NCBI GenBank assembly: GCA_964395375.1
Contig: CAYNDW010000001.1
Span: 1 to 41,867 of the forward strand
Direction of reading: 5' to 3'
Source: an uncultured Cytophagia bacterium
Lineage (GTDB): Bacteria; Zhuqueibacterota; Zhuqueibacteria; Zhuqueibacterales; Zhuqueibacteraceae
DNA: 41,867 bases
Part shown: positions 1 through 41,867 of the stretch, piece after piece
Position numbering within the stretch: position 1 is the first letter of the stretch
How the letters are laid out: each line of letters opens with the position of its first letter
Translations under genes and position numbers: made by a program
The notes under the pieces: model-generated
Database searches by the model: none
What the model saw: only the letters and a program-made list of their open reading frames with translations
What the model was told of the DNA's origin: nothing

Positions 1-1420
<1,420 letters not shown>

Positions 1421-1455
1421 TTCAACGCTTATTAAAAACCCAAAACGGTCAAACC

Positions 1456-1749
1456 CTATACGAAATGCCTCGGGAAGTCCATTGAATCGTGCAGGATTCT
1501 TAAGATCTCCACGCCTTCAATAGTGATTCGATAGAAGATGACATGCCTACCGTCGTGGAAACTATACAAAGAATTGGCAATCTCGTCGCGTTTTTTGCCT
1601 TTCAGCGGCTGGTTTGCAAGATAAGAGAATCTGTCCCTAAGTTTTTTGATGTATGTATAACGTTGTTGCTTTCCCCATCTTCTGTCCGTGAATTGGGTGA
1701 TGTCTCTCAAATCCGCACGCGCTTCGGAACTGATGAAAAATTTTTTCAT
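1456..1749 (-). CDS. parE: type II toxin, ParE/RelE superfamily (ParE-like)
   Basis: The 97-aa protein [26 protein letters not shown]...[26 protein letters not shown] has the ParE-typical layout. Its start overlaps the stop of the upstream antitoxin ORF by 4 nt (ATGA). Confidence 0.8.
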
Positions 1750-2006
1750 GGCTTGGCGTTAGTGTACCCCAACTCTTCGTCCATCTCTTGCATGAACTGA
1801 TCAAAATCAAATTCAGCAACCTCGCCGCGATTCGCTTGCTCAAGGCCAATCGCGATTTCGCGCCTAAGTGTTTCGAGCTTCTTCTTATAAAAAGAATCGT
1901 ACTTAAGAAGAACGTCGGAGACAAACGCGGTCGCATCGGCATAGATGCCGGATGCCACTTGCGTCTTGACAATTTCAGCGGCAGAGTCTGAGAGTTGAAT
2001 TTGCAT
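1746..2006 (-). CDS. parD: type II antitoxin, ParD-like
   Basis: The 86-aa protein MQIQLSDSAAEIVKTQVASGIYADATAFVSDVLL...LRREIAIGLEQANRGEVAEFDFDQF resembles the ParD antitoxin family. It is translationally coupled to the ParE-like ORF downstream. Confidence 0.75.
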   Translation of the reverse strand: MQIQLSDSAAEIVKTQVASGIYADATAFVSDVLLKYDSFYKKKLETLRREIAIGLEQANRGEVAEFDFDQFMQEMDEELGYTNAKP

Positions 2007-2038
2007 CTTCCGTTCCTTTCTATTTTGCTTCTTGCTGA

Positions 2039-2067
2039 AATATACACGCTTATTTGCAATTTGGCAA
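2039..2067 (-). promoter_or_regulatory. candidate sigma70 promoter of parDE with putative operator half-sites
   Basis: The minus strand reads TTGCCA (2067-2062), a 17-nt spacer, then TATATT (2044-2039), about 35 nt upstream of the parD ATG. The -35 region is embedded in TTGCCAAATTGCAA (TTGCCAA/TTGCAA half-sites). AAGGAA lies before the ATG. Confidence 0.4.
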
Positions 2068-2171
2068 TGAAAGGCTCTTGAACGAGCAAGTCATTTTCAT
2101 TCTCTATCTCGCGCCGACTCTTACATATGGCGCATAGGTGAGCTACCACTTTGTTACTTCCGTTCTGGAAG

Positions 2172-3011
2172 TTAGATTCGGCTCAACTTTCGCCATATCC
2201 ATTTTAGAAATCCCAACAGCAACATCAAAAACAGTGTCAGCAAAACGCCGAAAATAGAGAGCGAAACTGCACCCCAAAATCTATCATTGTTAAGTGCTCT
2301 ATCTTCAACCCAGGCTTGACCGACCAAAAAGCCGACAAAGATTGAAATAAAAACACCAATGCTCAAGAAACCAATTGCGCGTTTCCAATTTTCAATCCAA
2401 TGAATGCAAAGGCCAACGCCCATAATCAAAGCAGGAAACAGAAGATTGTACAAGCCACTTTCAGCAACGTTTTTTATGTACATTGCTGAAAAAAATAGTG
2501 AAGCGACTAAAGTCAAGTAGAGAGAAAGCACCCTGTGTCGAATCTCACTAACTGGTAAGCGCGAGTTATTGCGGCCTGTACGCAGTTCCTTCCCGTTTGG
2601 ATTGCTATTAGAATTTTCAAGGCACCACAGAATGCGCTTTGTCAGTTCAGTTCTAAGAGTCGATACCTTCCCTTCGTAAACTATGTGCGGATAGTGTTTG
2701 AGGTCAAAAGGAATGTCATCAGCCTTTTGAGTTAGCAGTATGACGGGCTTGTTTAAGGCATGGGCATAGCCGGCTTCATAAAGTACATTGGGATTTCGGC
2801 CAGTCATATCAGCGACAATGATATCGGCATTAGCGATCTGATTGTAAATTCGATCTAAAATACTTTCGAGGAAGATTTGCTCATCCACCCTCTCACAATA
2901 AGTGCCCGCCTCTTTGCAAGACAATTTTATTCCTAGCTCATAGACTTCATCGAACTCCTTGCTAAACGTAGTCAATGCAAACACAAAGGCTTTGGGAGGA
3001 AGCTGCCCCAT
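2172..3011 (-). CDS. membrane protein: N-terminal TIR / nucleoside 2-deoxyribosyltransferase-like Rossmannoid domain plus C-terminal ~4-TM module
   Basis: 279 aa. The N-terminal ~135 aa (KAFVFALTTFSKEFDEVYELGIK...ADIIVADMTGRNPNVLYEAGYAHALNKPVILLTQ...PFDLKH) matches the motif pattern of deoxyribosyltransferase-like/TIR-like domains, with a conserved Glu at E79. The C-terminal ~120 aa holds four long hydrophobic segments: LSLYLTLVASLFFSAMYI, LYNLLFPALIMGVGLCIHWI, AIGFLSIGVFISIFVGFLVG and FWGAVSLSIFGVLLTLFLMLLLGFL. Confidence 0.55.
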   Translation of the reverse strand: MGQLPPKAFVFALTTFSKEFDEVYELGIKLSCKEAGTYCERVDEQIFLESILDRIYNQIANADIIVADMTGRNPNVLYEAGYAHALNKPVILLTQKADDIPFDLKHYPHIVYEGKVSTLRTELTKRILWCLENSNSNPNGKELRTGRNNSRLPVSEIRHRVLSLYLTLVASLFFSAMYIKNVAESGLYNLLFPALIMGVGLCIHWIENWKRAIGFLSIGVFISIFVGFLVGQAWVEDRALNNDRFWGAVSLSIFGVLLTLFLMLLLGFLKWIWRKLSRI

Positions 3012-3061
3012 TCAACCCGCACTTTTTTTACAAGCCTTGTTTGTCAAAACCGCTTTCTCAT

Positions 3062-3140
3062 CCACAAATTAAAAAAGCTAGAAATGCTCTCGCTCTCGTT
3101 TTGCTTGCGCAGAACTCAAGCGGGCTCACTCTAGCTTTCT
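3062..3140 (-). terminator. possible terminator-like structure downstream of rplQ
   Basis: A 9-bp inverted repeat, AAAGCTAGA (3140-3130 region) with TCTAGCTTT (3082-3074), encloses a ~47-nt segment containing an inner GCTTG...CAAGC stem. On the minus strand it is followed by TTTAATTT. The large loop makes this weak. Confidence 0.25.
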
Positions 3141-3182
3141 ATTTAGCGAATCATGATTTCGAGCCAAATAAACGGCGAGATA

Positions 3183-3671
3183 CTACTCCTTATCGGACTT
3201 CTCGTCGTCTTTGTTCTTGGCCTCGGCTTCACGCTCGGAGGCCCTTTGCTCGCGGCGACGCTTGCGTTCGGCGCGACGTTCGGCCGCGGCTTGCTGCTTT
3301 TCAAGCTGCAACGTTTCATAGCCAACCAATTCCAGAATCGCGATTTCCGCGCCATCGCCTTGCCGGCGTCCGAGCTTCAGCACGCGCGTGTAGCCGCCGT
3401 TGCGCGTTGCAAATTTCGGGGCGATATCGTCAAACAACATCGTGACAATATCACGGCGACGAAGCCGATCGAAGACCAAGCGGCGTGCGGCCACGGTGTT
3501 CTTTTTCGCATGCGTAATCATGCGATCGACCATGCGCCGCGCTTCTTTCGCTTTCGCGGTGGTGGTGCGAATATGTTTGTGTTCGAATACGGAAGCAACC
3601 ATATTCGCGAGCATCGCATGGCGGTGGCTCGAAGTGCGACCGAGTTTATTGCCGTCTTTTAAATGTCTCAT
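3183..3671 (-). CDS. rplQ: 50S ribosomal protein L17 with a long charged C-terminal tail
   Basis: MRHLKDGNKLGRTSSHRHAMLANM... is a canonical L17 N-terminus. The gene holds the last position in the rpsM-rpsK-rpsD-rpoA-rplQ order. Confidence 0.96.
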   Translation of the reverse strand: MRHLKDGNKLGRTSSHRHAMLANMVASVFEHKHIRTTTAKAKEARRMVDRMITHAKKNTVAARRLVFDRLRRRDIVTMLFDDIAPKFATRNGGYTRVLKLGRRQGDGAEIAILELVGYETLQLEKQQAAAERRAERKRRREQRASEREAEAKNKDDEKSDKE

Positions 3672-3683
3672 GATGTGCCTAAA

Positions 3684-3763
3684 GTAGTCCCGAGCCCTCG
3701 TGGGTCGATAGTCTTGTATTCATCCGGTTTATTTCACAGCCGCCCACAAGGGGCGGGGACTAC
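3684..3763 (-). other. structured rpoA-rplQ intergenic element (nested inverted repeats)
   Basis: The outer 8-bp stem pairs GTAGTCCC (3684-3691) with GGGACTAC (3756-3763). An inner GC hairpin pairs CCGCCC (3740-3745) with GGGCGG (3751-3756) around a 5-nt loop. The element fills the 96-nt spacer up to the rplQ RBS region. Confidence 0.35.
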
Positions 3764-3767
3764 AAAA

Positions 3768-4754
3768 TTACTGATTTTCGCTGCGCAGATAACGATCGAC
3801 ATCCATGCCGAAGCGCAGGCCTTTTTCTTCCAAAATCTGTGTGAGCTCTTGCAGCGATTTGCGGCCAAAGTTGCGGAACTTGAGCATCTCTTGCTCGTCG
3901 CGGCGCACGAGGTCGCCGATGGTTTTGATGTTCGCGGCCATCAAGCAATTGTAGGAGCGCACGGAAAGCTCGAGTTCGTCGACCGGCATCTTGAGCAGTT
4001 TACGAATGCGCAAGGCTTCTTCATCCACTTCCACCGGCTCTTCTTCTTCCGGCTCAATCTCGAAGTTGATGAAGAGATTGATGTGGTCGCGTAGAATCTT
4101 GCCCGCGTAGGTCAAGCTATCATCCGGGGTGATGCTGCCGTCGGTGGTGATTTCGAGAATGAGCTTCTCGTAATCCGTGCGTTGCTGCACGCGCGTATTT
4201 TCGACGCGATAGCTGACGTTTTTAATGGGAGTATAAATCGCATCCAACGGAATCGAGCCGATGGGTTGATCGGGCATTTTGTTTTCTTCCGCAGGCACGT
4301 AGCCGTGGCCGCGTCCGATGCGCAACTCGATCTTGAAATCCGCGCCTTTGCTGAGCGTGGCGAGATGGTGATCAGGGTTCAGAATCTCAAAATCGGTGGT
4401 GCCGTTTTGAATATCGCCGGCGCGAAATTCCCGCGGCCCTTTCAATTCCAAAATAATTCTGTCGGGCTTTTTATTGATCAGCTTAAAGCGAACTTCTTTA
4501 AGGTTCAAAATAAGTTGGGTGACGTCTTCCACCACTCCCGGGATCGCGGAAAATTCGTGCAGCACGCCATCGATTTTAATCATGGTAATGGCGGCGCCGG
4601 GCAGGGAAGATAACAAGACGCGGCGCAAGGCATTGCCGATGGTGGTGCCGAAACCGCGTTCTAAAGGTTGCACGATGAATCTGCCGAACGTGCTGGAGTA
4701 GCTTGCATCCTCAAGCTCCACACTTTCCGGCATTTGTAAATAGGGCCAATTCAT
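3768..4754 (-). CDS. rpoA: DNA-directed RNA polymerase subunit alpha
   Basis: 328 aa, including ...FGRFIVQPLERGFGTTIGNALRRVLLSSLPGAAI... and a C-terminal domain ...LELSVRSYNCLMAANIKTIGDLV... Confidence 0.97.
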   Translation of the reverse strand: MNWPYLQMPESVELEDASYSSTFGRFIVQPLERGFGTTIGNALRRVLLSSLPGAAITMIKIDGVLHEFSAIPGVVEDVTQLILNLKEVRFKLINKKPDRIILELKGPREFRAGDIQNGTTDFEILNPDHHLATLSKGADFKIELRIGRGHGYVPAEENKMPDQPIGSIPLDAIYTPIKNVSYRVENTRVQQRTDYEKLILEITTDGSITPDDSLTYAGKILRDHINLFINFEIEPEEEEPVEVDEEALRIRKLLKMPVDELELSVRSYNCLMAANIKTIGDLVRRDEQEMLKFRNFGRKSLQELTQILEEKGLRFGMDVDRYLRSENQ

Positions 4755-4859
4755 TTATTGACTCTCCAATGTTACTCGAACTTCTTCGAGAGGTGATCCG
4801 TATTTTGCTCTCCTAATCGTTCCCAAAAGGGAAAGCGATCACAGCTCGGTCAGTTCACA

Positions 4860-5489
4860 TCATTTCGAATACAATTCGACGATAAGGGCTTCATTGACCT
4901 CCGTCGGGATATCGGCGCGGCTTGGAATATCCAACAAGGTTCCGGCCATGCTTGCTTTATTGAGATCAAGCCAGGGAAAGAGCTTGCCTTCGCGAATCTT
5001 CCGCATGGCGCCGTGAATGATCTCAAGTTTCCGGCTCTTTTCGCGCACTTGAATGACATCACCTGTTTTGACCAAATAGGAGGGAATATCGACCAAACGA
5101 TTATTGACCATGAAATGGCGATGCCGGACGAGTTGTCGCGCCGCATTGCGCGAAGGCGCGAAACCCAGACGATATACAATATTGTCCAATCTTCTTTCCA
5201 ACAACTTCAACAGGTTTTCGCCGGTGACGCCTTTAATGCGCAGGGCTTTGCTGTAGGTGTTCTCGAATTGGCGCTCCAACAAACCATAAATACGACGCAT
5301 CTTTTGCTTTTCACGCAATTGCGTGCCGTATTCAGAGACTTTGAAGCGACGGTTGCGTCCATGTTGGCCGGGAGGAAAACTGCGCTTCTCAATAATACAC
5401 TTGGGCGAAGTACATTTCGCACCCTTGAGGAACAGTTTTTTTTCTTCACGACGACACAGTTTACAAACCGGCCCGATGTATCTTGCCAT
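4860..5489 (-). CDS. rpsD: 30S ribosomal protein S4
   Basis: MARYIGPVCKLCRREEKKLFLKGAKC... is an S4 N-terminal zinc-ribbon-like segment followed by an S4 RNA-binding domain. Confidence 0.97.
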   Translation of the reverse strand: MARYIGPVCKLCRREEKKLFLKGAKCTSPKCIIEKRSFPPGQHGRNRRFKVSEYGTQLREKQKMRRIYGLLERQFENTYSKALRIKGVTGENLLKLLERRLDNIVYRLGFAPSRNAARQLVRHRHFMVNNRLVDIPSYLVKTGDVIQVREKSRKLEIIHGAMRKIREGKLFPWLDLNKASMAGTLLDIPSRADIPTEVNEALIVELYSK

Positions 5490-5607
5490 AAAATGCTATC
5501 TCCAAAAAATAAAATTGGAAAAACGATACGAGAACACCACGCTTTGCTTGCAACCGACGAACATTATTAATTTCGTTTTTATTTTTTCGGCCAAGCATTC
5601 GAACGAT

Positions 5608-5997
5608 TCAAACCCGGCGGCGTTTCGGCGGTCGACAGCCATTATGCGGAATGGGAGTAATGTCCTTAATCGCGGACACTTCCAAACCCGCGGCCTGTAA
5701 AGAACGCACGGCAGCTTCACGGCCTGAACCCGGGCCTTTGACCAAAACCTCGACGCGGCGCAATCCCATTTCAATTGCAGCGCGTGCGGCATTTTCCGCA
5801 GCAACCTGGGCGGCGAAGGGCGTGCTCTTGCGCGAGCCTTTAAAGCCGACTTTACCGGCAGAGGCCCACGAAATGACATTGCCATACATGTCCGTCAGCG
5901 CTACGATGGTGTTATTGAAACTTGCCTGGATGCGCGCAAATCCGGTCGGGTCAACTTTTTCTCTTTTCTTCGAGCGCTTTTTTTTCGGATTAGACAA
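5608..5997 (-). CDS. rpsK: 30S ribosomal protein S11
   Basis: ...[30 protein letters not shown]... The start codon is TTG at 5997, preceded by AAGGAG with an 8-nt spacing. Confidence 0.96.
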
Positions 5998-6079
5998 GCG
6001 AAAATCTCCTTTTTAGCTTTCGGTCTTGTGCGAATAACTTAGCGCATCGACCTGGGCTGTAAAGCCCAAAGCTGATTAC

Positions 6080-6463
6080 TTACTTCCCTTTGCCTTTTAC
6101 GACCTTGGCGCCGCCAACCGTACGCCGACGACCGCGACGAGTGCGGGCATTCGTATGCGTGCGTTGGCCGCGTACCGGCAGGCCGCGCCGATGCCGCAGA
6201 CCGCGATAACAGCCGATGTCCATCAAGCGTTTGATGTTCATCGATACTTCCGTGCGCAGTGCGCCTTCGACTTTATAGTCGGCAATCGCCGAACGAATCT
6301 TCGCGACGTCTTCGGACGATAAGTCTTTCACGCGCGTCGCGGGATTGACGGCGGTTTTTTTAATGATCGTCCTGGCATTGTTGCGCCCGATGCCGAAGAT
6401 ATAGGTCAACGCGATTTCAACTCTCTTCTCGCGCGGCAAATCGACGCCTGAAATACGAGCCAC
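6080..6463 (-). CDS. rpsM: 30S ribosomal protein S13
   Basis: [27 protein letters not shown]... is canonical S13. Confidence 0.97.
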
Positions 6464-6595
6464 CGTGTGCCTCCGTTAAAACTGCTGGTATGTTGCGATC
6501 AAACTCGATTAAAAACCGATTAAGGCGATGAAGACAAAACTAGTTCACAGCAAAACCATCAAAGCGGTTTTTCCCAAAATCGTTTTGCTGCAAGC

Positions 6596-6712
6596 TCATC
6601 CTTGCCGCTGTTTGTGCTTGGGATTGGTGGGACAGATCACCAGCACCTTGCCTTTGCGGCGAATGATTTTACATTTATCGCAAATTTTTTTGACGGACGA
6701 ACGAACCTTCAT
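6596..6712 (-). CDS. rpmJ: 50S ribosomal protein L36 (zinc-binding form)
   Basis: Below the ORF-track size cutoff. Manual translation gives [38 protein letters not shown] (38 aa), located between infA and rpsM as expected. Confidence 0.93.
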
Positions 6713-6724
6713 AAAGCCCTCTTC

Positions 6725-6943
6725 TTACTTGTAGCGATACGTAATCCGGCCACGAGACAAATCATACGGCGAAAGCTCAATGGTCACTTTATCGCCGGGC
6801 AGAATTTTGATGAAGTGCATGCGCATCTTGCCGGAGATATGCGCTAAGACTTTGTGACCGTTCTCCAATTCGACGCGAAACGAAGCGTTAGGGAGCGTCT
6901 CGATGATCGTGCCGTCCACTTTAATCGCTTCTTCTTTGGGCAT
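6725..6943 (-). CDS. infA: translation initiation factor IF-1
   Basis: [53 protein letters not shown]... is canonical IF-1. Confidence 0.97.
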
Positions 6944-6944
6944 A

Positions 6945-7709
6945 TCAACACAAACCTTTAGTTAAAATCTCGGCTTCGCCTTCTCGGACGACCACCGTAT
7001 GTTCGTAGTGTGCAGAGGGTAAACCGTCTTTCGCAACCACCGTCCACTCATCGTGCTGCGTGCGCACACCTTCTTTACCGGCGTTGACCATCGGCTCAAT
7101 GGCGAGCACCATGCCGGTGCGCAAACGCGGTCCGGCATTTGGCTTTCCGTAATTCGGAATTTGCGGATCTTCGTGCAACTTACGTCCGGTGCCATGCCCA
7201 ACCAATTCCCGCACAATGGAGTAACCGTTGCTCTCGGCATGCACTTGAATCGCGTTCGAAATATCCTGCAAGCGATTACCCTGCACGGCTTTTGCGATGC
7301 CTTTATAGAGCGCTTCGAGTGTAATACGCATCAACCGCTGCCGCAGGTCGTCAATCGGACCGACGGAATAAGTTTTCGCGCCGTCGCCAAAGTACCCTTG
7401 ATATTCCACACCGATATCGACGCTAACGATCTCACCCTTTTGCAGCTTGCGCCGGCCGGGAATACCATGCACCACTTCACTTTCAACCGAGATACAACAA
7501 CTCGCCGGAAACGCGACCTTGCCGACGCGATACCCTTTGAATGCGGGTTTGCCGCCGGATTTTTTTATAAAACTTTCAACCGCGCGATCCAACTCTTGCG
7601 TCGTGATGCCTTCGGCAATCACGCCTTCCACCATCCGAAAAGCTTCCACAACTAAGCGACAGCTTTCGCGAATGTGATCAAGCTCGCGTTCGCTTTTTAT
7701 ATGAATCAT
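6945..7709 (-). CDS. map: type I methionine aminopeptidase
   Basis: 254 aa with the M24A pattern ...VVHGIPG...[14 protein letters not shown]...VGHGTG...LAIEPMV...YEHTV. It sits between adk and infA. Confidence 0.95.
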
Positions 7710-8368
7710 GAGCGCGGTTCAACCAACATTCTTAATCTCTTCAAAATCTCCGCCTGCACTTTTTCAACGTTAAGATTACCGTCTACTTGCAAGAGCTTGC
7801 CTTGCAAACCATAATAATCTTTTAACGGCTGCGTTTGCTGCTCATAAACATCCATACGGTGCAAAACGGTTTCAGGTTTATCATCCGAGCGCTGATAAAC
7901 GTCTCCGCCACAGTTATCGCATTTATTATCGGCGGGAGGCTGCTCGGTTTCCAAATTAAAGAGCTTGCCGCATATCGCACATACGCGCCGACTAGTGAGA
8001 CGCGCGATGACTTTTTTCTTTTCAATCTCCAAGCTAATCACCGCGAGCAAGCGGCGCGTGAGATCGAGAAACATACGATCCAATTCTTGCGCTTGGTGTA
8101 TCGTGCGCGGGAATCCGTCGAGAATGAAGCCGCGCACCGAATCCGGCTCCGCAATGCGCTGCACGACCAATCCGATAATTACGCTATCGGGCACTAGCTC
8201 ACCGCGATCCATATACTGTTTGGCCTCAAGCCCCAAGTCGGTTTTGGCCATCACGGCAGCACGTAAAATATCCCCAGTCGAAATTTTTGGGATATTATAG
8301 CGCTCGCTTAAAAGTCCGGCCTGTGTGCCTTTGCCTGAGCCGGGATATCCAAGGAAAATCAGTTCCAT
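7706..8368 (-). CDS. adk: adenylate kinase (zinc-lid type)
   Basis: MELIFLGYPGSGKGTQAGLL contains the P-loop. The lid carries CAICGK...CDNCGG (four Cys). The gene overlaps map by 4 nt. Confidence 0.96.
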   Translation of the reverse strand: MELIFLGYPGSGKGTQAGLLSERYNIPKISTGDILRAAVMAKTDLGLEAKQYMDRGELVPDSVIIGLVVQRIAEPDSVRGFILDGFPRTIHQAQELDRMFLDLTRRLLAVISLEIEKKKVIARLTSRRVCAICGKLFNLETEQPPADNKCDNCGGDVYQRSDDKPETVLHRMDVYEQQTQPLKDYYGLQGKLLQVDGNLNVEKVQAEILKRLRMLVEPRS

Positions 8369-8441
8369 AAGGTCTCGGCGCCAAGATGGAAATTATAAGC
8401 TCAAAGCCGGAGCGATCCGCGCACGCGTTCAGGCTGGGTGA

Positions 8442-9785
8442 TCAAGCATAACGTCTTCCACGAATGCGGCCTCCCTTCATGAAGCCGTCGTAGTGACGCA
8501 TCAAGAGGTGCGATTCCAGTTGCTGCAACAAATCCAAAGCGACGCCGACCACAATCAACAACGAAGTGCCGCCGAAGAACGAAGCGAAATCATAAGACAC
8601 TTTAAAAAATCTCACAATCACGAGATAGGGAAAAACGGCGATCAGCGCAAGAAAGATTGAGCCGGGCAGAGTAATCTTCGTAAGAATGTTGTCGATAAAT
8701 TCTGAGGTCTTTTTGCCGGGACGCACGCCGGGGATGAAGCCACCATGCTTCTTCATGTTTTCCGCGACGTCAATGGGGTTGAATGCAATCGCGGTATAAA
8801 AATACGTGAAGAAGACGATCAAAATTCCAAAGACAATACTATACACAAACGAAGTCGGGTCAAAGTAACCCGCCACCGCCGTCATAAAATCGCTATTCGG
8901 GAAAAACGAGGCGACCGTTTGCGGAATGAACATAATCGACTGCGCGAAGATGATCGGCATAACACCCGCCGTATTTACGCGGAGCGGGATATGCGTGCTT
9001 TGTCCGCCGTAAACCTTGCGTCCGACCACACGCTTGGCATATTGCACCGGAATCTTACGCATGCCCTGTGTAAGCAAAACCACAACTGCAATAATCGCTA
9101 CCATCATCGCCAGCAAAGCAACTTCGACCAAAATTTCGCGATTGCCGCTTATCACTTCTCGCGCTTCGCCGATAAAGGCATCGGGCAAGCGCGCTATAAT
9201 GCCGATAAAGATGATCAACGAGACGCCGTTGCCGATGCCGCGTTCCGTAATTTGCTCGCCAAACCACATAATAAGCATGGTGCCCGCAGTCAAGCTTAAC
9301 ATGGTGAGCAGCATAAACCCAAAACCTGCGTCCGGCGGTACGACGTATTGCCCGTTATCCAGTTGCTGAATGCTTTTTAGAAAAATACTAACGCCATAGG
9401 CCTGCATGAACGCGATCACCACGGTGCCATAGCGTGTGTACTGCGTAATTTTTTTGCGGCCTTCTTCACCTTCTTTTTGGAGACGTTGAAAATAGGGAAG
9501 CACGGCGCCTAGCAATTGCAGGATGATCGAAGCGGAGATATAAGGCATGATCCCCAACGCAAAAATGGTGGCTCGACTGAACGCGCCACCGGCAAATAAA
9601 TCATATAGGTCAAAAAAGCCTCGCCCGCCGGATTGTTGCATAAAGGCGATCAAAGCTTGGCTGTTGATTCCGGGAACGGGAATATGCGTGCCGATACGCT
9701 CGACTACGAGCAGCAAAAGAGTGAAGATCACCCGTTTACGGAGTTCCGGAATCTTAAAAATATTTTGAAAGCTGCTTAGGATCAT
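8442..9785 (-). CDS. secY: preprotein translocase subunit SecY
   Basis: 447-aa polytopic protein, ...IFALGIMPYISASIILQLL... in the conserved position after rplO. Confidence 0.96.
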   Translation of the reverse strand: MILSSFQNIFKIPELRKRVIFTLLLLVVERIGTHIPVPGINSQALIAFMQQSGGRGFFDLYDLFAGGAFSRATIFALGIMPYISASIILQLLGAVLPYFQRLQKEGEEGRKKITQYTRYGTVVIAFMQAYGVSIFLKSIQQLDNGQYVVPPDAGFGFMLLTMLSLTAGTMLIMWFGEQITERGIGNGVSLIIFIGIIARLPDAFIGEAREVISGNREILVEVALLAMMVAIIAVVVLLTQGMRKIPVQYAKRVVGRKVYGGQSTHIPLRVNTAGVMPIIFAQSIMFIPQTVASFFPNSDFMTAVAGYFDPTSFVYSIVFGILIVFFTYFYTAIAFNPIDVAENMKKHGGFIPGVRPGKKTSEFIDNILTKITLPGSIFLALIAVFPYLVIVRFFKVSYDFASFFGGTSLLIVVGVALDLLQQLESHLLMRHYDGFMKGGRIRGRRYA

Positions 9786-9801
9786 AGCGTTCTATTTTGC
9801 G

Positions 9802-10266
9802 TTAGGATACAACTTTTACCGCTGCGCCCAAAATAACGGCCTTCCCACCGGCCTTTTCAATTTTTTCTTTCGCCGACTTGGTAAAACTATGGGCATGCAC
9901 CTCAAATGCTTTTGCAAGCTCGCCAGTTCCTAAAATCTTCACGGGCAGGTTTTTCTTGCGAATGATGCGACTTTGATGAAGTACTTCCAAATTCACCACC
10001 GCCACCCCTTCGAGCTTCGCGAGCTTATCGAGATTCACGATTTGATATTCCACGCGAAAGATGTTATTAAAGCCGCGTTTGGGCAAACGGCGTTGCAGCG
10101 GCATTTGTCCGCCTTCAAAACCCGCCTTCTGGCTCGAACCCGAACGAGAGTACAAACCTTTATGACCGCGCGTAGACGTGCCGCCGTGTCCTGATCCGAT
10201 ACCACGCCCGACACGTTTACGGTTTTTTCGTGAACCCGAAGTGTAGGTGAGATTAGAGAGTTCCAT
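9802..10266 (-). CDS. rplO: 50S ribosomal protein L15
   Basis: ...GRGIGSGHGGTSTRGHKG...GFEGGQMPLQRRLPKRGF... Confidence 0.96.
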   Translation of the reverse strand: MELSNLTYTSGSRKNRKRVGRGIGSGHGGTSTRGHKGLYSRSGSSQKAGFEGGQMPLQRRLPKRGFNNIFRVEYQIVNLDKLAKLEGVAVVNLEVLHQSRIIRKKNLPVKILGTGELAKAFEVHAHSFTKSAKEKIEKAGGKAVILGAAVKVVS

Positions 10267-10321
10267 ATATGCTCAATCGAATAATAGTCTAGCGCAGATT
10301 TAAAACCTGCGCAAGACTGAT

Positions 10322-10507
10322 TCATGCCTCTTCTTCAACCTTGACCAGATGATTTACTTTATTGATCATTCCGCGAATTTGCGGCGTATCATTATGCACG
10401 ACGGTGTGGCGAATACGATGCAAACCCAAAGCTTTGATCGTAAGTTTCTGATCCCATTTCTGGCCAATGATACTTCTCATCTGTGTTACTTTAAGTTTCT
10501 TTGCCAT
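10322..10507 (-). CDS. rpmD: 50S ribosomal protein L30
   Basis: The 61-aa protein [29 protein letters not shown]... lies between rpsE and rplO. Confidence 0.94.
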
Positions 10508-10519
10508 GCTCTTTCATCC

Positions 10520-11041
10520 TTACTCGGTCATCGTACGCGAGAAAATATCGCGCGCGGAAAGACCGCGTTGTTGCGCAAGTGAAGCCGCATCCATCAAGCT
10601 GAAGAGCGCCTGCATCGTGGCTTTCACGACATTATGCGGATTAGCCGAGCCGAGTGATTTCGACAAAACATTTTGCACGCCTGCGGCTTCCATAATCGCA
10701 CGCACCGCGCCGCCGGCAATTACACCGGTTCCAGGAGAGGCGGGCCGGAGGTATACTTTACCTGCGCCGTATTTGCCCTTCACCTCATGCGGTAACGTGC
10801 CGTTCTGCACCGGAATGCGTACCAACGCTTTTTTCGCATTTTCCGCGCCCTTCGAAATTGCGTCGGCAACTTCTTTCGCTTTGCCGAGACCGCAACCGAC
10901 ATGGCCCTTGCCATCTCCCACCACAACAATAGCGTTGAAGCCGAAGCGCCGACCGCCCTTTACGACTTTGGCGGTGCGATTGACCGCAACGACGCGTTCT
11001 TTTAGTTCCAATTCACCGGGACTGATTCGTTCTTTCCGCAC
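10520..11041 (-). CDS. rpsE: 30S ribosomal protein S5
   Basis: ...[42 protein letters not shown]... Confidence 0.97.
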
Positions 11042-11053
11042 GAGCGCTCTCCA

Positions 11054-11428
11054 TTAAAACTCGAGGCCGCCTTGACGCGCGCCATCTGCTAGCGCCTTTA
11101 CTCGACCGTGATACAAATAACCGCTCCGGTCGAATACAATGCGCTTGATACTCATGGCTTGCGCTTTTTGTGCGAGCGCCTTGCCCACAATTTCGGCTTC
11201 TTGAGTTTTGTTTTCCGCTTTTTTGATTTCGTCTTTTAAATCTTTGCTGACCGTTGAAACCGTCGTCAGCGTTTTTTTGACGGAGTCATCCACCAATTGC
11301 GCATAGATGTTCTTCAGACTGCGGAACACCACCAAGCGCGGACGCACCGAAGTTCCAATAATCTTTCTCTTAATCGCACGTTTCTTGCGAACACGGCGAA
11401 TACGTGGGTCGATTTTTTTGAAGCCCAT
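11054..11428 (-). CDS. rplR: 50S ribosomal protein L18
   Basis: ...RPRLVVFRSLKNIYAQLVDD...FDRSGYLYHGRVKALADGARQGGLEF. Confidence 0.96.
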   Translation of the reverse strand: MGFKKIDPRIRRVRKKRAIKRKIIGTSVRPRLVVFRSLKNIYAQLVDDSVKKTLTTVSTVSKDLKDEIKKAENKTQEAEIVGKALAQKAQAMSIKRIVFDRSGYLYHGRVKALADGARQGGLEF

Positions 11429-11568
11429 AACCTCTTCTTCCCGATTGTTTAGCAGCGACAGTTAATTTTCTCTCTGCTTGTGATGCCACCGACGAACTCA
11501 GCATCCAACCTTTAACTGGCACTGTCCAAAGCCAATGAACCTTTCCCCCAAAAGCTCAACTACCCATA

Positions 11569-12105
11569 CTAGGCAGCGGTTTTGCCAGCCTTCCGGCGAA
11601 CGACTTCATCACTATATTTTATGCCCTTGCCCTTGTAAGGCTCGGGGGCTTTGAACGTTCTGATCTTTGCGGCAACTTGACCGACCAATTCTTTGTCGAT
11701 GCCGCTAATCTTGATGCTATTCGGCGTTTCGCAAGCGATCGCAATCATATCCGGTGGCACAAACACAATCGGATGCCCGTAGCCGAGTTGGAGTACGAGA
11801 CGCTTACTTTTCATTTCCGCCTTGAAGCCGACGCCGACGATTTCCAGTTTTTTCTCGTAGCCCTGCGTTACGCCAATGACCATATTGTTGATCAAGCTAC
11901 GATACAGGCCATGCATCGCTTTGTAGAATTTCGAGTCATCCGGACGCGCAACATTGATCGAAGCATTTTCGACCTTCACAGACATCGCCGGATTGAATTG
12001 ACGCTGCAATTCACCTTTCGGGCCTTTGACCGAGATTGCGGCATCTTTCACTGCGATTTGTACACCGCTCGGAATCGTAATAGGCTTTTTACCGATACGA
12101 GACAC
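11569..12105 (-). CDS. rplF: 50S ribosomal protein L6
   Basis: MSRIGKKPITIPSGVQIAVKD... The start codon is GTG at 12105, preceded by AAGGAA. Confidence 0.96.
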   Translation of the reverse strand: MSRIGKKPITIPSGVQIAVKDAAISVKGPKGELQRQFNPAMSVKVENASINVARPDDSKFYKAMHGLYRSLINNMVIGVTQGYEKKLEIVGVGFKAEMKSKRLVLQLGYGHPIVFVPPDMIAIACETPNSIKISGIDKELVGQVAAKIRTFKAPEPYKGKGIKYSDEVVRRKAGKTAA

Positions 12106-12124
12106 AGATCATTCCTTTTTCAAG

Positions 12125-12156
12125 AATTTAAAATTGAAAATCGTCAATTTTAAATT
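12125..12156 (-). repeat. perfect 13-bp AT-only inverted repeat in the rpsH-rplF spacer
   Basis: AATTTAAAATTGA (12125-12137), a 6-nt loop AAATCG, then TCAATTTTAAATT (12144-12156). One A-T pair and one G-T pair extend the stem. It lies about 20 nt upstream of the rplF SD. Confidence 0.6.
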
Positions 12157-12176
12157 TTCACTTCTTGGCCAATGGC

Positions 12177-12572
12177 CTACCAAACGTAAAACAGCACCTC
12201 ACCACCAGTGTGCAACTTGCGCGCGTCACGATCCGTTACAATGCCGCGCGGGGTTGTGAGTACGGCCATGCCATAATTATTATACACGCGCGGCAACCTT
12301 TTAACGCCGACATACTTGCGCAAACCGGGCATGCTGATGCGACGCAAGCCGCGAATGACGTGCGCGTCGGTGGCATCGTATTTCAAATAAATGCGAATGA
12401 TATTTTGCTTACCGTCTTCTATGATAAGATAATCGCGAATGTATCCATAATAGTGCAAAATCTTGGTGATTTCCACTTTTACGCGCGACGCCGGAATGTC
12501 GACCTTCGGATGCTGCGCGCTGCCAGCATTACGAATACGCGATAAATAATCTGAAATCGGATCGGTTTGCAT
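12177..12572 (-). CDS. rpsH: 30S ribosomal protein S8
   Basis: MQTDPISDYLSRIRNAGSAQH... is canonical S8. Confidence 0.97.
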   Translation of the reverse strand: MQTDPISDYLSRIRNAGSAQHPKVDIPASRVKVEITKILHYYGYIRDYLIIEDGKQNIIRIYLKYDATDAHVIRGLRRISMPGLRKYVGVKRLPRVYNNYGMAVLTTPRGIVTDRDARKLHTGGEVLFYVW

Positions 12573-12595
12573 TTTGATTTCCTACAAATATTCTT

Positions 12596-12781
12596 TTACC
12601 AACTCGCCTTCGTGACGCCCGGGATTTTACCATCGAGCGCCAGATTTCGGAAGCAGATTCGGCACAGGCCGAACCGGCGATAGTAAGCGCGCGGCCGGCC
12701 GCACTGCATACAACGATTATATTGACGCGTGGAAAACTTCGGCGTCTTTTGTTGCTTTTCTCGCATTGCTTTTCTTGCCAC
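12596..12781 (-). CDS. rpsN: 30S ribosomal protein S14, short zinc-binding type Z
   Basis: 61 aa, ...[23 protein letters not shown]... carrying CxxC...CxxC. Confidence 0.95.
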
Positions 12782-12790
12782 GGTCTATCC

Positions 12791-13498
12791 CTATCTTTTG
12801 CGGAACGGCATGCCGAACGAGGCCAACAACTCATAAGCCTCTTCATCGCTTTTCGCGGTGGTCACAAAAGTGATATTCATTCCGCGAATTTTTAGAATTT
12901 TATCGTAGTTGATTTCCGGAAAAACGATTTGCTCACGCAAGCTGATCGAATAATTGCCGCGGCCATCAAAGGATTTGTCCGAAAGTCCGCGAAAGTCACG
13001 AATACGCGGAACGGCGATGCTAATGAAGCGGTCAAGAAACTCATACATGCGAAAGCCGCGCAATGTCACCATGCAGCCAATGGCCATTTTTTCGCGCAGT
13101 TTGAAATTCGAGATCGACTTTTTAGCGCGCGTGACTAACGGCTTTTGCCCGGTGATCGTCTGCATGTCCGTGACCGCAGCGTCAAGGAATTTTTGATCAT
13201 CAACTGCGTCGCCGACACCCATGTTCAACACGATCTTCACAAGCCTGGGCACTTGCATAAGATTTTTATACGCGAAGCGTTTCGCCAAAGCAACTGTCGC
13301 CTCTTCGCGATAAATTTTCAATGGACGAGGGATATAATCTTTCGGAACCACCTCGCGCACCGCAGAGGCCTTCTCTTTGGAACCGCTGTCCTTTGCCGCG
13401 CCTTTTTCGACTTTCTTGGGCGCCTTGGTCGCAGCAGGAGCAGCGCTCTTATCCTTCGCTTTGTCTTTCTTTTCTGGCGCTTTGGTTTTCTCAGCCAT
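12791..13498 (-). CDS. rplE: 50S ribosomal protein L5 with a ~55-aa Lys/Ala-rich N-terminal extension
   Basis: The core ...[40 protein letters not shown]...ITGQKP... is canonical L5. It is preceded by [45 protein letters not shown]... Confidence 0.93.
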
Positions 13499-13839
13499 TA
13501 TCTGACCTTAGAATCAACAATGATTTCGCCGCTCTTTTTGGCCACTCGCACACGATTGCGCGAGCGCTTATCCGAAGTTGTCAACATCTTGGTGCCGACC
13601 CGCGTAGGCACGCCGAGCTTGGGGTCCAACAGCATCACATTCGAAACGTGAATCGCCGCTTCTTTCTCAATGATCCCACCCTGTTGATTGCGCTGCGACG
13701 GACGTGTGTGCCGCTTAATCAGGTTCACGCCTTCAACAATGATGCGTTGCTTTTCCGGATACACTTTCAGCACGCGGCCTTTTTTGCCGCGATGATTTCC
13801 GGAAATCACTATCACTTGATCGCTTTTACGAATTTTCAT
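13498..13839 (-). CDS. rplX: 50S ribosomal protein L24
   Basis: [26 protein letters not shown]... contains a KOW motif. Confidence 0.96.
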
Positions 13840-13856
13840 TTAATCCTTCTCCGGCC

Positions 13857-14225
13857 TTAGAGCACTTCAGGAGCCAAAGAGATGATTTTCATATATTGCC
13901 GATCTCGCAACTCGCGCGCGACCGGGCCAAAGATACGCGTGCCTTTGGGTTCTTTGGCATCATTGATTAACACCGCTGCATTCTCATCGAAACGAATGTA
14001 GGAGCCGTCTTTTCGGCGGACTTCGCGCTTCGTTCGTACAATTACAGCGTGACTGATATCGCCTTTTTTAATCGCGCCGCCGGGAATAACGGATTTCACG
14101 GCAACAACAATGACATCGCCGACTGAACCGTAACGTCGACGACTGCCACCCATCACGCGGATACACATGACTTTCTTTGCGCCTGTGTTATCAGCAACAT
14201 TCAATCTTGTATATTCTTGCACCAT
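13857..14225 (-). CDS. rplN: 50S ribosomal protein L14
   Basis: [28 protein letters not shown]... is canonical L14. Confidence 0.97.
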
Positions 14226-14249
14226 AATCGACTCCCATCGCTTTCTGGC

Positions 14250-14549
14250 TTACTTCGCTTTCGTGACGACTTCAACCAAACGCCATCTTTTTCTTTTGCT
14301 CAACGGCCGCGTTTCCATGATTAAAACCGTATCGCCGATTCCGGCTTCATTCTTTTCGTCGTGCGCCATAAATTTGGAAGTCTGCTTGAAATACTTGCCG
14401 TACAACTCGTGGCGCTTCATGCGCTCCACGGCCACGACAATGCTCTTCTGCATTTTGTTGCTGACGACTTTGCCAACTTTAGTTTTACGCCGGCCGCGTG
14501 CTTCTTCCGTGGTATTCGTCGGGGTGGTATTCATTTCATTCACACTCAT
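14250..14549 (-). CDS. rpsQ: 30S ribosomal protein S17
   Basis: ...[30 protein letters not shown]...[18 protein letters not shown]... Confidence 0.95.
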
Positions 14550-14761
14550 GCCGCAGTTTCCTTCACGATGCCCAGCCGACCAGTTTCCTGCAATACGGTT
14601 TTGACGCGCGCAATATCACGGCGCACGGCACGCAACCTCAACGGATTATCAAGCTGACGGGTGGTGTGCTGAAAGCGAAAATTTTGAAATTCTTCCTGCA
14701 AATCTTTCAGCTTATGATGCAATTCAACTTCGTTCAGCTCTCTAATTTCTTTAATTCTCAT
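14546..14761 (-). CDS. rpmC: 50S ribosomal protein L29
   Basis: [31 protein letters not shown]... The gene overlaps rpsQ by 4 nt. Confidence 0.95.
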
Positions 14762-14776
14762 CTTCTTTACTCCGCC

Positions 14777-15196
14777 TTAATGCGCAAAGTCGCTCGCGCT
14801 TACAAACTTGGTGCGTATCGGCAGCTTGTGCGCGGCCAAACGCATGGCTTGTTGCGCCACGTCTTTTTCAACACCCGCAATCTCGAACAAAATTCTGCCG
14901 GGCTTCACTACCGCGACCCAGAATTCCGGTGTACCCTTGCCTTTTCCCATACGAGTTTCAGCAGGTTTCTCGGTCACGGGCTTATCTGGAAAAATGCGAA
15001 TCCAAACTTTTCCACCGCGCTTGAGGTGACGAGTCATTGCCACACGGCCAGCCTCGATTTGTCTCGCGGTAATCCATGCGGGTTCAACCGCCTTCAAGCC
15101 AAATTCGCCAAACGCAATATTGCTACCGCGAGTCGCCTTGCCCTTCATACGGCCGCGTTGCTGCTTGCGAAATTTTACTCTCTTTGGCATCATCAT
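14777..15196 (-). CDS. rplP: 50S ribosomal protein L16
   Basis: [24 protein letters not shown]... is canonical L16. The exact Met is uncertain among the first three. Confidence 0.96.
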
Positions 15197-15221
15197 AAGC
15201 TGACAATCTCCTCAATCGCAC

Positions 15222-15851
15222 TCAAATGATCTCACCGCGGCAAATCCACACCTTGACGCCGATGGCGCCATAGGTAGTTTTCGCAGTCGCACGCGCAAAA
15301 TCAATGTCTGCACGCAGCGTATGCAATGGAATCCGGCCTTCTTTATATTGCTCATTGCGCGCCATTTCAGCGCCGCCGAGACGTCCCGAACATAACACAC
15401 GCACGCCCTCCGCACCCATACGCATGGTTCCAGTAATCGCCTTTTTCATCGCACGACGAAAAGCGATCTTCGCTTCCAATTGATGCGCAATGTTTTCCGC
15501 CACCAAGTACGCATCCAACTCGGGCCGCTTGATCTCGTTGATATTGAGTTGAATGTCTTTCTTGGTGACGCGTTGCAATTCTTCTTTGAGCTTATCAACT
15601 TCCGCGCCTTTGCGACCGATGACGATGCCGGGGCGCGCGGTGTGAATTGTGACCGTGATTCTTTTATCGGAAGGATCGCGTTCGATTTGTATCATAGAGA
15701 CGCCCGCACGTTGCAGGCGGCTGCGCACATAACGGCGCAGGTACAAATCTTCTTTCAATTTGTCTTTAAAATTGCGCCCGCCAAACCAATTCGAATCCCA
15801 ATCACGCACGATGCCGAGACGAAACCCGATGGGGTTAGTTTTCTGACCCAA
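15222..15851 (-). CDS. rpsC: 30S ribosomal protein S3
   Basis: [23 protein letters not shown]... is canonical S3. Confidence 0.97.
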
Positions 15852-15859
15852 ACAACCTC

Positions 15860-16228
15860 CTACTCGTTATCAGCTTCTTCTATACCATCCGAAACCACGA
15901 TCGTCACATGGCAAGAACGTTTGCGAATCCGCGAGGCACGGCCCATGGAACCGGCGCGAAAACGTTTCATCATGGCGCCGCCATCAACAAACGCTTGCGC
16001 AACAAATAAGTCTTCGGGAACGACCTTCTTCCCTTCCTGCTTCTTAATCATATTGGCCACCGCTGAACGCAGGGTCTTTTCCACAGGCAGGGCCGCGCGT
16101 TTGCGCGTAAAATGCAGAACGTTTAAGGCCGATTCGACGTTCTGACCACGCACCAAACTAACCACACGGCGAACCTTGCGTGCCGACATCCGCAAATAAC
16201 GTGCACGAGCACGAGCTTCCATTACCAA
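15860..16228 (-). CDS. rplV: 50S ribosomal protein L22
   Basis: ...[32 protein letters not shown]... Confidence 0.96.
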
Positions 16229-16236
16229 TAACCTCC

Positions 16237-16536
16237 TTACGCAGCAGGTTTGACTTTAGTCGTTTTCTCTGCGGCTGCCTTGCCGGCATGGCCACGAAAG
16301 ATGCGGGTGGGAGCGAACTCACCCAACTTATGCCCCACCATATTTTCGCTAATAAAAACCGGCACGAACTGTTTGCCGTTGTGAATTGCCAAAGTATGGC
16401 CGACAAATTCCGGAATGATCGTGGAACGACGCGCCCAGGTTTTAACCACGCGCTTCTCGTTCTTTGTGTTCATTCCCTGAATGCGTTCGAGCAGATTCGA
16501 ATCGACAAATGGGCCTTTTTTGACGCTTCGCGGCAT
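16237..16536 (-). CDS. rpsS: 30S ribosomal protein S19
   Basis: [19 protein letters not shown]...[27 protein letters not shown]. Confidence 0.97.
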
Positions 16537-16548
16537 TCTGACCTCGTA

Positions 16549-17376
16549 CTATTTATTGCGACGCTTTATGATAAACTTATTTGAAATGTTTTTGCGCTTG
16601 CGCGTCTTCAACCCTTTTGATTTTTGTCCCCACGGCGAACACGGATGACGCCCACCCGAAGTCTTGCCTTCACCACCGCCCATAGGATGATCAACCGGGT
16701 TCATCGCAACACCACGTACATGCGGCCGGCGGCCAAGCCAACGCTTGCGACCGGCCTTGCCGAGCGAAATATTTTCGTGCTCGAGATTGCCGACCTGCCC
16801 TATCGTCGCGCGATTGCCCACCGGCACCATTCGAATTTCGCCGGAAGGCAACTTAAGTTGCGCATACTTTTCATCTCGCGCCACGAATTGAATTTCACTT
16901 CCAGCGCTGCGACCTAATTGTGCGCCATGGCCACGGCGCAATTCAACATTATGAACCGCAATTCCAAGAGGGATTTGACTCAACGGCAATGAATTTCCAA
17001 CGCGAATCTCTACCTCCGGGCCGGAATTTAAAACATCACCGACATTCACTCCCACCGGAGCGACAATGTAGCGCTTTTCCCCATCAGCGTAAAATAGAAG
17101 CGCGATGCGAGCCGAACGATTGGGATCGTATTCAATGGTCGCGACACGCGCGGGGATGCCGTCTTTATCGCGCTTGAAGTCGATTACACGATATCTGCGC
17201 TTGTGCCCTCCGCCGCGATGTCGGCTCGTCAAATTACCCAGGTTATTACGCCCACCCGACTTCTTCAAAGGACGAAGCAAAGATTTTTCCGGCGTACTCT
17301 TGGTAATTTCGTCAAACGTCGGCAGTTCCGTAAACCGCAGGCTCGGCGTTGTGGGCTTGAATGTTCTGAGAGGCAT
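16549..17376 (-). CDS. rplB: 50S ribosomal protein L2
   Basis: [15 protein letters not shown]...[15 protein letters not shown]...[28 protein letters not shown]. Confidence 0.97.
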
Positions 17377-17418
17377 AAACGCCTTTCCGAAATCTTTTAA
17401 ATTTTATTATGGTCGGGA

Positions 17419-17730
17419 TTAAGAAACAACTCCACCCGCGTAGAAATCAATTTTTTTGTCTTTTTCAATCGTCACAAGCGCCTTTTTGCGATCACTGCGC
17501 TTGCCGAAAGTCATACCGCGGCGAGTATTCATACGCTTGCGCTTGCCCTTCATGTTGACAATATGCACATCAAGCACCTTGACGCCAAATTTTTTCTCAA
17601 CGGCAACTTTAACTTCGTGCTTGTTAGCCTCGGGCAAAACTTCAAAGCCATATTTGTTCAACTTTTCGGTGAGCTTGAGATTTTTTTCCGTCAATAACGG
17701 GCGGCGCAAAATTTCTTCCGGGGTTCTCAT
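17419..17730 (-). CDS. rplW: 50S ribosomal protein L23
   Basis: I place the start at ATG 17730 (MRTPEEILRRPLLTEKN...), which forms an ATGA overlap with the rplD stop. The 20 extra codons in the ORF track would overlap rplD. Confidence 0.93.
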   Translation of the reverse strand: MRTPEEILRRPLLTEKNLKLTEKLNKYGFEVLPEANKHEVKVAVEKKFGVKVLDVHIVNMKGKRKRMNTRRGMTFGKRSDRKKALVTIEKDKKIDFYAGGVVS

Positions 17731-18362
17731 GCTTGCAGCACTCCCGCGATTTTCGCAATCGCACCTTCTTGGATGAACAACTTCTGGCAATCCATCAACT
17801 CGTAGGTCGAGACATTTTCGCCAATTTGCACATGCAACTTGTGAATGTTTTTACTGGCGCGGCACAACATTTCATCTAACTGTGGCACCAAGAAAAGCGA
17901 CTTGGTTTCTTGTGCGCCAAAATTTTTCAGCACCGCCGCCATATCGCGCGTCTTGCCGCTCGCAATCGTAAAGTCTTCAACGACAAAAAGTTTTTGCTCT
18001 TTCAACTTTTCAGACAAAACCGATTTACGCGCCAGCCGGTTGACCTTTTTGTTGACCGCTTGCGTATAATCGCGCGGCGTCGGTCCAAATACGCGCCCAC
18101 CGCCAACCCATAACGGCGAACGAATCGATCCCGCACGCGCAACACCACGGCCTTTTTGCTTCCACGGTTTCTTGCCGCCGCCGCGAACCTCTTTACGTGT
18201 TTTGGTTTTATGCGTACCCTGGCGGCGATTCGCCATTTGCGCTTTTACAACCAAATACACCGCGTGCTCGTTCGGTTCAATGCCGAAGACTTCATCGGGA
18301 AGCTCGATGATTTTTCCAGTTTTCTGTCCGTCTTTTGTATAAATCTCGACTTGCATACTCAA
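17727..18362 (-). CDS. rplD: 50S ribosomal protein L4
   Basis: ...RRQGTHKTKTRKEVRGGGKKPWKQKGRGVARAGSIRSPLWVGGG... Confidence 0.96.
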   Translation of the reverse strand: MSMQVEIYTKDGQKTGKIIELPDEVFGIEPNEHAVYLVVKAQMANRRQGTHKTKTRKEVRGGGKKPWKQKGRGVARAGSIRSPLWVGGGRVFGPTPRDYTQAVNKKVNRLARKSVLSEKLKEQKLFVVEDFTIASGKTRDMAAVLKNFGAQETKSLFLVPQLDEMLCRASKNIHKLHVQIGENVSTYELMDCQKLFIQEGAIAKIAGVLQA

Positions 18363-18363
18363 C

Positions 18364-18984
18364 TCACTTGGAGAGAATCAAAATTCCGTTACGAGCACCT
18401 GGGACACCGCCACCTACCATGACAATATTATTTTCAGCGTCAACCTTCACGATCTTTAGATTGCGCATACTCACGCAGGCATTGCCCATTTGGCCAGCCA
18501 TACGCATACCTTTCCATACGCGCGAAGGATAAGAACTGCCACCCACCGAGCCAGGAGCGCGCATGCGATCACTCTGACCGTGCGTGGTCGAGCCACCACC
18601 AAAATTATGACGCTTCATCACGCCTTGAAAGCCCTTGCCCTTGCTAACGCCAATGACTTTCACTTTATCGCCGGCCTTAAAAATATCCGCTTTCAGCACG
18701 TCGCCGAGCTTTAATTCGCCGATATTTTTAAAAGAACGAAATTCGCGCACATAACGCTGCGGCTTGACGCCGGCTTTGGCAAAATGCCCCGCTTCGGGCT
18801 TATTGACTTGCTTCTGCAGCTTGTCGATAAAACCGAGCTGAATCGCATCATAGCCGTGCTTGCCAGCGGTGCGTATCTCGGTCACATAACACGGGCCGAT
18901 TTCTATTACCGTTACCGGAATGCTATTGCCCCGTTCATCGAAGGTGCGCGTCATTCCGAGTTTTTTACCGATCAATCCACTCAT
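18364..18984 (-). CDS. rplC: 50S ribosomal protein L3
   Basis: MSGLIGKKLGMTRTFDERGNSIPVTVIE...GKGFQGVMKRHNFGGG... Confidence 0.97.
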   Translation of the reverse strand: MSGLIGKKLGMTRTFDERGNSIPVTVIEIGPCYVTEIRTAGKHGYDAIQLGFIDKLQKQVNKPEAGHFAKAGVKPQRYVREFRSFKNIGELKLGDVLKADIFKAGDKVKVIGVSKGKGFQGVMKRHNFGGGSTTHGQSDRMRAPGSVGGSSYPSRVWKGMRMAGQMGNACVSMRNLKIVKVDAENNIVMVGGGVPGARNGILILSK

Positions 18985-19044
18985 ATTGGCCTTAGACAGA
19001 GTAAACCCATCAACTCTTCATTTCTAATGCGGCGTCGTATCGCC

Positions 19045-19353
19045 TCAGACTTTGATTTCAACATCAACACCGGCCGGCAATTCGAGCTTCATCAACGCAT
19101 CCACGGTTTTGGAAGTGGAGTTCAAGATGTCGATGAGGCGTTTATGGATACGCGTCTCGAATTGCTCACGCGATTTCTTATCAACGTGAGGAGAGCGCAG
19201 CACGGTATAGATGGAGCGCTTGGTGGGCAGCGGAATCGGGCCGGAAATCGCCGCGCCCGTTTGCTTGGCCGTGCGAATGATCTTGTCCGTCGACTTATCG
19301 ATCAGGCGATGATCATGGGCTTTAAGCTTGATTCGTATCCTTTGACCGACCAC
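19045..19353 (-). CDS. rpsJ: 30S ribosomal protein S10
   Basis: The core is [41 protein letters not shown]... I place the start at GTG 19353, 10 nt after AGGAG, giving 102 aa. The ORF-track N-terminal 29 codons look spurious. Confidence 0.9.
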
Positions 19354-19420
19354 GAGGATTTTACTCCTAATTGCTGATGAAAAATCTTTGCGCCAAAATC
19401 CCAACAAAACTTTATGCCGA

Positions 19421-19457
19421 CGAAAAGAAGGGCATCGCATTACTACTCTCGATGCCC
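19421..19457 (-). terminator. intrinsic terminator/attenuator between tuf and rpsJ
   Basis: The minus strand reads GGGCATCG, a 12-nt loop, CGATGCCC, then TTCTTTTCG. It begins about 30 nt after the tuf stop. Confidence 0.6.
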
Positions 19458-19486
19458 GTCATTTCACACAATCATGCGTGAATCGC

Positions 19487-20677
19487 CTATTCCGTGATCT
19501 TCGCGACCGCGCCCGCACCGATAGTACGACCGCCTTCACGAATAGCGAAACGCAAACCTTCTTCCATGGCAATAGGCATAATCAATTCCACGGTCACGGT
19601 TACGTTATCGCCCGGCATCACCATTTCCATGCCTGCCGGCAAGTTTGCAACGCCGGTAACATCCGTGGTACGGAAATAAAATTGCGGCCGATAACCATTA
19701 AAGAAAGGCGTATGACGACCAACTTCTTCTTTCTTCAAAACGTAAATTTCCGCGGTAAACTTCGTGTGAGGAGTAATTTTACCGGGAGCGGTAATGACCA
19801 TGCCGCGCTCCAACTCCTCCTTTTCAACACCTCGAAGCAGAAGGCCGACATTATCACCCGCATCACCACTATCAAGCAGCTTACGGAACATCTCAACACC
19901 CGTGACAACGGATTTACGCTTGGTGCCCAATCCGACGATTTCAACTTCCTCGCCAACCTTAATTCTGCCGCGCTCGATACGGCCAGTGCCGACGGTGCCA
20001 CGACCAGTGATCGTGAAAACATCTTCGACCGGCATCAAAAAGGGTTTATCGATTTCACGCACGGGAGTCGGAATATAGCTATCAACCGCAGCCATCAGCT
20101 CAATGACCGCCTTCGTTTTCTCCGGATTGCCGGGATCATTCAAGGCTTCGAGCGCACTGCCTTTGATAATGGGGATTTCATCGCCGGGAAATTGATATTC
20201 TTTCAAAAGGTCGCGCAACTCAAGCTCGACCAATTCCAGCAACTCCGGATCGTCAACCATATCGACTTTGTTCATGAACACGACGATATAGGGAACGCCG
20301 ACTTGGCGCGCCAAAAGAATGTGTTCACGCGTTTGCGGCATGGGGCCGTCTGCTGCGCTCACGACGAGAATTGCGCCGTCCATCTGTGCCGCGCCCGTGA
20401 TCATGTTCTTAACATAATCGGCGTGCCCAGGACAGTCAACGTGTGCATAATGCCGCTTATCGGTTTGATATTCCACGTGCGCGGTATTGATCGTAATACC
20501 ACGTGCCTTTTCTTCTGGGGCATTATCGATAGAATCATAGCTGCGAAATTCCGCCAGGCCCTTTTTCTGAAGCACCAGCGTAATCGCCGCGGTCAACGTG
20601 GTTTTGCCATGATCAACGTGTCCAATCGTTCCGATGTTCACGTGAGGCTTGCTGCGAACAAATTTTTCTTTAGCCAT
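19487..20677 (-). CDS. tuf: elongation factor Tu
   Basis: [33 protein letters not shown]... 396 aa. Confidence 0.98.
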
Positions 20678-20760
20678 AAGAACATTCTCCCGTAAAAAAC
20701 TTGGGGATTAATTTAAGTTTGTTATCAAGGTCAAGTGAAATTATTCAATACAACCCGTCA

Positions 20761-22851
20761 CTATGCTCGCGACTTACCTTGCACAGCTTCAGTGAGGGTT
20801 TCAGCAATGGACTGTGGCACTGGATCGTAATGTGAAAACTGCATGGTATAGATGGCGCGGCCCTGCGTAATTGATCTCAAGGTCGTGGCATATCCAAACA
20901 TTTCACTTAACGGAACCGTCGCCGCGATAACCTGAACATTCGTGCGGGGCACCATGCCGCGAATTCGACCGCGACGCGAGTTCAAATCACCCATAACATC
21001 ACCCATGTAATTTTCCGGGACAACCACTTCAACATCCATCACCGGCTCGAGCAACACGGGTGAAGCCCTCTTGGCGCCATCCTTAAAAGCCATTGAGCCT
21101 GCAATCTTGAAAGCCATTTCCGAGGAATCGACGTCGTGATAGGAGCCGTCAATGAGCGCAGCCTTGATATCCACCATAGGATAACCGGCAATGACTCCAG
21201 TTTGCAGAGCTTGTTGAATTCCCTCCATCGTCGGCTTAATATACTCTCTCGGAACAGTACCGCCAACGATACGACTTTCAAATTCAAATCCCTTGCCGGG
21301 TTCATTAGGCTCGATTTCGATCTCGACATGTCCATACTGGCCTCGACCACCGCTCTGGCGGATAAACTTGCCAACGGCTTCGACCTTCTTGCGAATTGTT
21401 TCTTTGTACGCAACTTGCGGCTTGCCGACATTGGCATGCACTTTAAACTCTCGCAAGAGGCGATCAATAAGAATTTCAAGATGAAGCTCACCCATGCCGG
21501 CAATGAGTGTTTGCCCGGTTTCTTCATCAGTACGTATCTTAAAAGTCGGATCTTCTTCGGCTAGTTTTCCGAGCGATTCACCCAACAAGTCTTGATCAGC
21601 TTTTGTACGCGGCTCAATAGCAACCGAGATCACCGGCTCCGGAAAATGCATGGACTCCAAAACAATCTGCTTATTTTCCGCGCACAACGAATGACCGGTC
21701 TTGGTATTTTTCAAGCCCACAGCGGCCACAATATCGCCCGCCTGTGCGCTCTCCACATCTTCGCGTTTATTCGCCGACATCACCAACAAACGACCAATGC
21801 GCTCCTTTGCGCCAACCGTGCTATTATAAACATAGCTGCCCGCGTCAATTCTTCCGGAATAGACACGGAAGTAGGTTAGCTTTCCAACATAAGGATCAGT
21901 CATAATCTTGAAAGCTAGCGCGGAGAACGGCTCGCCGGGATCGGGCTTGCGAAAGATCTGTTCATCAGTTTTAGGATGAGTGCCTTTTACTTCAGGCATA
22001 TCAAGCGGAGAGGGCAAATAAAAATTCACCGCATCAAGAAGGCTCTGCACGCCCTTATTCTTAAAAGCAGAGCCGCAGAGCACGGGGACCATAGAAACAT
22101 CAATCGTGGCCTTACGAATAGCTGAATGAATCTCATCTTCCGTTATGGGCTGATCGTGCAAATATTTTTCAAGTAAAGTATCATCATAATCAGAAATCGC
22201 TTCCAACAAAATCGTGCGATACTCCATTGCTTTCGCCATAAGCTCGCCGGGAACCTCAACCTCTTCCCACTTTGCGCCCAATGAATCTTCGCTATAGACC
22301 ACGCCCTTCATACGGATAAGATCAACTGTACCGGTAAACAATTCGCCATCGCCAAAAGGAATCTGCAACGGGATCGCATTTGCACCGAGCTTTTCTTTAA
22401 TCATGCCCAAAGCGCCGTAAAAATCCGCGCCCACGCGATCCATTTTATTGATGAAAGCCAAACGAGGAACACGATAACGATCAGCCTGACGCCACACAGT
22501 TTCAGACTGAGGTTCAACGCCGCCCACGGCACAAAAGAGCGCTACAGCACCATCCAAAACGCGCAAAGAGCGTTCAACTTCAATCGTAAAATCCACGTGT
22601 CCCGGCGTATCAATAATATTGATATGATGGTCCTTCCAATAACACGAAATCGCAGCGGAAGTAATTGTAATACCGCGCTCACGCTCTTGCTCCATCCAAT
22701 CGGTCGTTGCTGCCCCGTCATGCACTTCACCCATGCGATGAATTCGACCGGTATAAAAGAGTATACGCTCAGTCGTCGTCGTTTTACCGGCATCAATGTG
22801 AGCCATGATACCTATATTACGCACATGCGCGAGATCAATATTTTTTGACAT
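20761..22851 (-). CDS. fusA: elongation factor G
   Basis: I place the start at ATG 22851 ([35 protein letters not shown]...). The 13 upstream codons in the ORF track are unlikely to be real. Confidence 0.96.
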
Positions 22852-22958
22852 AAAAAACTCCACAATTCCCTGAAGAAAACCAAAGAGCATTTTCTCCCAA
22901 AGAATGTGGAGAGAACAAAACTCCTTAAAATCTTCAGCATTTAAACCTACGAAAAAAC

Positions 22959-23429
22959 CTACCAGCGAAAATGCGCAAAGGCCTTATTCGCTTCCGCCAT
23001 TTTGTGCGTGTCATCACGCTTTTTAATGGCGCTACCGTCTTTATTTGATGCAGCAACAAACTCCCCAGCCAAGCGCTCGGCCATCGTCTTTTCACTACGC
23101 TCTCGCGAAAACCCAACCAACCAACGTATTGCGAGGGCCTGCTGCCTTTCAGATCGAACCTCTATCGGTACTTGATAATTGGCACCACCGACCCGTCGCG
23201 ACTTCACCTCAAGTATAGGGCGAACATTATCCATGGCTTTCGCAAAAACATCCATACCATTTTTACTGGTTCGGGCTTCTGCAATCTCTACAGCCTCATA
23301 AAAAATGCGTTCGGCCACACTACGCTTGCCTCCACGCATTAAGCCATTTATAAATTTAGTCGCCAAAATGCTACCAAATTTAGGGTCCGGCAAGACCTCT
23401 CGCTTGACGATGCGTTTTCTTCTAGACAT
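22959..23429 (-). CDS. rpsG: 30S ribosomal protein S7
   Basis: [42 protein letters not shown]... Confidence 0.97.
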
Positions 23430-23437
23430 AATTCAAC

Positions 23438-23824
23438 TTAATTTTTACCAGCCGCTTTTTTCTTTTTCGTTCCATATTTCGAACGACTCTGATTTCTATC
23501 TTGCACACCGGCAGAATCATAAACGCCACGAACAATATGATAACGCACACCGGGCAAATCCTTCACTCGACCACCACGAATAAGCACAATCGAATGCTCC
23601 TGCAAATTATGCCCTTCACCGGGAATATAAGCAGTCACTTCATAGTGATTTGTCAAGCGCACACGAGCAACCTTACGAAGGGCAGAATTCGGCTTCTTCG
23701 GAGTGGTTGTGTACACTCTAGTGCAAACACCGCGTCTTTGCGGTGAGCCAGTCAATGCAGGGGCAGTCGTTTTTCTTTTAAGCTGCTCCCGGCCATGGCG
23801 AACCAATTGATTTATCGTTGGCAA
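23438..23824 (-). CDS. rpsL: 30S ribosomal protein S12
   Basis: [24 protein letters not shown]...[16 protein letters not shown]... The start codon is TTG at 23824, 5 nt after AGGAG. Confidence 0.97.
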
Positions 23825-23851
23825 GCGTGCTCCTGTAGATCAGAGAATGAT

Positions 23852-23880
23852 AATATACACAAACAATGTTGCGAAAGCAA
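23852..23880 (-). promoter_or_regulatory. candidate sigma70 promoter of the str operon
   Basis: The minus strand reads TTGCTT (23880-23875), a 17-nt spacer, then TATATT (23857-23852), about 28 nt upstream of the rpsL start. Confidence 0.4.
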
Positions 23881-23922
23881 CGACTTTTCAGGCATTTTTA
23901 AGACATTTTGCACGCGCTTTGC

Positions 23923-26900
23923 TCATCCTGCTCGCTGCAAAGCTGTATCAATTTCAGTCACCTGACCATCGGAAGATACACGGAGTTTTTTAAACTTGCT
24001 TAAGCCTGTTCCCGCCGGAATCAGATTGCCCATAATCACGTTCTCTTTTAAGCCGAGAAGCTTATCTATCTTTCCTTCAATCGAAGCTTCCGTCAAGACC
24101 CGCGTCGTTTCCTGAAAAGATGCCGCCGAAATGAAACTATCCGTCGTAAGCGAAGCTTTCGTGATACCCAGTAACAAAGGTTGAAATGTAGACGGTTGCG
24201 CCGGGCGAACTTTAACCAACGCTTTACCAGCCTTTTTCATCTTTTCGTTTGCTTTATCTATTTCTTCCTGGGCGAGCAAAACATTGATTTTCAGCTTTGA
24301 GTCACCGGCGTCGGTTACAACAACTTGATGCCGAATGCGTTCATTCTCTGCCAAGAACCTTATTTTATCTACCTGATCGCTTTCCAAGTAATCGGTATCG
24401 CCTGGATCTTCAATCTTCACTTTCTGCAGCATTTGGCGCACAATCACCTCGATGTGCTTATCATTGATACGCACGCCCTGCAATCGATAGACTTCTTGAA
24501 TCTCATTAACGAGATATTCTTGCACCTTATTCGGCCCCATAATATTCAAAATATCTTGGGGCGCAATGGAGCCTTCGGATAATTTTTCACCGGCATGCAC
24601 CCAATCACCATCATGCACGAGAACATGCTTGCCGTACGGAATCTGATAAACTTTCTCTTCTTTACCGTCACGCGAAGCAATATTGACCTTTCGAACGCCT
24701 CGCCTAATCTCACCAAACTTTACCTGCCCGTCAATTTCACTCACGATGGCCGGTTCTTTGGGACGACGCGCTTCAAAAAGTTCTGCCACTCGCGGCAGAC
24801 CGCCAGTAATGTCGCGTGTCTTTGCAATTTCTCGCGGAATCTTGACAAGCACGACACCCGCACTTACTTGCTGCCCTTCGACCACTTGCAAATGCGAACG
24901 GGTTGGCAAAATATATGTGCTCAACTTCTTGTCATCGTCCATGATATGGATTTGCGGACTAAGGTTACGCAAACGCGTCTCAATAATAACGCGTTGCTTC
25001 AACCCGGTCGCCTCATCCAACTCTTCACGCAATGTGACGTTTTCACGAATATCGACAAACTTTACCACACCATCATGATTTGCAAGAATGCTCGCGGTGT
25101 AAGGATCCCAACGAAACACAATCTTGCCTCGCGACACATGCTCATCTTCTTTTACTAAAATATTTGCGCCGTAAGGAATGATGTACTGCGCTACGGTACG
25201 ATTATTCTCGTCAATAACTTTCAACTTACCATTGCGGCCGACCGCTATGGTCGAGCCGTCTTCATGCACGACCGACTTCAGATTCTCGAACCTCACTTGG
25301 CCAACATGCTTGGAAGTGACTTGCGATTGCGCTGCAATACGCGAAGCCGTGCCGCCAATGTGAAAGGTGCGCAACGTTAATTGCGTGCCCGGTTCACCGA
25401 TAGATTGTGCGGCCATAACGCCAACAGCTTCGCCGATATTCACCACCTTGCCTGACGCCAAATTACGGCCATAACATTTCGTACATACACCGCGCTCGGC
25501 TTCGCAGGTCAACACCGAGCGAATGAGAACGGTTTCAATACCGACATCAGAAATGCGATCGGCTTTATCTTCGTCAATCAACATGCCCGCTTCGCAAATC
25601 GGCTCGCCGCTATCAGCATCATAAACGTCTTCTTGCGACACGCGTCCGAGAATACGATCACGCAGCGGCTCAATCACCTCTTCGCCTTCTTTCAAATCAC
25701 CGGTGCGCAATCCGAGAATCGTGCCGCAATCATCCATCGTGATAATGACATCTTGCGCCACATCAACCAAACGGCGTGTAAGATAGCCGGCATCCGCGGT
25801 TTTCAAAGCCGTATCCGCCAAACCCTTGCGCGCGCCGTGCGTGGAGATAAAATATTCCAAGACGGAAAGCCCTTCGCGGAAATTTGCCGTAATGGGGTTC
25901 TCAATAATTTCGCCCATTTGTCCAGTCATCTTCTTCTGCGGCTTAGCCATCAAGCCACGCATGCCCGCAAGCTGACGAATCTGCTCTTTCGAACCGCGCG
26001 CGCCGGAATCGGCCATCATAAAAATCGGATTGAAACCCTGCCGATCCACCGATAAACGTTCGAACATCTTTTCCGCGACTTCGCTCGTCGTGTACGTCCA
26101 AATATCGATGATCTGATTATAGCGCTCGCCGTCGGTAATGACGCCCTTCTCATATTGCGTTTGAATGGTGTTGGCTTTATGAAAAGCCGCATCCAAATAT
26201 TTCGTCTTTTCAATCGGAATCATGACATCCAGCACGCCGACGGTGACGCCGGATTTCATTGCGTGTTCGAAGCCCAGCAGCTTCAACTCATCCAAGAAAT
26301 TTGCCGTGCGAAAATTTCCCAAATGCTTATAGACCTGCGCAATCAGTTCTTCCAAGCGCTTCTTGGTGAGCAATTCATTCACGTAACCGATTTCGCGCGG
26401 CACGACACGGTTGAGCATGACGCGACCGACCGTCGTTTCAACCAACTTATCGTTCATGCGCACTTTGATTCTCGTATGCAGCGCAATTCTGCCGTTACTA
26501 TACGCGATGTTGACTTCGTCCTGATTCGAAAAAATCTTGCCTTCGCCGGGCAAACCATTCTTGGCTTTGGTGAGATAGTAAATTCCGAGCACGATGTCCT
26601 GGCTTGGAATCGCAAGCGGCCGCCCGGAAGCGGGCGACAAAATATTATGACTCGACAGCATCAACAAGCGCGTCTCGGTTTGCGCATAATAACTCAACGG
26701 CACGTGCACGGCCATTTGATCGCCGTCAAAATCCGCGTTGAATGCCGCGCAAACCAGTGGGTGAATCTGCAACGCTTTGCCTTCAATCAGAATCGGCTGG
26801 AAAGCCTGAATGCCGAGACGGTGCAGCGTCGGCGCACGATTCAACATAATGGGGTGATCTTCGATGATCTCTTCCAAAATATCCCACACGCTGCTATCGC

Positions 26901-28146
26901 GGCGGTCAACCATTTTCTTTGCGCTCTTCACCGTCTTCGCAATGGACCGTTCCACCAATTTGCGAATAACAAACGGTTTGAAGAGTTCGAGCGCCATTTC
27001 TTTCGGCAAGCCACACTCGTGCAAGCGCAACTCCGGACCGACCACGATAACCGAGCGACCCGAATAGTCAATACGCTTACCCAATAAATTTTGACGGAAG
27101 CGACCTTGTTTACCGCGCAACATATCCGAAAGAGATTTCAAAGGCCGATTGCCGTCGCCACGCACTGCGGCCGTTTTGCGGCCGTTATCGAATAACGCGT
27201 CAACCGCTTCTTGCAGCATACGCTTTTCGTTGCGCAAAATAACTTCCGGCGCTTTGATCTCCATCAACTTCTTCAAACGATTATTGCGGATAATCACGCG
27301 GCGATAAAGGTCGTTCAAATCCGAAGTTGCGAAGCGGCCGCCTTCAAGCGGAACCAAGGGACGCAATTCCGGTGGAATAACCGGAATCACCGAGAGCACC
27401 ATCCACTCCGGGCGGTTTTTGCTGCGTTTGATGGCTTCGATAACTTTTAACCGCTTGAGCGCATCTGTTTTTCTTTGAAAGGAGGTTTCGACCTTTACTT
27501 GATGACGCAATTCCACCGATACTTTTTCGGGGTCCGTGCGTTTTAACAATTCCAGCACGGCTTCACCGCCGATCTTCGCGACAAAACGTGGAGCGCTCTC
27601 ATTGTCACTTTCTGACGTTCCCGGGGCCGGCTCCCCGTGTTCAGCAGTAATGCGAAAGTAATCGTCTTCCGAGATCAATTCTTTCGGCTCCAAACCGCTC
27701 TTGCCCGGCTCAATCACGACATATGATTCGTAGTAAATGACCTTCTCAAGATTCTTACCGCTCATCCCGAGAATGTAGCCGATCTTCGAGGGCAGAGACT
27801 TCCAATACCAAATATGCACCACGGGCACCGCAAGGGTGATATGGCCCATGCGTTCGCGTCGCACGGATTTCGTAGTCACTTCCACGCCGCAGCGATCGCA
27901 GACGATACCTTTATATCGAATGCGTTTATACTTGCCGCAATGACATTCCCAATCGCGCACCGGCCCAAAAATTTTCTCACAAAACAAGCCGTCTTTTTCC
28001 GGCTTGAATGAGCGATAGTTGATCGTTTCCGGCTTGGTCACTTCGCCATGCGAGCGCTCAAGAATTTTGTCCGGCGAAGCCAGACTTATGCCAATGGCGT
28101 TGAAACGACGCCGCGATGTAGAATCTTGTTTGGGAAAATAGCTCAC
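23923..28146 (-). CDS. rpoC: DNA-directed RNA polymerase subunit beta'
   Basis: ...[46 protein letters not shown]... plus the [12 protein letters not shown] catalytic motif. I place the start at GTG 28146, 7 nt after GGAGG, rather than the ORF-track TTG at 28170. Confidence 0.96.
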
Positions 28147-28199
28147 TTCAAAACCTCCATGGAGTCGCAAAGCTTTTAAAACGTCCTATTGTTTTCCTA

Positions 28200-31100
28200 T
28201 CAAGCTCTGCTGTTTTCAGCATCATCAATGAGATCGATATCAAGACCCAACCCTTGCAGTTCCCGGATCAAAACGTTGAAGGATTCCGGCAAACCGGGTT
28301 CGGGCAGATTATCGCCCTTCACAATCGCTTCATAAACTTTCGAACGGCCGCGCACGTCGTCGGATTTCACGGTGAGAATTTCTTGCAGCGTGTACGCCGC
28401 GCCATAAGCTTCAAGCGCCCACACTTCCATTTCACCGAAACGTTGGCCGCCGAATTGCGCTTTGCCGCCAAGTGGCTGCTGCGTGATCAATGAATACGGT
28501 CCAATCGAGCGCGCGTGAATCTTATCTTCAACCAAGTGCGAGAGCTTCATCATGTAAATTTGGCCGACCGTCACCTCTTCGTCAAACGCCTCACCGCTGC
28601 GGCCATCAAACAAAGGAACCTTGCCGGTCAACGGCAAGCCGGCTTTGGTCATTTGCTCATGCACTTGTTCTTCCGTGGCGCCATCAAACACCGGCGTAGC
28701 GAATTTTACACCCAGAAGTGAAGCGGCCCAACCGAGATTGGTCTCAAAAATTTGGCCGAGGTTCATACGCGAAGGCACGCCGAGCGGATTGAGGACAATA
28801 TCAACCGAACGGCCATCACTCAAGCGTGGCATATCTTCGATTGGCACGAGACGCGCGACCACGCCCTTGTTGCCGTGTCGGCCGGCCATTTTATCGCCAA
28901 CCATCAGCTTGCGTTTTTTCGCAACGTAAACTTTCGCGAGTTGCACAATACCGGGTGGCAATTCATCGCCGATGACAATTTTGGTCTTCTGGCGTTCGTA
29001 CTCTTCGTTGATGTCTTTGAACTTGCGCTCATACGCAACGTAGACGGCATCAACCAATTCATTAATCCGCTTTTTCTCGGTCCAGCCTTCGCTGCGATCG
29101 AGCTTGTCAAAATCCAATTCTCCCAAACGCTCTTCCGTCAATTCGGTGTTTGCGCGCACGACGACTTTGCCGCTATTCAAATCACGAATCGTGCTGGAAG
29201 TTTCGCCGGAAAGCAGATTGGTCAATTTTTCACTCAAAAATCTTTTGATTCGCGCCAACTCGCGAGTATGCCAATCTTCGATCTCGTCGAGCTTCTTCTT
29301 TTCTTGGCGCTTCGATTTGGTGTCTTTCTTTTTACGCGAGAACAGCTTGGTGTCGATCACGATGCCCTTCAACCCCGGAGTCGCCTTGAGCGAAGCGTCT
29401 TTCACGTCGCCGGCTTTTTCACCAAAAATGGCTTTTAATAATTTCTCTTCCGGCGTAGGATCGGTTTCGCCCTTGGGCGTTACCTTGCCGACAAGAATAT
29501 CTCCGGCTTGCACTTCCGCGCCCACGCGGATGATGCCGTTCTCATCCAAATCTTTTGTGGCTTCTTCGGAGACGTTGGGAATTTCGCGCGTGAGTTCTTC
29601 TTCGCCGCGCTTGGTGTCGCGCACTTGCAGTTCGAACTCTTCGATATGAATCGAAGTGTAGACGTCTTTCTGCACAATGCGCTCGGACATCACAATGGCA
29701 TCTTCGAAGTTATAACCACGCCACGGCATAAATGCGACAAGCACGTTGCGGCCCAGGGCCAATTCGCCATCTTCGGTCGCGCAACCATCCGCGAGCACTT
29801 GGCCTTTGGTAATCCGCTGGCCGACTTTCACAATCGGACGCTGATTGATGCAGGTATCTTGATTCGTGCGCAAAAATTTTGTGCAGCGATAGGAAACGAG
29901 ATCGGTTTCTTCGAAATTCAACAGGCTTTCGGGATCGGTCTTCTTGCCGCGACCGGGCATGTCTTTGCGAATAATGATGCGGCTCGTTTCAACATGCTCG
30001 ACCACGCCGTCATATTCCGAAACGATCATGGCGCGTGAGTCGCGTGCGATTTTTCCTTCCATGCCCGTGCCCACGAGAGGGGCTTGCGGTACTAATAACG
30101 GCACCGCCTGGCGCTGCATGTTGGAGCCCATCAAGGCGCGGTTGGCATCGTCGTGTTCTAAGAACGGAATTAACGCCGCAGCCGCGGACACGATTTGGTT
30201 CGGCGACACGTCCATATAATGCACTTCTTGCGGCTGCACGACCGGAAACTCGCCCTTGATTCGCGCTTTCACACGATCACTTTCATAATAACCTTTGTGA
30301 TCAATCGGCGCGTTCGCCTGCGCAATGACGTATTGATCTTCATCATCCGCAGAAAGATAGGCAATATCATTGAGCACGCGCCCGTCCTTCACGCGACGGT
30401 ACGGCGTTTCGATAAAGCCAAAGTCGTTGATGCGCGCGAAAGTGGTGAGCGAAGAAATCAAACCGATATTCGGCCCTTCCGGCGTTTCAATGGGACACAA
30501 ACGACCGTAATGCGTGTAATGCACGTCGCGCACTTCAAAACCAGCGCGCTCACGCGTAAGACCGCCGGGACCAAGCGCGGAAAGGCGACGCTTGTGTGTC
30601 AACTCCGCCAAAGGATTGGTTTGATCCATGAACTGCGAAAGCTGACTCGTGCCGAAGAACGTGTTGATCACCGAGATGATCGTGCGCGCATTGACGAGAT
30701 CTTGCGGCGTGAGTTTTTCACTCTCGCGCAGATTCATTCTTTCTTTGATGGTGCGCGCCATGCGTGAAAGGCCGACGCTCATTTGCTGCGAAAGCTGCTC
30801 GCCTACGGTGCGAATACGGCGATTGCCCAAGTGATCGATATCATCCGCGGTGCGATGGCCGTTGCGCATATCGAGCAAATACTTGATGATCGTCACGAGG
30901 TCATCATTGGTAAGCACAGTCGTCTCGCCGGGGATTTCGAGATTCAATTTTTTATTGAGTCGATAACGACCGACCTCGCCCAAATCATAGCGCTTCGCAT
31001 TAAAGAACAACCTCTCGAGAAACTGCTTTGCGGTATCGAGATCGGGAGGTTCGCCGGAGCGCAGGTGGCGATAAATTGTTTCAAGCGCATCCGCCTGCGA

Positions 31101-32003
31101 AAGCGCGTTATCCTTGCGCAGAGTGTTCGAAATAACCTCCGGGCCATATGCGCTATCTTGCTTGAGCAAACGCAACAAAGGAATCTTCGCGGCTTTGAGG
31201 CGGTCAATCGCCTCTTCCGTAAGCTCCGTATCTTTTTCAAGCAACACTTCGCCCGTTTCGCGATCAACCACGTCGCTGATCGAAGTGCGTCCGAGGTATT
31301 GTTTGATTTTGGAGTCAGAGACTTTGACTTCTTCGATCAAATCAAACAACTGCAGCAACTCTTTGTCGGTGGAATATCCCAGCGCGCGCAGAAGGGTCGT
31401 GACCGGAAATTTTTTGCGACGATCGATATAGACATACATCACGTCGCTAATATCCGTCATGAATTCCACCCACGAGCCACGCAACGGAATGATGCGCGCC
31501 GAGAAGAGCTTGGTGCCGTTGGGATGCTTCAACTCGTCAAAGAAGACCCCGGGCGAACGATGCAACTGACTCACGACAATACGCTCCGCGCCGTTGATAA
31601 TGAACGTGCCGCGCGTGGTCATATACGGAATATTGCCGAGATAGACTACTTGCTCCGTGGTTTCGCCGAAGTTGCCGGTTTCTTCATCCTTCACGGACAA
31701 ACGCAACTTCGCCTTGAGCGGCACGGAATAAGAGACGCCACGCTCCTGGCATTCATCCATGTCATATTTCGGCTTCTCGATATAAAACTCGACGAAGTCC
31801 AAACAAAAATTTTCCCGGCTATCATAAATCGGGAAAATGCTTTTGAAAACCGCATGCATGCCTTTGTTGGCGCGCTTGCCGGGCTCAACGTCGACTTGGA
31901 GAAACTCGCTAAATGACTTTAGTTGGATGTCCAGAAGATCGGGCAAGTCAATTACGGAGTTGAGCGTAGAAAAGGAGATTCGCTTACCGTTCAGATTTTC
32001 CAT
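28200..32003 (-). CDS. rpoB: DNA-directed RNA polymerase subunit beta
   Basis: [31 protein letters not shown]...; later ...[19 protein letters not shown]... I prefer the ATG at 32003 to the GTG at 32012. Confidence 0.96.
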
Positions 32004-32039
32004 ACAACACACAAAAGTGAAAGAGTACCATCCTTAGTT

Positions 32040-32075
32040 AAACAACAAAACGCGAATAGGCGGTTCCACACCTAT
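32040..32075 (-). terminator. candidate attenuator hairpin between rplL and rpoB
   Basis: The minus strand reads ATAGGTG, a 6-nt loop, CGCCTAT (7 bp including one G-U), then TCGCGTTTTGTTGTTT. It starts at the last base of the rplL stop. Its position matches the known E. coli rplL-rpoB attenuator. Confidence 0.4.
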
Positions 32076-32470
32076 CACTTAACTTCAACCGTAGCGCCAG
32101 CTTCTTCCAGCTTCGCTTTGATTTGTTGCGATTCTTCTTTGTTCACGGCCTCTTTCAAAGTCTTGGGCGCGTTATCCACCAAATCCTTGGCTTCTTTTAA
32201 GCCCAGATTGGTCAGCGTGCGCACGACCTTGATGACGTTAATCTTGTTGGCACCCGCGCTCACCAAGACCACGTCGAACTCGGTCTTTTCTTCTACAGCA
32301 GGAGCCGCCGGAGCGCCACCAACTGCACCCGCGGACATCATCGCAACAGCAGGGGCTGCCGCGGAGACGCCGAATTTTTCTTCGATTGCCTTAACCAAAG
32401 AAGAGAGCTCAAGAACGGTCATGTTCTCGATTAGTTGCAGCACCTCTTGCTGCTTGCCATTGATAGACAC
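32075..32470 (-). CDS. rplL: 50S ribosomal protein L7/L12
   Basis: ...[22 protein letters not shown]...[29 protein letters not shown]... The start codon is GTG, preceded by AAGGAGG. Confidence 0.97.
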
Positions 32471-32610
32471 AACAACCTCCTTAGATAATTTAGAACTAGC
32501 TGCGCCGTGAAATTTTCAATGACGAAAAACTAGTTTAATTTTGATAATGAAACTCATAATTCAACCCCTACGTTCAAAAACGCAGAGGGCATCCCGATAA
32601 ACGAGTGGGA

Positions 32611-33153
32611 TTACGCTTCGCTTTTTTCTTTGCTTTCCGCCACTGCATTCAAGGCATAAGCTAACTTGCGAATAATTCCAGAAAGCGCGTTCGCCAAACC
32701 AGTGATCGGAGAATTAAGACTACCCAACAACCGCGACATTAATTGTTCACGGCTGGGCAAAGTGGCAATCTCCGCCAACGACTTGGCTTCAAAGTATCGC
32801 CCTTCGAACACGATCGCTTTGACTTTGGGTTTTTCATTCGTCTTTAAAAAATCAGTCAGCACTTTGGCCGGGGCGGCAGGATCTCCCATTCCAAATGCTA
32901 ACGCGGTAGGACCTTCAAGGTGAGGCACCAAATCTTTGAGGCCAGCTTGTTGAGCCGCGATACGAGCAAGCGTATTCTTGCTGACCTGGAACTCCACTTT
33001 AGACTTCCGCAGATTCCGACGCAAGTTGGTAATAGCTGCAACAGTCAACCCAGAGTAATCCGTAACAAACACACTTTTGGCCGAGGAGAGCTTTTCCACA
33101 ATTTGCGCAACAGCTTCCTGCTTTTCCGGACGAATGGTTTTGGTTTCTAGCAT
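32611..33153 (-). CDS. rplJ: 50S ribosomal protein L10
   Basis: 180 aa, ...VFVTDYSGLTVAAITNLRRNLRKSKVEFQVSKNTL... located between rplA and rplL. Confidence 0.95.
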   Translation of the reverse strand: MLETKTIRPEKQEAVAQIVEKLSSAKSVFVTDYSGLTVAAITNLRRNLRKSKVEFQVSKNTLARIAAQQAGLKDLVPHLEGPTALAFGMGDPAAPAKVLTDFLKTNEKPKVKAIVFEGRYFEAKSLAEIATLPSREQLMSRLLGSLNSPITGLANALSGIIRKLAYALNAVAESKEKSEA

Positions 33154-33170
33154 TTTATTCTCGAACTCTG

Positions 33171-33875
33171 CTAACTTTTAATTTCGTTCATTGCGGCATT
33201 ATAGTCGAGTGGAATGCCAGGCCCCATAGTGCTGGAAATGGTGACACTGCGAAAATATTGTCCCTTGGACGAGGCCGGCTTTAAGCGCATCACCATGTCA
33301 ATAAAACTGCGAATATTCTCACTCAACTGCTTTTCGCTAAATGAAGCTTTGCCGATATTGACGTGCAGGATTCCGCTTTTATCCACACGAAACTCGATCT
33401 TGCCCGCCTTGACTTCGCGTACAGCCTGACCGACATCGAATGTAACCGTGCCGCTTTTCGGATTAGGCATGAGTCCACGCGGGCCCAAAATTTTTCCCAG
33501 CTTTCCAAGATCAGCCATGACATCGGGTGTTGCGATCATGACATCGAAATCAAACCAACCTTCATTAATCTTCTTCAGATATTCGTCAAACCCAACGAAG
33601 TCGGCGCCCGCCTCACGCGCTTCATTTTCTTTTGCGGTTTTGCAAATCACTAAAACGCGAACGACCTTGCCGGTGCCGTGCGGCAACGCCACCGTGCCAC
33701 GCACGACTTGATCCGCATGACGAGGATCCACTCCGAGACGAATTGCCACCTCGACGGATTCATTAAATTTCGCGGTTGCAGTCTTCTTGAGCAAGGCCAC
33801 GGCATCATCAAGAGAGTACTCTACGCCCAGTTGAACCAACTTTGCGACTTCAGTAAAGCGACGGCTTTGATTCAT
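33171..33875 (-). CDS. rplA: 50S ribosomal protein L1
   Basis: ...[34 protein letters not shown]... Confidence 0.97.
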
Positions 33876-33912
33876 ATCGACCTTTGCAATCTTTATACAC
33901 TATAAAAATCTT

Positions 33913-34335
33913 TTAGGCAATCTCAACGCCCATACTGCGCGCCGTTCCGGCAACCATACTCATTGCGGCCTCGATATCGTTGGCATTCAAGTCCTCCATT
34001 TTCGCTTGAGCGATTTGACGAACCTGATCAGTCGTAACTTTGCCAACTTTTGTGCGATTCGGCACTCCCGAACCTTTTTCAAGACCCGCAGCTTTTAACA
34101 ATAAAACCGAAGCTGGCGGTGTCTTTAAAATAAAAGTAAAAGACCGATCCGAATAGACCGTGATGATAACGGGAATAACCAAACCTGGACGATCGGAGGT
34201 TTTCGCATTAAAGTTCTTGCAAAATTCCATAATATTCACACCATGCTGACCGAGAGCCGGCCCCACAGGAGGAGAGGGATTGGCTTGCCCACCTGGAATT
34301 TGCAACTTAACCTGAGTAACAACTTTTTTCGCCAT
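33913..34335 (-). CDS. rplK: 50S ribosomal protein L11
   Basis: [40 protein letters not shown]... Confidence 0.97.
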
Positions 34336-34365
34336 ACCAACCTTTCAAAGCAATAAGGCGTGGAT

Positions 34366-34932
34366 TTATTTTTCAGTTTCTATTTGAAGGAAATCAAGCT
34401 CAACCGGCGTGGAGCGGCCAAAGATACTGACCATAACTTTGGCTTTTTTCTTTTCTTCGTTAATTTCTTCAACGAAGCCCGTGAAATCACGGAACGGACC
34501 GTCAATAACGCGAATGGGATCGCCGACGCTAAAAGGAACTTCAATGACTTCACGCGCACGACTCTCCTGCACCTTCCCAAGGATGCGATCAACCTCTTCC
34601 TGGCGCAAGGATTGGGGTTTATTTTTGGGACCGACGAAATTAGTAATGCCAGGGGTGTTCAACACCAAATGCTGCGTTTCTTTGTTCAATTCCATCTCAA
34701 CCAACATATACCCCGGGAAAAAGGCTTTAGAGCGCACGCGCTTCTTGCCCTCTTTCATCTCGGTTATTTCTTCGGATGGAATCAAAACATTGGCAAGACG
34801 ATCGCCCAATCCTAATGCCCGCGCCTCATTTTCAAGATAGGCCTTTACCTTACGTTCATGCCCAGAAAGAACATGGATCGCATACCATCTTTTGTCACCA
34901 GCTTCTACTTTTTTTTCTTCAACTTCAGTCAC
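34366..34932 (-). CDS. nusG: transcription termination/antitermination factor NusG
   Basis: ...KRWYAIHVLSGHERKVKAYLE... is the NGN domain, and the C-terminal KOW reads GDPIRVIDGPFRDFTGFVEEI... Confidence 0.96.
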   Translation of the reverse strand: MTEVEEKKVEAGDKRWYAIHVLSGHERKVKAYLENEARALGLGDRLANVLIPSEEITEMKEGKKRVRSKAFFPGYMLVEMELNKETQHLVLNTPGITNFVGPKNKPQSLRQEEVDRILGKVQESRAREVIEVPFSVGDPIRVIDGPFRDFTGFVEEINEEKKKAKVMVSIFGRSTPVELDFLQIETEK

Positions 34933-34958
34933 TTAATTTTTCCAGAATGTGCGACGAA

Positions 34959-35165
34959 CTATCCAATGAGGTAAGAAAAAAGAAACTTGACCGCCGAAGA
35001 CAAAAGGCGATCAACCGAAAAGGCAAAAACCGCAAATACCAACCCGACGATAATTACGACCAACGTAGAATCTTTTAATTCTTCGCGGGTCGGCCAACTC
35101 ACTTTCGTCATTTCGTTTCGAACGTCTCGAATAAACGTTCGAACCTTTTCGACAATCACCTTCAT
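34959..35165 (-). CDS. secE: preprotein translocase subunit SecE
   Basis: 68 aa, ...VRNEMTKVSWPTREEL... followed by a single TM helix. It lies immediately upstream of nusG. Confidence 0.93.
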   Translation of the reverse strand: MKVIVEKVRTFIRDVRNEMTKVSWPTREELKDSTLVVIIVGLVFAVFAFSVDRLLSSAVKFLFSYLIG

Positions 35166-35193
35166 CGAGATTTCCTAAATGTTTTACAATAAG

Positions 35194-35267
35194 CAGGCCT
35201 GGAGGGAATCGAACCCCCAGCCTTCGGTTTTGGAGACCGACGCTCTAGCCAGTTGAGCTACAGGCCT
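35194..35267 (-). tRNA. trnW: tRNA-Trp (anticodon CCA)
   Basis: Hand-folded cloverleaf. The acceptor pairs AGGCCTG with CAGGCCT, the anticodon arm reads TCGGT-CTCCAAA-ACCGA, and the T-loop is GTTCGATTC. No 3' CCA is encoded. Ends are accurate to about 2 nt. Confidence 0.9.
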
Positions 35268-35275
35268 ACACAAAA

Positions 35276-35425
35276 CTAACGTGTTTCTTTGTGCGTTGTG
35301 TGTTTGGCGCAAAAACGACAAAACTTCTTAAATTCGACTCGACCAGTATGTTTTTTTTTATTTTTTGTGGTCGAATAATTTCGGCGTTTGCAATCGCCAC
35401 ATTCAAGCGTAATAATTTCTCTCAC
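35276..35425 (-). CDS. rpmG: 50S ribosomal protein L33 (zinc-binding form)
   Basis: Below the ORF-track cutoff. Manual translation from GTG 35425, 6 nt after GAGGA, gives [49 protein letters not shown] (49 aa). Confidence 0.92.
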
Positions 35426-35469
35426 TTTACGTCCTCAAAATTGAGTTATTAACCCAAATTCGCTTGCAG

Positions 35470-35542
<73 letters not shown>

Positions 35543-35553
35543 AAATAATCTTG

Positions 35554-35626
35554 AGCGGGAGACGGGACTTGAACCCGCGACCAACAGCTTGGAAGGCTGT
35601 GACTCTACCACCTGAGTTACTCCCGC
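35554..35626 (-). tRNA. trnG: tRNA-Gly (anticodon TCC)
   Basis: The acceptor pairs GCGGGAG with CTCCCGC, and the anticodon arm reads ACAGC-CTTCCAA-GCTGT. No CCA is encoded. Confidence 0.9.
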
Positions 35627-35663
35627 ACAACCCGCTTCTGCCAAAAAATCAAAAATTAACTTG

Positions 35664-35745
35664 TGGAGAGGGAAGGATTCGAACCTCCGAAGGCGGAGCC
35701 AGCAGATTTACAGTCTGCCCCATTTGGCCACTCTGGAACCTCTCC
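35664..35745 (-). tRNA. trnY: tRNA-Tyr (anticodon GTA), long variable arm
   Basis: The acceptor pairs GGAGAGG with CCTCTCC, and the anticodon arm reads GCAGA-CTGTAAA-TCTGC. It has a class II variable arm. No CCA is encoded. Confidence 0.88.
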
Positions 35746-35810
35746 GTCGTGCATAGCTAGTTACAAAGCGCAAGTTTATCATCTTGTTTTTGCTCTTTGT
35801 CCATGCCATG

Positions 35811-35883
35811 AGCCACCAGCAGGAATCGAACCCGCGACTTCCTCATTACAAGTGAGGCGCTCTACCTTCTGAGCTATGGTGGC
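35811..35883 (-). tRNA. trnT: tRNA-Thr (anticodon TGT)
   Basis: The acceptor pairs GCCACCA with TGGTGGC, and the anticodon arm reads CCTCA-CTTGTAA-TGAGG. No CCA is encoded. Confidence 0.9.
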
Positions 35884-35975
35884 CTAAAGAAACCTATCTT
35901 CGGAATGCCGAATTGTTAACCAAAGTAGCGAAATTCTTGCCTATAAAATAGCAGATGTCTCGAAAACAGCTTCCT

Positions 35976-36003
35976 AAGATAGAAAATAGGATGAATTTGT
36001 CAA
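35976..36003 (-). promoter_or_regulatory. candidate sigma70 promoter for the tRNA array
   Basis: The minus strand reads TTGACA (36003-35998), a 16-nt spacer, then TATCTT (35981-35976), about 90 nt upstream of the first tRNA. Confidence 0.35.
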
Positions 36004-36159
36004 GAAATATTTTTGCCACAACGGGGGGGCGGGGGAAGCGTGCGCTTAACTTCTTCTCAACAAGAAGCGTCACGTAGAGCCTTGGCAACGGCTTGTGTTA
36101 CGAATATGTTCTATGATCAAATTAAATTTCTTTAAAAGAAAAGCATTAGATCAACTGAA

Positions 36160-37695
36160 CTATTTCCTCACGAGTAGCCCCACCACTTCGCAATGCGCCG
36201 TGTGCGGGAACATATCTAGAGGCTGCACTTTCTCCAGATTATAGTCTTGCCAGCAAAGCACTTTTACATCGCGCGCAAACGTGGCGGGATTGCACGAAAC
36301 ATAGACGATGCGTTGCGGCGCAAGCTCCATCATCTTGAGTAAAACTTTCGGATGCATACCGGCACGTGGCGGATCTACAATAATCACCTCCGGACGGCCC
36401 CAGCGTTGGACTAAATCCGGCACGCGCGCGATCTCGTCTTTTAAATCGCCGCGAACGAAATGGCAATTGTCGATGTGATTCAAACTGCAATTCGTCGCGG
36501 CGTCGCGAATAGCTTCCGGCACGATTTCAAAGCCGACGACTTGCCGAGCCTGTTTCGCGATGAAGATCGCGATCGTGCCTGCGCCGCAATAGAGATCGTA
36601 AACGTTTTCTGCGCCGGTCAATGCCGCGAACTCGCGTGCAACGGTATAAAGTTGTTCCGCACCGAGCGTGTTTGTTTGAAAAAAAGAATTGGCGGAGATC
36701 TGAAACGTGCAATCGCCAATTTGTTCGCGCAAATAGCCTGGGCCGTGTAAAACAACTTCTTCTTCTCCAAACGCAATCTGCGCTTTGCTGCGATTGATAA
36801 TGTGAACGACCGTGGTGATCGCGGAAAATTGCTGCACGAGCGTCGCGCTCAGTTCGCCCACTGCGGCTCTGCCTTCCGGAGCTTCCGCGGTGACGAAGTT
36901 AAGCATAAACTCGCCGGTGCGCTTGCCTTCACGCATGACGAGGAAACGCCAAAAGCCGGTGTGGTCGCGGGTGGTATAAGGCAAGAGTGAAGAGTTCTTC
37001 GCGAACGTGCGCACGGCCGCGAGTATGTCATTGCTCATCTCCGAAAACAAATAGCACGCGCGAATGTCCAGCGTCTTGTCGAAGCTATTGCGCGCATGCA
37101 AGCCCAAGGCAAAGTTGCGCTCGGCAATGTTTTGCGCGTCGGCAATCTCCGCGCGCGTAAGCCAGCGTTGTCGCGCGAACGAAAATTCCATCTTATTGCG
37201 ATAAAAAAATTGCTGCGGCGAGCCGAGCACGGCAGCGACCGGCGGTTGCGCAATGCCGCCGAGATGAGTGAGCACTTCTGCAATTTGTTGCTGCTTGGCT
37301 GCGAGTTGTTTTTCGTACTGATAATCTTGCAGCGAACAGCCGCCGCAATTATGGAAATGCGAACAGCGCGGCGGAACATAGTCTAGCGATTGCCGCAGAA
37401 CTTCTAAAGGACGAGCTTCAGCATAATCGCGTTTCTTTTTGGTGAGAAGAGCGCGCACACGCTGGCCGGGCAAGGCTTGTTCAACGAAGACCACGTACCC
37501 ATTCAGCCGAGCCAATCCCTTTGCGCCAAAAGCGAGCGACTCGATTTCAAGCTCGACTTCGGAGCCTTTTTTTAATAAAGAGGTCATGCGTAAAGGAAGG
37601 TCACAGAGTTTCGGTGAGAAAATTTCGGGTCGCGCTTTCGACTGTTCAAGTGCCCCCCGAATGCTCTCCTCATAAATGATTCTTTTGAATGTCAT
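36160..37695 (-). CDS. rlmD: 23S rRNA (uracil-5-)-methyltransferase, RlmD/RumA family (TRAM + 4Fe-4S Cys cluster + SAM MTase)
   Basis: It has a TRAM-like segment GSEVELEIESLAFGAKGLARLNGYVVFVEQALPGQRV and the Cys cluster PPRCSHFHNCGGCSLQ. The MTase motifs are FFQTN, DLYCGAGTI, VDPPRAG and the catalytic YVSCNPAT. The start is uncertain: ATG 37695 follows AGGAGGAAGG, and the alternatives are 37779 and 37587. Confidence 0.85.
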   Translation of the reverse strand: MTFKRIIYEESIRGALEQSKARPEIFSPKLCDLPLRMTSLLKKGSEVELEIESLAFGAKGLARLNGYVVFVEQALPGQRVRALLTKKKRDYAEARPLEVLRQSLDYVPPRCSHFHNCGGCSLQDYQYEKQLAAKQQQIAEVLTHLGGIAQPPVAAVLGSPQQFFYRNKMEFSFARQRWLTRAEIADAQNIAERNFALGLHARNSFDKTLDIRACYLFSEMSNDILAAVRTFAKNSSLLPYTTRDHTGFWRFLVMREGKRTGEFMLNFVTAEAPEGRAAVGELSATLVQQFSAITTVVHIINRSKAQIAFGEEEVVLHGPGYLREQIGDCTFQISANSFFQTNTLGAEQLYTVAREFAALTGAENVYDLYCGAGTIAIFIAKQARQVVGFEIVPEAIRDAATNCSLNHIDNCHFVRGDLKDEIARVPDLVQRWGRPEVIIVDPPRAGMHPKVLLKMMELAPQRIVYVSCNPATFARDVKVLCWQDYNLEKVQPLDMFPHTAHCEVVGLLVRK

Positions 37696-37820
37696 TCTGT
37701 AAAAACCTTCCTCCTGCTCGGTACTCAATCTGTTTTGAACGTTATGCCAAACGCGAGGGAGAGTTCCTACAAAATGCAACTCAAGATTTTTTATTTAGAC
37801 GACCGCTGGAAAAAGTTGCT

Positions 37821-39017
37821 TCACACCGCCAGCTTCGTGATCTCCGTTTGCATCGGCGTGTGAATCTCTGGGCCGTTTGCGCCGATGTAAACGTTGATCT
37901 CGCTGCGTGTGCCGAACTCTTCCAAATAAACGCCGGGTTCAATCGAGAAGGCGATGCCGGGCGTGAGCAGGCGTGTGTCGCGGGTTTCGTAGCTGTCGAT
38001 ATTCACCCCGTTGTCATGCGTGAGCATGCCGAGGCTGTGGCCCGTGCGATGAAAAAAGCATTTGCCAAAACCGGCGTCGGTAATATACCGCCGCACGGCT
38101 TCATCGATGCGATAGCCTTGCAGCGGCTGACCGGCTTTCGCATGCTCTTGAATCACGCGCACGCCCGTGTCGCGCGCGCCGGTGACGACGTTGAACACCT
38201 CTTGCACGCGCGAGGGCACGTTTGTGCCGGCATAGCCCATCCATGTGATATCCGCGAACACAGCACCGGGCGTTTTCTGCTTCGCCCAAAGATCAATGAG
38301 AATCACGTCGCCTTTTTTGATCGGGCTATGCTTTTGCGCGGTCGGTGCGTAGTGCGGATTGCTCGCATTGGCATTCACCGCAACAATCGGCGAAGCATCG
38401 CTCATACAATTGCCCGCGGCGATTTTTTCCAAAATAAAACTCTGCACTTCATATTCGTTGATCGGCTGGTGGGCTTGCAGTCTTTTTTCGATCAAGCGAA
38501 ACGCTTCGCTTTGCGCTTCATGTAAAACTTTGGCCGCGGCAATGTGGGTTTGCAATTGCTCTGCGTTCCAGCGCGCTTGGAACTCTTGAATTAACTGCGC
38601 CGAAGTAACCACATTCACGCCGAGCGAGCGCAACAATTCAATCGTGCCGGCATCGACATACGAGACCGTGGGCACGTCATTCATCGGGGAGTATTCCATC
38701 GCCACCGTGATGCCCGAGGGCAGCAACGCGCGCAAGTTCGCCGTCATCTCTTGCAAGCCGGCATAATATTGTTTGCGGCCGGGCATGGGCGGATAATTCG
38801 TCTGCTCGATTTTGTGCGCGAGCAAAGTGGCTTCGCCCTGCGCGGGGATAAAATAATACCACCGCCGCGTGACATGATATTTATCCGGCGGCACCAACTC
38901 ACGCGCGATGGCATTGATGCCATGAAAATCATAGATCAACCATCCGCCTAATTTTTCACGTTGTAAAACTTGTTGTATTTCGGGCAGAGCGTTCAAGAGA
39001 CCGGACGACGTGGACAT
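37821..39017 (-). CDS. M24 family metallopeptidase (Xaa-Pro aminopeptidase-like)
   Basis: The pita-bread metal-ligand pattern is present: ...VILIDLWAK...FADITWMGY...HRTGHSLG...FSIEPGVY...EINVYI. I place the start at ATG 39017, 8 nt after GGAGGAG. The ORF-track start at 39098 would overlap the upstream gene by 49 nt. Confidence 0.85.
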   Translation of the reverse strand: MSTSSGLLNALPEIQQVLQREKLGGWLIYDFHGINAIARELVPPDKYHVTRRWYYFIPAQGEATLLAHKIEQTNYPPMPGRKQYYAGLQEMTANLRALLPSGITVAMEYSPMNDVPTVSYVDAGTIELLRSLGVNVVTSAQLIQEFQARWNAEQLQTHIAAAKVLHEAQSEAFRLIEKRLQAHQPINEYEVQSFILEKIAAGNCMSDASPIVAVNANASNPHYAPTAQKHSPIKKGDVILIDLWAKQKTPGAVFADITWMGYAGTNVPSRVQEVFNVVTGARDTGVRVIQEHAKAGQPLQGYRIDEAVRRYITDAGFGKCFFHRTGHSLGMLTHDNGVNIDSYETRDTRLLTPGIAFSIEPGVYLEEFGTRSEINVYIGANGPEIHTPMQTEITKLAV

Positions 39018-39049
39018 AAACGGATCTCCTCCAGTTTGGGGACGAGCAT

Positions 39050-40324
39050 TCAAACAACTTCTGGCACTGTGGTCGAACCTTGGGGAATGAGATAACAAAG
39101 TTTGCTTGCGCCGAGCGCGGACTGCGCAATTTGTAACGCCACGCGCAGGGAGGCCGCGGGGGTGAAGCCCAAACCATTCACGGTTTTTTCATTCAGGTTG
39201 GTGACTGCGACGATGCGATAGTCGCGCGCTTTTTGTCTGGTGGAAAGCGCCCAAACTATTTCGGGAGGATAATGCCCAAGTTCCCGCGGTGCGCTCACGC
39301 GCAAAACTTCCGCGCTGTTCGCGGGAAGCAGATGCGGCGAGCCGAGGCCTTTCGCGCATTCTGCTGTAAAAATTATAGTGCCGCCGGGATTCGTGACGCG
39401 ACACGCATGGTGTAGCGCCCGATGTGCTTCAAAAAAATTGCGATCATGTGGATGGCCGCCGCAACTTACAATAGTCACGTCCGCCATTTGCGCTACGGGC
39501 ACGCGATAAATATCATCGACCATATGACAGCCCGCGGCATGCGCCTGCAACGGCTCGCCCGCCACCGCGCTCACGACTTGATTGCGATCATTCAATACCG
39601 TGTGCAAAAGAAAATTAAACGAGAGCAAACGAAACGCTTCCCGCATGTCTTCTTGCACGGGATTGCCGGTGAGCACGCCGTCATAGCAGCGCGGATGCAC
39701 ACGGCCCGGGGCAAGATCGCACGCCAGCAAGAGATTGCGCTCCAGCGTTTCACGGCCGGAGCAAGCAGAGACGATTAACTCCGGACCGCCGCGATAGCCG
39801 GCAAAAGAATGATATCCGCTCGTGCCGCAAATGATCACGTATTCCGCATCCACGAGCAGACGATTCACCAATACCGGCGTGCCGCGCTTCGTCTCGCCGG
39901 CGTATTCCAATGACTTGGCCTCGTTGGGGTCATGATAAACCACGCGCGGAAAACCCTCGCGATCTTTTTCCGCTTCAATTAAATGCGGCACGCCATTGCG
40001 CCGAGCACCCCACACGCTCGCTACGAGAATCGTTACCTCGCGCATCGATACGCCCAACGCCTTCAAACGCCGCAACAACAGCGGCAAATAATAAGCGCCG
40101 CCTGTGTCATGAACTTCATCGGGCACGAGCAGAAGGATGTGGCCCGCTTTTTTGAAAAGTTGTGGGAACGGAAAGCAGCCAATCGGCTGATCCAAAGCCT
40201 GATTAATGATTTCTTCAGGCCTCTGCAGCGTGGCGATGCGCTTGGTTTTCAGCTCGGTGATTTGTCGTGGCGGGCGAAACTCTGCCTCCACGAAGCCCAA
40301 GCCGTATTGTAATTTTAGAATCAT
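39050..40324 (-). CDS. LarA-fold (DUF2088 / lactate racemase-like) protein, divergent
   Basis: The 424-aa protein has the overall LarA layout: MILKLQYG...PIG...LLLVPD...ILVAS...RGTPVLVN...DAEYVIICGTSGYHSFAGYRGG...GVLTGNPVQEDMREA...VSCGGHPHDRNFFEAHRAL...PGGTIIFTAECAKGLG. Confidence 0.7.
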   Translation of the reverse strand: MILKLQYGLGFVEAEFRPPRQITELKTKRIATLQRPEEIINQALDQPIGCFPFPQLFKKAGHILLLVPDEVHDTGGAYYLPLLLRRLKALGVSMREVTILVASVWGARRNGVPHLIEAEKDREGFPRVVYHDPNEAKSLEYAGETKRGTPVLVNRLLVDAEYVIICGTSGYHSFAGYRGGPELIVSACSGRETLERNLLLACDLAPGRVHPRCYDGVLTGNPVQEDMREAFRLLSFNFLLHTVLNDRNQVVSAVAGEPLQAHAAGCHMVDDIYRVPVAQMADVTIVSCGGHPHDRNFFEAHRALHHACRVTNPGGTIIFTAECAKGLGSPHLLPANSAEVLRVSAPRELGHYPPEIVWALSTRQKARDYRIVAVTNLNEKTVNGLGFTPAASLRVALQIAQSALGASKLCYLIPQGSTTVPEVV

Positions 40325-40555
40325 GTGCGGATAAAATCATCTGTGGGGGAGCAAGTCGCGACTTTTTAACGCGCGCGAAAGTATCAGAATTTGGTTACAA
40401 TGTCAATGCTTTTGCCGGAGGTACGGGCCACTTTGTGTCAAAAATTTTTAATCCGCACTTGAAAATGTCCGCTTACGAGACTGTGCCGCGAACACTGTTT
40501 TGCCGTGAGACATTTTTTTAAACTTTTTCGCCAACTGCGCTTTCGCGACAAACTA

Positions 40556-40714
40556 ATGAACTTTTTGAAGTTTAAGGCAAGCGGCGCCGGCTGCAAAGAA
40601 GCATTTATGCCGTTGGCATATCATCTGCAAAAGGGAAAAACGTGCGGCGATGAAATAAAAAACTGCACGACTCAAATTTCGGCTACCCCATCATCCATAT
40701 ACTTCCATCCTTAA
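40556..40714 (+). CDS. hypothetical small ORF (52 aa from ATG 40556; 69 aa from GTG 40505); coding status doubtful
   Basis: MNFLKFKASGAGCKEAFMPLAYHLQKGKTCGDEIKNCTTQISATPSSIYFHP. No convincing SD is present. It is the only sizeable + ORF in the terminated + strand unit upstream of the radical SAM gene. Confidence 0.2.
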   Translation: MNFLKFKASGAGCKEAFMPLAYHLQKGKTCGDEIKNCTTQISATPSSIYFHP

Positions 40715-40733
40715 AAAACTAGCTTTTTTAAGG
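40709..40733 (+). repeat. perfect 10-bp inverted repeat overlapping the small-ORF stop
   Basis: CCTTAAAAAA (40709-40718), loop CTAGC, then TTTTTTAAGG (40724-40733). Confidence 0.6.
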
Positions 40734-40751
40734 ACACCTACCCCAAAGAAG

Positions 40752-40789
40752 AGGGACATGGTATCGCGCACCATGTCCCTTATTTTTTT
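40752..40789 (+). terminator. strong Rho-independent terminator on the + strand
   Basis: AGGGACATGGT (40752-40762), loop ATCGCGC, ACCATGTCCCT (40770-40780), then TATTTTTTT. This is an 11-bp perfect stem. The minus-strand reading lacks a comparable U-tract. Confidence 0.75.
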
Positions 40790-40804
40790 CTACGAAATCC
40801 TTCC

Positions 40805-40833
40805 TTGCCTTTTGAAACACGGTTCGATACTTT
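40805..40833 (+). promoter_or_regulatory. candidate promoter for the radical SAM gene
   Basis: TTGCCT (40805-40810), a 17-nt spacer, then TACTTT (40828-40833), about 45 nt upstream of ATG 40880. Confidence 0.25.
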
Positions 40834-40879
40834 GCCGCCGCCTTGTTCGCTCCCAACATCACTAAGACCTCGCGGCCAC

Positions 40880-41867
40880 ATGACCTCTCTTCCTGTTTTA
40901 AACTCTTCCGTCATTCCCGAACATACGCACGCGGCAGCGCCAACTTCCGCTCTGAATAAAATCACGTGGGGCTATGGCAAAGAAGTTTCTTTTATCCAAC
41001 TCTTCAAAGCTTTGACGTTCAAGCGCGTGTGGAACGCAGTCCAAATACTCGCGGCGCTGCTGGTTGCAATCTTCACCAAACGCCCCGTAGTCTGGGGCGT
41101 GCCGCCCGTGCTCACTATCGAGCCGACCAACGTGTGCAATCTGCGCTGCCCGCTGTGCGTCACCGGCAACGGCACGATGGAACGTGCGTATGGCCGCATG
41201 GCGTTCGAAACGTTCACGCGTTTGATCGACGAGATTGGCGACCGTGTGCTCTATCTCGTTTTCTTCAATCAAGGCGAGCCGTATTTGCATCGACGTTTCA
41301 ATGAGTTTGTGGTTTATGCGAAGCGGCGCGGCATTTATGTCACTACGAGCACGAATGCGCATTATTTCGACGCGGAGACCGCGGAGGCGACGGTGCGCAG
41401 CGGCATGGATACGCTCGTGCTCTCGGTTGACGGCGCGGAACAAGAAACCTATGCGCAGTATCGCGTCGGCGGATCGCTCGCCAAAGTGCAAAACGGCATT
41501 CGCGCGCTCGTGGAAGCAAAGCAGCGTTTGCGCAGCAAAACGCCGTATCTCTACATGCAATTCCTCGTGATGCAACACAATGAGCACGAGTTGCCCGCGA
41601 TGAAACGTATGGCGCGCGAGCTTGGCGTGGATCGCTTCTTGGTCAAAACCACGCAAGTTGAAACTTTCGAAGAAGCGCAAGCTTGGCTGCCGCAAGCGGA
41701 CAAATATCGGCGCTATAACGTCGCGGAACATGAGCTCACGGTCAAGCGCGGCAAAGGCGTGTGCATTCGTCCGTGGCTCACCACGATGGTGAATTGGGAC
41801 GGCGGCGTTGTGCCGTGTTGTTTTGATAAAAACGCCCACCACCTCACCGGCGAGTTGCGCCCGGATA
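40880..41867 (+). CDS. radical SAM / SPASM-type domain protein, partial (3' end beyond window)
   Basis: Missing from the ORF track because it is open at the window edge. Manual + strand translation from ATG 40880 gives MTSLPVLNSS...FKRVWNAVQILAALLVAIFTKRPVVWGVPPVLTIEPTNVCNLRCPLCVTGNG... (CxxxCxxC), then ...FFNQGEPYLH..., ...TTSTNAHYF... and ...LSVDGAEQETY... The Cys-rich tail reads GVCIRPWLTTMVNWDGGVVPCCFDKN. The 314-aa minus ORF 40898..41842 is its antisense shadow. Confidence 0.85.
   Translation, partial: MTSLPVLNSSVIPEHTHAAAPTSALNKITWGYGKEVSFIQLFKALTFKRVWNAVQILAALLVAIFTKRPVVWGVPPVLTIEPTNVCNLRCPLCVTGNGTMERAYGRMAFETFTRLIDEIGDRVLYLVFFNQGEPYLHRRFNEFVVYAKRRGIYVTTSTNAHYFDAETAEATVRSGMDTLVLSVDGAEQETYAQYRVGGSLAKVQNGIRALVEAKQRLRSKTPYLYMQFLVMQHNEHELPAMKRMARELGVDRFLVKTTQVETFEEAQAWLPQADKYRRYNVAEHELTVKRGKGVCIRPWLTTMVNWDGGVVPCCFDKNAHHLTGELRPD

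Follow-up and report, generated by a model that had tools for sequence, protein, structure and literature searches.

Nucleoside 2-deoxyribosyltransferase (NDT) and DNPH1, two enzymes of the PF05014 group, carry a catalytic glutamate nucleophile (Glu98 in NDT, Glu104 in DNPH1) in a G-x-x-x-E-x-G region. The general-acid aspartate is Asp80 in DNPH1, and the active-site tyrosine is Tyr7 in NDT and Tyr24 in DNPH1. Domains of this kind have also been described in conflict systems. The NDT-like effector of retron Ec86 depletes adenine derivatives (bioRxiv 10.1101/2023.08.16.553469), the type VIII Thoeris effector ThsI combines a CMP-hydrolase domain with a TPR (bioRxiv 10.64898/2025.12.03.692087), and DrHyd is counted among the NAD+-targeting effector domains (PMC7159879; bioRxiv 10.1101/2022.07.19.500537).

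Here we analysed a gene at positions 2172..3011 (minus strand) of a 41.9 kb stretch of DNA, hereafter the window, that encodes a 279-residue protein in which an NDT-like domain is fused to a four-helix membrane module. Compared by description, the protein resembles the retron Ec86/Eco1 effector and ThsI in that an NDT-clan domain is paired with a second, non-catalytic controlling domain, and the proposed outcome, nucleotide depletion, is also alike. In type II retrons, however, a reverse transcriptase and the msr/msd ncRNA are present in the operon, whereas here a single gene was inserted and Rfam detected no retron or other RNA partner. Type VIII Thoeris includes a TIR signal generator, whereas no ThsB-type TIR gene adjoins the NDT-like gene in the 41.9 kb in view, and C-terminal TM helices stand in place of the TPR. 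As regards Cap12/PycTIR, the TIR-like NADase effectors known from CBASS and Pycsar, the protein matches part of the PADLOC model PDLC00733 but does not match PF10137. The protein also has no SAVED or cNMP-binding domain, and no adjacent cyclase (CD-NTase/SMODS or the pyrimidine cyclase PycC) was found in the inserted DNA or in its flanks, which are rplQ and parDE-hutU. Finally, Cap14/Cap15, PycTM, SLATT/ThsH and the TM-macro ThsA likewise place a cytoplasmic nucleotide-related domain and membrane helices in one polypeptide. In these multi-TM effectors the soluble part serves as a dedicated ligand sensor and the membrane part belongs to a conserved family. The soluble domain of the present protein looks catalytic instead, and its TM module is an orphan.

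Gene and insertion site

The open reading frame extends from an ATG start through a stop codon. Homologue E-values, an open tail frame and the recovery of copies identical in protein and DNA from independent Logan assemblies confirm that it is a real gene and more than a chance frame. All of the motifs quoted in a preliminary description of this DNA were found in it, namely FVFALTTF (residues 9-16), ADIIVADMTGRNPNVLYEAGYAHALNKPVILL (residues 62-93, including Glu79) and PFDL (residues 101-104).

BLASTN against sister KSB1 genomes (L111-L114) delimited a 984-bp insertion (2077..3060, minus strand) that holds the NDT-like gene alone, in keeping with the single-gene nature first proposed for it. 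The flanks are 80-84% identical to L111-L114, and the insert takes the place of 14 nt. Immediately upstream of the insertion point, and noted as context only, lies the terminator-like hairpin and U-run of rplQ (3066..3146, minus strand; -35.5 kcal/mol, z = -4.16 by RNA folding), the sequence of which is conserved in L113. This genome comparison shows the gene to have entered one KSB1 lineage as a clean single-gene insertion just past the rplQ terminator. The insert has 42.8% GC against 50.2% for the window, which bears out its earlier description as an AT-rich islet, and GC3 is 44-45% in the inserted gene versus 65-66% in rplQ and rpoA. On sequence criteria, the gene is a recent horizontal acquisition. 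A search for flanking repeats or mobile-element footprints at the insert returned only short repeats that are likely due to chance, and no tRNA lies near it, the five tRNAs found by Rfam being more than 32 kb away. A sigma-70 promoter scan of the 49 nt upstream of the gene found none. By eye, a perfect TTGACA can be seen upstream of the gene, with no matching -10 element.

The toxin-antitoxin pair reported beside the gene was identified by Pfam as parD (1746-2006; ParD_antitoxin) and parE (1456-1749; ParE_toxin), both on the minus strand. The pair spans 1456..2006, outside the inserted unit. The preliminary description had regarded this as a typical defence-island setting, but here the ribosomal alpha operon reaches its 3' end, and parDE and hutU/hutI come after it. 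Sister KSB1 contigs have the order rplQ-parD-parE-hutU and lack the NDT-like gene. Since parDE occupies the same site in genomes without the gene, the toxin-antitoxin pair is an ancestral feature with no connection to the gene, and it no longer serves as evidence of a shared island. A three-gene unit with parDE was rejected on the same gene order and on the finding that ParDE was not a recurrent neighbour across 104 loci of the family.

Fold and putative catalytic residues of the N-terminal domain

Residues 1-135 (2607..3011, minus strand) form a predicted Rossmann-like, NDT/DNPH1-like (DrHyd) N-glycosidase domain, as judged from Pfam, AlphaFold2 (AF2) and Foldseek. PF05014 matched the 279-residue protein at 29.1 bits, a borderline pass over the gathering score of 28.8. 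It also matched 62 of 62 aligned homologues at E<=1 (best 4.2e-8), with several homologues that were checked singly scoring just under the cut-off. PF15891 was weakly matched by 20 of these 62, while the Pfam TIR families PF01582, PF13676, PF08937 and PF10137 gave no match at E<=1 to the protein or to the 62 homologues. The domain was modelled by AF2 at a pLDDT of about 85-97. Its best 30 Foldseek matches in the PDB were all NDT, DNPH1 or BcmB (E-values down to 1.2e-5), with TM-scores relative to the target of 0.65-0.72 for the top matches; SPARTA TIR-APAZ structures entered the list from rank 31 on. Residues 50-115 matched the C-terminal part of PDLC00733, the CBASS 'Effector TIR' model of PADLOC, at 2e-9, and every family member tested matched this model. 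Our analyses place the domain, by profile and modelled structure, in the NDT/DNPH1 group and not among canonical TIR domains. Of the original assignment to a TIR/NDT/DrHyd/SLOG fold, the NDT/DrHyd side therefore stands and the canonical TIR side does not.

The likeness to NDT, DNPH1/Rcl and the CMP N-glycosidases BcmB and MilB lies in the fold, in the threshold Pfam match and in the alignment of Glu79, but the protein is only 15-23% identical to these enzymes. Glu79 (codon 2775..2777, minus strand), the predicted catalytic nucleophile, aligned with the glutamate of the GVGYELG motif in Rcl/DNPH1. It was invariant in both family alignments, A1 and A2, so its earlier designation as a conserved residue was well founded. 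At the position of DNPH1 Asp80 (Ala in the D80A chain 8rpt_B) the HMMER alignment placed Ile55, with an acidic residue two positions before it. The tyrosine of NDT/DNPH1 appears to correspond to Phe11 in an alignment made by eye, the beta1 strand lying outside every computed alignment. Two further differences were unique to the 279-residue protein among about 200 members: Thr-Thr replaces the near-invariant Met14-Pro15, and Leu replaces Phe77, near Glu79. With these replacements, catalysis could be altered or weaker. The domain retains 43 of the 47 columns with at least 95% conservation and shows a mean identity normal for the family, and by this comparison it is still constrained.

The C-terminal membrane module

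The short polar linker and four long hydrophobic helices of the preliminary description were both recovered. The linker (residues 136-157; 2541..2606, minus strand; alignment A1 and AF2) is rich in Asn, Ser and Arg, and AF2 modelled residues 146-152 at a pLDDT below 50. The four predicted transmembrane helices span residues 158-272 (2196..2540, minus strand). A hydropathy scan located four hydrophobic segments within residues 161-274, and AF2, working from the single sequence, built helices at 154-185, 188-207, 209-237 and 242-278 with a pLDDT of 58-90. The Lys and Arg residues of the tail are placed as the positive-inside rule requires, consistent with a cytoplasmic N-terminus and a cytoplasmic C-terminus. 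These data establish the protein as a predicted chimeric inner-membrane protein, composed of a cytoplasmic NDT/DNPH1-like domain, a polar linker and a four-helix module.

No homologue of the module was found among 5.8 billion word-indexed proteins, nor in 1.84 billion representative proteins, all of which were read by HMMER. Pfam gave only sub-threshold matches to known TM families (8xMP, 18 bits versus 30; DUF389, 18 versus 23.9), and a literature search on the 8xMP lead found nothing relevant. In these searches the tail is a lineage-specific orphan module known in one protein only, and the likeness to established TM effectors that had been suggested for it was not borne out.

A module with no homologue could also belong to a neutral or decaying chimera, in which the beta-sandwich found in relatives of the protein was lost and the frame came to run through captured or new T-rich DNA whose translation is by chance hydrophobic and helical, leaving little or no function. 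The low-complexity, Asn/Ser-rich linker fits such an origin, as do deviations at near-invariant sites that exceed those of about 95% of family members, and the gene rests on one lineage-specific insertion that is missing from the sister genomes. The recovered gene copies are all nucleotide-identical, so that selection on the tail is not measurable from them. Against decay, the 144-codon tail frame is open, a result obtained in 0 of 20,000 composition-matched shuffles, whereas the remaining five frames are closed by 3-10 stops each. The helices are evenly spaced and of TM length, AF2 builds them without relatives, and their charges follow the positive-inside pattern. GC and GC3 are equal in the tail and in the N-domain part, and family similarity stops exactly at the interdomain boundary, Asn133 in alignment A1. 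The frame of the tail has been kept open. An origin by frameshift or as a pseudogene was examined by tblastn with 94 homologue C-terminal domains and with a beta-sandwich HMM over the six frames of 2000-2700; it was rejected, no remnant of the beta-domain being matched in any frame. We consider a decaying chimera unlikely, and tentatively favour a functional protein in which the N-domain acts as the effector.

A family with a constant N-terminal and a variable C-terminal domain

Relatives of the N-domain comprised 3533 protein clusters, with E-values down to 1e-61 and an identity of 60-73% to most of the best 120 of the 3533. They were found in 371 species genomes from many bacterial phyla and Methanosarcina, and on 20 viral contigs, where portal or terminase genes lie within 5 kb of some copies. 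Cultured carriers include Variovorax davisae J22P271, Povalibacter uvarum DSM 26723, Desulfosarcina cetonica JCM 12296, Prosthecobacter fluviatilis and Methanosarcina spelaei. PHROG families without assigned function, such as phrog_3634 (1e-25), also matched the domain. Invariant motifs of its own, DIPFDLKH and NPNVFYE.GYAHA, and a hypervariable partner domain distinguish the family from NDT and DNPH1, and the 279-residue protein differs from them in its membrane module as well. A typical member was modelled as the N-domain followed by a beta-sandwich (pLDDT 93, pTM 0.84), and its second-ranked structural match in BFVD was a viral protein annotated as Cap12/PycTIR. The C-terminal domain was a soluble beta-sandwich in essentially all relatives examined, and membrane helices were absent from about 200 other members. 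Alternative fusions of the N-domain were to a 2H-phosphoesterase/DUF1045 domain (one member), to STAS and to N-terminal domains. Mean identity among members was 74% for the N-domains versus 24% for the C-terminal domains. The sequence data describe a large family, mobile by horizontal transfer, whose stand-alone genes join a near-constant predicted N-glycosidase domain to a hypervariable C-terminal domain.

This pattern bears on the role first proposed for the protein, that of a nucleotide sensor (NDT/TIR-like) whose four TM helices act as a killing pore or membrane disruptor in the style of CBASS and Pycsar, working by itself or as the orphan effector of a signal produced elsewhere in the genome. 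Rossmann-like relatives are able to bind signals, as SLOG does in ThsA, and Thoeris and CBASS commonly employ TM effectors. The replacements at Met14-Pro15 and Phe77 could reflect a change from a catalytic to a binding role, and a signal generator could be encoded beyond the window. A sensor joined to a TM effector does not, however, fit the arrangement in the family, where the catalytic-looking N-domain, with Glu79 invariant, stays constant and the variation falls in the C-terminal part. Because about 200 relatives share the domain without TM helices, its conserved role cannot be pore gating. The retention of Glu79 and of most highly conserved positions, the failure of the TM module to match a known effector family and the lack of a cyclase, TIR or SMODS gene in the inserted DNA, a lack already remarked on in the preliminary description, also argue against a pore, and in the characterised systems that we compared, NDT-clan domains are effectors. 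The sensor-pore arrangement is quite improbable on this evidence; an effector role for the N-domain agrees better with it.

Neighbourhoods of family members

When the 957 neighbouring ORFs at 104 loci were clustered all against all, no conserved partner gene emerged, and no family occurred in more than 5 loci. The neighbours of homologues were mostly ordinary metabolic or hypothetical genes, and clear defence neighbours were present at 1-2 of the 9 homologue loci inspected in detail. With PADLOC, 100 families were matched among adjacent genes versus 75 among genes more than 6.5 kb away, a crude comparison that counts families matched and not members, and no clear enrichment was seen. The neighbourhoods were heterogeneous and not clearly enriched in defence genes, and they make at best a weak case for a defence-island context across the family.

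Contexts that lie mostly outside defence islands would also suit an accessory enzyme of nucleotide metabolism or of phage origin, one that travels on prophages and has been dispersed by transfer, with no part in defence; it might be a deoxyribosyltransferase, or an N-hydrolase acting on modified or immune signalling nucleotides. The Pfam and structural matches to NDT, DNPH1 and CMP hydrolase, the copies adjoining portal or terminase genes on viral contigs, the PHROG matches and the one fusion to a 2H phosphoesterase are all consistent with such an enzyme. A beta-sandwich so much more variable than the enzyme domain is unexpected for a salvage enzyme, though, and no linkage of the family to nucleotide-metabolism operons was found across the 104 loci. 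The sister genomes, moreover, manage without the gene. We regard an accessory enzyme as having a low probability.

Proposed role

The protein probably serves in biological conflict or against phages. The specific role that we favour, tentatively, is that of an N-glycosidase effector tethered to the membrane and acting within a conflict system. We infer that the N-domain is the effector and that, like NDT/DNPH1, it probably dimerises or forms higher oligomers when active. Once active, the domain would cleave the N-glycosidic bond of a nucleotide, for example NAD+ or a (deoxy)nucleoside monophosphate, and in a conflict, for instance when a phage infects, the cell would thereby run short of an essential metabolite. 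The time and place of enzyme action would be set by the C-terminal module. In most of the family the beta-sandwich may provide target recognition or autoinhibition, and in the four-helix variant the module may provide membrane anchoring, possibly coupling activity to membrane events.

A broader proposal, which we consider possible but doubtful, is that the family constitutes an unrecognised, widespread group of single-protein immune sensor-effectors. Here a fast-diversifying beta-sandwich would recognise phage components and restrain the near-invariant NDT-like N-glycosidase, and the KSB1 copy would be a domain swap in which a newly originated four-helix module replaced the sensor, giving a membrane-tethered nucleotide-depleting enzyme. 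This proposal would cover at least 3500 protein clusters from many bacterial phyla, Methanosarcina and phages.

Significance

Should the gene prove inert, it would be a caution against calling every combination of an enzyme domain, TM helices and a toxin-antitoxin neighbour a defence system. If the family is one of stand-alone defence genes, a common and compact single-gene nucleotide-depletion module would join the known repertoire, and the split between a constant enzyme and a hypervariable domain would offer a ready handle for the discovery of phage triggers. The copy in the window is in addition a dated natural experiment: we know which family donated the domain, where the insertion took place and, from sister genomes, what the 'empty site' looks like. 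In it a conserved, putative effector domain has recombined with a membrane module for which the databases offer no ancestor, and it thereby bears on the origin of new TM domains and of new effector architectures.

Protein architecture and identity of the N-terminal domain

The open reading frame at 2172-3011 on the minus strand (ATG at 3011, stop at 2172) is real, encodes 279 amino acids and contains all of the motifs quoted in the preliminary description, with the Glu79 codon at 2775-2777. The four membrane helices claimed there were also recovered: a hydropathy scan gave four hydrophobic segments within residues 161-274, and the AlphaFold2 model (mean pLDDT 81) has a beta-alpha domain at residues 1-135, joined by a disordered linker to four long helices (154-185, 188-207, 209-237 and 242-278). 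Lysine and arginine are concentrated ahead of TM1, within loop 2 and at the C-terminus, a placement that fits cytoplasmic N- and C-termini. The identical gene, with the same neighbors, is present in independent assemblies from other sequencing runs.

The N-terminal domain (N-domain) had been assigned broadly to the TIR/DrHyd/SLOG folds. Our searches supported the DrHyd part of that assignment, together with nucleoside 2-deoxyribosyltransferases (NDTs), and not the TIR part. The domain matched the NDT family PF05014 at 29.1 bits (cut-off 28.8); PF05014 was matched by all 62 aligned homologues, PF15891 weakly by 20 of them and a TIR family in Pfam by none. In a Foldseek search of the model against the PDB, ranks 1-30 were NDTs, DNPH1 and the CMP N-glycosidase BcmB (TM-score 0.65-0.72, relative to target), while SPARTA TIR domains appeared only from rank 31 onward. 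When the PDB was searched by sequence and by profile, Glu79 fell on the glutamate of GVGYELG in Rcl/DNPH1, the catalytic nucleophile of that family. Based on these results, the N-domain belongs with NDT/DrHyd within the TIR-NDT-SLOG group, and its nucleophile is retained. Ile55 aligned with the DNPH1 general-acid Asp80, and Phe11 appears to occupy the NDT/DNPH1 active-site Tyr position in an alignment made by eye. The sole notable PADLOC match of the protein was partial (2e-9), to the CBASS 'Effector TIR' model PDLC00733, and was common to all family members tested.

A conserved domain with variable partners

Related clusters numbered 3533 at E<=1e-3, with 60-73% identity restricted to the N-terminal half among the matches listed. 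A pattern scan that covered a single genome for each species located 371 family loci, in Acidobacteriota, Bacteroidota, Chloroflexota, Planctomycetota, Verrucomicrobiota, Pseudomonadota, Desulfobacterota, Bacillota, Cyanobacteria and Gemmatimonadota as well as in one candidate-phylum-radiation genome and Methanosarcina. The archaeal copies at loci L070 and L078 (Methanosarcinaceae, Methanosarcina spelaei) are ~57-61% identical to the window N-domain by tblastn and 61-64% identical over residues 6-135 by BLASTP; this identity would imply transfer between domains of life and strong constraint on the N-domain.

A typical member, P0017, was modelled (pLDDT 93, pTM 0.84) as the same N-domain followed by an all-beta sandwich whose structural neighbours were all generic, Ig-like or carbohydrate-binding-module-like. 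Tandem paralogue pairs occur at L016 (10001-12057) and L073 (9989-11636), each consisting of a canonical member and a divergent paralogue (N-domain 32-38% identity) with a different C-terminal region. A 495-aa N-domain protein at L067 (808-2295) has a Nudix-like motif by eye and no Pfam match.

Mean pairwise identity across 62 members was 74% in the N-domain versus 24% in the C-domain. The N-domain is also fused to other modules: to a C-terminal DUF1045/2'-5' RNA ligase-type (2H phosphoesterase) domain in a 561-aa protein (L019, 10001-11686) and to STAS (anti-anti-sigma) in P0037, and it is preceded by unrelated N-terminal domains at L104 and L107. This asymmetry and these fusions point to a family pattern in which a constant, putatively enzymatic module is joined to variable partner modules. 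The family is not described as a system in PADLOC, NCBIfam, PHROG annotations or the literature searched.

Origin of the gene and its four-helix tail

Similarity to the family ends at Asn133, which coincides exactly with the boundary between the domains, and no remnant of the beta-sandwich was found in any frame. No relatives of the TM module were found in a word-indexed search of 5.8 billion proteins, and when HMMER was run over all of 1.84 billion representatives, the sole match was the protein itself. As judged from these comparisons, a domain has been cleanly replaced by an orphan module, which may have arisen recently or de novo.

In essence, the window is a superoperon of ribosomal protein genes and rpoBC from a bacterium of the KSB1 division, and five tRNA genes (Thr, Tyr, Gly, Thr, Trp) lie at 35193-35883 (-). 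Its L17 falls in one 90%-identity cluster with a KSB1 protein, and contigs carrying L17 of that cluster were used as sister contigs. These have the order rplQ-parD-parE-hutU-hutI, without the NDT-like gene. BLASTN against them placed window 2077-3060 (984 bp) in the position of 14 nt, with flanks 80-84% identical. The insert begins immediately downstream of the rplQ hairpin and U-run (3066-3146 (-), -35.5 kcal/mol, z = -4.16), a likely alpha-operon terminator that is kept in the sister contigs, and ends upstream of a conserved parD promoter-like site. No repeats, tRNA or RNA family marking an insertion were found there. GC content is 42.8% in the insert versus 50.2% in the window. GC3 is ~44-45% in the N-domain half and in the TM half alike, compared with 65-66% in rplQ and rpoA; the two halves therefore came in together.

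The adjacent toxin-antitoxin pair, previously read as a sign of a shared island, is ancestral and unrelated, since the sister contigs carry parDE without the gene. parD and parE (1456-2006 (-)), between rplQ and hutU, are kept in sister KSB1 genomes at ~80% DNA identity. parE is absent from the source annotation in three sister contigs (L111, L112 and L114); in L111 it is intact on translation, and the DNA there aligns like the others over that stretch.

Genomic neighborhoods of relatives

A defense-island context was poorly supported across the family. Over 104 loci, every neighbor family was limited to 5 loci or fewer, and the few recurrent ones were phage packaging genes. In nine homolog neighborhoods annotated with Pfam, the member was a singleton between unrelated genes (metH/fhs, HEAT/ClpB-like, glycoside hydrolases, ABC transporters, the rpsP-rplS operon); one was a clear defense island (type I restriction-modification, RES, SocA), and in one more the member adjoins an MmeI fragment. 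By a crude measure, 100 PADLOC models were matched among 113 adjacent genes versus 75 among 112 genes lying at distances above 6.5 kb, an excess that is weak at best. Family members behave as mobile, single accessory genes. Three of ten inspected loci adjoin ribosomal or translation operons: rplQ in the window (3183 onward), tuf-secE-nusG-rplK at L004 (13028-16822) and rpsP-rimM-trmD-rplS at L117 (10769-13445). This proximity may reflect chance or preferred insertion beside strong terminators.

Predicted function

The invariant nucleophile, the constant/variable asymmetry, the modular fusions and published NDT-clan precedents lead us to infer that the N-domain would serve as the effector: it would be an N-glycosidase with NAD+ or a nucleotide as its substrate, controlled or localized by the C-terminal module. 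Among the precedents, the NDT-clan effector of retron Ec86 depletes adenine derivatives (bioRxiv 10.1101/2023.08.16.553469), ThsI of type VIII Thoeris joins a CMP-hydrolase domain to TPR with a proposed role in nucleotide-pool manipulation (bioRxiv 10.64898/2025.12.03.692087), and DrHyd is counted among NAD+-targeting effector domains (PMC7159879; bioRxiv 10.1101/2022.07.19.500537). The preliminary description, sound on the fold group, proposed instead that the NDT-like domain senses and the TM helices kill. That arrangement is less likely, because a hydrophobic C-terminus is absent from all of the ~200 other family members that were inspected, and the TM module matches no known effector family.

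That the gene is a chimera in decay or without function has a low probability. The tail frame is open over 144 codons (3-10 stops in each of the five other frames), as in none of 20,000 composition-matched shuffles. Mean identity to the family is 69.3% for the window N-domain versus 70.8 ± 3.4%, and 43 of 47 columns conserved at >=95% are kept. Two changes are found in the window protein only. It has Thr-Thr in place of Met14-Pro15, where 184 of 188 sequences read LMPF, and Leu in place of Phe77, where 200 of 202 have Phe. These changes may stem from the lost interface with the beta-sandwich, from a retuning of catalysis or from a relaxation of constraint.

Relatives were found on 20 IMG/VR contigs, several less than 5 kb from portal or terminase genes, which suggests that family members are accessory genes carried by tailed phages or prophages. 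A phage-derived role in nucleotide metabolism has a low probability for the window gene. At L091, L092, L103 and other IMG/VR loci, the member lies ~5 kb or less from a portal or terminase large-subunit gene.

With the N-domain as the candidate effector, the gene would represent a new architecture for an already known kind of domain. The TM variant is a singleton with a putative function; as a lead, the pattern across the family is worth more.
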